Source: Fibrobacteria bacterium (GTDB taxonomy: Bacteria; Fibrobacterota; Chitinivibrionia; Chitinivibrionales; FEN-1185). Taken from it: a DNA stretch of 64,000 nt. The stretch covers positions 64,001 through 128,000 of the forward strand of contig JBBIGR010000004.1 in assembly GCA_037447435.1 (NCBI GenBank), written 5' to 3'. The translations under genes were made by a program, and so were the position numbers. Within the stretch, counting starts at the first letter, position 1. Every line of letters starts with the position of its first letter. The notes under the pieces are model-generated. The model was not told the origin of the DNA. It searched no databases and was given only the letters and a program-made list of their open reading frames with translations. Shown here in pieces: positions 1 to 64,000 of the stretch.

Positions 1-298
1 CTGCAAATGAAAAGACAGATGTTGAAAATGTGTTTTTATAATAGGAAGCATATGCCAATGAGGCGTCGGTAGTCGAATCGAACGATAAATTACCCGGATT
101 GGTTTGCGGCGACCCGTCATGGGCAAAAACAAAATCCGCACCTGCCAAAGAGGCGCAACGCGGCATTAAAAATAACGCACGCGTATTATCTGCATAGTAT
201 TTTGAATTGGAAATTGATACTGTCGTGTCTGCCCAACTCAAACAGCAACAGAAGCATAGGGAAAGAGAACCGATTAAACCGGTATGTAATTTACTCAT
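1..298 (-). CDS. Exported protein, PorV/PorQ (UPF0164)-like outer-membrane family; partial, runs off the window start
   Basis: Not in the ORF track. Translated by hand from ATG at 298: MSKLHTGLIGSLSLCFCCCLSWADTT...MPRCASLAGADFVFAHDGSPQTNPGNL..., open to base 1. Signal peptide plus an R-x2-SLAGA...NP-x2-L pattern typical of PorV/PorQ N-termini. Confidence 0.55.
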   Translation of the reverse strand, partial: MSKLHTGLIGSLSLCFCCCLSWADTTVSISNSKYYADNTRALFLMPRCASLAGADFVFAHDGSPQTNPGNLSFDSTTDASLAYASYYKNTFSTSVFSFA

Positions 299-439
299 GC
301 TTTAAGTACGGCCAGACTAAAAAGAAAATTTACCAAAGCTTTAAGAACATCCTACATTGTTATAAAATAATGAATTTTTCTTAAAACAGAGCCAAATAAA
401 ACAAGTTTGGGTTAATTTAAAAAAAACAAATCAAATGCC

Positions 440-468
440 TTGATTAGTTTTCACCAGTTTTCTATTTT
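440..468 (+). promoter_or_regulatory. Putative sigma70 promoter of the tRNA-Val gene
   Basis: TTGATT (440-445), 17 bp spacer, TATTTT (463-468), 10 bp upstream of the tRNA 5' end. Confidence 0.45.
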
Positions 469-478
469 TAACATGCTC

Positions 479-552
479 GGGCGTATGGCTCAGTTGGTTA
501 AAGCGCTGCGTTCACATCGCAGAGATCCCTGGTTCGAATCCAGGTGCGCCCA
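479..552 (+). tRNA. tRNA-Val (anticodon CAC)
   Basis: Cloverleaf: acceptor GGGCGTA/TGCGCCC, D-arm GCTC-AGTTGGTTA-AAGC, anticodon arm CTGCG-TT CAC AT-CGCAG (CAC at 513-515), T-arm CCTGG-TTCGAAT-CCAGG, discriminator A552. CCA is not encoded. Confidence 0.97.
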
Positions 553-608
553 TTTTCTTCTAGTCGGACTTCTCGAGAAACAACAGCGTATTTCGTAACT
601 ATAAAAAC

Positions 609-2054
609 ATGATTAAACCAAATCAATTTGCCCTATTGCTTTTTACCGCAACAATCTGTTTTCCGCTGTTTTCACAAACATCAGACACTTCGTGCCTTAT
701 TTTGGAAGCGCCCAAACAAGGCAACACAATCGCAAGCCCGACCTGTACCGTGAGCGTTCGTGCGTGCAGCAAAGTGTCTTCCATTCAATTCCGTGCGCAA
801 TACAAAAATCCCGGAAAAGCTGCCGATACCACTGTTTTCATAGGATCGATAGCAAATCCTCCGTTTAAATTTTCATGGAATATAGACCAAATGCCCAATG
901 TGCTCTATCAGGGCATCACTCTGACCGCAGACGCCATGCTTCGAAACGGTATGCGTCAATCGATCAGTAAACAAGGGATTTTCTTTGCTCACAAATCAAT
1001 TATCCGCCCCACGACTTTTATAAAATTCGGCAGCGAAGCATCGTCCCAACTGTTCACCCAATCCCGTTCGTCCGATCGTTTCCCTGCAACGGTACAGGCA
1101 TTTTCATACTACGACAATTCCAGAATTCATTTTACCGTAAAAACAATGTCCGCCATTACGTTCAGCACCCAACCGTCCGCCTCGCTTTCCGATTGGGGTG
1201 TCGACATAGGAATCGACACAAGACTTTCAATGCAATCATATCCGTCCGACAGCGTATTATTTATTTCCTTTAACTTAAACGGCAATGCCGAACAAACCGT
1301 ATTTAAGCCGATTAGAGGCGCCGATGGTTCCTTCACTATCGCCAAATTGAAAAAAAGCATACAATGTCCGTTTGAACTGACAAAAGATGATGCCAAAGGG
1401 TTCACAATGGAAATCGACATTCCAAAAGAACTGACCGGAAGCATCGTTCCCGATTCTTTTTCCTGCAATATGATCGTTAAATTACCCGGCGATAGCGCGA
1501 GCCCCGCAATAGTTTCCTGGGCTAACGCCGTCGGCAACAATGCCTATTGCCCGGTTGTATGGAGCACCGTGCGCTTGCGGCCTCCTCCGTTTTACCATGT
1601 CCGCATTTATCAATGGTTGCTGGCTTTTGGCGCCGGCATGATTTGCGTTGTCCTGGTGGGCTTCATCATATCTCTTATCAATAAACGCTCGACCACGTTC
1701 GAGCAATTCGAACAAACCGAAGACGAAAAAAAGGTGACCGATCAAATATATCAATATCTCGAAGAAACCATTACCAAAAAAGACATCTCTTTGGCATGGC
1801 TGGCCCAAAAGTTGGACATGGCGCCCAAAAGAATCGAACGCCTGCTCAAAAAATTCAAACGGAAATCCTTCAAGGATTATGTGATGGTCTTACGGATAGA
1901 AATTGCAAAGGAAAGACTGCGCTCATCGCATGCGAGCGAAAAGTCGATTGCCGATTCTTGCGGGTTTAAAAACGTGACCGAGATGGAGAAATACTTTGTC
2001 AAATTCTGCCGGACAACTCCCTACAAATTTCGAAAAGATAATCAGGTAGCCTAG
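609..2054 (+). CDS. Membrane-anchored AraC-family regulator (signal peptide, extracytoplasmic domain, TM helix, AraC HTH)
   Basis: N-terminal signal peptide; TM segment WLLAFGAGMICVVLVGFIISLI; C-terminal AraC HTH (SFKDYVMVLRIEIAKERL...IADSCGF...FVKFCRTTPYKFR). Confidence 0.85.
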   Translation: MIKPNQFALLLFTATICFPLFSQTSDTSCLILEAPKQGNTIASPTCTVSVRACSKVSSIQFRAQYKNPGKAADTTVFIGSIANPPFKFSWNIDQMPNVLYQGITLTADAMLRNGMRQSISKQGIFFAHKSIIRPTTFIKFGSEASSQLFTQSRSSDRFPATVQAFSYYDNSRIHFTVKTMSAITFSTQPSASLSDWGVDIGIDTRLSMQSYPSDSVLFISFNLNGNAEQTVFKPIRGADGSFTIAKLKKSIQCPFELTKDDAKGFTMEIDIPKELTGSIVPDSFSCNMIVKLPGDSASPAIVSWANAVGNNAYCPVVWSTVRLRPPPFYHVRIYQWLLAFGAGMICVVLVGFIISLINKRSTTFEQFEQTEDEKKVTDQIYQYLEETITKKDISLAWLAQKLDMAPKRIERLLKKFKRKSFKDYVMVLRIEIAKERLRSSHASEKSIADSCGFKNVTEMEKYFVKFCRTTPYKFRKDNQVA

Positions 2055-2056
2055 CG

Positions 2057-4135
2057 TTACGCTGCAGAAACCTTCTTTGCCATAAACAAGGCCCGCTGTA
2101 TTTCAAGGTCCAATTGATTCTTATCGTACGGTTTCGTAAACCATTTGAAAATATTCATGGATTCAATGCTTTTTTGCCTAGGAGGATACCCGGAAACCAC
2201 AATCACAATGAGTTCCTTTTTAACCGAGCGCAACGATTCGATGACATGATGCGGATCGTCTTGCTGCAGATGCCAGTCCATGATAACGACTTCACATTCC
2301 TCCAGATTTTTCTTCAGTTCGCTCATTCCTTCGGCCAATGTCGATGCTTCACAAACGGAATATTTAAATTCCTTCATGAAAAACGTCAAAATGCTTCTGA
2401 TCTTCGGATCGTCGTCAAGAAGAAGGACTTTGGTCGGTCTGCGATTCGAAAGCACGACGGTTGTGTCCCTGTCTACCTCGCCGCCTTCGCTTTCGGGAAT
2501 TTCAATGCAAAAGGTTGTTCCCCGTTTATCGGTTTTTTCGATAAATATCCTGCCGTTATGCAGGGAAACGATTCGTTGAACTAAAGCAAGGCCGAGCCCG
2601 GTGCCTTTACCCGGTTTTTTTGTGGTAAAGAACGGATCGAATATTTTTTCAACAATGTCATGAGGAATGCCGGTACCGGTATCGGAAAACCGGATTTTCA
2701 CCATGCCGTTTGTCGTTTCATCGTGTTGCGTCGAAAGTTCGATCGTGATCGCTCCGCCGCCGGGCATTGCGTCACGAGAGTTGCCGATCAGATTTTGGAA
2801 AATCCGTTTAAAATAATCGGCATCGCCCTGTATCCATACCGGGTCGCTTGGCGCTTTCAGAACAATATCGTACGAATTACCGAGTTGACTCCCGTACAGT
2901 GGAATAACGCTTTCCATGAAATTCTGCAGTTGAATCGGCTGATAGTCCAAAAGCTTTTTTCTTCCCAAAGCGAGCAATTCAGAAATCAGGAGCTTTGCTT
3001 CAACAAGCGTTTCGGATATGATTTCCATATGCTTTTTCGTTTCGGTTTCCTTTGTATCTTTTTCCACAATGGAAGCAATGTCCGAAACCGTTTGCAGGAT
3101 ATTATTAAAGTCATGCGCCATACCGCTGGCCAAGGTCCCGAGCGATTCCATTTTTTGGTATTGATACAGACGCGAGACCATTTCCTCCCTTTGCGACAAA
3201 GCGAGCTCCCTGTCGCTCACATCGGTCATGATTCCTTCAAAAATGAGCGGCTTTCCCGGTTCCGAAAGCGGTTGAATGAAACAATCCACGAATTTATTGT
3301 TTCCGTTGAAATCCTTGATTTGAAAGGTGCCTTTGAATTCCGATTTATCCAATTTCAGGAGATCGGGTTTTTGCATGAAATCAAAAATGCTTCGGTTAGG
3401 AATGACTTTGGCAGGCAATCCGATAATGGCAAAAGCGGTTTGGTTAGCCCAAATAAAACGGCCGCGATCATCAAGCGTAAACAACATTTCGGGCAAACGA
3501 TGGACGAGATTCTGGTATCGCAATTCGGAACTGATTACCTTGTTGATGGTAGTGAAATTTTTCCTGGATATAATACCTGCTACGGTTGCAACAATTACCA
3601 ACAAAAAGACCCGTACGCCCAAATCGAAAACCCAGGCTTCCACAGGTACGGGTTTATGAAGAAGAGAGAAAACAAAATAAAAAGAATAACATACTGCCGA
3701 CATGATACCGCTAAAAATCGAAAGCGATAACTTATTATGCAATGCGGTGAAAATGATTGCGATAAAGTAAACGCCGAATAGCGACATTCGAAGAAGCGAG
3801 GAGGTGGTTCCCATCATGGAATAAGACCACAACACCACGGTCATGACAATAATGTCCAAAGAAACGAGCACAAATGCCGAATATGATTTACCGCGAGTTT
3901 TACCGAAGCGGGTTATATAGTATCCGCTGTATCCCAAAAGTACTAAAACGGCACACATTTGAAACGCAAATGCTTTAACGGAGATCTCATCGAGCATGTA
4001 GCAATAAAAAGCTAAAAAAGAATATCCTATGCCTATGGCAAGCCGAATCCAGGAACTCCATCGCTCCGATTCGACCTCTGCCCGCATAATGGTTTGAGTT
4101 TTTCCAAGAAAGTTCTTTTGAGTTTCTATAGACAT
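2057..4135 (-). CDS. Hybrid sensor histidine kinase (multi-TM, PAS, HisKA, HATPase, receiver)
   Basis: H-box AHDFNNIL, N-box NLIGNSRDAM, DTGTGI, FDPFFTTK, GTGLGL; receiver LLLDDD...VIMDW...KPY. Confidence 0.93.
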   Translation of the reverse strand: MSIETQKNFLGKTQTIMRAEVESERWSSWIRLAIGIGYSFLAFYCYMLDEISVKAFAFQMCAVLVLLGYSGYYITRFGKTRGKSYSAFVLVSLDIIVMTVVLWSYSMMGTTSSLLRMSLFGVYFIAIIFTALHNKLSLSIFSGIMSAVCYSFYFVFSLLHKPVPVEAWVFDLGVRVFLLVIVATVAGIISRKNFTTINKVISSELRYQNLVHRLPEMLFTLDDRGRFIWANQTAFAIIGLPAKVIPNRSIFDFMQKPDLLKLDKSEFKGTFQIKDFNGNNKFVDCFIQPLSEPGKPLIFEGIMTDVSDRELALSQREEMVSRLYQYQKMESLGTLASGMAHDFNNILQTVSDIASIVEKDTKETETKKHMEIISETLVEAKLLISELLALGRKKLLDYQPIQLQNFMESVIPLYGSQLGNSYDIVLKAPSDPVWIQGDADYFKRIFQNLIGNSRDAMPGGGAITIELSTQHDETTNGMVKIRFSDTGTGIPHDIVEKIFDPFFTTKKPGKGTGLGLALVQRIVSLHNGRIFIEKTDKRGTTFCIEIPESEGGEVDRDTTVVLSNRRPTKVLLLDDDPKIRSILTFFMKEFKYSVCEASTLAEGMSELKKNLEECEVVIMDWHLQQDDPHHVIESLRSVKKELIVIVVSGYPPRQKSIESMNIFKWFTKPYDKNQLDLEIQRALFMAKKVSAA

Positions 4136-4392
4136 ATTTTAATCCTTAATCTTCGAAATTCGAGAAAAAACGCCTATTTAACCCCTTAACCAAAACCCAT
4201 TGAAATAATACCACTTTCTGGTTTTAAAATCCATAGTATTTTAAAACCAGGGAAATGGCTAAATGGAATCCGCTCGAATAAAAACAGTTATGAATAACCA
4301 TAAATATCCTGCATCGATTTTATCAGCGTTTTTTGCCAGGGGTTTCAATATAAATATTGGTTCGGATAAAACCTTGGATTTGTTTTAATTCC

Positions 4393-5763
4393 ATGAAAAA
4401 AAAAGCATTAGTCATAAATCCCTGGATCATGGATTTTAAGCTCTATGACGAATGGATGCACCCGTGCGGCCTTTATTTTCTGTACGATTTTTTATTACGC
4501 AACGGATTTGACACCGTATTTTACAATTGTCTCAAACGAAGCCAAAGTACAAAACCAAAACAAAACGGTACGGGCGAATTTCCCAATGCGGAAATTGCAA
4601 AACCGGGCATTTATAAGGGAGTTAAACGCAAATTCAAGCGATACGGCGTTTCCCAAGACGAGTTCACTGGCTTCCTCTTGTCAACGAATAAACCCGATGT
4701 GATTTTTTTAGGCAGTTCTATGACCTATTGGGCAATGGGCTTGGCCGAAACAATCAAAATCGTCACAAGTATCTTTCCCGATATCCCCTGCATTGTCGGT
4801 GGAACCGCCGCGCACCTTATTCCAAATTGGATTAGATCGATTCCGGGCGTAACCCATGTTTTCACGGGAAATCTTTTCAATGCCAATGATTTAAAACAAT
4901 CGGGCATTCCCCTTTTAAGCGAGCTTACGGCATTGCCCTGCGCCGCCTCGATGAATCCGGCATTCGAAAGTATGGAGTCCCTCAACCATGCGCCGGTAAT
5001 GACTTCACTGGGATGCCCCATGTCCTGTTCTTATTGTGCATCCAAAATTCTCTGTAAAACCTATACCCGTCGCCCGGTCGAAACCGTTGCAGCGGAACTC
5101 GCATTGTGCGTGTCCGAATTCGACGTTTCGAATGCCGCATTTTATGATGACGCGTTGCTGTTCGATGCCGAAAACAATTTCATCCCTTTTGTCAACAAAA
5201 TACGGGATATGCGGTTACCGGTTCAATTTCATACGCCAAACGGTTTGCATGTCGCGTTCATGAACCGTTTTTTAATAGATCTCATGCTTGACATTGGGTT
5301 TAAAACGATTCGCCTGGGATACGAAAGCGGCAAACTATCCGACACCCGTCACACAAGCGGTAAAACATCCTTTGAACAGCTCGCACAAAAAATCGTTCTG
5401 ATGAAATCCGGAGGTTTTTTGAGTTCGGGCATCGGCGTCTACTTGATGGCCGGGCTCCCCGGGCAAACGCCGCAAATGGTCATGGAAGAATTAGCCGAAG
5501 TCGCATCGCTGGGTGTTTTAGTGAAACCGGTATTTTTATCCCCGGTGCCGCACACAGCTTTATTTGAATCATATTCTTTATTGTATCCGCAAATACTTGC
5601 CGACCCGTTAACGCATAACGATTCTTATTTTGTGACCTTGTTACCGCAATGGGACGCTACGGCTATGCAGGATGTTTTGGATAGGGCAAAATCTCATAAT
5701 CAGAAAATACAAGCACCTGCCGATCCTAGTGACAGCAGCCTCGGCATTCCAAAACCCGCGTAA
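4393..5763 (+). CDS. B12-binding-domain radical SAM protein
   Basis: CxxxCxxC motif GCPMSCSYC; N-terminal cobalamin-binding-like region (PDVIFLGSSMTYW, VGGTAA); FYDDALL, TPNGLH. ATG 4393 preferred over TTG 4357. Confidence 0.88.
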   Translation: MKKKALVINPWIMDFKLYDEWMHPCGLYFLYDFLLRNGFDTVFYNCLKRSQSTKPKQNGTGEFPNAEIAKPGIYKGVKRKFKRYGVSQDEFTGFLLSTNKPDVIFLGSSMTYWAMGLAETIKIVTSIFPDIPCIVGGTAAHLIPNWIRSIPGVTHVFTGNLFNANDLKQSGIPLLSELTALPCAASMNPAFESMESLNHAPVMTSLGCPMSCSYCASKILCKTYTRRPVETVAAELALCVSEFDVSNAAFYDDALLFDAENNFIPFVNKIRDMRLPVQFHTPNGLHVAFMNRFLIDLMLDIGFKTIRLGYESGKLSDTRHTSGKTSFEQLAQKIVLMKSGGFLSSGIGVYLMAGLPGQTPQMVMEELAEVASLGVLVKPVFLSPVPHTALFESYSLLYPQILADPLTHNDSYFVTLLPQWDATAMQDVLDRAKSHNQKIQAPADPSDSSLGIPKPA

Positions 5764-5790
5764 CGAAACAACGTCGCCGAAAGATTGTTG

Positions 5791-6501
5791 CTATTTGGCC
5801 ATAGCGGCTTTTTTCAGATTTGCGGGCATTTTTTCTATGGCATATCGCAAGGCGGTACGCGGCATTGTCGCTTTACGTTTCATGACAAAGTCGAATATTT
5901 GCGTGCAATGGGGTTTGCTTGCCTCTTTTAACATCCATCCGTAGCCTTTTTGCACCATGTCGTCGTCATCAAGTAACAACGTATCGGCTATTTTCAGGAT
6001 CTCGGCGAGAAACAGTCCTTTACGAGCAGGAATAATCAGGCTCACGGCCGAACCGCGCCTTACCCAACGGTTTTTCGATGCGGTCCATGCAAACAGGTCG
6101 TTTATTTTTTCAGGGAACTTCATGACGAAAGAGCCGATCGCATGGTTGCAGAGCGTGTCGCAAATTGCCCAATTGTCAACATACCGGTTGAGCCATTTCG
6201 CAAGAACGGCGAAGTCCTGTTCCTCAAACGCCTTCGATTGTTTGTCCAGCCAGAACAACCCGACCAATTTCTCTTCGAATTTGTTCGTTTGCAACAGCGA
6301 TTCGCAATAGGTAAAGATCACGTCTTTGCCTTGATCTTTAATCGTCTTGTAATACTCTGCGGCAACGCTGCGGACTTGTGCCGCTTTCAGCCCGTGGAAA
6401 GCCACCGTTTCCTTAAAAAAGCGCTTGGCACTTTCCCGTGTTTTCGCATCGCCTTTTTCCAATAAAGCGGTTCTGACTTTTTTACAAACAGGATAATCCA
6501 T
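5791..6501 (-). CDS. DNA alkylation repair protein (AlkD-like)
   Basis: VDNWAICD, NRWVRR, MVQKGYGWMLKE and MPRTALRYAIEK are hallmark AlkD-family motifs. Confidence 0.9.
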   Translation of the reverse strand: MDYPVCKKVRTALLEKGDAKTRESAKRFFKETVAFHGLKAAQVRSVAAEYYKTIKDQGKDVIFTYCESLLQTNKFEEKLVGLFWLDKQSKAFEEQDFAVLAKWLNRYVDNWAICDTLCNHAIGSFVMKFPEKINDLFAWTASKNRWVRRGSAVSLIIPARKGLFLAEILKIADTLLLDDDDMVQKGYGWMLKEASKPHCTQIFDFVMKRKATMPRTALRYAIEKMPANLKKAAMAK

Positions 6502-6516
6502 GATTATTCCTCATCG

Positions 6517-6547
6517 AAAACCCCGCAGCAACGCTACGGGGCTTTTT
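6517..6547 (-). terminator. Probable intrinsic terminator after the deacetylase gene
   Basis: Minus strand CCCCGTAGC-GTT-GCTGCGGGG followed by TTTT, about 20 bp after the stop at 6568. Confidence 0.55.
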
Positions 6548-6567
6548 CGCGAAAATGCTTTTGCGGC

Positions 6568-8010
6568 TTACTGCCCGACGGTTATCCTGCGGGCAAGATC
6601 CAGCCCTGCCGGATTGGTAATGCGGAGAATGTACGCTCCTTTTGTTTTAACCATGTTTTGCAGGGGCAATGCATGGCGGCCTTTTGCATATGTCGACATC
6701 GGAAGCTGCCAAACCCGTTGCCCGCTGCAATTGAAAAGGCTTAGGGCAAGACTTTGGTCGGCATCGAGGTTAAAAACAACGGACTTCTTGACAACAAGGA
6801 TAGCGGACAGCGCCGGGTTCGTGCGACGGGCCGGAAGCCCTTTTTGCACGGCATCCACGCCGATTCGCCCGTTCAAATCGACCGGGTTTTTGAGCCATTG
6901 CACCAATTGCTGCGCTGTCACGAATCTGACATCGGGTTTGGTGAGCGCGTAGTTGATAAACGACTCAACAACGCCTTTTCGCTGCGCCTGGGTGATGAAC
7001 GGGATCGAATCCGAGGGATCGTCTGAGACGTATTCGTCGGGATGGAAATTGATCGTGATAGGGCATCGGTTTCCCAAAAAACGCTGGTCCAGGGAATATT
7101 TCAAGGTCGCGAGATATTCCTCGCTGTCCAATTGACAGCATTCGTCGTCGAAACTGTGTATAAGGTTATAATCGAACCCGGTCATTTTGCCGTTCGTCGT
7201 ATCAAACCAATCGATGCCTTTCAGAATTCGCCCTCTTACTCCGGGTTTGAATCCGTATTTGGCGGCAACCGAGTCCGGCGGAACCTCGTAATTGTAAACA
7301 GGGATTTCCCAGAGCCCCGGAGTTTTTCCGCACGTGGAATAGGTATACGTCGGATCTTCTTTGACCCATTCCAATTGAACCGCGTCCGAAGGGCTGCCGT
7401 TGTCCAGGGTGTAGGGCCAAAAAAAGCATGTTCCGTCCTGATCGTCTTCCACCCCTTCTTCTATACTGCAATCGTACAAATAGTTTCGAGCGGCAAGGAT
7501 CTGATAAGTAAACGCATTATACGAAAGCAGCGGGGTCCTGAACCCGACAAAAGTAGATCGGTCAAGTTGCATGGCCAATGCGGTCAGCGAATCGGATTTT
7601 GCAATGGTCTTCGTCCAATCCGCGAGGCTGCGTTTGTAGCCGTCGGTATAATGCGAAAACGTATGATTGCCGACCTCATTGCCATCTGCATAAACCCGTT
7701 TCCAGGCCGACACGCACGCCGAATCGGAATACGACGACCCGATCAAATAAAAACTCATCCGGACAAGGGCGCTGTCAAAGGTTTTCGCATTTCCTTTTCC
7801 CGCCGGATTGCGTTTGTTTTTTATGAAATTACTGATCCAATCCATGCCTTCGGGCATTGTATTGTCATCGGCACCCAGGACGATAAATACGGGAACCGAA
7901 TCTTTGGAAAGCCCTCCGGGAGGACCGGCAAACGGATTTGCAACGTCTATCGACCATGTTGTCCCGCACAGAGCAAAAACCAAAAAAAACATAAACAAAA
8001 GTCGTTTCAT
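6568..8010 (-). CDS. Secreted polysaccharide deacetylase (CE4/NodB-like) with C-terminal sorting-type domain
   Basis: Signal peptide from ATG 8010 (MKRLLFMFFLVFALCG); GADDN, NHTFSH, FRTP, LWEIPVY; tail SLFNCSGQRV...GAYILRI. Confidence 0.85.
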   Translation of the reverse strand: MKRLLFMFFLVFALCGTTWSIDVANPFAGPPGGLSKDSVPVFIVLGADDNTMPEGMDWISNFIKNKRNPAGKGNAKTFDSALVRMSFYLIGSSYSDSACVSAWKRVYADGNEVGNHTFSHYTDGYKRSLADWTKTIAKSDSLTALAMQLDRSTFVGFRTPLLSYNAFTYQILAARNYLYDCSIEEGVEDDQDGTCFFWPYTLDNGSPSDAVQLEWVKEDPTYTYSTCGKTPGLWEIPVYNYEVPPDSVAAKYGFKPGVRGRILKGIDWFDTTNGKMTGFDYNLIHSFDDECCQLDSEEYLATLKYSLDQRFLGNRCPITINFHPDEYVSDDPSDSIPFITQAQRKGVVESFINYALTKPDVRFVTAQQLVQWLKNPVDLNGRIGVDAVQKGLPARRTNPALSAILVVKKSVVFNLDADQSLALSLFNCSGQRVWQLPMSTYAKGRHALPLQNMVKTKGAYILRITNPAGLDLARRITVGQ

Positions 8011-8090
8011 TTTCCACAACCTTCTTTTTGAAAACGTGATTGTAATCCCGGTTAAAAATATGTCGGCACGTTCATTCTTGCAATGCCGGA

Positions 8091-8618
8091 TCATTCATCA
8101 CGAAGGGTTTTTACCAGGCGCGCACGGGCCAACTCCAATAATCTGAGAACCCCCGGCTCCTTATAATCCGGATAAGTCCATGAAAAAAACCTGAAATTTC
8201 CCTTCCGGTAATGAAGCGTGACTTCGCCGAATATACCCTGAGACAAATAAATTCTATGGTAAAAATCCTTCGTACTAGCCAAAATCAGTTTATCGCGGGT
8301 AATATATCCCGGATCAAGGTTTATCGTGCGTTTTCCATTTATTGCGTATCGTGCTTCAATTCCGTTGGTCACGTTTTTTATCGTCGATAACGCTTCCCTG
8401 TCTATATACTTTTCAAACACGCAATATGTTTTTTGCAGATCATTTCCCATTTCATTTTCGTAATATCCAGTATGATGAAACGGCACGGGACCGAATATTC
8501 TATCGACAGGACCGTACCTATCGGTGAGAAGCCTTACTACTTCGTCAAGTGGTACCGACCGCTGGAGCATAATTCCCATAAAAAGAACCGCGTTGTACGG
8601 CACGGACGCTTCACCCAT
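8091..8618 (-). CDS. DUF4416 family protein
   Basis: YYENEMG, RTINLDPGY, LASTKDFYHRIYL, WTYPDY motifs. Confidence 0.85.
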   Translation of the reverse strand: MGEASVPYNAVLFMGIMLQRSVPLDEVVRLLTDRYGPVDRIFGPVPFHHTGYYENEMGNDLQKTYCVFEKYIDREALSTIKNVTNGIEARYAINGKRTINLDPGYITRDKLILASTKDFYHRIYLSQGIFGEVTLHYRKGNFRFFSWTYPDYKEPGVLRLLELARARLVKTLRDE

Positions 8619-8761
8619 TTGTAAACTTCCTCAACCGGGAGAATTCATTTTTCCACAATTCGATTTTCATACCGATTTTGAATATATTTTATACGATTCA
8701 TATTCTGGATGCAATTTTTTAAAAATCATGGTATAGTTCAAAGAACAAAACCGGAGAAACG

Positions 8762-9124
8762 ATGCAATTTCTTTTGACCTTGCAAAAGAAAAACGATCAT
8801 ACGGTGTTTAACCTTGCCGGCGATCTGAATTACGAAGGCGCCTGCAAGCTTAAAAACACGTTCAACGAGGTTCTGGCCGGCGGAGAAGTACATTTTGTTC
8901 TTGATTTGACCGGGCTTAAAATTATTTCAAGTTATGCCTTGTCTACTATTCTGAAATTATCGTATATGGCAAAAAAAATGGACGGTTCGGTCAACATCAT
9001 CTGTGGGCAGGGAAATGTGTGGGATGTATTTTATGTGCTCGAAGTCGGTAAAGTCATCCCGGTATTCGAATCAATCGAAGCATTTTTGGCTTCTAAATCA
9101 AACGCCGGAACATCATCGCAGTAG
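8762..9124 (+). CDS. STAS-domain protein (anti-sigma-factor antagonist type)
   Basis: LAGDLNY...VLDLTGLKIISSYAL...IPVFES; SD GGAG upstream. Confidence 0.85.
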   Translation: MQFLLTLQKKNDHTVFNLAGDLNYEGACKLKNTFNEVLAGGEVHFVLDLTGLKIISSYALSTILKLSYMAKKMDGSVNIICGQGNVWDVFYVLEVGKVIPVFESIEAFLASKSNAGTSSQ

Positions 9125-9148
9125 AATTATAGTAAAGGATATTATCGG

Positions 9149-10486
9149 GTGGCACGCTCATTAAGTTTTTCAGGAGGAATTTTTCCTCCAAAAAATCTTC
9201 AGAATCCTGAATCCCTTGTTGTCGAGGAACTTTCGCAACCGCCTCGCATTTATTTGCCGTTATTACAACATTCCGGCGCAATTGCAAATGCCGTAGTAAA
9301 ACGCGGGGACCGGGTACGCAGAGGCCAAATTATCGGCGAAATATCCCAAAACCTTTCCGCGGCAATTCACAGTCCTATTTCCGGATCTGTTTCGGCAATA
9401 ACGCCGGTTCAGCATCCGAGCGGAAAACAGGTACTCGGCATCGAAATCGAAAACGACGGTGAAAACACACCTTTCGAAATGACCGGTATGTCAACGCCGT
9501 GGAAAGAAGCAGCACCGCAGGAAATTATTCAGAAAATTCTTTCATGCGGCATCGTCGGCATGGATAATGACGGTTTTCCCATCCACGTAAAACTTTCGCC
9601 CCCTGCCGACAAAGCGATCGATACCCTTTGCATCGACGCGACCCAAAACGAACCGTATGTTGCAAGCGACCTGCCGTTGCTTATCGAGAAAACGGAAGAC
9701 ATTCTAACCGGCGTTCTTATTGCGAAAAAAGTGCTCGGCGCAACAAAGACGATTTGTGCTGCGATGTTCGAAAATACAAGCATGGTCGATGCCTTGAAAA
9801 AAGCGCTTGAAGACGTTCGGTTTAAAGATATTCAGCTCGTGCTCACAAAATCAAAGTATCCCCAGGGTGCTGAAAAAATACTGGTTAAAACGCTTACAAA
9901 ACGAGAAACCCCGATCGGCGGTTCTCCCCTCGATATAGGATGCGTCGTATTGAATGTTTCAACCTGTTATGCAATATTTAATGCCGTTTGCAATGGGATT
10001 CCACTGTATCAAAGGATTGTGACCGTTGCAGGCCCCTGCGTAAAAACCCCAAAAAATCTGCTCGTACCGTTCGGTACGCCGATTTCGTACCTGCTGCGGC
10101 ATTGCGACACCGATATGGCGCGTGTTAAAAAAGTCATTGTCGGCGGACCTCTTCGAGGCCTCGCGCAAGCGGAGGTCGACGTGCCGATCATTAAAACAAG
10201 CACTGCGGTTTTAGCGTTCGATACCTTGACAGAGGGGATCAAACGATTCGATTGCATAAGCTGCGGCAGATGCGTCCGCGTGTGCCCCATGAGGCTCACG
10301 CCGTGTTACCTAATGAAATTTGTCAATATGGATAAAAACGCCGAAGCGATAAACTGGGGTGTTCAAGATTGTATAGAATGCGGCTCATGCTCGTTTGTGT
10401 GCCCGTCAAAAATCAACCTTGTCCATTTCATTAAATTAGGAAAATATCGGGCAGAATCCACTACCTCTACGGTAAAAAAGAATTGA
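9149..10486 (+). CDS. rnfC: Rnf complex subunit C (divergent flavin/NAD-binding motifs)
   Basis: FSGGIFP, LQHSGA, IHSPISG, YPQGAEK; two ferredoxin motifs CISCGRCVRVCP and CIECGSCSFVCPS; first gene of a C-D-G-E-A-B order. Confidence 0.93.
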   Translation: MARSLSFSGGIFPPKNLQNPESLVVEELSQPPRIYLPLLQHSGAIANAVVKRGDRVRRGQIIGEISQNLSAAIHSPISGSVSAITPVQHPSGKQVLGIEIENDGENTPFEMTGMSTPWKEAAPQEIIQKILSCGIVGMDNDGFPIHVKLSPPADKAIDTLCIDATQNEPYVASDLPLLIEKTEDILTGVLIAKKVLGATKTICAAMFENTSMVDALKKALEDVRFKDIQLVLTKSKYPQGAEKILVKTLTKRETPIGGSPLDIGCVVLNVSTCYAIFNAVCNGIPLYQRIVTVAGPCVKTPKNLLVPFGTPISYLLRHCDTDMARVKKVIVGGPLRGLAQAEVDVPIIKTSTAVLAFDTLTEGIKRFDCISCGRCVRVCPMRLTPCYLMKFVNMDKNAEAINWGVQDCIECGSCSFVCPSKINLVHFIKLGKYRAESTTSTVKKN

Positions 10487-10491
10487 ATACC

Positions 10492-11538
10492 ATGACAGAT
10501 TCAAACACAACATTGGACAATTCCGGCGCCTTGCTTCACCTTTCAACGAGCCCGCATATCCGACATACCGAAGCGGTCGGTTCCATCATGCTGTCGCTTG
10601 TTTTGGCGCTTATCCCGGCCTGCATCGCCGCATTTTTCATTTTTGGGATATCGGCTTTTTTGGTTATCGGCGTGACCATCGTCGCCAGCGTGGGCACCGA
10701 AAGCGTCATTCAATGGCTTACAAAAAAGAAACAATCGATACGCGATTTAAGCGCCGTGGCAACGGGATTGCTTTTGGCGCTGACGTTGCCGCCGCATTGC
10801 CCCCTCTGGATAGCGGCAATCGGCGCCGTTTTCGCAATCGCGCTCGTTAAAATGCCGTTCGGCGGCCTCGGACATTCGCTTGTCAATCCTGCGTTGGCAG
10901 GCCGGACGTTTTTGCTGCTATCGTTTCCTGCGGCGCTTACGAAGTATACGGCACCGTTGCACGGATCGATTTTCGGCTTGCCGCATCCGCTCGACGGCGT
11001 CACCGCGGCAACCCCTTTGGTCTACTACAAAAACGCGCTTTTAACGGGCGTTTTCAACCCTCTTGATCTGCAGGACACGTTGCCGAATTTATTTTGGGGC
11101 AACGTCGGCGGGAGTCTCGGGGCAACGTCGACGGTGGCCCTGTTCGTCGGCGCGATGTTTCTCTTCTATAAAGGCATCATCCGATTCAGGATTTCATTGT
11201 CGTTCATCGGAACCGTATTTCTCCTTTTCTGGATTTTCAATAAAACCGGCGGTTTTTTCACGACCGAAGCATTGATCGTCCCGATGTATCAAATCATGTC
11301 GGGCGGATTGATACTGGGCGCTTTTTTTATGGCAACCGACCCGGTTACCTCTGCCGTCACCCAAAACGGGAAATTCCTCTTCGGGATCGGATGCGGAGTC
11401 CTGACATTCCTTTTTCGATCCTTCGGCAGTTTTCCCGAAGGCGTCGGATTTGCCATTTTGCTCATGAATATCTGTGTGCCCCTCATAGACCGGTTTTCCA
11501 GACCCAAACGTTTCGGCGAGGTAAAAAAACATGAATGA
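10492..11538 (+). CDS. rnfD: Rnf complex subunit D
   Basis: SPHIR, FGGLG...NPALAGR, DGVTAATPL (FMN-Thr motif), FFMATDPVTS, PEGVGFAILLMN. Confidence 0.95.
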   Translation: MTDSNTTLDNSGALLHLSTSPHIRHTEAVGSIMLSLVLALIPACIAAFFIFGISAFLVIGVTIVASVGTESVIQWLTKKKQSIRDLSAVATGLLLALTLPPHCPLWIAAIGAVFAIALVKMPFGGLGHSLVNPALAGRTFLLLSFPAALTKYTAPLHGSIFGLPHPLDGVTAATPLVYYKNALLTGVFNPLDLQDTLPNLFWGNVGGSLGATSTVALFVGAMFLFYKGIIRFRISLSFIGTVFLLFWIFNKTGGFFTTEALIVPMYQIMSGGLILGAFFMATDPVTSAVTQNGKFLFGIGCGVLTFLFRSFGSFPEGVGFAILLMNICVPLIDRFSRPKRFGEVKKHE

Positions 11539-11722
11539 CGTCGTTAAATCGATACTTTCGATTTCGTTCATCGCCATGGTGTGCGGTCTCATTGCCGCTC
11601 TGTCATTTAATTCCGTCAAACCGGACCCGGTATTTTGCATCGGCAATTACAATGCGCATGTAACGCCCTCATTCACCTTGGATTCCACACCGCCTCAAGC
11701 AGGCATGGGAGCATCGCAATGA
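11531..11722 (+). CDS. 63-aa membrane peptide at the rnfG position (RnfG N-terminal anchor only)
   Basis: Single TM helix ILSISFIAMVCGLIAALSF like RnfG N-termini; overlaps the rnfD stop by 8 nt and shares ATGA with the rnfE start; no FMN-binding domain. Confidence 0.7.
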   Translation: MNDVVKSILSISFIAMVCGLIAALSFNSVKPDPVFCIGNYNAHVTPSFTLDSTPPQAGMGASQ

Positions 11723-12309
11723 AAAGCGATTTGAAAGATTGGTTTGTCAATAAAAACCCCGTGTTTACCATGGCCATGGGACTGTGTCCGGCAATTGCGG
11801 TCACGACGAATTTGAAGAATGCCGCAGGAATGGGGTTTTGCACGCTCTGTGTGCTCGTCGCGTCGAACGCTACCGTATCAATCGCCAGGAAATGGATCCA
11901 TTATAAGGTCCGGATTCCCTGCTATTTGCTCATCATTTCAATGTGGGTTACGATTGCCGATATTATCCTGAGCGCAAATTTCCCGGTGCTGCGCCAAAAT
12001 CTTGGAATTTTCATTCCGCTTATTGCGGTCAATTGCATAATTCTCAACCGATCCGATTCATTTGCATCCAAAAACAAACTGAAAGACTCGATATTCGACG
12101 CATTAAGCACGGGTTTCGGTTTTTTTCTGGTCCTTGCCATATGCGGTTTCATCCGCGAACTGGTAGGATCGAATAAAATCTTGGGACTTACGAGCATAGG
12201 GCATTTTCAAGGAATTCAGGCATTTTCCTATGCATGCGGGGGCTTTTTCTGCTTTGCATTGCTTTTTGCGGCGCTAAATGCCTACAGAACGGCGGGTAAA
12301 CACCAATGA
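11719..12309 (+). CDS. rnfE: Rnf complex subunit E
   Basis: ATG 11719 with SD GGGAG; NPVF...GLCPAIAVT, VRIP, LGIFIPLIAVNCII, IRELVG. Confidence 0.95.
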   Translation: MKSDLKDWFVNKNPVFTMAMGLCPAIAVTTNLKNAAGMGFCTLCVLVASNATVSIARKWIHYKVRIPCYLLIISMWVTIADIILSANFPVLRQNLGIFIPLIAVNCIILNRSDSFASKNKLKDSIFDALSTGFGFFLVLAICGFIRELVGSNKILGLTSIGHFQGIQAFSYACGGFFCFALLFAALNAYRTAGKHQ

Positions 12310-12929
12310 TTCCATTTCAATCCGTTTTAGAAACCTTCGTTTCTTCGATGCTTGTCAACAACATCGTTTTTATCCTGATGATCGGGGTTTGTCCCTTTTG
12401 CGCCCTGCCGAAAAAAATGTCGCAATCGCTGGGAATGGGATTCACGGTTGTCGGCGTCATGGCCGTCGCCGGTGCTGTCGGTTACGCACTGAACCGGTAT
12501 ATTCTAATGCGCAACAATCTGTTTTATCTTCAGACAATGGTCTTTATCCTGGTCATCGTCATTATCGTACAGCTCATCGAATTACTGGTCGAAAAATTCT
12601 GGCCGTCGGCATACGAATCGATCAGTTCGTTTCTCCCTTCGATTACGACGAATTGCGCGGTACTTGCGGTATGCATCATGGCGTGCAACACATTGTCGAA
12701 CCATAATCAGGCATCCTCGTTCGCAAAATCGACCGTTGTCAACATCGGTTGCGGATTCGGGTATTTACTCGCCGTTATTCTGATGGCGGGCATCAAACGA
12801 AAACTCGAAATGACCGAAATTCCAAGGCCGTTCAAAGGCCTCCCTATCGCCCTGCTGTCCGCAGGACTGGTATCCATGGCTTTTATCGGTTTTTCCGGAT
12901 TCACTTTTACCACACTGTTCGGAGGATAA
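12306..12929 (+). CDS. rnfA: Rnf complex subunit A
   Basis: VNNIVF...GVCPF, SLGMG, ITTNCAVL, IPRPFKGLPIAL...MAFIGFSG. Confidence 0.95.
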   Translation: MIPFQSVLETFVSSMLVNNIVFILMIGVCPFCALPKKMSQSLGMGFTVVGVMAVAGAVGYALNRYILMRNNLFYLQTMVFILVIVIIVQLIELLVEKFWPSAYESISSFLPSITTNCAVLAVCIMACNTLSNHNQASSFAKSTVVNIGCGFGYLLAVILMAGIKRKLEMTEIPRPFKGLPIALLSAGLVSMAFIGFSGFTFTTLFGG

Positions 12930-12933
12930 CGCT

Positions 12934-13953
12934 TTGGGCATTTTTCTCCCCATTGTTTGTTTGGGATTGTTAGGGCTTGCTTTCGGGCTCTTGGTTTCAA
13001 TTACAACTAAACGAGTATCGGTTTTCTCAAATCACACCATTCAAAAAATCAAAGACGCTCTCCCTAATGTCAATTGCGGGGTTTGCGGATATGCGACCTG
13101 TGCCGCATTTGCAAAAGCCGTTGCCGAAGGAAAGAAAGAACCCACGGGATGCATACCCGGAGGCGCCAAAAGCGCGCATGCTATCGGCGATATTCTCGGT
13201 ATCACCGTCACCCTTTCCGAACCGCATATGGCCATTGTAAAATGCAAAGGCGGCGATAAAGAAGCCGCAATGCGCTGCGTATACGATGGAATTCACGACT
13301 GTCATGCGGCAATTTTGGCGGGAAACGGTCCCAAAACCTGCGTCGACGGCTGCTTAGGACTCGGCAGTTGCGTCAAGGCATGTCCCTTTAACGCGCTCTC
13401 CATCAACGAAAACAATGTCGCTGTTGTAAACCCCGACGCCTGTACCGGATGCGGTGCGTGCGTCTCGGTATGTCCGCGCGGCATCATAGATCTCATCCCC
13501 ACGGTACACAAAATCTACCTCGCCTGCTCGAACCACGACCGCGGCGCCAGGGTAAAGAAATATTGCGAAGTCGGATGCACGTCGTGCACGCTTTGCGTCA
13601 AATCGACGCCGTCGGACGCGATCACGATGGTAAACAATCTCCCTGTTCTCAATTATAAAGCTTTGGAAAACTTCGTCGTTGCGGCGTATTCATGCCCGTC
13701 GCATTGTTTTGTGGACCTCGTTAAACATCGTCCCAAAGTGAATATCGATGCAAAATGCGACGGTTGCACGTTGTGCGTGAGCTCATGCCCCACAACGGCG
13801 ATATCCGGAGAAAAAGGCATGCGCCACGTGGTAAACAAAGAAAAATGTATCGGATGCGGGTTATGTTTAAACCGATGCCCGGTCCACGCGATTGCCATGT
13901 GGGGCGGACTCGGTTATGCCGAAGGCAGCAGAAAACGACGAGCCCGTATCTGA
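12934..13953 (+). CDS. rnfB: Rnf complex subunit B (polyferredoxin)
   Basis: TTG start with GGAGG SD; N-terminal TM; LPNVNCGVCGYATC...CIPGG; several CxxCxxCxxxCP motifs. Confidence 0.94.
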   Translation: MGIFLPIVCLGLLGLAFGLLVSITTKRVSVFSNHTIQKIKDALPNVNCGVCGYATCAAFAKAVAEGKKEPTGCIPGGAKSAHAIGDILGITVTLSEPHMAIVKCKGGDKEAAMRCVYDGIHDCHAAILAGNGPKTCVDGCLGLGSCVKACPFNALSINENNVAVVNPDACTGCGACVSVCPRGIIDLIPTVHKIYLACSNHDRGARVKKYCEVGCTSCTLCVKSTPSDAITMVNNLPVLNYKALENFVVAAYSCPSHCFVDLVKHRPKVNIDAKCDGCTLCVSSCPTTAISGEKGMRHVVNKEKCIGCGLCLNRCPVHAIAMWGGLGYAEGSRKRRARI

Positions 13954-13970
13954 TCGATCGAGGAAAAACT

Positions 13971-15212
13971 TTACCCGGCAATCCCCTTTTTTCTGAGAAT
14001 ATCCCCGCAGCAAAGAGCGGGTTCCGTTTTGCAATATACAAGCCTGTTTGTTTTTGCACAGCCGATACGGTTGCCGTTTGCGTCGCGCAAATCAACAACG
14101 GTGGCGTCAAACGGTTCCGATCCGATTTTTCCCGGTAAAACCGATACGGTGTCTTCGAGGTTAAACGGATTCTTCACGTCGACGATAGGCCCCTTTTCCC
14201 CTTGTATTTCACGGACCACGCCGACGACCCTGTAGTCTTTTCCAAGGCGCTCGTTGCGTATGTCCTGTAAAATCATTTCCGTTCCGTAAAATCCGGTCGT
14301 GTACGGTCTGTGGTCCAATCGTTCCAATTCCTCTTTCCACGACGCTTTAACGGAATATTCTGTTCGGTTCATTTGCATACTGTCTAATGCGGCCCGGTAC
14401 ACCGAAACGACCGATGAGACATAATGGACACTGCGGTTACGGCCTTCTATTTTCAACGAAGAAACGCCGCTTTCGACAATGCGATCGAGAATCGGCAATG
14501 CATTCAGATCTTTGGAATTCAATACATACGCGGTTTTTTCATCGATGTATTCCTCTATTGTCAAAAATTCCTCCGAGGGCGGGCCCGATTGAAACACGGG
14601 CGCTATTGAATATTGCAAACGGCACGGTTGCGGGCAATCGCCGAAATTGGGGTGGCGCATTCCCCTGTACGCACCGAGCAAACAACGCCCCGATACGGAT
14701 ACGCACATGGCGCCGTGGACGAAAACTTCGGTCTCTACCCCCGATTGCTTAGTAAGAAAGGCGATCTGCGCCACGGTCAATTCTCTGGGCAAAATGACCC
14801 TGCGTATCCCCTGCGCGGCCCAAAACCGCGCGCTTTCGGCATTGAAAGTGCCGGTCTGCGTACTTAAATGTAAAGGAATATCGGTATGTTTTTTACAAAG
14901 GGAAAACACGCCCGGGTCGCTGACGATATAAGCATCGACGCGATGGGGCAGTTTGTGGATTGCCTGCACGATTGCCGCAACGTCGCATAGCATATCGTCG
15001 CTCGGCATCACATTGAGGGCGCCGTACACTTTTTTTCCTTTGTCATGAGCCATGCTGCAAAGGTCCGCAATTTCCGATGCGGAAAAATTGATACTGTGTG
15101 CGCGCAAATTTAAATTGCCGCAACCGGCATATACGGCATCCGCGCCATGGTCGAACGCAGCTTGCGCAACGCTGAAGGAAGCCGCGGGTGCCAACAATTC
15201 GGGTAGTTTCAT
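13971..15212 (-). CDS. U32 family peptidase-like protein (TrhP/YegQ-like tRNA hydroxylation family)
   Basis: PELLAPA, GADAVY, HLSTQ, EVFVHGAMCVSVSGRCLL, CPQPCR, SLKIEGR, RPYTTGFY. Confidence 0.9.
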   Translation of the reverse strand: MKLPELLAPAASFSVAQAAFDHGADAVYAGCGNLNLRAHSINFSASEIADLCSMAHDKGKKVYGALNVMPSDDMLCDVAAIVQAIHKLPHRVDAYIVSDPGVFSLCKKHTDIPLHLSTQTGTFNAESARFWAAQGIRRVILPRELTVAQIAFLTKQSGVETEVFVHGAMCVSVSGRCLLGAYRGMRHPNFGDCPQPCRLQYSIAPVFQSGPPSEEFLTIEEYIDEKTAYVLNSKDLNALPILDRIVESGVSSLKIEGRNRSVHYVSSVVSVYRAALDSMQMNRTEYSVKASWKEELERLDHRPYTTGFYGTEMILQDIRNERLGKDYRVVGVVREIQGEKGPIVDVKNPFNLEDTVSVLPGKIGSEPFDATVVDLRDANGNRIGCAKTNRLVYCKTEPALCCGDILRKKGIAG

Positions 15213-15220
15213 TGGGATTA

Positions 15221-15679
15221 TTATTCTTTTGATTTTACCGTATTGGAAGCGGTTGCCGAATCTTTTGCTTGGGGCTTTTTAAGCATATCGAGGATGCCCT
15301 GTTCATAGGCGGCTTTTTCACGCAAACCAAGTAAGAATAAAACCACGGCCTTGTCTTTAATGAAAAATACGGCCGGAATCGAGGAAACGCGGAAATAGGT
15401 GGCCAATTTCCGGTTTCTATCGATATCCACTTTCATGATTTTTATTTTACCCGTATATTTTTTTTTCAATTCATCAATCGTCGGACTGAGCATTTTGCAC
15501 GGCATACACCAGGTTGCGGAAAAATCGATAATGACCGGGACCGGCGATTTGATGATCATATCGGCAATGAGGTCGGAAGAATCCATGGGTATTTGTCCGC
15601 CTGCTTCGGGAGGCGGATTCTGGGCATTTCCAAGTGATAAAAAGCAAAACAGGAAAAGGATTATCGTTTTAAATTTCAT
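15221..15679 (-). CDS. Exported thioredoxin
   Basis: Signal peptide MKFKTIILFLFCFLSLGNA; DFSATWCMPCK; SSIP cis-Pro loop. Confidence 0.88.
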   Translation of the reverse strand: MKFKTIILFLFCFLSLGNAQNPPPEAGGQIPMDSSDLIADMIIKSPVPVIIDFSATWCMPCKMLSPTIDELKKKYTGKIKIMKVDIDRNRKLATYFRVSSIPAVFFIKDKAVVLFLLGLREKAAYEQGILDMLKKPQAKDSATASNTVKSKE

Positions 15680-15691
15680 TTCGACTCCGTA

Positions 15692-16513
15692 TTAAAACAT
15701 TTTTCCGATATAGGTTAATTTCAATTCGCGTCCCCACCCTATTCTTTCGCCGGAAAGGGATATCTTATTCTGCAACATGTCCTTGACGTCGAATTCGATG
15801 CAAAAAGCGCTCGTTACAAACCAACGGAGCCCGACGTTAAGATACCCTTTCAACGGGTTTGCATATGTTATATGTAAAGAATCGCCGCCCGCGTCTTTGG
15901 CGTTTAAGGCGCAATCGTATTCAAGCGCGGCGGTGAATTTTTCATTGAATCCGGCATCGATTCCCCCGTAAACGTTCGGCCATTTAATCGGATCGCATTC
16001 TTCCAGAGAATAATTAATTCCGCCGTGCAACCCTATTTGCAACGCGGTCAATAGAAGGTAATTTTTGCTCATTGCCAGGAAAAACCCGGGAGACTTGTAC
16101 ACGTACCCGTTATAATCGATATCGACGCCGCCGGTCCCCTGATGATCGTAGCCGATCGCAAACGCAGGCCAAAAATATGATTCTTCGATTATCCTGATTT
16201 TAAAAATGGCCCCGATATGCGGATTAAACCGCGGCATTTCCCGTCCGATAAATCCGTCCCCGCCGTAACCGATGCCGATATTGATACGATCGGTAAGCGC
16301 CGCAAGCAGGTTCAAGGTCACGCCGCTGCCGCTGACGCTTTGATTGCCGTTGGGATAGGTTTGGCAACCGAGTGCAAAATATCCCCGCGACAAAATGCCT
16401 GCGGTATGACAATCGATGAGTTTTAACGGTTGTAATGTTTCTTTTTGGCAATAGGCGACAAAAACAATGGAAATTGCGGCGAGCGCCGCTTGGACAAAAC
16501 GCTTTCCTTTCAC
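15692..16513 (-). CDS. Probable outer-membrane beta-barrel protein (YjbH-domain-like)
   Basis: Signal peptide, LIDCHTAGIL, alternating aromatic/Gly strands, YLNVGLRW, C-terminal Phe. Confidence 0.55.
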   Translation of the reverse strand: MKGKRFVQAALAAISIVFVAYCQKETLQPLKLIDCHTAGILSRGYFALGCQTYPNGNQSVSGSGVTLNLLAALTDRINIGIGYGGDGFIGREMPRFNPHIGAIFKIRIIEESYFWPAFAIGYDHQGTGGVDIDYNGYVYKSPGFFLAMSKNYLLLTALQIGLHGGINYSLEECDPIKWPNVYGGIDAGFNEKFTAALEYDCALNAKDAGGDSLHITYANPLKGYLNVGLRWFVTSAFCIEFDVKDMLQNKISLSGERIGWGRELKLTYIGKMF

Positions 16514-17646
16514 GACTTCTCCTTACTGGACCTTGATTTTCGCAATTCGTTCATTTTCCTGATTTCATTCTTTTTCTTGCAATGTTCCTCATTGGTCATC
16601 GAAAAATCGTGGGCGCCGGTACCGTCCCATTTTGCGACGAAATACAGGTCCTTGGTTTGCGCGGGCTGCATCGCTGCTGCAAGCGAAGCAAGTCCCGGCG
16701 AACAAATGGGTCCCGGAGGCAATCCGGCATATTTTCTCGTATTGTAAGGCGTATCTTTTGCGAGTTCCGACACGAGGAGCGGTCCGTTGAATTTCTTAAG
16801 CGCATAGCGAATGGTCGGATCCGCGCCGAGAGGAATGTGTTTATCGAGACGATTATGGAAAACGCTTGAAATATGGGGCCGCTCGGAAGCCAACGCGGCT
16901 TCCCGCTCGACAATTGACGCCAATATGACGTACTCATGGGGAGTCAGCGAGGCATGCGCCCCGTCGGGAGCTTGGACGGGAAGCGTTTTTACCTTTTCCG
17001 CAAATTCCTGCGTCATGCTTTTAAGAATTTCCCAAACCGAAACATCAAAAGGAAATCGATACGTATTCGGAAATAAATATCCTTCCAAGGTAGGCGCTCG
17101 GACATGACAAAGCATAACAACGGCGCTATCGCGGCATTGGCGTACGAATTCCGCGCTGTCGACATTCAGCGCCGCGGCAAAGATAGATGCGGTTTGCTCG
17201 ATGGTAAGCCCTTCGGGGATGGTGACCGAAACATCGACCGGGACCGCATGCTGTAATTTTTCAGTGGCGCTTACAATGCCTTCCCCGGAATAAAACGTAT
17301 ATTTCCCCGCCTGAATCTTCTTTTCCTCTCCCCGGTATTTGACCCATAAGACAAAAACGGCGGACGACGGCACGACGTGCTTTGCAGCCAATAATCTGCC
17401 TATGGCATGGAGCGAGGTGCCTTTTTCAATGGTCACATCGAGGGGTTCTTTTCCCACGTTCATCGGCACGAATAAATACGCGACAAGCCCGGTTAGCGCC
17501 AATACCAGTATCGCAAAAGCAATCAGCAAGCGTTTTGTTGTTTGCATAAAACGTATCACCCATAGGATAGCGTAAAATGTATAGCCCAATGCACCGAGTA
17601 TATACAAAGCTCCGGTAAACCAGGCCCGTTTAATAAATGATATCAT
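16510..17646 (-). CDS. mltG: Endolytic transglycosylase MltG
   Basis: TIPEGLT, LEGYLFPNTY, LASIVERE, VFHNRL, ADPTIRY, PYNTRKYAGLPPGPICSPG, LYFVAK. Confidence 0.95.
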   Translation of the reverse strand: MISFIKRAWFTGALYILGALGYTFYAILWVIRFMQTTKRLLIAFAILVLALTGLVAYLFVPMNVGKEPLDVTIEKGTSLHAIGRLLAAKHVVPSSAVFVLWVKYRGEEKKIQAGKYTFYSGEGIVSATEKLQHAVPVDVSVTIPEGLTIEQTASIFAAALNVDSAEFVRQCRDSAVVMLCHVRAPTLEGYLFPNTYRFPFDVSVWEILKSMTQEFAEKVKTLPVQAPDGAHASLTPHEYVILASIVEREAALASERPHISSVFHNRLDKHIPLGADPTIRYALKKFNGPLLVSELAKDTPYNTRKYAGLPPGPICSPGLASLAAAMQPAQTKDLYFVAKWDGTGAHDFSMTNEEHCKKKNEIRKMNELRKSRSSKEKS

Positions 17647-17664
17647 AGTATTCGTTTTGACAAA

Positions 17665-20600
17665 TCACCACGCTTCTTTTTTTGCAGCAGCCGCGTTCGA
17701 CGGTTGTTTTTCGGAATGTTGCAAAACAAAATTATACAAACTTTGAATTTTCGCATCGTTGGAACGCAATTTATCCGCTTTTTCAAGGAGCGGCAAAGCG
17801 TCCGAATACCGTTCGGTTTTAACATACCCTCTGGACAACTGATACATAAAATCGGGATCATTCGGTTTCAACGCATTTGCCATTTCCAAAAACACCATGG
17901 CGTCGTTTGCCTGATGTTTTTCCAGAAGCGTCACGCCGATATCTTCACAAGCAAGAGGATTCGACGCGTCGCGCTGTATGTATTGCTGATACGCCTCAAG
18001 CTCCAGCTTCGGCCGTCCCGTTTTCCCGTAAATTTTACCTAAATCGATCCAGAGAGTCGGAATACTGTCTTTTTGCGTAAGGAATTTCTTTAAAAAAAGC
18101 GAGGCCTTTTCCAGGGTTGCCGGTTGCTTTGCATACAATAATCCGGCGCCCAAAAGGTTCCGTATGTCTTTGGGATACAAAGCGGCATTTTGTTCGTATA
18201 TCGCGGCGGCCAGCGGTATGCTGACTTTCTCCGTCAGTTGCGCCTTTCTGTACGATGCGTCGGCATCTTTTACCTCAGGAAATTTCGTATAGGCATTATA
18301 TGCGGCGGTCGCATTGGCATTATCGCCGAGATTGTCGTACGATTCCGCAAGCATTTTAAACATGAGCGCCCCATGCGGGTTTACTTTTTTTCCGTCCCGG
18401 TAAAACCCTTTCAAATATTCCAGGACTTCCGCGCATTGCTTGTAATACTTGCCGTTGTAATACGCTTTGCCGAGCAAATACCAGTATTCGGGGTCATTGG
18501 TCTGGTCCTTGGGAATTTTTGCAAGTAAACGTATTGTCCCGTCATAATCCTTGTTTTTATACGCGTCCTGGGCAAGCATCATCGCAATGCCCGGATCATT
18601 CGGCGCTTTTGCCGCATATTTCTTATACGCCTCCGCCGCCTGGTCGGGTTTATTCTGTTTTGTATATAGATCCCCGAGGATTTTATATTCCGTAATCGCG
18701 TCGGGATTAATGGCGACCGCCTGTTGATAAGTCACAATCGCATCCATGATATCTCCCGATTTCGCATAGCAGCGGGCAAGCGACGAAATCACCGTGAAGT
18801 TCCGCTGATCGAGTTGCAATGCCTTATTGTAATAGGAAATCGCCTTTGGATAAAACGTTTTCTTTTCATACGTACTTCCAAGGGTCGCATACATGGTCGC
18901 ATCGGCTTCGCCGGCACCGATTGCCGCGTTGAGAACCATGAGGACTTCCTCGGGAGTTCCCCGTGCAACCACAAGTTCCGCGTATCGCTTGAATATCCCT
19001 TTAATGTGCGGATTAACCGAAAATGCGGCCCGATATGCCAGATACGCACCGCTTTGGTCTTTTTGATCGTACAGAAAATCGGCCAGGTCTTTTTGCGCGT
19101 CCGCATCTTTGGGTCTTTGCGCCGTGTATTTGCGCAAAAACGCCATGGCGCCGTCCTTATCATTCGTCTTTACGCACAAATCGAATAACGTCTTATTGAT
19201 ACCGACATCCAGCGGCGTCAATACGGCAAGTTTCCTGTACAATTCCTTTGCTTTAGGATAATCGTTCTGCTGAAGGCACGCAAAGGCGTACATGGAAAGT
19301 ATCGGCGCCTGGGATACCATTTCCGAAGGAACAAGCGCGAAATATTTTGCCGTCGCGTCATAATCCTTTTTCTTGAAAGAATACTCCGCAATCATTTTGG
19401 CAAGCCCGTATTCCTTCGGTTGTTTTTCAAGATATTTTTTATATACCGACATGGCCTGGTCGGTTTTCATTTGCTGCATGTACATGTCGCCGAGCGTTTT
19501 TAAAATCTTCTGGTCCTGCGGATTCAAGGCCACGACCTGTTCGTAGGTTATCGAAGCTTCGGTGACGTCGCCGGTTTTCGATTGACATGCTGCAAGCGAC
19601 ATGAGAACCGGGACATTTTTCGAATCGTATTGCAACGCTTTTTGATACATCGGTATGGCTTTTGCAAAGGCGGCCTTCTTTTCATAAGCCCCGCCGAGCG
19701 CCGCATACACGCCGGCATCGCCCTCGCCCGCCTTGACGGCAGCCGAATACACCGCCATGATTTCGTCGGCAGTACCGTTTTTCGCGACGACTTCGCAATA
19801 CCTTTTGTAACTCCCTTTTATGGCGGGATCCGCAACCATTGCCGCATGATAGGCGGCACCCGCCAAAGCCATGTCTTTCCGATCGTACAACGCATCGGCC
19901 AAATCGCGTTGCGCCTGGGCGTCTTTCGGGCTTAACGCCGCAAACCGTTTGAGATGCGACAGGGCTTCTTCTTTGTCGCCGTCACGCATGCACAAATCAT
20001 ACAAAGTCTTTTCTATAAGCGGGTCTTGCGGCGCAAAGGCCACCATTTGCTTATACAGCATTTTCGCTTTTGTATATTCCTTGGTCTGATAATACGATTG
20101 CGCAAGCATAGACAATAAGCCTGTTCGTTTCGAATCGTTGCCGGAAACCATAGACAAATACCGGACCGCTTCGGCGTAATTTTTCGATGCGTACTCCTTT
20201 TCGCCGACAATATACGCGACATCGAAATCGCGGGGTTCTTTTTCGAGGTATTTTTTATAGACGTTATGGGCCGCGTCCTTTTTGCCCAATTTCGTATACG
20301 TTTCCGCCAACTGTTTATACAGCTTCGAATCGGTCGGGTTTAAGGCGATAAGTTGCTCATAGGTAATCGAGGCTTCGGCCGCGTTGCCCGCCTTAAGCTG
20401 GCAATTCGCCAAAAGAGTAAGCACCGGCAGGTTCTTGGGGTCAACCGCCAGCGCCTTTTGACATAAAGGAATCGCCTTTGAATAAAGCCCCTGTTTAAAA
20501 TAGGAATTTGCCTGCGCGGCATACATGGCCGCGTCCGCTTCGCCGGCATTGACTGCGCCGCTGAGGGCAAAATCGACATCCGCTGCGGTCCCTTTTTTCG

Positions 20601-23376
20601 TGGCAAGGTCAAAGTACCTTTTATAAATGCCTTTCAAAGTCGGATCGGTTGCCAAGGCCCCCTTGTATGCGGCAAAGGCGCCCGCCTCGTCCTTCTGCGA
20701 ATACAGTAAATCGCCCAAATCTTTCTTTGCAACCGCGTCCGTCGGTTTTAATGCGACATATTTGCGTAAATAGCCCGCAGCGTCTTTCGCAAGGTCATTA
20801 TCCGCCGCGCATACCGAATACAATAACTTGTACAGTTCGGGATTTTGCGGGGAGATGGCGGCCAATTGCGTCAGGACCGAAAATGCCTTTTTGTAATTTT
20901 TGGCGAAATAACTCGCCTGTCCGAAATGGAAAAGAAACTCGGAGCGTTTCGCATCCTCGCCCGAAACCATAGAGAAAAACCGGGATGCATCCTCGTAATT
21001 TTTTTGTTTGTATGCATACTCGCCGACAAAAGCAGCTATTTTGCCGTCCTGGCTCCGTTTTTCAAGGTATTTCTTGTACACCGACACCGCATCCGCTTCC
21101 CTGTTCTTCTTCACGTACAAATCGCCGAGCATTTTATATTCGTCAATTGCAGCCGGATTCAACGCCACGACCTGTTCAAACGATATTGTCGCGGCATCCG
21201 CTGCCCCGGTAGCAAGCTGGCAACGCGCGAGCCCGCTTAACACCAAGACGTTTTTAGGCTCCAAATTAAGGGCCTTTTGGTATAATTCGAGCGCCTTGCC
21301 GCACAATCCCTGCTTTTGATATACCGCGGCCAATGCCCCGTACATGCTTGCATCGGCTTCTCCTGCCGCAATGGCACCGGCCATGGCCGCGTTCATTTCC
21401 TCTTTCGTGCCTTTGATGCTTACAAGTTGAGAATACTGCTTGTAAATCCCTTTGATTTTCGGATCGAGTTTAAGGGCGGTGCGATACGCCGTAAGAGCGG
21501 CGTCGAAGTTTTTCTGGTCGAAATACAAATTTCCGAGGTTTTTCTGGGCAATCGGATCTGCGGGACTCAGGGTCAGGTATTTTTTCAAATAGCCTGCCGC
21601 GGCAATTTTATCGCCGGCATTATTGGCAATGTCGTACAAGTTTTTAAAAACGTCCCCGTTTTGGGGGGACATAACGCTCAGTTCTTTGTATAAATCGTAG
21701 GCCTGCTTATAATCCCGCTGGTCAAGATAGTATTTGGCGAGCCGAAGGCGCGACTCGATGTTCCCTTTTTCGAGTTCAATGATTTTTTTGTCCAAAAACG
21801 ACAAATTGGTCGCGTCGTTCAATTGTTTGTAACAATATGCCAATTGTTTGATATATTCCAATTCATACGGCTTTTTCGCTATGAGAAACTCAAGTTGTTC
21901 CTTGGCTTCTTTGTATTGGTTGTTGCGGAAAAATCCTTTCGCAAGCACCATCCGGGGTTCCAAAACCGACGGATCGAAATGAACCGCCGACTCTGCCGCG
22001 TCTATGGCCTTGTCCCATTTGTCCAAGGCGGCTGCGGAAAGGGCCAGCCCGGTTGCCGCCTGCGGCGATTTTGCGATATAAAAACTTTTTTCATAATACT
22101 TGAGCGCGTCGGAATACCGTTTCGCCTTCAGGTTGTAATCGCCGAGAGTGAGAAAAACCTTGGGATCGTTGGGGCTGAGGGCGGTTATTTTTTCAAAAGT
22201 CTGTTTCGCTTTTTCCAATTGATTGTTGCGTTGATATAAATCGGCCAACCGTGCGTATGCCTCGACATTGTTTTTATCCGATGCAACGGCCTTTTCCAAG
22301 CTCGCAATCGCTTTTGCCGTCATTCCGGCTCCGTTATACGCATCGGCCAAAAGGAAATTGATGTCCGGAACCAGATGCGAATCGCTGTCGGCCGCGGCGA
22401 TCGCCCTGAAATGGGAAATTGCGCTTTCATAATTCTTTTTCTCCAAATCCGCCTTGCCGGCTTTGGAATGCGAAATGATGGCTTCGGGCTCGGCCGAAAA
22501 GCCGAACGCGTCTGCGGCAAGGTTATATGCTTTTAACGCACTTTCCATGCTGCCTGTTTTTTCCTGCGATACCGCCCGGCAGTATTGGTCCATGGCACTC
22601 AGCTTGATTTTTCCCGCAATTTTTTCAAATTCATTCGCAGCGGCGAGGAATTTGTCTTTTTGATAATAGGCCTTGGCCAAATCAAGGTTTGCATTCAGCA
22701 AGTTAGGATTACGCGTTATTGCTTCTTTCAGGTAAAATATCGCCGAATCCAGTTTGTTCGATTCGAGGAGCGAGCGTCCTATTTTATACGCATCGTCGGC
22801 ATTGGGCTGGGATGCGTAGGCGACTCTGAGCAACGGAATGGCCCGTTTGTAATCTTTTTCTTCCCAATAAATGTCCGCAAGTCCCCTGCTGGCGGCCGCA
22901 TTGGAAGGATCGGCGTTAATGACCCGCTCAAGCGCGCTTTTGGCGTCTTTTACCCGTTTCAATGCCATGCATGCCCTGGCATATTCCCAGCTTGCTTCGC
23001 CGGTAGGATTGACATCGACGGCTTTTTGCGCATAGGTCAAGGCATTGTCGGGTTGATTCAGCTTATTGTAAATTCGGGCGATGCTGTAGTAGGCCGTATA
23101 GTTCTTAGCGTCCATCCGCGAGCCGACGAAATAACACGCCAACGCCTTCTCGTTCAGGCCCAATGCTTCATCCGCTGACCCGAGCTTTACCCACACGTCG
23201 GCGGTACGGTTTGCCGACGGCAATTTATCGTCTGCATAGGCTACCGCTTCGGAGTATTTCTGGGTTCTGATCAATCTGTCCAATGTTTCGTCGGCAAACA
23301 AAAAACTTGCCGTACCATAAAAGACAACGACGCAAATACATCCTATCAGGCGTTGTTTATAACCGGCCATTTGCAT
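17665..23376 (-). CDS. Giant exported tetratricopeptide-repeat protein (about 1900 aa)
   Basis: SD AAGGAG before ATG 23376; signal peptide ending SFLFA; continuous 34-aa TPR periodicity to the C-terminus. Confidence 0.92.
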   Translation of the reverse strand: MQMAGYKQRLIGCICVVVFYGTASFLFADETLDRLIRTQKYSEAVAYADDKLPSANRTADVWVKLGSADEALGLNEKALACYFVGSRMDAKNYTAYYSIARIYNKLNQPDNALTYAQKAVDVNPTGEASWEYARACMALKRVKDAKSALERVINADPSNAAASRGLADIYWEEKDYKRAIPLLRVAYASQPNADDAYKIGRSLLESNKLDSAIFYLKEAITRNPNLLNANLDLAKAYYQKDKFLAAANEFEKIAGKIKLSAMDQYCRAVSQEKTGSMESALKAYNLAADAFGFSAEPEAIISHSKAGKADLEKKNYESAISHFRAIAAADSDSHLVPDINFLLADAYNGAGMTAKAIASLEKAVASDKNNVEAYARLADLYQRNNQLEKAKQTFEKITALSPNDPKVFLTLGDYNLKAKRYSDALKYYEKSFYIAKSPQAATGLALSAAALDKWDKAIDAAESAVHFDPSVLEPRMVLAKGFFRNNQYKEAKEQLEFLIAKKPYELEYIKQLAYCYKQLNDATNLSFLDKKIIELEKGNIESRLRLAKYYLDQRDYKQAYDLYKELSVMSPQNGDVFKNLYDIANNAGDKIAAAGYLKKYLTLSPADPIAQKNLGNLYFDQKNFDAALTAYRTALKLDPKIKGIYKQYSQLVSIKGTKEEMNAAMAGAIAAGEADASMYGALAAVYQKQGLCGKALELYQKALNLEPKNVLVLSGLARCQLATGAADAATISFEQVVALNPAAIDEYKMLGDLYVKKNREADAVSVYKKYLEKRSQDGKIAAFVGEYAYKQKNYEDASRFFSMVSGEDAKRSEFLFHFGQASYFAKNYKKAFSVLTQLAAISPQNPELYKLLYSVCAADNDLAKDAAGYLRKYVALKPTDAVAKKDLGDLLYSQKDEAGAFAAYKGALATDPTLKGIYKRYFDLATKKGTAADVDFALSGAVNAGEADAAMYAAQANSYFKQGLYSKAIPLCQKALAVDPKNLPVLTLLANCQLKAGNAAEASITYEQLIALNPTDSKLYKQLAETYTKLGKKDAAHNVYKKYLEKEPRDFDVAYIVGEKEYASKNYAEAVRYLSMVSGNDSKRTGLLSMLAQSYYQTKEYTKAKMLYKQMVAFAPQDPLIEKTLYDLCMRDGDKEEALSHLKRFAALSPKDAQAQRDLADALYDRKDMALAGAAYHAAMVADPAIKGSYKRYCEVVAKNGTADEIMAVYSAAVKAGEGDAGVYAALGGAYEKKAAFAKAIPMYQKALQYDSKNVPVLMSLAACQSKTGDVTEASITYEQVVALNPQDQKILKTLGDMYMQQMKTDQAMSVYKKYLEKQPKEYGLAKMIAEYSFKKKDYDATAKYFALVPSEMVSQAPILSMYAFACLQQNDYPKAKELYRKLAVLTPLDVGINKTLFDLCVKTNDKDGAMAFLRKYTAQRPKDADAQKDLADFLYDQKDQSGAYLAYRAAFSVNPHIKGIFKRYAELVVARGTPEEVLMVLNAAIGAGEADATMYATLGSTYEKKTFYPKAISYYNKALQLDQRNFTVISSLARCYAKSGDIMDAIVTYQQAVAINPDAITEYKILGDLYTKQNKPDQAAEAYKKYAAKAPNDPGIAMMLAQDAYKNKDYDGTIRLLAKIPKDQTNDPEYWYLLGKAYYNGKYYKQCAEVLEYLKGFYRDGKKVNPHGALMFKMLAESYDNLGDNANATAAYNAYTKFPEVKDADASYRKAQLTEKVSIPLAAAIYEQNAALYPKDIRNLLGAGLLYAKQPATLEKASLFLKKFLTQKDSIPTLWIDLGKIYGKTGRPKLELEAYQQYIQRDASNPLACEDIGVTLLEKHQANDAMVFLEMANALKPNDPDFMYQLSRGYVKTERYSDALPLLEKADKLRSNDAKIQSLYNFVLQHSEKQPSNAAAAKKEAW

Positions 23377-23442
23377 ATTCTCCTTTTTCCCATCCAACAG
23401 TGAAGCAGCACTTCAAAAGCAATTCCCTTTTTAATAATTTCG

Positions 23443-24042
23443 TTATTTCTTTTTTGATTTTTTGGCAGCAGCTTTCGTACTGTCGTTTTCGATCTTTTTC
23501 GCGCAATCGGCAACCGCAAAAATGCTGCCTTTGTCGAGCACCATTCGGATATTCACGTCCCAACCCGTTCCCTGCTTGAAATCTTCTTTTTTGTCTACTT
23601 GTTTCTCGACTCTTTTAACGCAATCTTCGAGTTTCGAGTCATCTATTTCCAACTGATGCAAGGCGTTTTTCATTTTCGAAACCGCCTGACGCAGGGCCTG
23701 TTTCTGCGCATCGGCTGTCGCCGCATTGATGTCCCGGTTTACCGAATGCCCCGTGCCAACGACCGAATCGGTTTTAATGAGCTTTTCCTCGTCCTTAATT
23801 TCCTTCTCAACATATCCCCAAGTACCGTCGGTGCCGATGAGAATAATCTTGCCGTTGCTGACCGGAACCGTGAAGTCTTTTTCTATTTCCGAAGGTTTTC
23901 CGTTTTCATACACCCAGGTATTATCGTCTTTCAGCATTATTTTTAATCCGTCGGGAGTCGTTAAAACCATGTTTTTCGCAATAAGCAACGTTCCCGCCGA
24001 TACGATTATTAAAAGGGCGATCGCAGAATTCCTTATTTTCAA
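23443..24042 (-). CDS. Exported hypothetical protein with two DUF3157-like N-terminal repeats
   Basis: TTG start with GGAGG SD; signal peptide; repeats TPDGLKIMLKDDNTWVY and VSNGKIILIGTDGTWGY. Confidence 0.7.
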   Translation of the reverse strand: MKIRNSAIALLIIVSAGTLLIAKNMVLTTPDGLKIMLKDDNTWVYENGKPSEIEKDFTVPVSNGKIILIGTDGTWGYVEKEIKDEEKLIKTDSVVGTGHSVNRDINAATADAQKQALRQAVSKMKNALHQLEIDDSKLEDCVKRVEKQVDKKEDFKQGTGWDVNIRMVLDKGSIFAVADCAKKIENDSTKAAAKKSKKK

Positions 24043-24418
24043 AACAACCTCCTTTAAACGATTAATTCCCTATCGTATTAAATAAAAACAATATCTAAAA
24101 TATACTTAAACTCTCAATGAATAAGTATTCGGGTTTCAACATAAATATTTGATTTTTATCCTGTTTTCTCAAAATTTTACCATCGCGCTTTGAAAAATTA
24201 AAGTAATCATATCTAATTTTTATCGATGTAACCGTTGCCCCCTTGTTTTTAGGACATACCCCCTCATTAAGGGCATTCCGTTCAGCATTAAAACCGCCGG
24301 CGCCGGCATGTCTTTTCGGTGCGCATTTGCGTTGTAATGAATTTCATTGCTTTTACGGTTTGGAATGTATCATTTTTTCTCATGTAAATGGCTTTTCATG
24401 AATAACAAAGGAGATTGC

Positions 24419-25090
24419 GTGCTATTGCCAAGTAAGTGTCGTCTGTCGATAATTTCCCTCGGGAGCGTCATTTTGTTTTCGTTCAATGTTTTGGCTGGAA
24501 AAGCGGCCGATACGGCGGAAATAATGGACCTCGACACCGTCCCCACAAAATCGACAAATCATCCGGTACGCGTATCCAATTCAAAATCGAATCAACCCGA
24601 CGATACGGTTTTCATCGATGAAGCGGTTCCCCAAAAAGTACGCGTGTCCAATTCGCGACATATGGAAACGAGCCTGCCCGTAGAATCCGTCGATTTATCT
24701 TCGCCCCACAACAGCAGTGGGCCTTCCAAAGGAAACATTATTACCGGAGCGTGTTTGTTCGGGGTCCCTTATTGCTTATCGATTATAGTCGGTTCCCTTA
24801 TCTCGACTAACGAATATAACAATGGTTTCTCATCCTATTTCTATATTCCGGTCATTGGCCCTTTGTTGGTGTATTTCAACGACAATCATTCGAGCGATTC
24901 CGACACGCCCGAAGGATTATTATGCGCGGGCTGGACAACGGCCCAGAGCATCGGCGTTTTCCTGCTTATTAAAGGAATTGCGGGACAAGAACGCGAGCAT
25001 CGGTTTTCCCAAACGCAATTCCACCTCGCGCCGACCTATTCGAGGTACGGGTCGGGCTTTGCCGTGCAATACGATTTCGATCCGAATTGA
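24419..25090 (+). CDS. Hypothetical exported/membrane protein
   Basis: GTG 24419 after AAGGAG; signal-like N-terminus, duplicated VRVSNS segment, hydrophobic C-terminal half (YIPVIGP). Confidence 0.65.
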   Translation: MLLPSKCRLSIISLGSVILFSFNVLAGKAADTAEIMDLDTVPTKSTNHPVRVSNSKSNQPDDTVFIDEAVPQKVRVSNSRHMETSLPVESVDLSSPHNSSGPSKGNIITGACLFGVPYCLSIIVGSLISTNEYNNGFSSYFYIPVIGPLLVYFNDNHSSDSDTPEGLLCAGWTTAQSIGVFLLIKGIAGQEREHRFSQTQFHLAPTYSRYGSGFAVQYDFDPN

Positions 25091-25091
25091 T

Positions 25092-26594
25092 TTACGCGGT
25101 TTCCGCCAAATAATAAATGTTTTGCGGATCGACAAAATGATCGAAGATTTCCTCGTTATGGGAAATCATAAGCAGCGCAGCGCCTTGTTTTTGTTTTTCG
25201 GCGAGCAATTCCAGAACCTTCTTGACACTCACGAAATCCAGACCGTTGAGCGGTTCGTCGAGGATTATCAGGTCGGTTCCGAGCGCGAGGGTGCGCAATA
25301 GATTCAACCGTTGCTTTTGTCCGCCGCTTAAAAAAGCGACTTTTTTTGATAAAAACGCTTCGGAAAGGGGCTGCTCGAATAATTCATGAAGTTTATTTTT
25401 AATAGACTCTCGGTTTAATGCGGGTGTTAGCGGCAACCCTGCAAAGGTTTCACCGACACTCGATTGCAAATCCAAAGATTCATCGGCATGCTGAAACACC
25501 ATGCCCGCTCTTTTTCCCCATATTTTTTTTGCCAGTTTTTTCTGCGGCGTGTTCTCGTTTATCGCGATGCCGGATATTGTCAGGTCTGATTCCCGGCTTT
25601 TGTACAAACCGAGTATAACCTTGGCAAGCGTGGTTTTCCCCACGCCGCTGGGCGCTTTTACATACGCCATTTCGCCTTTGTTGATGACAAGGGTTTTCTC
25701 CCGCGAATGCGCGGCATCGCCGTACAAGCACAATTTTCTGCCGAATATTTTAAAATGCGGCGCCATTGTCAAAACCGGTTGCTGCGCGCCAGACGCCGAT
25801 ATGACCGGCTTACTTTTGTCAAGCCATGTCAAATAATCGTCGGCCGAAAAGTCGACCAGTTCCACCGCAGCGCCCTTGGAGCGACGTAACTCTTTCAAGT
25901 GAATGACGTCCAAAAGCGGTGTATACTTTGTATACAATTCGCTGATTACCGAATAATCGTGCGTAATAATCGTGACCGTAAACGGCTTGGTTTGATAGCA
26001 TTGGAAAAGCAAGCGGATGAAAAGATTTCTATAGGTATTGTCGAGGCTTCCGGTCGGTTCGTCGAACACGAAATAACTGGGCGAATCGGAGGTTTTTGTC
26101 TGCAAAAAAACATCGATCTTTTTGAACGCCATTGCAAGCAAAATACGCTGTTTTTCCCCGCCGCTCGGCCTGTAGGGCTTGGGAAATACGTCCAATATCC
26201 TTTTTACGGCATTTTCATCCGTTCCCCGCCATAAACGCATCATGATTTCCTGTTCGGCGTCCGATAGGGCCAAACTGCCTTCCCGCAATTGAGACGAAAT
26301 ATTGAGCAAGGGATTCAAATGCGAAGAAGGTTCCTGGAAAACAAAAAAACTGTTCTTTTTTATTTCTGCGGTTTTCGTTTCCTTCAAGTAGTCGGAATAT
26401 TTTTTACCATTGACCGATATATCGAGCTCGTCGCCGTCCAAAAGCCCGTAAATTGCTTTGGATATCATGGATTTGCCGATGCCCGATTCACCAAATAGAA
26501 AAGTAATTTGGTCGCGGGGCACCTCGTAGGAATCCACGGTGACTATCGGCCGCGAATGGGAATATACCTGTACGCTGAATTGGTCGTTTATCAT
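25092..26594 (-). CDS. ABC transporter ATP-binding protein with two fused NBDs (Opp/Dpp type)
   Basis: Walker A GESGIGKS and APSGVGKT; signatures PSGGEKQR and LSGGQKQR; Walker B FVFDEPT and IILDEPL; ATGA overlap with the upstream gene. Confidence 0.92.
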   Translation of the reverse strand: MINDQFSVQVYSHSRPIVTVDSYEVPRDQITFLFGESGIGKSMISKAIYGLLDGDELDISVNGKKYSDYLKETKTAEIKKNSFFVFQEPSSHLNPLLNISSQLREGSLALSDAEQEIMMRLWRGTDENAVKRILDVFPKPYRPSGGEKQRILLAMAFKKIDVFLQTKTSDSPSYFVFDEPTGSLDNTYRNLFIRLLFQCYQTKPFTVTIITHDYSVISELYTKYTPLLDVIHLKELRRSKGAAVELVDFSADDYLTWLDKSKPVISASGAQQPVLTMAPHFKIFGRKLCLYGDAAHSREKTLVINKGEMAYVKAPSGVGKTTLAKVILGLYKSRESDLTISGIAINENTPQKKLAKKIWGKRAGMVFQHADESLDLQSSVGETFAGLPLTPALNRESIKNKLHELFEQPLSEAFLSKKVAFLSGGQKQRLNLLRTLALGTDLIILDEPLNGLDFVSVKKVLELLAEKQKQGAALLMISHNEEIFDHFVDPQNIYYLAETA

Positions 26595-27445
26595 AAACGA
26601 TGCCTCTGTGCGTATCCGTTGGCGATATGGAATGTACATACGAGTAAAAACACAATTAAAAATGCCACGGTAAGACCCTGCAAATGTTCGAAAAACAAAT
26701 TGCCGACGTACAACGGATGCGTCAATGCATAGCCGATTGCCAAAACATCCTGTTTACTGTCTATATTCGCCAGCATGCTGCCCATGGTCGCGGGCAATGC
26801 CGTCGCATTGACATCCGTCGAAAGCCCCACGGAAATGATAAAATCGACGCTGCATTGTAGAAATATTGCGGCGCCGAACACGGAAATCAATTTGTTGAAA
26901 ATGTGAATTCTGCTGTTTTTCCACAGTATGTCGATATTGATGATGCGCGACTCGGAAATGCCGCACACCTGCATCGCATTATAAAAATCGAGCTTTTTGT
27001 AATGCGCGATCCGCTCGCGCATCAAATCGACGAATTCGATGAATACGAACACGCTGATACTGACGGCAAGTAAAGGAAAAACCGGCAAAGCGCCCCGGAT
27101 AATCCCGTTTTGCAACATGATGCCGACCGCGATATAGCCGAATAAAATGCCCACGACTTGCGGGACCGATCGAATGGTGTTGAGCAAAAAGGTCACCAGC
27201 ATATAGCTCGCCCTGCGGTTATGACTTTCCAAATAATTCAGCACAAGGGTAACGATCCAGGCAAAAATCAATGTGAAAACAACGACAAGCAATGCAACGC
27301 ATATCGTATTAAAAAAACCGGAAACGACAAAACGCAATGCAGGCTTGTTCAAAAACAATGCATCCCAAACCCCGGTAACGAGCAGACCGAGGATCAGAAT
27401 CATTGCCCAACGAGAGTCTTTTTGTTTTAACACCGATGCATCCAT
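26591..27445 (-). CDS. ABC transporter permease, divergent DppC/OppC-like
   Basis: Multi-TM; EAA-like loop LDFYNAMQVCGISESRIINIDIL; ATMGSML resembles the PxWGxM motif. Confidence 0.75.
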   Translation of the reverse strand: MDASVLKQKDSRWAMILILGLLVTGVWDALFLNKPALRFVVSGFFNTICVALLVVVFTLIFAWIVTLVLNYLESHNRRASYMLVTFLLNTIRSVPQVVGILFGYIAVGIMLQNGIIRGALPVFPLLAVSISVFVFIEFVDLMRERIAHYKKLDFYNAMQVCGISESRIINIDILWKNSRIHIFNKLISVFGAAIFLQCSVDFIISVGLSTDVNATALPATMGSMLANIDSKQDVLAIGYALTHPLYVGNLFFEHLQGLTVAFLIVFLLVCTFHIANGYAQRHRL

Positions 27446-27486
27446 GGACAGTCCCCGTGTAAAGTTCCCGGCCAAAGCCGGGAACT

Positions 27487-28551
27487 TTACTTGTTTTCGT
27501 ATTTCTTTTCTTCTCTGTTAATAAGCAAATCGACAAATACTTCGGTGCCTTTTACCGTGTAAAAAATAAAAAGCACTATCACGATCACGATATCGTAATT
27601 TTTGTATAACAGCTGCCGCAAAAGTTCGTAGCTTAAATGCCCGTGGATATTCAAAGCCATTTCAATGATAATAAGCCCGGAAATCAGGAACGACGCCTGT
27701 TCTTTGACCGTCGATAAATACTGGTATCGTGCGTTTTTGTAAATGTGGTCGAACACGTGGCCGTCGAACGTTTTAAAAGGACGGAATATTTCCGCATACG
27801 AAATGCCGCCTTTTTCATGTTGACCGTATGCGTTGTTCAGGTTTTTAACGATTGCCGTATCGATATACCCTTTTCTGCTTTCCGCAGTCAAAAACGCAAA
27901 AAATTTATTCATATACGTGACGAGCAGGCCGTTGGAAATGACGCCGAGTAATGCCATAAAAATGATGGTGTCCGTGTTGAATTCGGTTCTGATGGAATAT
28001 GCGATAACGTAGGCAGGAGAAAACAGCACAAAGTAAGCCGCAGTGGTTCCGATAGCCTTCATAGCGGTTTTACTGCGGAATAAAAGCGATTTTTTCCTCT
28101 GTAAAAGCATTTGTTTTTTCCTGACAAACCTGTATACGCCAAGGGTTTGAACGCCGTAATACGTTAAAAGCATAACCACGATATACACGAGCAAAAACTT
28201 CACGTACATACCGCATAATTGAAGAATTTTCGCTCCCGACAATTTCTCTTCGATATATGATTTTTGAATCTTTTCCGAAAACTCTTTTTCCCTGCTTGCC
28301 AATATTTCATTGACGATAACGGCATTCGTATCGTATTGGTCGGGATAATACGCATTGATCACGTCTTTCAATAATGCCTTATGAAAGGAGTCCTTAAAAT
28401 CAACAAACCCCAGGTCGCCGTATGCCGAAAGCCGCGCCTTTTCCTTGTTTATGACCGCGTTAGAGGACGAACGCACGACAAAAAGTAAAAGCAAAAGAAG
28501 GACCGTAACGAAAACCACGCTGAAAAAATGCTCCGCCAGTTTCGTTTTCAT
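27487..28551 (-). CDS. ABC transporter permease, divergent DppB/OppB-like
   Basis: Multi-TM; ESRKGYIDTAIVKNL resembles the DYIRTARAKGL loop; IIIEMALNIHG resembles IVExIFxxPG. Confidence 0.72.
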   Translation of the reverse strand: MKTKLAEHFFSVVFVTVLLLLLLFVVRSSSNAVINKEKARLSAYGDLGFVDFKDSFHKALLKDVINAYYPDQYDTNAVIVNEILASREKEFSEKIQKSYIEEKLSGAKILQLCGMYVKFLLVYIVVMLLTYYGVQTLGVYRFVRKKQMLLQRKKSLLFRSKTAMKAIGTTAAYFVLFSPAYVIAYSIRTEFNTDTIIFMALLGVISNGLLVTYMNKFFAFLTAESRKGYIDTAIVKNLNNAYGQHEKGGISYAEIFRPFKTFDGHVFDHIYKNARYQYLSTVKEQASFLISGLIIIEMALNIHGHLSYELLRQLLYKNYDIVIVIVLFIFYTVKGTEVFVDLLINREEKKYENK

Positions 28552-29486
28552 CGGATTTCCCCTGCCATGGGCTCGATCAGTATTTCTCCGTGAAGGGATT
28601 TTACCGCGTAGCGTTTGCCGATCAAAAGATTTTCAATGTCCCTGACAATATATCGCGAGCTTTCATCCAGCAACGCCGTGTTCCGGTACGGCGCATTGAG
28701 AACGCAGGAAACGGCATGATTTTGTATCGAACATTGCCAAAACGGAATGGTCTTCGACTGCCCCGTCACCGCGTTGAAATGATCGAAATATTGTCTATAG
28801 GTATCGTTTGCAGTTTGGAATCGCGCAAGGATGCGGCTTTCCAATTCTTTCGCAACGCTCGTGTCGGCTTCTTGCGCCGCGACGGTCGCTTTATGGAAAG
28901 CGTCGGCATTGCCCAATGCGCACCAGCAATATTGCGGCGGATGAGTGTCCCGTTTGACATACCATGCATTTCCATATTTAAATACGCGGATTACTTTCTC
29001 TCCCTTGCTTAAAAACCCCTTGGAAGGCCCGGGCATTAGTCCGATCGAGACGGCGACCGAACCCGACGAGACATATACCGTATCATTGACAAGCACACAT
29101 CCTTTTAAGACCGCGCGGCCGTCTTTGGACGATGCGCCCAGGAATTTCCCGGCATCGTCTTTTTGTAAAAACCATACTTTACCGTCGAGTTCGAAACGCA
29201 ACGCCTTGGTGATTTGGTCACCCAATATTTCTTCGTTGTTCACAATTTGCATTGGGGAAAATGAGACCAGCTCGTTTTGTTCCGATGCCGTAAGCGGCTG
29301 CTGGAACCGGTTCAAAACCGTGAATTTTTCCGGTTTGTCTATAATGAACATATCTGCGGTTTTCTGGGGAAACGCGGGAACGATAAGCGCAAGAACGAAT
29401 AGTACCGGCCAATACCGTGAAAAAACGGACCGCCCCTTTTTCGCCGGGAAAAAGGGGCCGTCACCCGAAGTAAATGGTAACGACAT
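28548..29486 (-). CDS. Exported hypothetical protein within the ABC operon
   Basis: Start placed at ATG 29486, after the upstream stop; hydrophobic signal YWPVLFVLALIVPAFP; ATGA overlap with the downstream permease; possible SH3-like segment LSKGEKVIRVFKYGNAWYV. Confidence 0.7.
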   Translation of the reverse strand: MSLPFTSGDGPFFPAKKGRSVFSRYWPVLFVLALIVPAFPQKTADMFIIDKPEKFTVLNRFQQPLTASEQNELVSFSPMQIVNNEEILGDQITKALRFELDGKVWFLQKDDAGKFLGASSKDGRAVLKGCVLVNDTVYVSSGSVAVSIGLMPGPSKGFLSKGEKVIRVFKYGNAWYVKRDTHPPQYCWCALGNADAFHKATVAAQEADTSVAKELESRILARFQTANDTYRQYFDHFNAVTGQSKTIPFWQCSIQNHAVSCVLNAPYRNTALLDESSRYIVRDIENLLIGKRYAVKSLHGEILIEPMAGEIR

Positions 29487-29500
29487 TTTCAACGTTATCA

Positions 29501-31237
29501 CTACTGTTTGGCTTTTTCCTGCCATTTTTCGACCGTAGACAACTGTGAAGCAGTGCCGTACAAATCGATGGTCTTGTCGTCGAATTGCGTACTGAAGTAT
29601 GCCAAAGACGGCAACGAAAAGAGCCAGCTGGCCAGTGCGAGCTTTTGGTCGAGCTGGTCTATCATCTGTGAATATGCCTGCTTGTCCCCTATTTCGCTTG
29701 TCGCCATAAACCCGAACACGCAATCGAGCAATTTTTTAAGGTCTGCCTGTTCAGCGCCCGATTTGTTGGGATCGAGGCGGAAAAAGTTCTTGTCCCCGGA
29801 AACCGATTGCATATCGAGCGCGGGCTTTCCATTGGCGCCGGCAACGGTTTGCACATTGATTTTATACGATTCGAAATCGGGTTCGCGCATGAAAACCGGG
29901 TACAAATCAAAGAGGAAATTGCTTCGGTACCCGGAAAACGGCACCAGCACGGCATCGTAATTCCCCTTGCGGAGTTCCTCGTTGCTCACGGCCGTCACTT
30001 TAATTTTTCCGTGGAACATTGCTTGATCATTAAGAATTTCAACCAAATCCGACAATTCTTCCCTGAAATCGAAATTCAAACAGGTTTGGATACGGACCGT
30101 GTCCGGCAAAATCGACGGATCGGGACCTTGACGGTCCATAAGCGGGGAAACGACCTTTTCTTCGATATAATACGAAGTCGTCGGGAACACGCTATTGTTC
30201 AGATATTCGTTGTAATTGTCCCCGTCGCCTTTATAATTGGCAATATGCCGCTGTTGCGGGGAACGCATTTTGAAAAACCGGTCCATCACCATTTCGTTGT
30301 TGATGAGTTTGCGTAAAGCAACTCGTTGTTCGGTATTTAAGCGGTCGACATTGAAAAGCACCGCAAAAAAACAAGTCGCAATGCTCGATTTGGTGAAATA
30401 TTTGCTACTGTCCCGCAATATCGGAGAAATGGATCCGAAGGGTGTGGACAGAAGAGTATTGATATTCTTGTTTTTCAATTCGGTGGTATACGTGCTGTTG
30501 TCGATAAACGGCTTCAATATGAAATTGGTGATATGCGCTATCCCGTCGGGCACTTTGTGGAAATAAATGACGTCCTCGTATTCACCCGACATCAGGTACG
30601 GTCCGGTACCAACGGTATACGACGGCGCTTCCATGTCCGAGGTCGCAGGAAGGATTTTAAACGAAAGTACTTCTTTAATATCGCCTTCGGTCCAAATACG
30701 GTCGCCTTTGAATTGGAATTTTATCTCATTGTTCGCATCGGGCCCCGTGAAATCGAAATCCGGGAAAGCTTGCGAAACAAGGATATAGTCGGGCGAAAGG
30801 CTTCCCAGTTTTTGAATTCGTTTCAAAGTGAATTTCAGGTCAGGCGCCGAGAAAAACACGTCCTGCTTCGGCGCGATGGTCACCTTGGATTTTTCCATCG
30901 AAACCGAATAGCTTGAATGCCACTTGTGATTTTGCTTCAACCTAATCGATACGACATTTGTTTTCACGTCTATGCCGATGAACTCTCCCAGGCCGTCTTC
31001 ATAAGTTATTCCGCTCGAATTTGCGGAAACGTTGAACAATCCGTCGAATAGCACTTCGTCAAGTTTGTCGGCAATGGGTACCGAACTGGGAATATGCGGG
31101 TCTATGCGCGGTTTCTGATGGGCGATATACGGAATGACGATTGAATCCTTCAGGTTTTTGCCGAACACGAAAAAGTATACGAGCGCGGCCGCACAGGCAA
31201 CCAAAACGATACTCGAAACAATCAAAACCTTTTTCAT
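29501..31237 (-). CDS. Membrane-anchored solute-binding protein, divergent family 5 (Opp/Dpp-like)
   Basis: IDPH, LFDGLF, SIRLKQNHKWH, APDLKFTL, VGTGPY match family-5 SBP landmarks; N-terminal TM anchor. Confidence 0.72.
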   Translation of the reverse strand: MKKVLIVSSIVLVACAAALVYFFVFGKNLKDSIVIPYIAHQKPRIDPHIPSSVPIADKLDEVLFDGLFNVSANSSGITYEDGLGEFIGIDVKTNVVSIRLKQNHKWHSSYSVSMEKSKVTIAPKQDVFFSAPDLKFTLKRIQKLGSLSPDYILVSQAFPDFDFTGPDANNEIKFQFKGDRIWTEGDIKEVLSFKILPATSDMEAPSYTVGTGPYLMSGEYEDVIYFHKVPDGIAHITNFILKPFIDNSTYTTELKNKNINTLLSTPFGSISPILRDSSKYFTKSSIATCFFAVLFNVDRLNTEQRVALRKLINNEMVMDRFFKMRSPQQRHIANYKGDGDNYNEYLNNSVFPTTSYYIEEKVVSPLMDRQGPDPSILPDTVRIQTCLNFDFREELSDLVEILNDQAMFHGKIKVTAVSNEELRKGNYDAVLVPFSGYRSNFLFDLYPVFMREPDFESYKINVQTVAGANGKPALDMQSVSGDKNFFRLDPNKSGAEQADLKKLLDCVFGFMATSEIGDKQAYSQMIDQLDQKLALASWLFSLPSLAYFSTQFDDKTIDLYGTASQLSTVEKWQEKAKQ

Positions 31238-31300
31238 CGAATCCCTCTCTTTCATCAAGTTAGTATCCGTACAAAATTATAAAACCCTCCGGTAAACGGA

Positions 31301-33688
31301 TCAGTTCTTTTTAATGATCGGTTTCTGGACCATGACGCTCACGGGAAACGATTTAAAAGAATGATGCGTAAACGAAATTTCAAGGATGTTATTCTGGTCC
31401 TTATTCATTTGCACCGGTGTAATCTGGCATTCGTAATCGTTTGCCGCGCTGGGCGCAGAAATGGTGAAACGCCCTTCGTTTTTGAGCGGCTTCTTATTCA
31501 ATAATATCTCGTCGTACCATTGGGTCGTGGCCGCGTTTTGAGCCACTTCTTTCGGCAATTTGATATTCACGTCATAGACGGGGAAGGTTGCGTCGGTCGG
31601 GATATCGACGTTGAGCCGCACATAATATTTGTTTTTCCCTTTCCGATTGTCGGAAATCGGCAATGCGAACACGCGGCGATATTCCTTGGGCTTGATGATC
31701 TTTTTGGCAAGCTGGGGATTGCATTCTGCGATACGGATTTTCAATTCCTTATCGTCGCCTTTATAATGGTTGCCGTGCGTTACCACTGCCCGCGCTTTGA
31801 GCACGCCGTTTTCTTCCGGATTTTTAATGAACTGCTCATAACACAGTTTGATCGCCTTTGCGGGGAAATCGTATTCCTTTAGTTTGGCAAGGTCCGCAAT
31901 GAGCGCGTTCTTTTTTGTAATGAGTTCGTTTTTCGAGCCCGACGAAAACGTCACGTTATACACGGGATAAAACACGGAATCCGAATACAGCGAATCCACA
32001 TTTTCCAAAACCCCTACTTTTTCCTCGCAAAACTTATTGACCTTTGCGCGCGTCACTCGTTCGATGGTGGAATACAACGAATCTTCGAGATCGCGTACCA
32101 CGGATTCCTTGAGCGGCAGCATAGCCGCCGTATTCAGGTAATTTTGGTCAGCATGCAATTTCTTAAGCGCGTTTTCGGCCGATTGCCACGACGTTGCGGC
32201 AAGAGCGGTTTTCACGTTTTTCGCCTGTTGATCCAAAGACATTTTGTCAAGGTCTTTATACTTGTCCAACACAAAGGTCAAATGCTTGCTCGACAATAAA
32301 AGCGACAACATGCCGCCGAAATCGTTTTGGGTTTTGAGGATATTGAGCTGCTGGACCAGTACTTCGGCCTGACGGCTTTCGGCAAGATGCTGCGTCGCAT
32401 CGGTCGACAATTTCGCCAGTTCCGCGTTTAAGGCCTGGGAACATTTATACGTCGCATATTTGCCGTATTGGTCGTCTATTTTTTGCGGAACGGCATTTTG
32501 TAAATTAGTCAATCCGGCAACGACTCCTTTGAAAAAATCGTCCGCGGGAAATTGCGGCCCGTTCTTTACCGCAGATCCGATTTTGGCAAGCGTATCCCGA
32601 AGTGCGGCAAGCGTGCGGCTCTTGGCGTCGAAATCGGCGATGAATTTCATCATGAGCGTGAAATCCTGTCCCACGGGAATGTCGGCTTTTTCCAAAAGGG
32701 TCTTGATTTTAGGCATGCTCGCGGTAAAATAGGTCGCCGGATCAAAAACGCCGGCATCTTCCTTGCCCGACATTTTCATGCTCAAGAAGGGCATGACTTC
32801 ATCGAGCCTGTTCTTGAGCAGTCTTTGACTTTCAAGAACAACATTGGGAGCCTGTACGCTTTTTTTGTCGAAATACCCGGTAAAGTCGTCCAGGCGCGCC
32901 ATAAAATCGGCAGGAGTTCCGCGGCACGATTGTTCTTTATTGAAAAAGTCGAGGGCCAGCAGATATGCTTTCTGGAAATTCATTTCGTCTTCCAGTTTTG
33001 CGCGTAACGCTTTATAATTCCGATACGCCTCGTCCGTGGAATTTACAATGCTTTTGGGGAATATGCTTTCGATCGCAAGCAACTCCTTGTACACCGCCTC
33101 AAGTGCGGCTTCGTGTTTTTTTACCGTATCGATCGCCGTCGAAAAGATAAATCCGTCGAGCCTTGTCGACGTTCCGATGCCTTTATATGCGCTCCTGTCA
33201 ACCACATTCTTCGAACAAATATCGCGGTATTCGGCGTGTTTTGTTTCAAACTTGAACCGCCATTGGGGAGCGTAGCGGTATTTCATTTTCAAAATTTGTT
33301 CCTGGGTCCCGTTTTCAAGCATCCAGTAAAACATCGGCGATTTCGTGTCGACGGGATACACGCTTACCGAATCGGGAAACGGCGTCTCGTCGGGAGATTT
33401 CGCGCCGACTGTTTTTTTATCGGCAAACGAATTGGTAAAGTAGGTCGTTATTTTCTTTTTTATGGGGAAATTCAACACGACATAGTAGTTGTCTTCTTTC
33501 GGTGCGGGAAAGGCGATGAAATACTTTTTTTCCTTTTTCAATTCGAAATCTTTTTTGTCGTTCTTGAGTTCCACAAACCCTTGTTCGGCATATGATAATT
33601 CCGGTTTTGGTTTCAGCTGCTGATACGGTGCACATCCGAACATGATAAGCGCAATACAAATGGATAGCCCCAGGCCTTTCAATTTCAT
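31301..33688 (-). CDS. Large lipoprotein of unknown function, first gene of the ABC operon
   Basis: SD AAGGAG; lipobox IMFG-C; 795 aa with long helical central region. Confidence 0.8.
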   Translation of the reverse strand: MKLKGLGLSICIALIMFGCAPYQQLKPKPELSYAEQGFVELKNDKKDFELKKEKKYFIAFPAPKEDNYYVVLNFPIKKKITTYFTNSFADKKTVGAKSPDETPFPDSVSVYPVDTKSPMFYWMLENGTQEQILKMKYRYAPQWRFKFETKHAEYRDICSKNVVDRSAYKGIGTSTRLDGFIFSTAIDTVKKHEAALEAVYKELLAIESIFPKSIVNSTDEAYRNYKALRAKLEDEMNFQKAYLLALDFFNKEQSCRGTPADFMARLDDFTGYFDKKSVQAPNVVLESQRLLKNRLDEVMPFLSMKMSGKEDAGVFDPATYFTASMPKIKTLLEKADIPVGQDFTLMMKFIADFDAKSRTLAALRDTLAKIGSAVKNGPQFPADDFFKGVVAGLTNLQNAVPQKIDDQYGKYATYKCSQALNAELAKLSTDATQHLAESRQAEVLVQQLNILKTQNDFGGMLSLLLSSKHLTFVLDKYKDLDKMSLDQQAKNVKTALAATSWQSAENALKKLHADQNYLNTAAMLPLKESVVRDLEDSLYSTIERVTRAKVNKFCEEKVGVLENVDSLYSDSVFYPVYNVTFSSGSKNELITKKNALIADLAKLKEYDFPAKAIKLCYEQFIKNPEENGVLKARAVVTHGNHYKGDDKELKIRIAECNPQLAKKIIKPKEYRRVFALPISDNRKGKNKYYVRLNVDIPTDATFPVYDVNIKLPKEVAQNAATTQWYDEILLNKKPLKNEGRFTISAPSAANDYECQITPVQMNKDQNNILEISFTHHSFKSFPVSVMVQKPIIKKN

Positions 33689-33908
33689 CTTCCGCTCCTT
33701 ATCCTAAAAGTAGAGTATCTCGAAAAAAGGGTTACTTCTTTATAATCATAATATAATGATCGCGCCGGGCCAAGGCATTTTTTCTGTCGAGGCTGACCGG
33801 TATGCTTTTTTCCAACGCAATTACATGCATTTTTTAGTAAATTACTGTTAAGTACCTTTTATTATTTGAATAGCCCTTTCATAAACCGTTTGCGAAAGAT
33901 TACTCATC

Positions 33909-35216
33909 ATGAATCATTCCCTTTCCAAAACAGCTTTATTTATCGGTATTTCCCTGAACTGCGTATTCGGCATTGAAACGATAACCGGCAGAGCAATATC
34001 GACATCGTCCGCACCGTTAACTGGCGTCAAAGTCGTATTGTCTCAATTGAAACTTGCGGATACGACCCTTGCCGACGGAATATTCGAGTTTAAAATCCCT
34101 TCCGCCGAAGCAATTGCAGTGAAGCATCTCCTCGTGCCGTCGTTTTCCATAAAAGGCAATATGCTGGATTTTACCATATCGCAATCGCAAAAGGTCACTA
34201 TCGAATTTTTCGATATTCAGGGAAAACATGCAAAATCGGTGCTCAACCGATTTCTGCAACAAGGGCAATACGGATTCAATTTGAACGATGCCGCCGCAGA
34301 TCTTTCGTCCGGCACCTATTTCGTATCGGTCACGATAGGCACGACCTCGGCCCATGCAAAATTCATGATCGCAAACCGAACGATACAAATGACGACCCCG
34401 GCGAACACAGCCACAACAAGCGATCCCATGGCCAAACGCCTGGTCGACTTTGCGCAAACCGACACCGTGGTCTGTTCGAAATCCGGATATTTTACGATCA
34501 GGAAACCGCTTGCGACATTGACAACGCAGAACCTCGGCGATATCATCGTGGATCAGGACAAAATCATGGTCGGCAATACGACTCAGGATCAATACGATAT
34601 GTTTATCGTGCAGTCCGTTGCGGCAAGCGGCATGGACTCGTCGATGGCCATGATCATTAAAGCCATGATCGTCATCGAATCGGGGTTCAACGTACAGGCG
34701 ATCAGCATGTGGGACACCCAGCTTCCCTGCGGCACGCACAGTTACGGCCTTATCCAGGTGACGCCCGGATGTGTGAGCGGTTATGCGACGCTGCCCGCGT
34801 CGACCGCGCCCACGGCAACCATCTCGGGCGGGCTTAACGGCGTGAAACCCGTATTGACTTATGCAAACAAGGCCGATTCGGCGTCCGGAAATACGATAGT
34901 CAAGGAAAGCAATTTCGTCATCGATCTGGTGAGCAATCCGGCAAATCCGCTTTACGCAACCTCGGCATTCAACCCTGCGTATTGCATCGATCACGGCGCA
35001 AAAACGGTCGCCGGCGTCATGAGCGAAATGAAAACAAAATTCAAAACCTGTACTGCGGCGAATTACGTATCTATGACATTGGCAGGCTACAATCAAGGAA
35101 GCGGAACCGTGACCGGTTGTTCGACGTATAATGTAAACGGCCAGAATTACGCAAACAGCGCATTGACGCAATACAGGACGTTTTGCAGCAAAGCGGGAAT
35201 TACCCCGCTGTATTGA
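33909..35216 (+). CDS. Secreted lysozyme-like (SLT/GH23) protein with N-terminal beta domains
   Basis: Motifs MIVIESGFN, YGLIQV, AGYNQG; signal peptide; sorting-domain-like segment (FFDIQGK...LSSGTYFV) in the N-terminal half. Confidence 0.75.
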   Translation: MNHSLSKTALFIGISLNCVFGIETITGRAISTSSAPLTGVKVVLSQLKLADTTLADGIFEFKIPSAEAIAVKHLLVPSFSIKGNMLDFTISQSQKVTIEFFDIQGKHAKSVLNRFLQQGQYGFNLNDAAADLSSGTYFVSVTIGTTSAHAKFMIANRTIQMTTPANTATTSDPMAKRLVDFAQTDTVVCSKSGYFTIRKPLATLTTQNLGDIIVDQDKIMVGNTTQDQYDMFIVQSVAASGMDSSMAMIIKAMIVIESGFNVQAISMWDTQLPCGTHSYGLIQVTPGCVSGYATLPASTAPTATISGGLNGVKPVLTYANKADSASGNTIVKESNFVIDLVSNPANPLYATSAFNPAYCIDHGAKTVAGVMSEMKTKFKTCTAANYVSMTLAGYNQGSGTVTGCSTYNVNGQNYANSALTQYRTFCSKAGITPLY

Positions 35217-35228
35217 GGATTTTGACTA

Positions 35229-37025
35229 TCATTTGACCGGCAGCACGGTATCGGGTTTTACACATCTGAATCCGATCGTATTCAAACGCATCGTGGGGTT
35301 ATATGCGGCGCGCTTCGCGCTTCTCAGGCTCGAAGCCTTCTGATTCCATGCGCCGCCCCGAACGACCTTCAGTTTTCCTTCTTTGGGCCCAACGGGATCC
35401 GATTGATCGGAATTTCCGTAATACGCGGGATCGTACCAATCCAAACACCATTCCGTTACATTGCCGTGCATATCGTAAAGGTTCCATGCATTCGGTTTAT
35501 AGCTGCCGACCGGAATTGCCCGCTCTCGATTCTGCCCTATCGGCGCGCCGCCGAAAGGGAACTTTCCGTTGAAATTCGCCTGATCGCCCGACAAGGTGTT
35601 GCCATAAGAAAACTGCGTCGTCGTGCCCGCCCGCGCGGCATATTCCCATTCCGCTTCGGTCGGCAAACGCTTGGAAAGTTTGGCGCAATACTCAGAAGCG
35701 TCGTTCCAGCTCACATTATCGACCGGGCATTCGCCGCAGCCCTTTGTTGTCGACGGATTGGCACCCATGACGCGTTCATATTCATCTTTGGAAACTTCAT
35801 ATTTATCCATGTAAAAACTGTGCAAGGTGACCGTATGCTGCGGGGTCTCGTCCGGATCGCCTTCCATGTTTTTTGACCCCATGGAAAATGTACCGCCTTT
35901 TATCCAGACAAGATTTTCACGGTACGCCGGCGGTGTCGACACGTCGGGTGCATTGACGGAAGCAGTAGCGGCATTCGGCATTGCCGCGCTTGCCGGCATT
36001 TTTTCCCCTTCTTCGACTATCTTCCCGACCATAGACGGGATTTCATCCAAAATCTTGCTTATGTCGCCCGTTACCCGGACATTTTGACGATTGAGCACAT
36101 GGTTGCGCAACACGTCTATCATTTTCAAATTAAAAAGGTAATTGCTTCCGATTTGTCCTAAGCCGCCCACGATCACCGCGTCGATGCCCAGGACGTTGCC
36201 TATTCTCGAAATACAAGAATCGGTATAGCAACCCAGAAGCGATTCCTTGCCTTCCGATTGCAGCATCGCCCGAATGTCTTCGAGGAACAAAACCTTTGTC
36301 GACGATTTCTTTTCGACTTCCTGCGCTATGTAATCCGATACCCGTTCCAAATTGTCGCGTGCGACCGTGCTCGACTGAATCGACAAAATTGCCACTTTAA
36401 GTTCCTTTTTGGGCAATCCGGACTTTTTGTCTTCCGCAAGAGACGAAATGGCGATTTCGGGCCTGTTGGGATAAATAATCGCCCTCGTGCCGCTGCTCAT
36501 CAACGATTTCGACGAACTCGACTGTTGCTTGATTTTTGCGGAACCCGTAATGAGTTCTACGGTCGTCGTATCTTTTTGCACCATTATAGACGCTTCCGCG
36601 CTGTTCAGATCGATAGTCGCCGACGGTGTGGTCAGGGTCACCAGCGCGGTATAGCCGAACAACGGTTCCATCTTTATCCAGAAAATACCCTTGTCAAGAC
36701 GGATGAGCATCCTGATGTTCTTCTTTTCGCGATTGATGAGCAGTTTGTCGAAACCCACCGTCGTATTTTCCTCCAATGTCACGCCGATTGCCGGCTCCAA
36801 GGTGAGAATTAGCTGTGAATTGGCGAGGGTTTGCACGGTTTGCCCTGCTTTACATTCCTTGACTTCTTGCGGCTTCAGCCAACGGGATTGGTCCTTAGAC
36901 CACACTTGCACGGTCCCCGACGATTTGGCAATCGAGCATTTTTGTTGGACGATTTCCGATTCCGCAAAACCGAACCAATGTAATGACAGCGTCAGACAAA
37001 CGGCATAAACGGGAATTGATTTCAT
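35229..37025 (-). CDS. Exported FecR-like + alpha/beta + FGE-sulfatase (SUMF1-family) domain protein
   Basis: GGTFSMGS, FYMDKYEV, PVDNVSWNDA, RLPTEAEWEYAARAG, LYDMHGNVTEW, VVRGGAW, GFRCV; FecR-like TPSA motif in the N-terminal part. Confidence 0.88.
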   Translation of the reverse strand: MKSIPVYAVCLTLSLHWFGFAESEIVQQKCSIAKSSGTVQVWSKDQSRWLKPQEVKECKAGQTVQTLANSQLILTLEPAIGVTLEENTTVGFDKLLINREKKNIRMLIRLDKGIFWIKMEPLFGYTALVTLTTPSATIDLNSAEASIMVQKDTTTVELITGSAKIKQQSSSSKSLMSSGTRAIIYPNRPEIAISSLAEDKKSGLPKKELKVAILSIQSSTVARDNLERVSDYIAQEVEKKSSTKVLFLEDIRAMLQSEGKESLLGCYTDSCISRIGNVLGIDAVIVGGLGQIGSNYLFNLKMIDVLRNHVLNRQNVRVTGDISKILDEIPSMVGKIVEEGEKMPASAAMPNAATASVNAPDVSTPPAYRENLVWIKGGTFSMGSKNMEGDPDETPQHTVTLHSFYMDKYEVSKDEYERVMGANPSTTKGCGECPVDNVSWNDASEYCAKLSKRLPTEAEWEYAARAGTTTQFSYGNTLSGDQANFNGKFPFGGAPIGQNRERAIPVGSYKPNAWNLYDMHGNVTEWCLDWYDPAYYGNSDQSDPVGPKEGKLKVVRGGAWNQKASSLRSAKRAAYNPTMRLNTIGFRCVKPDTVLPVK

Positions 37026-37216
37026 GTACAGTCCTTAAAAAGTATTCTGATTTTTAAACCTACCGGCAACAGAACGGGATTACGCTTTGCCTCACTTTAA
37101 AATTTAAACCCGATCTTAAAAAGAAATTATACTAAACCGACACTATAAATACAATGAAAAGGTTTTTCATTGCGTACAATTATATAATAGAAAAAATTCG
37201 GTGAGTTTGAAAGAAC

Positions 37217-38077
37217 TTACGCGCAGGATTTGCAAGGCTCGACATGAATGACAATATACGATTCCGGCAATTTCTTTTGTATTGCCGCTTCAATCTCATT
37301 GCACAAATCATGAGCCTTTCCCACAGGAGTCGAACCGTCCACATGAATATGGATGTCCAGTTCGCGTCGGTTTCCCGCTTTTCTGGTTCTTAATTTATGA
37401 AAATGGCGGATTTCCGGAAAATGGGAAATTATCTCGGTTATGATTTTAATTTCCTCGTCTGGAAGCGCTTTATCGGCCAGGTCTTCAAGTGCTTTTCTCG
37501 TTAAATCCCAGGACGCTTTTAGTATCAATCCCGCTACGGCAAACGCTATCATCGGATCCAATATCGATAATTTGGTAACACGGATAGCCACCAGTCCGAT
37601 CAAAACGCCCAGCGACGTGAACACGTCGACCGACAAATGCATGGCATCGGCTTCAAGCGCAATTGACTTTTCCCTTTTGGCAATTCGCAACAGATTGATT
37701 GAAACAATGATATTAACGATCACGCCGACGCCCATGATCGCTATACCCCAATCGAGCCGCTCGACGTGGCCCGGATGTATCACTTTCTTTACTGCCTCGA
37801 CAATTATTATTCCCGCTGCGACAAATATTAAAATCGCTTCGAAAAACCCTGAAATATTTTCAAATTTTCCGTGGCCGTACGGATGGTCCGAATCTGCGGG
37901 TTTGACTGCGGCTTTAATCGAAATATAGGCAACCAGACTTGCCAATAAATCTATTCCGGAATGGATAGCCTCGGAAACAACGGAAACCGATCCCATTACA
38001 ATGCCGCCGCCCAGTTTCAAACCTACCAGCAACGTATTTGAAATAATGGAAATAAGGGCTGCGCGTTGTTTATTCAT
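37217..38077 (-). CDS. Cation diffusion facilitator (CDF) metal efflux transporter
   Basis: SEAIHSGID, HPYGHGKFE, ADAMHLSVD, LRTRK, IHVEP; ATG 38077 after GAGG. Confidence 0.93.
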   Translation of the reverse strand: MNKQRAALISIISNTLLVGLKLGGGIVMGSVSVVSEAIHSGIDLLASLVAYISIKAAVKPADSDHPYGHGKFENISGFFEAILIFVAAGIIIVEAVKKVIHPGHVERLDWGIAIMGVGVIVNIIVSINLLRIAKREKSIALEADAMHLSVDVFTSLGVLIGLVAIRVTKLSILDPMIAFAVAGLILKASWDLTRKALEDLADKALPDEEIKIITEIISHFPEIRHFHKLRTRKAGNRRELDIHIHVDGSTPVGKAHDLCNEIEAAIQKKLPESYIVIHVEPCKSCA

Positions 38078-38213
38078 TGTATCCTCAAATTGCAATTGTC
38101 CGTCGATTTTCGATTCCGGCTTTATAATATAAATTACTTTCAAACGAGATCTTTTACAAAAGGGTTCCTGTCTTTTAAGAAAACAAGGTATATTTAAAGT
38201 ACTTTCTAAAAAG

Positions 38214-38873
38214 GTGTTTGTGCTTACTAATCAAAAATCCATATCGCGTTTGTCCCGCTATCGAACAGCCCTGTTGCAGTTCAAATCCTATGGTCTGTCC
38301 TGGATATATTCCGACCAAATTGCCGCATCGCTCGGCATTACCGCAGCACAGGTACGAAAAGATTTTTCGCATTTCGGCGTTACGGGCAAGCGCAAAATCG
38401 GATATCACATCGACATTATCCTCGAGAATCTGAGCAAAATTCTGGGAAAAAATGAGAGCCAAAAAGCCGTTATCGCGGGATTCGGGCCCATGGGAAGGGC
38501 TTTTTATTCCGATTATCTCGTTAAGGACAAAGGTATAGAAATCATTGCCGCTTTCGACGATTCGAATACTTCTCCGATTGTATCCGGTAACGGTTCCGAG
38601 CTTAAAATTTTGCCCATGGCCGAAATGACCTCGGTCATTACTTCGCAATCGATTCAATTCGGCATAATTGCAATACCCGATAAAACCGCTCAACATATTC
38701 TCGATATGATGGTTTTAGCCGGAATTCGCGGAATACTGAGCCTTTCTTCCGTAGAACTCAAGGCACCATCCATTTGCTTTGTAAACTCCATCAACCTTCT
38801 TCGCGAATTCGAAAAAGTCTTGTTTTTCGGCGGAAAACAGGCGAAACGGAGCGCGCAACGTGCGCGTCTTTAG
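38214..38873 (+). CDS. rex: Redox-sensing transcriptional repressor Rex
   Basis: RLSRY, QVRKDFSHFG, GKRKIGY, Rossmann GFGPMG, AAFD, AGIRGIL. Confidence 0.92.
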   Translation: MFVLTNQKSISRLSRYRTALLQFKSYGLSWIYSDQIAASLGITAAQVRKDFSHFGVTGKRKIGYHIDIILENLSKILGKNESQKAVIAGFGPMGRAFYSDYLVKDKGIEIIAAFDDSNTSPIVSGNGSELKILPMAEMTSVITSQSIQFGIIAIPDKTAQHILDMMVLAGIRGILSLSSVELKAPSICFVNSINLLREFEKVLFFGGKQAKRSAQRARL

Positions 38874-40707
38874 TCTTAGAGCCAAGATCCTTTTTTTCTT
38901 TCTATCCGCAATTATCGTTTTCGGCTCTCTCACCGCAGTATTCGGTTATAGAATCATCAAATCAAATGTTCTCAAACGGGCCCAAAAACAAGTCCAATAC
39001 GATATCCAAACCGCAAAGGTCGTATACAACCACGAACTCGAAAAAATAGTCATATCCTTTACCAGCATTTCAGACCCGCATTCGGCAATGCAACTAAAGC
39101 GGAAATTGGGCCTTGATTATGTATACAGCATTTCGGTGCCCGCGAACAGGCCCATAGCCAGCGAAATCGCCCGTGCGGCGCTTTCGGGAAATCCGTGCGG
39201 CGGCTCGCGGATTATAGACAGTTGCGAATTAGCCGGATTGGGCGATTCGCTCGCGGAGCGGTCGCGCATCGACATTGTGCCCGCGCCCCATTCCCCGCTT
39301 TCAGCCCGTACGACATTGACAAGCGCGCTCGCAATCGAATACGCGCAGCCGTTTTTCAATGAAAAAGGCGTTGTCACCTCTATACTCGTGGGCGGAAAAC
39401 TGTTAAACCGGTATTTTGCCATGGTAGACACGATCCGAAACACCATATACGGCGACCGGGTTTACCGCGACAAGCCGATCGGCACGGTGACCATTTTTCT
39501 AAACGATATCCGCATCGCGACGAATGTTTTGACAAACAATAACAAGCGGGCGTTGGGAACGCATGTTTCATCCCAGGTATACAACCATGTCTTTATAGAA
39601 GGGAAATCGTGGCTCGACCGGGCCTTTGTCGTCACCGACTGGTATCTCACCGCATACGAGCCGATTACCGATATCAATAAAAAGCCCATCGGCATCCTGT
39701 ATGTCGGTACGATAGAAAAACCGTTCATCGATTTGATTTTCCATACGCTTTGGCAATATTGTTTCATCGTCGGCTTGATCACCATCGTAGGAAGTATCGT
39801 CGCATTCCTGCTTGCAAATAGCATTTCAAAGCCCTTGCGACATTTTGCCGCGTCGGTTGGGAATATCGCCGCCGGCGACATGACGCATCGGGTCGACGTC
39901 GAAATGCCGGTATTGGAAATCAAGCAATTGTCCGAATCTTTCAACGAAATGATCGCAAAACTATTGCAACGGGAACGGGCTCTCACCGCCAACAACAGCG
40001 AACTGGAGATACTTAACGAACGATATCTTAATCTGGTTGGCATGGTGTCGCACGAACTCAAAGGCATTCTTGCCTCCGCAATGCTCAATGCCTGTTCGGT
40101 GCGCGACGGCTATCTCGGCGAATGTACGCCCGTGCAGAAAAAATCCCTCGACTCGGTCATCAGGAACCTCGAATACTTCGATGCGACGGTCATGAACTTC
40201 CTGAATTTAAGCAGGATTGAAAAAGGAGAACTATCATTGTCTATCCGCAACATCCTCATGCGGGAAGACATCATAGACAAATCCATCGATTCGTTTCAAA
40301 GCCAGGCTGATGCGAAAAAAATGCTCATCCGCAACCAGGTATCGCGCGATTGCATCGTCCAGGCCGATCCCTCGCTTTTACTCATCGTTGTCAACAATCT
40401 TCTGGGTAATGCGATAAAATACGGAACCTCCGCAAGTGAAATCGTGATCGATTCGCAACAAGCGCCCGACACCACAACGATTTCGGTGTTCAGCGCGGGA
40501 AGACCGATAACGGATCAGGAATCGAAAAAGCTGTTCAAACGGTTTTCACGAATAGAAACCAATGCCGAAACAAAAAAAACACGGGGAACGGGAATCGGCT
40601 TATTTTTATGCAAAACCATAATCGAAAATCACGGCGGTACCATGGGATACAAAAGCGACGATACGGGCAATTATTTTCTTTTTACCCTTAAAAACCTACG
40701 TTCGTAG
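38860..40707 (+). CDS. Sensor histidine kinase (Cache, HAMP, HisKA, HATPase)
   Basis: Two TMs; DIRIATNV...YLTAYEPI...GILYVG Cache signature; SHELKG; NLLGNAIKY; GTGIGL. Confidence 0.92.
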   Translation: MRVFSLRAKILFFFLSAIIVFGSLTAVFGYRIIKSNVLKRAQKQVQYDIQTAKVVYNHELEKIVISFTSISDPHSAMQLKRKLGLDYVYSISVPANRPIASEIARAALSGNPCGGSRIIDSCELAGLGDSLAERSRIDIVPAPHSPLSARTTLTSALAIEYAQPFFNEKGVVTSILVGGKLLNRYFAMVDTIRNTIYGDRVYRDKPIGTVTIFLNDIRIATNVLTNNNKRALGTHVSSQVYNHVFIEGKSWLDRAFVVTDWYLTAYEPITDINKKPIGILYVGTIEKPFIDLIFHTLWQYCFIVGLITIVGSIVAFLLANSISKPLRHFAASVGNIAAGDMTHRVDVEMPVLEIKQLSESFNEMIAKLLQRERALTANNSELEILNERYLNLVGMVSHELKGILASAMLNACSVRDGYLGECTPVQKKSLDSVIRNLEYFDATVMNFLNLSRIEKGELSLSIRNILMREDIIDKSIDSFQSQADAKKMLIRNQVSRDCIVQADPSLLLIVVNNLLGNAIKYGTSASEIVIDSQQAPDTTTISVFSAGRPITDQESKKLFKRFSRIETNAETKKTRGTGIGLFLCKTIIENHGGTMGYKSDDTGNYFLFTLKNLRS

Positions 40708-40756
40708 GTATCGGGCATTTCGTACATACATTCTTTTTTTCAAAGGAATTTTTATA

Positions 40757-41158
40757 ATGAATCAAAAAATATTGGTCGTCGACGACGATGTTGATTTTCA
40801 GGATGCGACATCGACGCTTTTAACCGCAAAGGGATATGAGGTCATTACGGCAAGTAATGGCGAAGAAGGATATGCCATGGCGAAATTGCATACGCCGTCG
40901 GTCATGCTTTTGGATGTGATGATGGCCCATGATAGTGAAGGCTTTGATGTGGCCCGCAGAATCCATGAAGATCCCGCAACAAATGAAATACCCATAATCA
41001 TGATTACCGGGATACGAAAAGCAAAGTCGCTCCCCTACACTTTTGATCCTGATCCCGATTGGCTCCCCGTTACTATAGTATTGGAAAAACCGGTCAAACC
41101 GGATGTCCTGCTCTCCGCTGTTTCTAATGTTTTAAAATCCTCGTCTACAAAAAAATAA
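40757..41158 (+). CDS. Single-domain response regulator
   Basis: ILVVDDD, LLDVMM, IMITG, LEKPV; no output domain. Confidence 0.93.
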   Translation: MNQKILVVDDDVDFQDATSTLLTAKGYEVITASNGEEGYAMAKLHTPSVMLLDVMMAHDSEGFDVARRIHEDPATNEIPIIMITGIRKAKSLPYTFDPDPDWLPVTIVLEKPVKPDVLLSAVSNVLKSSSTKK

Positions 41159-41439
41159 GCAATAATCGCACTCATATCGATTTTCAAAAGCAGCCTAATT
41201 AGTCGGAAATGCAGGGATATTTCCGACTAATCCGCTGCCGAGTTGGTAATTTTGCCATGTCCCATATTTTTATTAATTTTTTTCCCGATTTTCAACAACA
41301 TATTGCCTAAATGTTAATTAAATTCAACATGAGGAGGAAAATTCCGGACACATTTGATACGTATTTCAACATTGTTCGGGATTTTGTTCGGTACTTTGCG
41401 ATTTTTTTAGTGACCGGGTGCTTCAACGAAAGAGTTTTT

Positions 41440-42786
41440 ATGAAAACATCATTGCGTTTTGCCGTCGGTATTGCGTTAAATGTCCTTTTGCTTTCGTCCT
41501 GATTTGCTGCTGATAATTTTCCTTTTTCACAATCCCCCCCCGGCGGATTAAAACCGGAACAATGCCCCATGTTTGTTTTATTCGGGTTTGACGATAACGG
41601 CTATGCTGATGGAATCCTGTGGTTTCGAAACCTTGTAAAAGACTTGAAAAATCCCGACGGCACGCCGGTACGGGCAACTTTTTTTTGCAACGGCATATAT
41701 GGCGACAACGATCAGGAAGTTTTAGCGGCATGGCAAGCATTGGCAGACGACGGTCATGAAATCGGCAATCATACCTGGGACCATCCGCACGGTACCGGAC
41801 TTTCTCCGGATCAATGGAGCAAAGAAATTTCCGATAACACGACATTTCTCTCAAAAAATCTTTCGATCAATGCCAACCAAATCAAAGGTTTTAGAACGCC
41901 GTTTCTCGAATATACGCCAAGCACTATGACTGCCGTGGTAGCGAACGGATTGCAATACGATTGCAGCATCGAATTCGGATACAACGGATGGCAACCGGAT
42001 GTCGGAGATCCGGATTATCCCCCTGCCACATCCGGTCTCTGGTGGAATTCCATGAGCAGCTCTAAAACATTTCAAAAATTGTTCTGGCCGTATACGTTGG
42101 ATAAAGGCTCTCCTCCTGGAAACTCGGCAATTGGAAATCCCGTGGTTGCCGGGTTATGGGAAATCCCGGTTTACACGTATTTACGGGCCGATACCACCGG
42201 TGTCGTCACCGGCTTCGATTTTAACCTTTGGACTAATTCTACCAGGGCATATTTCGCCGCAACTTTGGAAAAGAATTTCGACCTCAGGTACACGGGCAAC
42301 CGTTCGCCGCTTCTCATCAGTGCGCACACTGATTATTATACAAAAGACAATGAAGATGCCGAAACTGCTTTTCCAAACGCACATTGGCAGGACCGCCGCG
42401 GCGCAATAGAAGATATTTTAACGTATGTCCGCAAATTTCCGGATGTGAGAATCGTTCCCATCAGCAATATGTTCAACTGGATGAAAAATCCTACGCCCCT
42501 CAGCCCGACATCGAATAAAAATGCCATTGCCCCAAAAGCCGCAATGACCAAAATCGCAATGAAATTCCTATCCAAAAAAGCAGTGGGCTTTTCTGTTCCT
42601 GCAAACGGGGCATTCGATTTATTGATTATCAATTCTGCCGGAACCGTGTTGCAAAAAAGCCGTGCAACGGCAAACGAAAACTCCGTTGTTTTCCCAATGG
42701 GAAATCTTCATGCATCGGGTTATTTCTTGTTTACGCTTAAAACTAAGCAAAATGTCGTTTTTACAAAGACCGCTTTTGTTGAATAA
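41440..42786 (+). pseudogene. Secreted polysaccharide deacetylase paralogue with one in-frame TGA in the signal peptide
   Basis: ATG 41440 gives MKTSLRFAVGIALNVLLLSS*FAADNFPFSQSPPGGLKPEQCPMFVLFGFDDN; TGA at 41500-41502 is in frame with ORF 41569..42786; GFDDN, NHTWDH, FRTP intact. Confidence 0.8.
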
Positions 42787-42817
42787 ACAGTCGGGCTAAT
42801 CTGCAGATACTATTTTT

Positions 42818-42853
42818 AAGGAAAGTGTGTTCCTAATCACACTTTCCTTTTTT
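42818..42853 (+). terminator. Intrinsic terminator
   Basis: AAGGAAAGTGTG-8 nt-CACACTTTCCTT followed by TTTT. Confidence 0.75.
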
Positions 42854-42914
42854 AAACCAATCTATTTTAGTTTGATCTTCATCTATAATTCCTATTTACG
42901 CAAAAGGATTTTTG

Positions 42915-45755
42915 ATGTCCAAAATGCAACAATTCATCTTATGCCTTGCGATGCTGGTAATTTTAAGCATTTCCTCCTGCACTAATATAGCAAACCCTTT
43001 CGATGATCCTAATAATGCAACAGCATCCTTGATTATTGTTGATTCAAAACTACTTGCAAGCACCGGCAACGAAGTGTTCGATACCGTCGGGAATACGCTT
43101 AAAATAGGAGTTTGCGCATACCTGCCGAATTTCGTTGATTCCGTGAGAGTAAGCATCACCGCGGGAATTGTAGATACGACTTTTAAAATAGAGAAATTCA
43201 GTTCGGAAATCGATACTCATTGGTGCCCTATTGTTTTAAAAAAAATCGGCGTCCATTACGTTTCGGCCAGGGCATATTTCAAAGGTGGAAATCTCCGCGA
43301 TTATTCGGGAAGAATTACAATAGCAGGAAAAAACCTCGTTCCTGTCGTAAAACCGACAACCGCAACTGCAAACGAAGGCGAAATGGTAACTTTTGTTGTT
43401 TCGGTTCAAGGCGATACAAATCTGACATACCAATGGTCCCATAATAAATCTCCGCTCATTGGCAAAACAGGCCCCGGTCTCGGATTAAACAACCTTACGG
43501 TAACGGATTCCGGTTTGTATTCCTGTCGTGTCATCGACGAATTTGGCGATTCCGTTTTTTCGTCGCCGGTTTATCTGACCGTAATTCCAAAATCGATAAC
43601 AAAAGCCAATACAAAACCCGGCCTGACGGTATTGGGCAGGAAAAGTTACCTCGAAGGAGAAATTTGTACGCTGTCCGTTGCCGTCGTCGACCCCGATTCC
43701 GGCACATCGGATTCCGTTGCCGTTTTAAAAGCGCCCGCCGGATATACTTATAATAATAATGTTTTCATTTATAAACCGATTGCAGGTTTTATCGGAACCG
43801 ATTCCGTGATATTTACGGCCATTGATAATGGAATACCGCCTCTTGCAGATACGCTAACGGTACAATTCACCGTTTCCAAGACGATGCCCGGCAACGAAGG
43901 TCCGGGGATTATTACTCAGCCGATAAATCAAACAGTGAAGGCAGGTACTTCCGTAACCTTTACCGTGGTCGCCTCCGGAACTCCCTTGCCGTCATACCAA
44001 TGGCGGAAAAATGGCGTCAATTGCACGTCTCCGTCCGCCGTAACCGCATCTCTGACTATTGATCCGGCAACGATAAGGGATACGGGGACTTATACGGTAA
44101 TTCTGACTAATCCCGTCGGTACCTTGACAAGCTCCGGTGCTTCATTGACAATTACCTCAACGCCGGTAATTACGGTAAATGCTCCGACTCTCACAAATGA
44201 TTCAAGTTATGTAACTGAAGCCAACCCGGTCATCACTGGAACGGCGGCAAGTGAAGCGGGCGTACAAGGACTAACGGCAAAAATAGACGGCAACGGCATT
44301 GCCGTGACGGGTTTGACCAATTGGAGTTTAAGCCTTGCGGGAATCACTAAAAAAGTTTGGCATTCCATTTCCATATCCGAAACGGATAGCGCCGGTAAAT
44401 CGATCACCAAATCGTTTCAAATATTTTATCGACCGGTATTATCGAAGCCGAACCCAACCGCTTTGATTACCGCGACAAGCAGGGCAATTTCTATTTCCTG
44501 GCCTTTTGTGTCGAATTGTGAAAAATATTGCATTTACAGATCGGCCAACGGGATACTTGGTTCTTACACGCTTATCAAAGATACTGCCTCGACGGGAATG
44601 GTCGATAGCATGCTTAAAATAGACAAAGAGTACTGCTATAAAATCAGGGGTTACTATTCAATAGGAACAAGCAAATATTCAAGAGATACGACTGAATTTT
44701 CGGATCCTGCAAACTTTTCAACAAAGAATTGGTTTCAGCACGTTTACAATATTTCCGAATCGGGAACGTCGGTGATTCAATGGCCGGATTCGGGATATGT
44801 TTTCTGTATGTCCAACTACAATGGGACCGCTACCGGCAGGGCGATGATCATGAAAATAAACAGTTCATCCGATAGCCTGTGGTGTAATTCGTACGGTACG
44901 ATAAGTTGCGGATTAAATACTATCTGCCGAGTCGAATCCGATGGTGGAATTCTATCGGGCGGCTTTACAACAGCGAATAGTCGTTCGATCGATTATCTTC
45001 TAAAAACCGATGCCCTTGGAAATATTGGTACTGCAAACACTTGGAGTAAATCGTTCACCGGCGGTATTATTTATTCAATTTTACAATCTAAAAACTCCGC
45101 TAGCCCCGGATTTGTTGCTACCGGCTACACGTATGTTGCAATGCTCGGTGCGGTGACAAGGTGGGGCAAATGTACGCCGGCCGGTGATTCGATTTGGGCC
45201 AAAAGCATGTTTCCCTATGAAGCATATTCATCCACCGCAACTACGGACGGTAATTATGTCTTAGCCATTGGCGGCAATGCTCCGGGAATCGCTAAGTTTA
45301 ATGAAGTTGGTGATACTCTTTGGACTAAATACTATAATTTGGGATTTTATTTCCATTCAAAATCTATTCGGGAAACGTATGACAAGGGATTTTTCATGGT
45401 CGTAGATTCTCAATATTCGCCATTTTCCTCCTATTTGATTAAAACAAATTCTTATGGCGACAGTCTATGGTTAAAATCATTGGGAAACATGACTATTAGC
45501 GGGAATAATTCTTTTCAGAAGCTTGCTAACGGCAATTTTGCATTAATAGGAAATACTGCGACATCGGAACCGAATACAATAAAACTTTTAATACTTGACC
45601 CAAATGGAGTGATTCTTCTTTCGAAAACTTATTCCAATGCGGGTATTGCAAATTCCATTCAGCAAACCTTTGATGGCGGATTCATTATCTGCGGATCTAA
45701 AGGCGGCAAAGTACAATTAATTAAAACCGATGTTAATGGCGATATTGGTCCTTAA
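42915..45755 (+). CDS. Large lipoprotein with Ig-like domains, an FN3-like domain and C-terminal beta-propeller-like repeats
   Basis: Lipobox ISS-C; Ig motifs YQWSHN...DSGLYSC and YQWRKNG...DTGTYTV; repeats DSLWCNSY, DSIWAKSM, DTLWTKYY, DSLWLKSL. Confidence 0.85.
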   Translation: MSKMQQFILCLAMLVILSISSCTNIANPFDDPNNATASLIIVDSKLLASTGNEVFDTVGNTLKIGVCAYLPNFVDSVRVSITAGIVDTTFKIEKFSSEIDTHWCPIVLKKIGVHYVSARAYFKGGNLRDYSGRITIAGKNLVPVVKPTTATANEGEMVTFVVSVQGDTNLTYQWSHNKSPLIGKTGPGLGLNNLTVTDSGLYSCRVIDEFGDSVFSSPVYLTVIPKSITKANTKPGLTVLGRKSYLEGEICTLSVAVVDPDSGTSDSVAVLKAPAGYTYNNNVFIYKPIAGFIGTDSVIFTAIDNGIPPLADTLTVQFTVSKTMPGNEGPGIITQPINQTVKAGTSVTFTVVASGTPLPSYQWRKNGVNCTSPSAVTASLTIDPATIRDTGTYTVILTNPVGTLTSSGASLTITSTPVITVNAPTLTNDSSYVTEANPVITGTAASEAGVQGLTAKIDGNGIAVTGLTNWSLSLAGITKKVWHSISISETDSAGKSITKSFQIFYRPVLSKPNPTALITATSRAISISWPFVSNCEKYCIYRSANGILGSYTLIKDTASTGMVDSMLKIDKEYCYKIRGYYSIGTSKYSRDTTEFSDPANFSTKNWFQHVYNISESGTSVIQWPDSGYVFCMSNYNGTATGRAMIMKINSSSDSLWCNSYGTISCGLNTICRVESDGGILSGGFTTANSRSIDYLLKTDALGNIGTANTWSKSFTGGIIYSILQSKNSASPGFVATGYTYVAMLGAVTRWGKCTPAGDSIWAKSMFPYEAYSSTATTDGNYVLAIGGNAPGIAKFNEVGDTLWTKYYNLGFYFHSKSIRETYDKGFFMVVDSQYSPFSSYLIKTNSYGDSLWLKSLGNMTISGNNSFQKLANGNFALIGNTATSEPNTIKLLILDPNGVILLSKTYSNAGIANSIQQTFDGGFIICGSKGGKVQLIKTDVNGDIGP

Positions 45756-45953
45756 CTTTTTTATGCAATAAAACTCTATTTAGATAATTTCCATCGAGAT
45801 ATTTATTTTGGATTTCATTTTCTTTTAGATGGTTTTCAAAGGCTAAACGGTTTTGCAAACAATTTCAGGACTTTCTGCAAAGAAATCTCCGGTAAAACAT
45901 CCTATCTTATAACTATATTTATTGAAAATTACCTTTAAAAAAAGGAAGATCAG

Positions 45954-47870
45954 ATGAAAAAAATTGCAATCCTGGTTTTTTGCGCTTTCCTATTTGCCGC
46001 AAATGTAGTTAAAGCCGGCGGCGAAGTGGCATTTTGGGCCGCGGCCGGCACAGGTGTCGGAGCTTTGCAGCAATCGTATGGAAGTGTGAATCCCAAAGAT
46101 GCGATAACCACGGTATGCCTTCAATTTTGGACACCGACGGCCTCCGGTGGTGTAACCAAAGGTGCCGATAATCCCTCAAGTTTTGTTACTTGGGCTCACC
46201 AAAATGGTATCAAAGTGCTTTTAACGGTAGCCAACAATGCATCGTGGGATTGGAACCTTGCCTCAAGCGCCTTTGGAAATGCCAATGCGTTTGCAACTGC
46301 ACTTATTAATGAAGCAAATGCGTATCAGATGGACGGTATCGACTTGGACCTCGAAGGATATGGCATATCGACCAGTCAATCAAGCCAGACACGGACACAA
46401 TTTAGCGCTTTCATAACAACGTTGTCCGGTAAGCTAAAAGCAAGCACAACCAATTGCAAAATGCTTACGGTTTGCACCACTGCAGATGCACCGGATAATC
46501 CGGATAATGTTCCCAATAGTGATTGGTGGAAAGATTGGGTGGGCAAAGTCGATTTCGTTCATGATATGCTTTACGCGGAAGGCGGAGAAGCCGATTGCGA
46601 AGGATCGGATCCCAATGTTGTTGGCGACGATCAATACTATTACAGCACGCAGCAAGGTATTGGTAAAGCCGTCGGCTATGCCGCATCACAGATCTCAATG
46701 TGTATTCCTTCGTTCAACACGGAAAATGCCGCCGGATGGCAAAGCAAATGGAGTACTCACTTTGATCAACTTTTAAAAATCGGCGCAAGCATCGGCGTAT
46801 GGGACCTGAAGCTATCGGACCCAAATTGGACATCGTCTGCACTTTGGACAAAACTCAAACAATTCAAAACAAGCGCCAATAATAACAGCTTGGCCATTAC
46901 CGCAACTTCCGGCGGTAAAGTCACCACAAGCCCGACAGGCACAAGCTTCGCTCCCGGGACGGTAGTCACTTTGACCGCTGTGCCTGATGCCGGTTTTAAA
47001 TTTGTTTCATGGAGCGGCGATTTTACCGGAACCGCAACGACGGCATCGGTCACCATGAATGCCAACAAAACAATCACCGCGACCTTCGCACTCACCAGCG
47101 GCGGCGGGGCGTTCGATATGTTTGCAAACGGCACGTGGGATTCTTATATCGATACCTACGGTTCAAAAATCACCATGACAAAGACCGCGACCGCGCTTAC
47201 CGGGGTTTGGACATTGGTGAAACAGCCGACAGACAACGATTACCCCTATGTCGGCGTCAATGTCGACGCGTCCGCCGGTTCATACAAAGGATTGACGTCC
47301 GTTATCGTTACGTACAAATCGACATCGAACCTTCTGATTTCCCTGACCGATCCCGCACTTGCAAGCGACGGCGATTGCTATCAGTATTCATTGCCGATAT
47401 CCGCATCCGTTCGAATAGATACTCTTGCTTTGAGCGATTTCCAACAGCCGTCCAACCCCACTAAGGTCGCACCGCTTCGTCTTGATTCCATCACGGACAT
47501 CGATTTTACGCCCGACATGGAACTCTCCACCACTACGGGCGGCGCGGGTAATTTCGTCATAAGCGGGCTCATTGTTAACGGAACGACTCTCAGCGGCGCA
47601 TCCGCAATTTCCAACAAGCATGTGTCAATGGCGAACATGTCTGCGTCCCCCATCATTAAAAACACACCGGCAGGCCTCGAGATTTCCAATATCAGGAACA
47701 CTCGTTCCATCGTGGTGTATAATGCAATCGGACGCGCAATCGCAACCCTAACGCCTTCCATGTCGCAACGCAGCGTCATGAAAGTTCCCATGGGTAAAAC
47801 GAACGGAATCCTATTTGTCCGTTTCAGCGGCACAAACGGATCATCGTCGGTGCAACGCATCATCCGCTAA
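45954..47870 (+). CDS. Secreted GH18 chitinase-like protein + InlB-B-type repeat + carbohydrate-binding domain + sorting tail
   Basis: HQNGIKVLLTV; intact DGIDLDLE; VTLTAVPDAGFKFVSWSGD; tail VYNAIGRAI. Confidence 0.85.
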   Translation: MKKIAILVFCAFLFAANVVKAGGEVAFWAAAGTGVGALQQSYGSVNPKDAITTVCLQFWTPTASGGVTKGADNPSSFVTWAHQNGIKVLLTVANNASWDWNLASSAFGNANAFATALINEANAYQMDGIDLDLEGYGISTSQSSQTRTQFSAFITTLSGKLKASTTNCKMLTVCTTADAPDNPDNVPNSDWWKDWVGKVDFVHDMLYAEGGEADCEGSDPNVVGDDQYYYSTQQGIGKAVGYAASQISMCIPSFNTENAAGWQSKWSTHFDQLLKIGASIGVWDLKLSDPNWTSSALWTKLKQFKTSANNNSLAITATSGGKVTTSPTGTSFAPGTVVTLTAVPDAGFKFVSWSGDFTGTATTASVTMNANKTITATFALTSGGGAFDMFANGTWDSYIDTYGSKITMTKTATALTGVWTLVKQPTDNDYPYVGVNVDASAGSYKGLTSVIVTYKSTSNLLISLTDPALASDGDCYQYSLPISASVRIDTLALSDFQQPSNPTKVAPLRLDSITDIDFTPDMELSTTTGGAGNFVISGLIVNGTTLSGASAISNKHVSMANMSASPIIKNTPAGLEISNIRNTRSIVVYNAIGRAIATLTPSMSQRSVMKVPMGKTNGILFVRFSGTNGSSSVQRIIR

Positions 47871-47889
47871 GCATTGATTTACATTCATG

Positions 47890-47922
47890 AAAAGGCCGGC
47901 ATATTCATGCCGGCCTTTTTTT
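47890..47922 (+). terminator. Intrinsic terminator
   Basis: AAAAGGCCGGCAT-ATTC-ATGCCGGCC-TTTTTTT, 20 bp after the GH18 stop. Confidence 0.88.
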
Positions 47923-48028
47923 ATCCCTCTTTTGGCCGTTCCCTCTTTTCCGATACATGGCAAAAATTTATATTCATTTTATTATTGATAATTAATCATT
48001 TATCGGCATTAATGGGAATTATGATTTT

Positions 48029-48728
48029 GCCCAAATTGGGAATCATAATGATTATTGGATTCCATCCCCATTGTACAGACGCCCAAATTGGGCGTCTGTA
48101 CGAAATCATATTCGCGGCAATATTTCGCATTTGCGGAATTAATAATTCGGGATATTGATCATTAAATTTTATATTGGGAATCATAATGATTATTGGATTC
48201 CATTCCCATTGTACAGACGCCCAATTTGGGCACCCTCACGCATACGCCGAATGAAATTTCTGCATCTGTACAGACGCCCAATTTGGGCGTCTCTACAACG
48301 AATCCCGCCGGGCAAAAACCCCAATGGAAACCCGGGATTATCGGAATAATCATTAATCAATATAAACGGATTTGCACCATTCAATCACGAAAAATCAATC
48401 CCGAATTTGCATGGCATCCGCGATTCCACGATCATATTATCCGAAATAATAATGAATTAAATCGAATTAGGAAATATATAATCAATAATCCCATGAAATG
48501 GAAAAATGATAATTCGGCATATCCGAATTAATTTTTGGGGAATTCGCGGGAATAATATTCGGGATATTGATCATGAAATTTCATATCGGGAATCATAATG
48601 AATTTTCCATGAAATTATCATGCATATTTTGATTCCATCCCCATCGTACAGCCGCACAATTTGGGGAATCATAAGGATTATTGGAATTCCATCCCCATCG
48701 TACAGACGCCCAATTTGGGCGTCTCTAT
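48029..48728. repeat. Cluster of REP-like palindromes GTACAGACGCCCAAwTTGGGCGTCTsTAC within longer direct repeats
   Basis: Copies at 48073-48101, 48211-48231 (partial), 48268-48296, 48646-48666 (degenerate), 48700-48728; core remnant at 48029-48040. Confidence 0.88.
48193..48531 (+). mobile_element. C-terminal fragment of a REP-associated/IS200-like Y1 tyrosine transposase
   Basis: KPGIIGIIINQYK...FAWHPRFHDHIIRN...IRKYIINNPMKW; the HUH half is absent from this frame. Confidence 0.85.
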
Positions 48729-48920
48729 GGTTCCGAAATACTGAATCCGCGCATTTTTTTTCTTTTCTTTTCGATTTGAACCATATATAAACAAGATATA
48801 GAACAATTCCAAGACCGAATCCGATTATATACATTGCAAAGTAAACCGGCCTGGCTGCGTACGAAAAACATCCGGGGCCAACAAGCGTGACAATCGCGGT
48901 AAGAGAACCTTTCCAACTGA
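48729..48920 (-). pseudogene. Fragment of a small membrane protein running into the REP cluster
   Basis: Frame reads *FSWKGSLTAIVTLVGPGCFSYAARPVYFAMYIIGFGLGIVLYLVYIWFKSKRKEKK; no clear start. Confidence 0.35.
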
Positions 48921-49199
48921 ATTAAGCGCCCATAAGCTCGGCTTTGTGCCCGATTGTTCTTGTCGAACAATAAATACCTCGCCCATACCGCCGCGATATC
49001 GTTCGACAACATCAAATTCGAGTAACTTGCCTTGGGACTTGCAATGAAGCAGGTGTTCATTTCGATCCTGACGGGCTTCATAATAATGACCGGCAAACGG
49101 ATCCAAGGAAATGTTTTTTTTAAGAATGGGAACATCGTTTTCTTCCCCTATCCGATCGTGTAATGTAAAATCGGGACAAATCGTCTTGTTTGATTCGAT
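48921..49199 (-). pseudogene. N-terminal fragment of a Hanks-type Ser/Thr kinase
   Basis: FDVVERYRGGMGEVFIV...LWAL: Gly-rich loop and beta3 strand; similarity stops where the catalytic Lys is expected. Confidence 0.5.
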
Positions 49200-49408
49200 T
49201 CAAGTTCGTTCCGAAAATCATCTTAAACTCCCAAAAATCCTGTCCCAAAATTCATTTACAGGATTTTTGCATCATTTACATAATAAAATGGAACGTTTAC
49301 AAAGTATAAAGTTCATTTACAAAGCCTTTTTTATCGCTTTTATAAATAAAATTTGAATAAAATAGAGGTTTTTTATCTCCGGCAACGGCAAAATGCCCTA
49401 AAAATATT

Positions 49409-49492
49409 TCTGTAAATGAACTTTTGACCTCTGTAAATGATATTTTTTGAATATTCAATGAACTTTTAGGCTCTACCAATGAACTTATCAGG
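49409..49492 (+). repeat. Four degenerate 21-bp tandem repeats
   Basis: TCTGTAAATGAACTTTTGACC / TCTGTAAATGATATTTTTTGA / ATATTCAATGAACTTTTAGGC / TCTACCAATGAACTTATCAGG. Confidence 0.7.
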
Positions 49493-49569
49493 ATTGCTTG
49501 CTATTTTTTTCCCGCTGCGAATTACTGTCCCATAGCCATTTTTGCTAAAGTTTATAGTCGTCCAGAAAC

Positions 49570-49881
49570 CTTTATACATCACCCGGATATTATTTCATTA
49601 CGGTAACCCATAATCGTGAACATTTGTTTGGCCATATTGACAATAGAATAATGTGTCTGAACGAATACGGCACAAATATTCAAAATGAATGGGGCAAATC
49701 GTTTGTTATCTGTCGAGGATTATTGCCCGATGAATTTGTGGTGATGCCGAATCATTTTCACGGAATTGTGCGCATGGTTGAAACCAAGGACCGAATCGGT
49801 CTCAACACCGTCATTGTAGAGACGTTCGGCCGAACGTCTCTACAAAAAACAACACCGCAACCGACGGACCGTCAACCGAAA
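49570..49881 (+). mobile_element. N-terminal (HUH) fragment of a second RAYT/Y1 transposase with an internal REP palindrome
   Basis: YTSPGYYFITVTHNREHLFG...LNEYG...DEFVVMPNHFHGIV; perfect palindrome at 49814-49845; similarity ends at RQPK. Confidence 0.85.
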
Positions 49882-50175
49882 GAATTCCCGCGAATATACC
49901 TGAAATCGGTCTTCGGGTATCGATATCGATACATCGCTCCCCTTGCTCGTATCGCAAATGATACATTCAATGTATTCATCTTAAATAAAAACCTTTAATA
50001 ACATATTGAAATGTAATAAAATAGGAACGGGGCTTCGCCAACGGCACGATTATTGCGAAAATGGTAATGAATACTAGCAACTTTTAATGGTAAACAATTT
50101 TGCTTCTTCGGGAATAGCAAACAGTTTCCTATTATTTTCAATAAAAAAAGTCTTATCGAGGGTATAATTAATAGT

Positions 50176-50733
50176 ATGAAAATCGTTTTATGTTTTGTTT
50201 GCTTTTTGCTGTTTGCCAACACGCGCAATTGCCGGGGGCAATATTGTTCTAATGATAATCGGTTTACTCAAACGCCTACATTTAGCGCCAATCAAATTCA
50301 AATAGACTCGATGCCGTTTGCAAATGTGATAGATTGGCAAGGTGCGAATCAAACGTTGAAATTGGATGTGTATTATCCAAAGAACTCTGCGGAAACGATT
50401 TCCAAACGTCCTCTCATTATGATGATTTTTGGCGGCGGGTTTGTTTCGGGAAACAGAAGCCAAGTTTCGGAATACTGCCTGGATTTTGCGGAACGGGGCT
50501 TTGTCGCCGTTGCCATCGACTACCGGTTAGGACATGAAGTCGCACCTTGTACCGATACGCTATCATGGGAAAAAGCGGTATACAGAGTGCATCAGGACGC
50601 CCACGCTGCCATGCGCTTCATGGTTGCTCATGCGGCAACGTATAAAATCGATACCGCATGGCTTTTTGCAGGCGGATACAGCGCAGGTGCGGGCACCGCG
50701 TTGGCACTTTTCTGGAAAACGCATCTATTGTAA
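50176..50733 (+). pseudogene. Truncated secreted carboxylesterase (alpha/beta hydrolase)
   Basis: Signal peptide, LDVYYP, FGGGF oxyanion loop, IDYRLG, GYSAG nucleophile elbow; stops about 15 codons later with no Asp/His region. Confidence 0.8.
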
Positions 50734-50777
50734 AAAATTCATTCACTGATAGCAATTTAAGTTTTCAGGAAGATTTT

Positions 50778-52178
50778 ATGAAACCAATTCGATTGACGAC
50801 CGCTATAGTTTCTCTGTCCATATCCTTTTCCGCATTCGGTTCGGGCGCGGTATTGAGTGATCCGAATGCCTCGACGGTAGCAAAAAACGTTTATGCATTT
50901 CTCGCCTCGCGTGCCGGATCAAATACAAACAGGGTTCTGGAAGGGCAACATCTCGGAGGAATCAACGAAATAGTCGATCCGAATCAATTTCAAATAAATG
51001 CCTATGCCGTAAACAACAAACTCCCTGCGCTGGTCGGTTCCCGCTACGATTCGAATAACAAAAACGCCGCAGGTTCTCCGTATACGTTGAGTGCCGCGCT
51101 CGACCAGCAAATCAACAATAAACTCATCGGCATTTGGAACACCAATCATTCGATTATCCATCTCACCGCGGTTGCACCGAATCCGTGGAGCTTTCAATCC
51201 GGGCGATTGCCGTCCGATTCGGACGGTACATTGTCGGAACTGTTGCGCACTGCACCTGCTTCGGCGGCAAAAACATCCTTTTGGAATTCGATTGACATAA
51301 TCGCAGCCGGATTGCAACAGTTGGAAGACGCGAATGTGCCGGTCCTTTTCCGCCCGTTTCCCGAATTCAATCAAAGCAAGTATTATTGCGACGGGAAAGA
51401 TTCGATCGGTTTTAAAAACCTCTGGATAGACGTGTATAACTATTATGTCAATACGAAAGGGTTGCATAACCTCATTTTTTGCTGGGAAGCATGGGTACTC
51501 AACAAAGCTCCGGCTTATTCGAATATCAAACCATGGTATCCCGGAGACGCATACGTCGACGTTGTCGCCGGTGCTTACTATTTTTCGTACGACAAAACTT
51601 ATTTCGATACGAACGGAGCGCTCGTTTTTCCCGGTGTGAATGATAAAACCATCCACGACGCCCTGCTCTCTTTTAAAAAGCCGTACGGCTCTACGCAATG
51701 GGGACTCAATCAGAACGAACCGAATAACACTCCTGGCGATAACACTTTCACGCTCAAATTTATCAATAATGTGCCGTCGTTCTCGTTCGTTTACTATTGG
51801 ACCGGATATCAGGAAGTACAACTTCAGGCAAACGGAACAATATTCGTCAATGATCCGGCCATTTGCACTGCCGATGATTTGCCGAATTTCAATAGCGATG
51901 CGGGAATTCGGATGCCCAATAGCGGGAATATCACCGCCATCGCCGCCATTCATAGGAAATCGAAGGACGTCATTACTATTGATTTTTACAACCCTTTAAT
52001 TGAAACGGAATTTCGACTGATTTCCATCAATGGTGCGATTTCCCGAATTCCTGTTTCTGCCGGAGGGTCGCAAATTATTATGGAAAAGGAAAAGTATCAT
52101 TTGCATAACGGATTTTATATATTTGAAATGAAATCGAAATCCGGACTTATGCGGGGATCTCTGTTCCTTACTTTTTAA
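50778..52178 (+). CDS. Secreted GH26 (mannanase-like) protein with sorting tail
   Basis: ATG 50778 after AGGAAG; VPVLFRPFPEFN, KGLHNLIF, WYPGDAYVDVV; nucleophile region reads KPYGSTQWG. Confidence 0.82.
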   Translation: MKPIRLTTAIVSLSISFSAFGSGAVLSDPNASTVAKNVYAFLASRAGSNTNRVLEGQHLGGINEIVDPNQFQINAYAVNNKLPALVGSRYDSNNKNAAGSPYTLSAALDQQINNKLIGIWNTNHSIIHLTAVAPNPWSFQSGRLPSDSDGTLSELLRTAPASAAKTSFWNSIDIIAAGLQQLEDANVPVLFRPFPEFNQSKYYCDGKDSIGFKNLWIDVYNYYVNTKGLHNLIFCWEAWVLNKAPAYSNIKPWYPGDAYVDVVAGAYYFSYDKTYFDTNGALVFPGVNDKTIHDALLSFKKPYGSTQWGLNQNEPNNTPGDNTFTLKFINNVPSFSFVYYWTGYQEVQLQANGTIFVNDPAICTADDLPNFNSDAGIRMPNSGNITAIAAIHRKSKDVITIDFYNPLIETEFRLISINGAISRIPVSAGGSQIIMEKEKYHLHNGFYIFEMKSKSGLMRGSLFLTF

Positions 52179-52408
52179 CTCAACGCATGGAATTTATAAT
52201 TATGAATTTTTAATTTTAAGGCAACAAATTAACAATTCAGAGCATTTTTTTTGCAATATCCTCTTATTCCGGATGAATAATGTTAAAAAAGAAATCACCT
52301 ATTTAATATTCTTTTGTTTTCTGTTAGAAAACACTTTTTATTTCCAAGGCACCTCATGGCAAAAGGTTTTAGTTATTTTGATAATATCTTAATCATTGGA
52401 AATAATTT

Positions 52409-53239
52409 ATGAGAATAATTCTCAACGCAATTTGCTTGTTATTCATTATTTGTTTTCCCATTTTTTCTCTCACTGTCGACTTTGCTCCTATTAAAGTTGG
52501 AAACATTTGGGTATATAAAGATTCAACTGCAAATGTTGATGGAACCCCAAATCATATTTTAATAAAAACGATATCGATATCTAAGATGTCCCGGGATACT
52601 AAAGATACTAATAATATTATCTTTAACGTAACGGTTCGTGATAGCGGAATAGATTCCGGAAGAGCTAGCCGCGCAATTGATACGATTTATTCAATTGATT
52701 CAATTATTAAGAAACGGGATACTATTGTTTCTGCCGGAAAACTAGCAATCTATTTTAATTTATCAACAAAAGACACGGCTAGTTTTGTGGATTCTTTTTC
52801 TATATTCCATATTGACCGCGGAAGTTTCTTCGGATTTAATAAATTGATAGGGTATTCTCATTATCATTTGAATTACGTTGATGTTATGGTATATGAAGAG
52901 ATTGATACCTCCTTTTCTCTTGAAAACGTTGGATTGATATATAGGTTTAGTAAAAGCTCGGATAATCCCGGTATAGAACAATGGGCAATAAGCACCATCC
53001 GACTGATAAGTTTTAACGGAAATAGCCCTTATGATATTTCACATGCAAAACGGATTTCAGAACAAAATTCCCGCTATAATTCTAATGGATCGCTTCGATT
53101 TAAAAAGGTTGTAGTCCTTTATAGAATGCCCGACAATCAATATCCGTTACATAGTTACTTTTATGATGTTTATGGCCGCAGAGTACAAACCAATCCGTCA
53201 CTCCTTGCAAAGAGTATTTATTTCTTTTCAAAGCAATAA
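52409..53239 (+). CDS. Secreted hypothetical protein, AT-rich
   Basis: Signal peptide; APIKVGNIWVY; ENVGLI; tail YDVYGRRV. Confidence 0.7.
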   Translation: MRIILNAICLLFIICFPIFSLTVDFAPIKVGNIWVYKDSTANVDGTPNHILIKTISISKMSRDTKDTNNIIFNVTVRDSGIDSGRASRAIDTIYSIDSIIKKRDTIVSAGKLAIYFNLSTKDTASFVDSFSIFHIDRGSFFGFNKLIGYSHYHLNYVDVMVYEEIDTSFSLENVGLIYRFSKSSDNPGIEQWAISTIRLISFNGNSPYDISHAKRISEQNSRYNSNGSLRFKKVVVLYRMPDNQYPLHSYFYDVYGRRVQTNPSLLAKSIYFFSKQ

Positions 53240-53319
53240 GAGCAGACTACCTGAGAGCATCAATAGAGCCGAAGAGAATACGTCTAATAATATTTGTATT
53301 AATTGTTCAATCCCCTACT

Positions 53320-53551
53320 ATGAAACGGACAATCGACATTCCGATGCTTTTTTCCGTCGGTAAAGCGCAAACCGGCAATATCCGCCTGAAATTTGATCTC
53401 ACAACAATGTTGAATAATGTTGACATGCGCCATGAACTCGCGACGCATTCTTTCGACAATCCGGCCCTGGCCATCCGGATGGCCGATGCATTTGACTGTG
53501 CAGGAGAAACAGGACCTGATCGCATTTCTTAAATCATTGACGAATCAGTAA
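53320..53551 (+). pseudogene. Remnant joining an MbnP-like C-terminus to a di-haem cytochrome c peroxidase (MbnH/MauG-like) C-terminus
   Basis: One frame reads LKFDL...THSFDNPALAIRMAD; the next frame reads PMHLTVQEKQDLIAFLKSLTNQ* (53483-53551). Confidence 0.45.
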
Positions 53552-53573
53552 ACCGGGATTATGAATTGAATAA

Positions 53574-54752
53574 TCAACTAAACGCGGGAAATTCGGTTGC
53601 GTCGGGAACGATCGCAACGCCCTCAACTTCTATGAGCCAGGCAGGCCTGCATACTTTGGCTTCCAAAGCGATAATGGGCAACTGCGGCGGAATCGCCGTT
53701 TTCAAAACCGGTTCGACTTTGGGCCAATCGGTAAAATTACGCAAGTAAACGAACAAATAGGCCAAATCGTTTAGAGCCGCGCCTTGATGGGACAACAACG
53801 CCTCGACATTGGCGATTGCCCGCCGGGTTTGTTTCGCAACGTCGCCGATAAAAACAACATTGCTTTGGGCGTCGATGCTGGCAGTTCCGGAAATATACAA
53901 ATGCGACCGGTCGCCGAAGCGAACGCGCAGTCCCCGTTCAAACGTCACATTGTACGAAATGGTTTCCGACATGTTTTCCGATGCGTGCATGCGGACGATT
54001 TGCCCGGGCTTAAGCGGCGCTATGGACAAAGAATCCATGATCACCTTATGACGTACCGATTCTCCCCGTCCTTCTATACCGGTGCTTGCCAAATATCTGG
54101 TCTCGTTCGTGAGCCCGTGCCTGGCGAAGAATTCCCTGCGCGAATCGACCATGCCTTTATATTGCGTGTCAACGTCTCTGATATAAATCCATGTCCTGAT
54201 GGTATTGGAAAGGACGTCCATTTCGGCATCGTGAATGGATTCGAACAGGTTTTGCAGAATGCGCGTGGTCTGCGAATACGAATCAGTTGCGCTTTCATCG
54301 GCGAAATTCGCCGTATGCAGCATACGATAGTGTATGCCTTGCGCACGCGAAGCGTTTTGAAACGACCCTTGCAAAATGCTGTTGCTTTTTTGGAAACCGG
54401 TCCCGTCGGCTTTTTTAAGATGATACGAGAGCAACGTCACCGGTGCGGAGACAAGGGGCTTTTGTTCGATGACGGAAACGGCGCCTTGAAGCAGCCGGGA
54501 GTAAAGAGCGGATTCCTTGATTGCATTTTTCTGGTTTATCAAATCGTTGACAAAGATTTTCGAGAACACCGCGGTGTGGTCGAGCAAACCGCATTGGCCA
54601 AGAGCTTCGGAATAGCGCCCGTTTAACGCCGACAGCACGTCGTTTAAACTTTCACCGGGTTCCGAACGGAGAACCAGGAAATATTCCGAACTGCCCGATG
54701 TCGATTCGAAACAGGTTCCATATGACAAATCTGAAAACTTAAAATATTTCAC
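53574..54752 (-). CDS. Rid/YjgF-superfamily protein (chorismatase FkbO/Hyg5-like)
   Basis: IRTWIYIRD, YLASTGIEG, TFERG, YISGTASID, VYLR, VCRPAWLIEVEG. Confidence 0.85.
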   Translation of the reverse strand: MKYFKFSDLSYGTCFESTSGSSEYFLVLRSEPGESLNDVLSALNGRYSEALGQCGLLDHTAVFSKIFVNDLINQKNAIKESALYSRLLQGAVSVIEQKPLVSAPVTLLSYHLKKADGTGFQKSNSILQGSFQNASRAQGIHYRMLHTANFADESATDSYSQTTRILQNLFESIHDAEMDVLSNTIRTWIYIRDVDTQYKGMVDSRREFFARHGLTNETRYLASTGIEGRGESVRHKVIMDSLSIAPLKPGQIVRMHASENMSETISYNVTFERGLRVRFGDRSHLYISGTASIDAQSNVVFIGDVAKQTRRAIANVEALLSHQGAALNDLAYLFVYLRNFTDWPKVEPVLKTAIPPQLPIIALEAKVCRPAWLIEVEGVAIVPDATEFPAFS

Positions 54753-54779
54753 TGAATTATTCGCCCGCCTTTACGCCGC

Positions 54780-56924
54780 TCATTTTTGGACACCTATGAC
54801 TTGGCGAAGCGTCGTCGTCACACCGGTCGTATGATCGGTTATCAGAATGCGTGCGACATAGGTCCCTGCCCCCGCGTTAATACCTTTGGTGGTTTTTCCG
54901 TCCCAATTCAAAAACAATTTCGGCACATTCTTATTCGTTTCCTTAGACATTTCGGAACTTTTGTAAACCGTATTCCCCACTGCGTCGAAAATTACGATGG
55001 AACCGGATATCGACCCGTCGGCAACGTCTTTGGTCACGGCTTTTATAAAGGAAACTTCTATACGCGTCCCGTACGGCACGTTCGGCTTGGTTCCGTCCTG
55101 TTGCGACGGCGGAATCTGGGTAACGCCCGGTTTAAAGGGATTGGATGCAACATGATAATCGGATATTATCGAGACGTCGCCGCATGTCCCGAGCTGAAAG
55201 GGAGTTCTGCTCCCTTCCTAGACAAGCAATGCATTGGTCAATATTTTCGACGACTCGTACAGATACAAAAACCGGTCCGATTGATTGATCACGGAATTGA
55301 GAAATTCCGACGACGAATGGTTCGTATTGTTCAGGGTGTTTACAAAACTAAAATAGTCGTTTTTGGGATCGCCCGGTTTGTTTGTTGAGTTCACCGGCTC
55401 GCTGAACGTGACGCGGAGCGTGTCGAATTTACCGGCAGGAACGAAACAAACCGCCTTTATCACCGGCGCGGCACCGTCTACGATCGCACTAATGAAAAAC
55501 GGACGCCCACCCGTGGTCATGGGCAGGTTGGTCAAAATAAATTGCGACGAACCCGTATTGACGCCGGTTTCATAGATCGACCCCGTGGTTTCTGTCACGA
55601 TAATATGAATGGTTTTTCCGTTCTTGTCATATACGATGTTGGACGGTTGCAAGACTATTCTGTTCCCGTCAAGAGTCACCAGGGTCAGGGATTTGATCAG
55701 GTCCGATACGGACGGCATCGGCGTTTTGATGGTATCGGAAGTGTTCCAGGTCAAATCGATCCTGTCGATATGGCCGTTTTTATTCGTATCCAGGACGGTT
55801 GCGGTCACGTCCATATTCGTTATCGGGGGCGCATTGGCCTTGACGAAAATGACCTGCCTGGTCTGCAATGTCGCCCCTGATTTCGGATCGGTGTACGAAA
55901 CGATAATGGTGTCTTTTTCGCCGCCGGTCACGGCTTTAAACGTATTGGTATTGCTGGGGCCGTTTCCAAGCGTCATACTGCTTTGGCTCGAAACGGGCTT
56001 TTTTAACTGCCAGGTGATGTTCTTTGCAAGGTTGGTTGAATCCTGAAACTGCTTGCCGAGACTGTCGGTTCCGATGATAACCGTATGGAACGAAATACTG
56101 TCGCCGATGCCGACCGTGTCCCTGACCGGGAAAAAGCTCAGCATGAGAGTATCTAATGTCAAAGAATGGATAAGGAACACGCCGGTAACGTCGAATTTGA
56201 TGTCCTCATAATACATGTCGCTGCCGTGAAGTTGATCTTCAAACCCGAATTCGACCGTATCGGTACGCACGGTCCCGTTTGTTTGCGTATGAATCCAGCC
56301 CGCTTCGCACCAACGGCGGCCGAACGGAACCCTCTTTTGCTGATCGAGACTAAAAAAGGTGGTGGTGTCCTGGCGCGAGCTGTAATGTCTGTCAATATGT
56401 TGCCAGCCTTCGCCCGGCGCCCTGTTTGGTCCGGTAAAAAGCATTTCGGTATCTTTTGCCAACTTATTGGTGGTGCCGCATCCGCCGTCGAGGGTTGATT
56501 TATACATAAAGAACAGCGTATCGAGATGATGAATGGTCGATGCGACCGGTGTCAAATCGATTCGTTCGGGTGTGGTATTGCATTTGTTCTTAAAAAGGAA
56601 ATACGTCGTGTCGGGCTTTCCCGGCGACGGAGGAAGCATAAGGTATAATGCACCTTGATATGAGGCGCTGCCGTGATCGTATAGCCATACGATAAACGGT
56701 TTTGTCGTATCCCGCAAGAACGTCGCGCCGATGTATAACGAATCGGCCCTCCATAAACCGCTGGGCGGCAATCCGCTCGGTTGGGCCATTCCCCTTACCC
56801 GCCATAAATCGGTGTTTTCATCTTTTGCCGGCATTTGCGCGGAAACAAACGACATCGACACCAAGAATGCGGCAATGACCAATGCCGTTAATGCCGTTAA
56901 GCGAATAAGTTTTTGTGTCTGCAT
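54780..56924 (-). pseudogene. Large secreted protein (DUF4114-like motif, Ig-like domains, FlgD/sorting-type C-terminus) with one in-frame TAG
   Basis: ORFs 55218..56924 and 54780..55079 share a frame: NALLV*EGSRTPF...ASNPFKPG...IFDAVGNTV...WDGKTTKG...GTY; GFEDQLHGSDMYYEDIKF resembles DUF4114. Confidence 0.78.
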
Positions 56925-57078
56925 AAAACACCCTCATCGAAGGTTAAGGAATAATATACCGGCCTATACGGCCTTTTAATCCGCCTCAGAACCACGCTAT
57001 AAATATAAGTCCAAGATACGGTGAAGATAAACAACAGAACGATTTCCATTGCGTAATTCCGAGATCGGTTTAAAATCG

Positions 57079-57117
57079 AAAAAAGCCCTGTTCGCCGTAT
57101 GGGCGAACAAGGCTTTT
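57079..57117 (-). terminator. Intrinsic terminator
   Basis: Minus strand AAAAGCCTTGTTCGCC-5 nt-GGCGAACAGGGC-TTTTTT, about 20 bp after the stop at 57140. Confidence 0.8.
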
Positions 57118-57139
57118 CACGTAATAACCTCGCAGTACC

Positions 57140-60100
57140 TTACTGAAGAATACGCATCATTTTCCGAATGCTCCCGCTTTGCGTTTTAAGAGTAAGCAAA
57201 TACATTCCGGAAGGAAGGTTCGCTGCAAGTGCATTTGGTCCCATGGCACCGAAAGAAACGACGTACTTTACCATGACTCCGGCCGGGGAATACAGGGAAA
57301 GTTCATACGATCCCTGGGCCGGAAGCGTAAACCCGATCTCATGCGCATGAACGGATGTAATATCGAGTTTGTATTCCGCAACCCCTCGTTTTTGCGTAAG
57401 CACGTCCGTGGTCATCGGTGCGGCGCTGCCGACGACGGCAGGGGTTCCGTACACTTTGAACTCAAACAAAGAATATCCATAGGTCGTGTTGCGGGCAGTG
57501 CCGTTCATTCGGATATACCGTCCCGAACCGCTCAGCCCCGTAATGTCGTCGGTGCGCGCACCGGTCGCCATATTCGTTTTTGTTGAAATTGTCGACCATG
57601 TCGACCCGTCCGACGATACGTCGATGGTATAGTTTTTGGCAGATGCCGCTTCCCACGTAAGGGTCACTTGCGAAATCAGATACGTTGCGCCGAGGTCGAT
57701 GCGTATCCATTGCGGATCGGCAAACAGGCTCGACCAACGGGTGGCCGTATTGCCGTCATTTGCGTTGGTCGCTTTCAAAAGCGTTCCGTTATTGGTTTCT
57801 TCGCTCGAAGCAACAATGGTTTTGCCTTTGCCGATTTCAACCGGCGTGACAGTGCCGACCGTAACGTTCACGAGTGCATCGCTTGTCGCGCCTTTGTCGT
57901 CGTATGCCCTGGCCTTGAGCGTATAGCTGCCCTGGGCAAGAGATGCAAATGTCCAGGAATACGGCGCGGCATTCACCGTACCGGCAAGCGTTGTTCCGTT
58001 ATAAAACTCTACTTTCGCAATACTGCCGTCCGCATCCGAAGCAACTGCCGTGACATTGACATCCGAGGGTATTGCGCTGAAATTCGCCTGGTTTGCAGGG
58101 CTTGTGATGGCTACCGTTGGCGCGGCGTTGGCCGGCGTGCCGTATACCTTTATTTCATACAGCGAATAGCCGTAAGCCGTGTTCCGTGCGGTGCCGTAAA
58201 TTCGCACGTAACGCGCATTGCCCGTTATGGCGGTTATGTCGTCGGTCCGGGCACCGGTTGCCATGCCTGTTTTGGTTATGGCGGTTGTCCAGGTCGAATT
58301 ATTAGTCGACAACTGAATCTGATAATCCTTCGCGCTCGCCGCTTCCCATGAAAGCGTGACCCTGCTTACGGCATAGAGCGCACCCAAATCGACCATTATC
58401 CATTGCGGATCGCTGAATGCCGACGACCAGCGCGTCGTACTCACTCCGTCAACTGCAAGGCCGGGTTCCGTTCCCGCTTTTTCGGTCGACGATGCCGTGA
58501 CAACCTTGCCTTGCGCCAATTCCAACGGTCCTGCCGGATTGACCGTTACAGCGATAGACGCGTTTGCCGTTGCTCCTTTATCGTCGGTTGCGATTGCTTT
58601 GAGAGTATACGCCCCCACGGCAAGGCCAGAAAGAGTCCAGGAAAACGGAGCTGCGGTTACGACACCCAGCGACGTCGTACCGTTGAACAATTCAACTTGA
58701 GCGATACTGCCGTCGGCATCCTGTGCAGAGGCGTTGACAATCACGGTTGCGGGAGCGGTGAACGAGGCATTGTTCGCCGGACTTGTTATCGAAACCGTGG
58801 GCGGATAATTGCCTACCGAGGTCGTTATCGAAGCGGTCGTGCTCGCCCCCTTGTCGTCGGTGGCAATTGCCTTTAGCGTATAGGCGCCGTTTGGAATTGC
58901 CGCAAATGTAAACTGATACGGCGCCGAAGTCACTGTGCCGGCCAGGGTCGTACCGTTATAGAAATCGACCCGCGACACCGATCCGTCTGAATCGGTCGCA
59001 TTTGCCAGCATGGTAATATCGACCGGCGACGTTGAGAAATGCGCATTATTCGCCGGGCTTGTAATTGAAACCGTTGGAGGAGCATTGGGAGGAACCATGC
59101 TTGTAAAGGTGATATAATTGAAGTTGAAATTTCCCGTAACCATATACACGCGCAATTCATGATCGCCGGCAGGGAGTGTGAATGTTCCCGAAACAGCGTC
59201 GGCCCACGATTGCCATCCGTTTGCGGTGGTAAAGTTTACCGATCCGTTTGCGACATCGGCTCCGTCGATTTGGATTTTGAGCGTTTTCGTTCCTGCCGTG
59301 GCCGACGCAACACGGGCGGTAAACGAATAGCTTCCCGCCGCAGGGACTTTAATATTGTATGCCAACCATTCTCCTGCGTTAATCCATCCGACATTATAAC
59401 CGGCCCCCGCATCGGTACAGGCCTGAATGTCGACACCGTCGGTTCGGTATACGCCGCCGGTATTTGCGGCATCGGCATCATGATAAGCAACTCCTTCGAT
59501 TCCCACATTATAATCTTCGGCCTGAATTGTAGCCGGAAGCGTTGTCCGGGTTATGTTGATTGTCGGATTTACGGAAACAAGTTCGATGCCGTTTGCCGTG
59601 GGATTCAAATTTCTGGTATATTGCCGGGCAGTTGCATTGTTCCAATGTTCATACACGCCGACGCCCGCATTTGCGGCATTGACCATATAATTGGTACCGC
59701 CGGTTTGATTGTAAATGCTTGACCAGAAATCGTATGAAACGCATTCTTCGGCAACGCCGTCGAGCGACATGATGAAACTCGACATTTGCTTACCGCTAAA
59801 CGGGGCGATTGCGGTTCCGTTCGACGGCGTGCCGTCGAGATTGGGATTCGGATACATTGCATCCATGCACCACAGCACGACCTTGCCGCCGAAATTGGCA
59901 TTTGTCATAAACGCGGTCAAGGCGTTGTCGCCCGGGTGCCTGTTATTGTCCTGCCACAAATTCGAAATACCGGTTATGCCGTAAAAGTTTTTTGCGCCAA
60001 AGGTAATGACCTGGCCCGAATGTCCTTTTAAGAGCGGTTGACATATAATATAGCGGGCGTTATAGAAACAGGAAATTTCACCGGTGGCCACATCGGTGTT

Positions 60101-60994
60101 GGGAAACGCATTGGCTACCGTGGACGACGTCACCCGGTTGGTGCCGCCGAAATGGTCGACGACATTGACATTAGGGCATGCGGCTTTAATGGCATTTACG
60201 ATATTGTCGGTAACGACGCGACTGGGATCCCCAATCCAAATGTCCGCCTGAGGCACGCCTGCGGCAACGAGACTTTTTAGTATCGCGACGCAGGTCTGCG
60301 GATTGGCATTGCTTTGATTGTCGGCAGTGCTGCCCTGATTTATGGCATTGTTCTGATTGATCTTTATCGCGATTTTATCGCCGCTTTGATATCCGGTTCC
60401 GGTACGACCGTGAGAATTATTGAACCATTTGAAAATTTTGTCCCACGAATCGGCGTCGGTTGTTCCGCCCGACAAGTTGACAATGCCGGCGGTAAAGGCC
60501 TTGTCGTATTCGGCCTGCGGATTGACCGCTGCATCCCAGTAATTACCCGTACCGGTCCATTTTGCGGCATTAGGATTGTATACCCAGGTGACGCGACCGG
60601 GATAAATTCCCTTGCCCGTGCCGGTAGGCGCGGCAGAAGCGGGTTTTGCATCGCCGGCAATAAAAGCCATGAGGAAAACGCCGCTTAAAATTAGAAAAAG
60701 GGTTGCAAAAAAATACTTCGAATTCCGAAAAAATGCCGATGCTTTGCGGAACGACAATACGGAACCCGCAAGCGCCACGATATAAGCTAAAAACCCGAGC
60801 CGAATCGGCGATGTCGCTTGTAAACAGGGATAGTTTGCACGCGAAGGCTTTGGAATTACCCGAACCAGATACCAAATAGTCGCCGCTATGCCGGAAAAAA
60901 GCAATGTCCATGCGGGCCATGCTTGCTTGTTAATTCCGCGAATACGACCGGTTTTAGGACATCTTTTGAAAAGTTGGGGAAAAAACATTGGCAC
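57140..60994 (-). CDS. DUF362-domain protein fused to CBM6, three Ig-like repeats, two CBM32/F5-8 domains and a sorting tail
   Basis: WYLVRVIPKPSRANYPC, GIYPGRVTW, IAIKIN, LKGH...AKN, EHWNN; CBM6 IQAEDY...GWINAGEWLAY...GWQSW; RWSS.F.DPQWI..DLG twice; GTG start with AAGGAG. Confidence 0.85.
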   Translation of the reverse strand: MPMFFPQLFKRCPKTGRIRGINKQAWPAWTLLFSGIAATIWYLVRVIPKPSRANYPCLQATSPIRLGFLAYIVALAGSVLSFRKASAFFRNSKYFFATLFLILSGVFLMAFIAGDAKPASAAPTGTGKGIYPGRVTWVYNPNAAKWTGTGNYWDAAVNPQAEYDKAFTAGIVNLSGGTTDADSWDKIFKWFNNSHGRTGTGYQSGDKIAIKINQNNAINQGSTADNQSNANPQTCVAILKSLVAAGVPQADIWIGDPSRVVTDNIVNAIKAACPNVNVVDHFGGTNRVTSSTVANAFPNTDVATGEISCFYNARYIICQPLLKGHSGQVITFGAKNFYGITGISNLWQDNNRHPGDNALTAFMTNANFGGKVVLWCMDAMYPNPNLDGTPSNGTAIAPFSGKQMSSFIMSLDGVAEECVSYDFWSSIYNQTGGTNYMVNAANAGVGVYEHWNNATARQYTRNLNPTANGIELVSVNPTINITRTTLPATIQAEDYNVGIEGVAYHDADAANTGGVYRTDGVDIQACTDAGAGYNVGWINAGEWLAYNIKVPAAGSYSFTARVASATAGTKTLKIQIDGADVANGSVNFTTANGWQSWADAVSGTFTLPAGDHELRVYMVTGNFNFNYITFTSMVPPNAPPTVSITSPANNAHFSTSPVDITMLANATDSDGSVSRVDFYNGTTLAGTVTSAPYQFTFAAIPNGAYTLKAIATDDKGASTTASITTSVGNYPPTVSITSPANNASFTAPATVIVNASAQDADGSIAQVELFNGTTSLGVVTAAPFSWTLSGLAVGAYTLKAIATDDKGATANASIAVTVNPAGPLELAQGKVVTASSTEKAGTEPGLAVDGVSTTRWSSAFSDPQWIMVDLGALYAVSRVTLSWEAASAKDYQIQLSTNNSTWTTAITKTGMATGARTDDITAITGNARYVRIYGTARNTAYGYSLYEIKVYGTPANAAPTVAITSPANQANFSAIPSDVNVTAVASDADGSIAKVEFYNGTTLAGTVNAAPYSWTFASLAQGSYTLKARAYDDKGATSDALVNVTVGTVTPVEIGKGKTIVASSEETNNGTLLKATNANDGNTATRWSSLFADPQWIRIDLGATYLISQVTLTWEAASAKNYTIDVSSDGSTWSTISTKTNMATGARTDDITGLSGSGRYIRMNGTARNTTYGYSLFEFKVYGTPAVVGSAAPMTTDVLTQKRGVAEYKLDITSVHAHEIGFTLPAQGSYELSLYSPAGVMVKYVVSFGAMGPNALAANLPSGMYLLTLKTQSGSIRKMMRILQ

Positions 60995-61290
60995 TCCTTT
61001 GGTTGAGCGATTACTCTGCCCTTACGCATTGTCAACATCACGTTTATCATAAATCAAATTCAATTACGACTATTTTCAATAAACCGGTAAACAATATTTT
61101 TACCGTATAAAATTATTTCATTCTCAAATTATTTGATTTTCACTAAAAACGGAAAGGGCTATACGATAAAATACTTATAGGAACGGTAAACAAGATACCA
61201 TTAAGAATTTATCATACTATTGTGTAAAAATCCGAAAATTCGTCTTGTTTTTCGCTTTTTCGTATCCTTTTTGTATACGGTGGGTATAAT

Positions 61291-61326
61291 AAAAAAAAGC
61301 CCGGTTTATCGAAACCGGTCCTTTTT
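61291..61326 (-). terminator. Probable intrinsic terminator
   Basis: CCGGTTT-4 nt-AAACCGG followed on the minus strand by GC and 8 T. Confidence 0.65.
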
Positions 61327-61348
61327 AATGAGGGCTATTTAAGTTACA

Positions 61349-62914
61349 TTATCGGGATAGAAGTATCGGTTTACAGAAAATCGATTGATTTGAGGATTGT
61401 ATCCGTAAAAGATACGCTCCGTTTGCAAAGTTTCGCAGGGTGAAAAGCGGAATCTCAATTTCATTGTCACGAGCGGCAAATTCGCCTTTAAATACTTTTT
61501 CACCGTTTAAACGCGATATGGCAACCGTTGTTTTTGCTTTTCCGACATTCGTTATGGTAAGAAGCCCGTTTTTGATTTTAATGAATTGAGGGGAATTTTC
61601 CGCTTTATTTGATTTTTGGACCGAAACTTTTCCCGAATCAGGATTAAGCGGATTGATCGGCATGCTTTTCGACAACGACCTTTGGTTTTTAAGCAAACGA
61701 CCGGCTTCTCCGGCAAGCCGCAAATACCAATCGCTCGGCAAATTGTAGCCGTCGGCATCCAGCGTCAGCCACCAATCCGCAGGTGCAAGAGACTTTTTAG
61801 GACATGCTTTCAAAATTGCAGTTCCTTCATCGACTTCGTCGAACATTGCTCCGTAAAGCATCGTGGCGCCCGCGCTTACTGCATTGTAAATTTGCTCCCA
61901 ATAAAACGTACCGCCTTTGCGGGGTATCTGGTTTTGAGGACCCGGTGTCGCACTCCCGCGAGTCATATTCGCCCAGGAAAACCCGGGAAACACCACAGGT
62001 AAATAATCGATGCCGAGCTTTTTGCATTCTGCAATGTCGGGTACGATTCGGTTCGTTTTGAAATTATCGGCTCCCGAGGCATCGCCGAAGCTTCCGACAA
62101 ACCACGGGCTGATGACGTCGGCGCTTCGAATCGTGGAAGCCCACGGTTCACCAAGCGTGCGCCAATGTGTGGCACCGTTGCTCACCACGCCGACCATTAC
62201 CGTTGCTTGGTATTTCGCATCTGCATCGGTATGAAACCAGTTCAGAATTTTTAACGCCACATCCGGAGTAATCGAACGGTCGTCAAAACCGTACCCCCAC
62301 ACCGACACAAGCGGCTTACCTTTATGTTTCAAATAGCGCGAGCTTGCAGTCACTTTAAACGTATCGACGAGATATTTCCAGTCGCTGGTAAGATCGTTGA
62401 AAAGAGTGCCGTTATTGGCACCGGTTATATCGTACATAACCGTGAAAACCCTGCCGTTGGCCTCTGCAGCCTGTTTGCAATTAAGAAGCACCTTGTTTGT
62501 AAAGTCGTTCCAGCCGACGTGCTTTGGCCCAAACCGCTGAATCCAGACGCCGTCGATGTTGTTTTCCTTCATCCACCTGAAATGCATGAGCTCGGTATTT
62601 ACCTTGTAGGAAGAAAACAACTTCACCGGCGAACCGTCCGGATATTTCATGTTCGTCGCATACAGCTCGCTCGGTAAAAATTCGGTAAGGTCGGGAAACA
62701 CGTCGCATTTCAATTGGGAATAGCTGGGGTCTTGGTTGTGAAACCAATGAAACCATCCCCCGCCCGAGCCGTCGCCCGGACATTGAAACCACCCTTGATA
62801 TCCGCACATGAATTTACCGGTCAATGTCGTTGCATCAACGGTGTCCTGGGCCCAAACAGGCATTATTCCGAAGCAAAAAAGAATACATACTATTAAAATT
62901 CCGCAACGTGACAT
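61349..62914 (-). CDS. Secreted GH71/GH99-like glycoside hydrolase with sorting tail
   Basis: ATG 62914; MCGYQGWF, HFRWM...IDG, MYDITG, PGFSW.N, YGAMFDEVDEGTAI, DWYLRLAG. Confidence 0.82.
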   Translation of the reverse strand: MSRCGILIVCILFCFGIMPVWAQDTVDATTLTGKFMCGYQGWFQCPGDGSGGGWFHWFHNQDPSYSQLKCDVFPDLTEFLPSELYATNMKYPDGSPVKLFSSYKVNTELMHFRWMKENNIDGVWIQRFGPKHVGWNDFTNKVLLNCKQAAEANGRVFTVMYDITGANNGTLFNDLTSDWKYLVDTFKVTASSRYLKHKGKPLVSVWGYGFDDRSITPDVALKILNWFHTDADAKYQATVMVGVVSNGATHWRTLGEPWASTIRSADVISPWFVGSFGDASGADNFKTNRIVPDIAECKKLGIDYLPVVFPGFSWANMTRGSATPGPQNQIPRKGGTFYWEQIYNAVSAGATMLYGAMFDEVDEGTAILKACPKKSLAPADWWLTLDADGYNLPSDWYLRLAGEAGRLLKNQRSLSKSMPINPLNPDSGKVSVQKSNKAENSPQFIKIKNGLLTITNVGKAKTTVAISRLNGEKVFKGEFAARDNEIEIPLFTLRNFANGAYLLRIQSSNQSIFCKPILLSR

Positions 62915-62943
62915 AGAACCTCTCAGGTTATTTTTTAAATGGC

Positions 62944-63999
62944 TTATTTCGCCAATACGAGTTTTCCGGTAACGACACCCTGCTTCATTTTCGCTTTTAC
63001 CAAATAGCAACCGCTGCGGACGCCCGCCTTATTCCAAACAAGATTGGAACCGGTGCAGTTGACAATTTGCTTAACGAGTTTTCCGGATGCATCCGTGATT
63101 TCCAAAGACGCGGGTATGCCCGGCAAAGAGAATTGGACAAATTTCCCCATAGCGGTGATGGTCATTTTCTGCTGTTTGGGAACCGACCGGGTTTCAATCA
63201 GAGCCGTGGATGCGGAATCGAGCGCGACAACCTTGCTCATATCAAAGGTGATTCCGTTCAATAATTTGATGTTGTTTTTCTTGGATACGGGACCAACGGC
63301 GAGCCTGGTCAATGTTCCCTGGTTCAAAGTTCCTTCGACAACGGTATTATCGGGCCCATGCAACCGGAAATCAACATTCCACGTTTTGTTCCATGCGGGA
63401 AATAATTGGATTGTGTCGTTGTCCGCCTGCAAAAGCATGCACTGAAGAGCCAATGAAGAAACATTGCCGCTGTTCATTTCAGGCAAACCGTCGACACCGC
63501 TAAAAAACGCCGGGAATCGCACAGTACCGCTTTTTAAATAATTGGTGACAAATTGCATGGCAATATCCGATTGACCAAGATAGGCTGCCTGCACCGCATC
63601 CTGCGACCAGTCATGGGTCTGGCTGAATTTCCTTTTGTTAAACGAATTGAGTGCAAGCGCCATATTTGGTTTGGAAACACCGAAAATCCTATACGGAAAA
63701 ATTGCGTAGAGCTCCGGATTTTCCGAATTGGCAGTTACGGCAGATGGTGTTGCCCCCTCGTAGTACATGAGTCTCATGGTACCGTTATCGTTGTAAGTTG
63801 GAAGATCAGCCACCTCACCCCGCAACCTGGTCCAGGTTGTTTTCAGGGAATCGGGCACAATCGACGAAGGGTATTTGACTAATTTATCAAGGTCCCATTG
63901 CAATCCCGCTAAATCGCAGCTCGGATTGGTGACTTTCCGGTAGGTTTCCAGCGCATTTGCAATAATGTTCAATTTCCCATTTGCACGCTGCCAATGCAC
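62944..63999 (-). CDS. C-terminal part of a secreted (alpha/alpha)6 glycoside hydrolase (DUF5703/GH95-like); partial, runs off the window end
   Basis: ENPELYAIFPYR, WSQD...AAYLG, RFPAFF, LQCMLLQ...LFPAW...WNVDFRLH; tail ITDASGKLV...GCYLV. Confidence 0.75.
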   Translation of the reverse strand: MHWQRANGKLNIIANALETYRKVTNPSCDLAGLQWDLDKLVKYPSSIVPDSLKTTWTRLRGEVADLPTYNDNGTMRLMYYEGATPSAVTANSENPELYAIFPYRIFGVSKPNMALALNSFNKRKFSQTHDWSQDAVQAAYLGQSDIAMQFVTNYLKSGTVRFPAFFSGVDGLPEMNSGNVSSLALQCMLLQADNDTIQLFPAWNKTWNVDFRLHGPDNTVVEGTLNQGTLTRLAVGPVSKKNNIKLLNGITFDMSKVVALDSASTALIETRSVPKQQKMTITAMGKFVQFSLPGIPASLEITDASGKLVKQIVNCTGSNLVWNKAGVRSGCYLVKAKMKQGVVTGKLVLAK

Positions 64000-64000
64000 G

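Follow-up and report, generated by a model that had tools for sequence, protein, structure and literature searches.

In solved Rnf structures, the gap of 29-35 Å from AE to RnfG/RnfD is bridged only via the RnfG head (PMC9588780; PMC12174285); without this head the electron path through the membrane is interrupted. In the same structures the RnfG helix packs against the RnfB helix, RnfC holds RnfB and RnfD holds RnfC. The RnfG substitution T185A abolished activity in A. woodii (bioRxiv 10.1101/2024.06.21.599731), and the pumping subunit of Rnf is itself debated. Among the relatives of Rnf, NqrA of Na+-NQR is an RnfC homologue that was kept after flavin loss and for which a structural scaffold role is proposed (PMC12174285), and a published account describes tp0147-tp0153 of Treponema pallidum as a conserved, co-transcribed Rnf-derived operon without an identifiable RnfG-type flavinylation motif (PMC4436053).

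We analysed a window of 64,000 nucleotides from a Fibrobacteria bacterium of the order Chitinivibrionales, which encodes five full Rnf subunits and an RnfG remnant in CDGEAB order, as follows.

8091..8618, minus strand: DUF4416 gene (PF14385), divergent, identifies the ancestral rnf locus by synteny, lies outside the complex
8762..9124, plus strand: STAS/anti-sigma-factor-antagonist-like protein of 120 aa (PF01740), 24 nt 5' of rnfC
9149..10486, plus strand: rnfC, 445 aa (TIGR01945, 420 bits), eroded FMN/NAD pocket, both [4Fe-4S] motifs intact
10483..11538, plus strand: rnfD, 351 aa (TIGR01946, 323 bits; 7ZC6_D alignment), FMN Thr177 and riboflavin ligands Asn135/Asp286 kept
11531..11722, plus strand: mini-rnfG, 63 aa (hhalign), N-terminal TM helix and short variable tail without FMN-binding domain
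11719..12309, plus strand: rnfE (NF009070), Cys23/Cys106 kept, constraint relaxed in the genus
12306..12929, plus strand: rnfA (PF02508), Cys29/Cys117 kept, constraint relaxed in the genus
12934..13953, plus strand: rnfB (TIGR01944), TM helix and long polyferredoxin, the best-conserved subunit

An earlier, sequence-only reading had described six open frames in C-D-G-E-A-B order, and all are indeed open without internal stops (junctions C/D, D/G, G/E, E/A and A/B of -4, -8, -4, -4 and +4 nt); its coordinate range opened at 8762, which belongs to a seventh gene, STAS (8762-9124). A second possible rnfD start is the ATG at 10492. Curated NCBIfam cut-offs were passed by RnfC, RnfD, RnfE (NF009070) and RnfB, and RnfA lay above the Pfam PF02508 threshold and below TIGR01943. 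Assignment to Na+-NQR does not fit, with scores below Nqr cut-offs and RnfB present where NqrF is expected, nor does assignment to the Nqr/Rnf-like two-subunit complexes, with RnfD unfused and the RnfG head absent. A separately assembled contig, possibly from the same sample, covers 8847-14000 with zero differences, which speaks against mis-assembly. Promoter and terminator scans of the locus gave no excess over shuffles. No description of this Rnf variant was found in literature search listings, whose coverage excluded most subscription journals and all supplements.

The missing RnfG flavin domain, already recognised in the sequence-only reading, reflects the reduction of RnfG to a 63-aa membrane anchor. 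This mini-G ORF had no Pfam or NCBIfam match, and no PF04205 match was found in this operon; hhalign matched its profile to positions 1-31 of orthologous RnfG (92.9%, E 3.7e-7), and mini-G is therefore the RnfG TM helix. The relatives share it, since an ORF of 60-80 aa occurs in 6/6 genomes of the genus, which excludes mis-assembly at rnfG; its dN/dS in relatives is 0.32-0.56. Among the 67 genomes of the order examined, orthologous full RnfG was present in 52 and was not found in this genus (g1), g22, g33 or G018; as a control, all 59 loci of other phyla having D and E carried full-length RnfG. A weak RnfG match in G002 belongs to the second operon of that genome. Because the gap between AE and RnfG/RnfD needs the RnfG head, the operon should be unable to work alone as Fd:NAD+ oxidoreductase, a claim of the sequence-only reading for which the 29-35 Å distance and the A. 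woodii T185A result both argue. It is extremely unlikely that RnfG or NqrC of other operons completes a working Rnf in trans: this genome (G000) does have a full RnfG on contig C9 and NqrC/Nqr on contig C5, and among further proposed ion-handling residues the window keeps the equivalents of RnfE R67 and RnfA Q85/E88/T110 (RnfE E115 is replaced by D), but neither a second rnfC nor an RnfG-type FMN_bind gene was found in G003, G004 and G005, the mini-G helix would fill the RnfG site, and the RnfC pocket is eroded too.

The FMN loop of RnfC is replaced, as had been noted earlier, GGA reading DND (G139D/G140N/A141D); these positions are G, G and A in 41, 41 and 40 of 41 canonical relatives. The changes N163D, G164A, E166Q, C167N and M336R had escaped that reading, and the resulting motifs GMDNDGFP, DATQNEP and GGPLRG depart from the FMN/NAD consensus (G-[LM]-G-G-A-x-F-P; N-G-A-E-C-E-P; G-G-P-M-M), with F143, K148, E168, Y237, E242 and N269 retained. 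We take the roles of single pocket residues, by analogy, to be those of NuoF, and we infer from the sequence that RnfC has lost FMN. Both [4Fe-4S] motifs are present with 8/8 Cys, which are kept in 18/18 remodelled loci, and the predicted structure (AF2 pLDDT 91.5) superposes on chain C of 9ERI/8AHX/7ZC6 with TM 0.93-0.94. Of the two features proposed for comparison among relatives, mini-G is shared by the genus genomes; the DND loop is confined to the lineage of the window (2/11 genus loci), and other members eroded the pocket differently, each lineage through different residues. RnfC divergence within the genus is about 50%, and the identity of its flavin domain is 56% vs 70% in the canonical set. 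An eroded pocket was also seen in 19 of the 150 top RnfC cluster representatives, all 19 retaining 8 Cys (the cluster look-up returned no taxa for 10/19).

The RnfD Thr, the RnfA/E Cys and the RnfC Fe-S motifs had been read correctly as kept. T177, N135 and D286 of RnfD correspond to C. tetanomorphum T153, N124 and D248; N124 is kept in 17/17 and D248 in 16/16 remodelled loci, and T153 in 11/11 genus loci, being lost in G006 and g22. The RnfD FMN loop has 69% identity in the genus vs 56% in canonical operons. The proposed ion-site residues E185/N90 are replaced (E214A, N101T), which had gone unnoticed; E185 is kept in 43/43 canonical relatives. The four Cys for the membrane [2Fe-2S] cluster, RnfE C23/C106 and RnfA C29/C117, are present, kept in 9/9 genus loci and lost in g22 and G018. 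The sequence-only reading had regarded this membrane Fe-S core as the intact, conserved heart of the complex, a view we could not uphold: across the genus, ancestral invariant sites are kept at 27/81 in RnfA and 30/77 in RnfE vs 82/95 in RnfB, A/E identity is 52-54% vs 76% in canonical operons, and both subunits are absent from the same-genus locus L176 and from genus g33. RnfA and RnfE are the most relaxed subunits. RnfB has its TM helix, mobile cluster domain and polyferredoxin, with 27/28 invariant Cys kept in all remodelled loci and a C-terminal ferredoxin domain of 84% identity across the genus vs 73% in the canonical set. Its TM helix is lost in G058 and G067 and replaced in L176, where G/E/A are deleted, and RnfB must therefore hang on C-D there. 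The Cys of the mobile cluster domain are kept even where the A/E acceptor is deleted.

Such retained ligands favour the model of the sequence-only reading, in which the half-wires RnfB-A/E and RnfD-RnfC trade electrons with an outside acceptor or an independent extracytoplasmic flavoprotein: T153, N124, D248 and the A/E Cys persist in the genus, where conservation of the RnfD FMN loop is high. The proposed search for a second rnf/nqr, orphan FMN_bind and apbE found all of them in this genome; apbE occurs in 6/6 genomes of the genus, this one included, and a membrane-anchored orphan FMN_bind protein in 5/6. However, the orphan gene is unlinked to rnf, has varying neighbours and is also present in many genomes whose Rnf is canonical; none was found in G003 (98% complete), G006 or three g22 genomes. 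Moreover, A/E are deleted in same-genus L176, G006 and g22 have lost T153, and no hydride donor is evident at the RnfC end, all of which leaves this partnership weak and, in our judgement, distinctly unlikely.

The operon is the ancestral, syntenic Rnf of Chitinivibrionales; most of the order's operons, canonical as well as remodelled, have DUF4416 located 5' of rnfC. It is full-length in most of the order and remodelled in 6/6 genomes of the genus. The remodelled series runs from mini-G (g1) through Cys-less A/E (g22, G018) to deletion of G/E/A (g33, L176); for metagenome loci, 4/10 (L175, L178, L179, L181) were removed as duplicates before counting. The only rnfC of G003-G005, and of g22 genomes where rnfC was found, is the remodelled one. 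We reject a recent pseudogene or relaxed duplicate as a general explanation: synteny marks this operon as the ancestral copy, the second Rnf of G000 is placed in a separate clade, and G003-G005 have a single rnfC. In the gyrB tree (26 genomes, G033 and G058 missing), canonical G007 adjoins the genus (support 100/99); in the C+D+B tree all remodelled copies group together on long branches (one version omits 16/44 rows). By AU test, p was 0.024 with family f5 kept together and 0.10 with the genus plus G007.

Close orthologues of the STAS gene were detected in 8/8 family genomes and 0/23 others (one weak match); its dN/dS is 0.05-0.18. The gene is probably co-transcribed with rnf and its product is likely not an Rnf subunit. 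A redox sensor, in which the Fe-S chain signals the ferredoxin redox state to STAS in a partner-switching circuit loosely like Rsx-SoxR, would agree with the location of STAS directly 5' of rnfC in 6/6 genus genomes and G006, its family-specific conservation and its invariant Ser57. Yet STAS lies next to DUF4416 in G007, whose RnfC/D/G are canonical, and in L182 as DUF4416-STAS without rnf, and g22, g33 and G018 are remodelled without STAS; this makes a sensor very unlikely.

Purifying selection acts on the operon, and the earlier proposal that it is maintained stands, with dN/dS far below 1 when calculated (rnfB/C/D 0.07-0.28). Genus pairs gave C 0.07-0.28, D 0.08-0.16, B 0.08-0.19, E 0.13-0.23 and A 0.13-0.26, vs A 0.01-0.05 and E 0.02-0.08 in canonical pairs, an increase of about 4-fold for A/E; RnfD in the genus is as constrained as in canonical operons. 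For the lineage of the window, where the calculation covers only STAS, rnfC and 208 codons of rnfD, RnfC dN/dS is 0.07 at dS 1.6. The DUF4416 neighbour, used as a control, is also about 2-fold higher in the genus, and part of the relaxation is therefore lineage-wide; by gyrB, members of the genus are more alike than those of the canonical set (identity 85% vs 77%). Invariant sites kept in all remodelled loci number 71/95 in B, 31/114 in C, 29/92 in D, 5/77 in E and 3/81 in A, and constraint falls from B through D and C to E, A and mini-G.

Slow decay is a real rival to the relay explanation given below, although we consider it unlikely. The pump would have become redundant after the arrival of Ech or a second Rnf, with stepwise gene loss braked only by folding and assembly constraints, as the graded series, the lineage-specific erosion of the RnfC pocket and the raised A/E dN/dS would suggest. 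Three further cases speak for decay: codon 249 in the rnfB of G062 is followed by a 1-nt frameshift, no rnfC was found in G063 (98% complete; its rnfA-B at a contig end), and L182 is without rnf. Against it, C/D/B dN/dS is 0.14/0.12/0.11 in the C-D-B-only operons G058/G067, after G/E/A loss, RnfC is strongly constrained in the lineage of the window, the Fe-S Cys are essentially invariant, and frames examined are open save G062 rnfB despite the RnfC divergence within the genus.

Most remodelled genomes carry Ech hydrogenase and/or a second full Rnf, and this genome has both plus Nqr. PF00346 (complex I/Ech-type large subunit) was detected in 12/13 remodelled genomes vs 13/48 others, an association that rests on about 4-6 related lineages, and in 5/5 further remodelled genomes. 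G003 shows a six-gene Ech layout, and both NiFe motifs occur in 3/3 Ech-type subunits checked; the large subunits of g33 and G018 are NiFe-less and not true Ech, and Ech-type matches also occur in canonical G007, G050, G053, G055 and G060.

The explanation we favour, at about an even chance of being right, is that an ancestral Rnf without RnfG head and with an eroded RnfC pocket is selected for holding the RnfB polyferredoxin at the membrane as an electron relay, not a pump. Ion pumping from ferredoxin would have been handed to Ech (in this genome also to the second Rnf), RnfC and RnfD would be retained mainly as a dock for RnfB, and mini-G, RnfE and RnfA would be sheddable structural leftovers; RnfB may exchange single electrons with cytoplasmic ferredoxin-dependent enzymes, e.g. 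Ech or pyruvate:ferredoxin oxidoreductase. The relay is supported by the retention of RnfB Fe-S ligands, the eight RnfC Cys and RnfD riboflavin ligands throughout the remodelled lineages. Several points count against it: T153 and A/E Cys retention in the genus and the RnfD constraint exceed the needs of a pure scaffold; NqrA suggests, by analogy, that an RnfC scaffold can dispense with clusters, which would leave their retention unaccounted for; the G062, G063 and L182 cases fit poorly; part of the relaxation is lineage-wide; and the Ech association has few lineages behind it, with NiFe-less subunits in g33 and G018 and Ech-type matches in canonical genomes too.

A bolder proposal, which we rate as improbable, is that several lineages carved from Rnf a self-standing, pump-independent RnfB-RnfC-RnfD redox module, with the RnfB mobile domain swinging into the emptied RnfC NAD cleft and shorting the old U-shaped path into a new Fe-S-to-riboflavin wire. 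Nqr-like re-routing without pumping, from RnfB through the RnfC clusters and RnfD riboflavin to quinone, would match the retained centres exactly (B and C clusters, riboflavin ligands), and G000 has menB and Nqr; it is nevertheless most improbable, with menB found in only this one of 13 remodelled genomes, MqnA/D in none, and a B-to-C gap of 25 to over 30 Å in solved Rnf.

When Rnf is seen in a genome, ion pumping driven by ferredoxin is read from it; since rnfC/D/B of this operon clear the curated cut-offs, such organisms would be mis-modelled. The stepwise reduction (mini-G, Cys-less A/E, C-D-B only) amounts to a deletion experiment made by nature, which points to a role of RnfB/C/D independent of pumping and, if the module proposal is true, to a second function hidden in Rnf. 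The three-gene operon of g33 is a small, directly expressible test object. The series may also show an intermediate on the way from RnfC to NqrA, and it extends the Rnf-or-Ech alternative to Fibrobacterota.

In comparison with clostridial-type Rnf (rnfCDGEAB; C. tetanomorphum 7ZC6, A. woodii 9ERI; also A. vinelandii 8AHX), the locus shares gene order, five recognisable subunits, the RnfC fold, A/E Cys pairs, RnfD T153/N124/D248 and a long polyferredoxin RnfB, but differs in the absent RnfG FMN domain, the altered RnfC nucleotide loop and NGAECEP motif, the replaced RnfD E185 and N90, and in having A/E as the least, not the most, constrained subunits. Like NqrA, its RnfC is retained with flavin apparently lost; NqrA, however, has shed both [4Fe-4S] clusters as well and operates alongside NqrC and NqrF within a complete pump, whereas here the clusters stay and the flavin shuttle is gone. 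The T. pallidum Rnf likewise has no identifiable RnfG-type flavinylation motif, but is still proposed to be a pump and belongs to a different phylum, and here the RnfD Thr is kept. The Nqr/Rnf-like two-subunit complexes (Meheust; Huang et al., PMC10979944) are also partial, Rnf-derived systems in which a flavinylation site is gone and the path has been re-routed, yet they keep an RnfG-like flavoprotein and an NAD-binding domain without A/E/B/C, whereas here the RnfG head is lost and B, C and D are kept. Finally, E. coli Rsx, the SoxR-reducing system, is similarly an Rnf homologue serving something besides bulk energy conservation, but it differs in carrying flavinylation motifs in both RsxD and RsxG and in drawing on NAD(P)H to reduce SoxR, with RseC (PMC12174285).

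In the window, the ORF reading gave six overlapping frames in the order C-D-G-E-A-B with zero stops, as the sequence-only reading had described, and they are preceded by one further gene:

8762-9124: STAS gene, ahead of the six rnf frames

RnfC, D, E and B of the window passed the curated NCBIfam cut-offs and RnfA passed Pfam only, while profile alignment assigned the 63-aa frame between rnfD and rnfE (mini-G) to the N-terminal membrane helix of RnfG. The predicted structure of RnfC matches the fold of solved RnfC (pLDDT 91.5; TM 0.93-0.94), and its motifs GMDNDGFP, DATQNEP and GGPLRG replace ones nearly invariant in 41-43 canonical relatives. Alignments bore out the sequence-only description of residues kept and lost: eight RnfC Cys (the Fe-S ligands), four A/E Cys and RnfD T153 (C. 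tetanomorphum numbering) are retained, the RnfG flavin domain is gone and the RnfC loop is replaced. Beyond that description, RnfD N124 and D248 are also retained, and RnfD E185 and N90 are not. A separately assembled contig, possibly from the source sample, equals window 8847-14000 without difference. Convergent on rnfB lies a U32 peptidase-family gene (13971-15212, minus strand; TrhP-like, under cut-off), which is not among the operon's conserved neighbours in relatives, and 17665-23397 (minus strand) encodes a 1910-aa protein of TPR-rich appearance by eye.

In 6/6 genomes of the genus (g1) the genes run STAS-C-D-miniG-E-A-B, the RnfC pocket is eroded and RnfD carries E185A. A STAS-alignment search returned 10 metagenome loci, comprising four duplicates, three new mini-G loci, one cut before mini-G, L176 of the same genus (STAS-C-D-B, with G/E/A absent) and L182, with no rnf next to STAS. 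In L176 (9761-10792) the start of RnfB resembles that of RnfE, apparently a fusion produced by an in-frame deletion. The sequence-only reading had asked whether relatives share both mini-G and the DND RnfC; they share the former, whereas the DND loop occurs in 2/11 genus loci, the remainder retaining the glycines, losing the phenylalanine and differing at other positions. Across the order, 52 of the 67 genomes searched yielded an orthologous RnfG, and none was found in g1, two other genera (g22 and g33) or genome G018; full-length RnfG occurs in 59/59 other-phylum loci having D and E. RnfG is absent and A/E lack Cys in g22, A/E are Cys-poor in G018, and g33 has C-D-B only. Locus L137 (G006, contig C47), with full-length RnfG lacking the FMN motif, RnfD lacking the FMN Thr and A/E Cys kept, is by these residues another remodelling state within the same family. 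Judged by trees and topology tests, remodelling may have arisen once or several times. Among the best 150 RnfC cluster representatives, 19 differ at 4 or more of 14 pocket positions. The 8 Cys are present in every one of these 19, and for 16 of them identity to any locus in the comparison set is below 60%; the erosion pattern probably extends beyond the loci studied. At L140 (G012:C617), a strongly eroded rnfC lies downstream of cheB/cheR-like chemotaxis genes, the remaining operon being beyond the contig end.

The remodelled operon is real and under selection. Nei-Gojobori dN/dS with pooled dS, from five genus pairs, was 0.07-0.28 for C, 0.08-0.16 for D, 0.08-0.19 for B, 0.13-0.23 for E, 0.13-0.26 for A, 0.32-0.56 for mini-G and 0.05-0.18 for STAS, values far under 1 that uphold the claim of a maintained operon, versus medians of 0.08 (C), 0.08 (D), 0.06 (B), 0.05 (E) and 0.04 (A) in eight canonical pairs, a ninth pair being unusable through saturation. 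On the window's own lineage, the three testable regions gave 0.05 (STAS), 0.07 (C) and 0.09 (part of D); a g22 pair gave 0.12 (C), 0.16 (B), 0.28 (D), 0.27 (E) and 0.38 (A). Of the invariant sites, those retained throughout the genus loci numbered 82/95 in B, 65/114 in C, 55/92 in D, 30/77 in E and 27/81 in A, and in all remodelled loci 71/95, 31/114, 29/92, 5/77 and 3/81, respectively. The membrane Fe-S core had been proposed as the intact part, but RnfA/E keep the fewest invariant sites and their dN/dS rose about 4-fold in the genus (DUF4416 control, about 2-fold; D, none). Conservation of the RnfB C-terminal ferredoxin tracks gyrB, and A/E, the RnfB TM helix and the RnfC flavin domain lag. 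Against maintenance stand a 1-nt frameshift in rnfB of G062, a search of G063 that found no rnfC, and STAS without rnf at L182. Slow decay of the operon would account for the graded reduction series, but not for dN/dS near 0.1 in three-gene operons (0.11-0.14 where only C-D-B is left).

The window's own genome (G000) also encodes every one of the companions that had been suggested for a search: a second, complete rnf operon on C9, an operon of nqr type on C5, apbE, and an FMN_bind orphan. Descent of the window operon from C9 by decay was rejected: it is 36-38% identical to C9 rnf and 45-55% to relatives' single operons, the two RnfB fall in different clades, and an upstream DUF4416 gene is common to it and canonical operons across the order. 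On these comparisons, the window operon is the ancestral one. A protein name assigns the lineage to Chitinivibrionales. For Chitinispirillum, the portion consulted of PMC4814513 reports a complete rnfCDGEAB.

In the second rnfCDGEAB (L001, G000:C9:16042-21173) RnfG is intact, but RnfE has Ala in place of its second Cys (C108), leaving a three-Cys A/E site; G002, G018 and G058 show the same loss in their second operons, as do 10/61 other-phylum RnfE. The nqr-type operon (L002, G000:C5:21833-27270) has six genes, and a Nuo-like operon of 11 subunits that lacks NuoEFG (L235) lies at about 56900-67100 of C5. This genome further carries seven PF00346 matches and menB, which is unusual for the genus.

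In excerpts on solved Rnf, the RnfG head spans 29-35 A from the A/E cluster to RnfD-FMN, and a distance of 25 to over 30 A separates the clusters of RnfB from those of RnfC (PMC9588780, PMC12174285); RnfG T185A abolished Fd:NAD+ activity in A. woodii (bioRxiv 10.1101/2024.06.21.599731, in part). Because the head bridges this gap and T185A kills activity, by analogy the window complex alone cannot run the textbook Rnf reaction, in agreement with the sequence-only reading. That reading's separate extracytoplasmic flavoprotein, exchanging electrons with the complex, would match RnfD Thr retention in the genus; the sole candidate found, the orphan membrane-anchored FMN_bind protein, is unlinked to rnf and non-specific, which argues against it. 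Its gene (L005, G000:C50:20370-20756) adjoins an EFR1-family flavodoxin-ferredoxin gene. A STAS-based sensor would suit the arrangement of the genes, yet STAS lies ahead of the locus in canonical G007 and in rnf-less L182 as well; a quinone route is disfavoured, as menaquinone genes were not found in 12/13 remodelled genomes.

The A. woodii contacts described in the same preprint excerpt are RnfC-RnfB, RnfD loops-RnfC and the RnfB helix packed on the RnfG helix, so mini-G is best read as a packing helix. RnfB loses its own anchor where G/E/A are deleted, and remodelled loci keep the ligand residues of the B clusters, C clusters and D riboflavin segment, a pattern compatible with D-C-B as a putative tether for a polyferredoxin. 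PF00346 was detected in 12/13 remodelled genomes vs 13/48 others (kin are non-independent, and operons of five of the 48 were not inspected) and in 5/5 further remodelled genomes. The g1 and g22 large subunits examined are true NiFe Ech (3/3); those of g33 and G018 are NiFe-less, yet a second full Rnf is present. We infer that pumping may have moved elsewhere, with RnfB left as a candidate ferredoxin-level relay.

In the literature searched, no description turned up of an Rnf with a mini-G or of one reduced to C-D-B. Two defining Rnf features fail, and the window system, as far as its sequence tells, is therefore derived from Rnf without being a working one. Altered Rnf has precedents in NqrA and, in the parts of the sources consulted, in the non-canonical operon of T. 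pallidum (PMC4436053) and the two-subunit systems of Nqr/Rnf-like type (PMC10979944).
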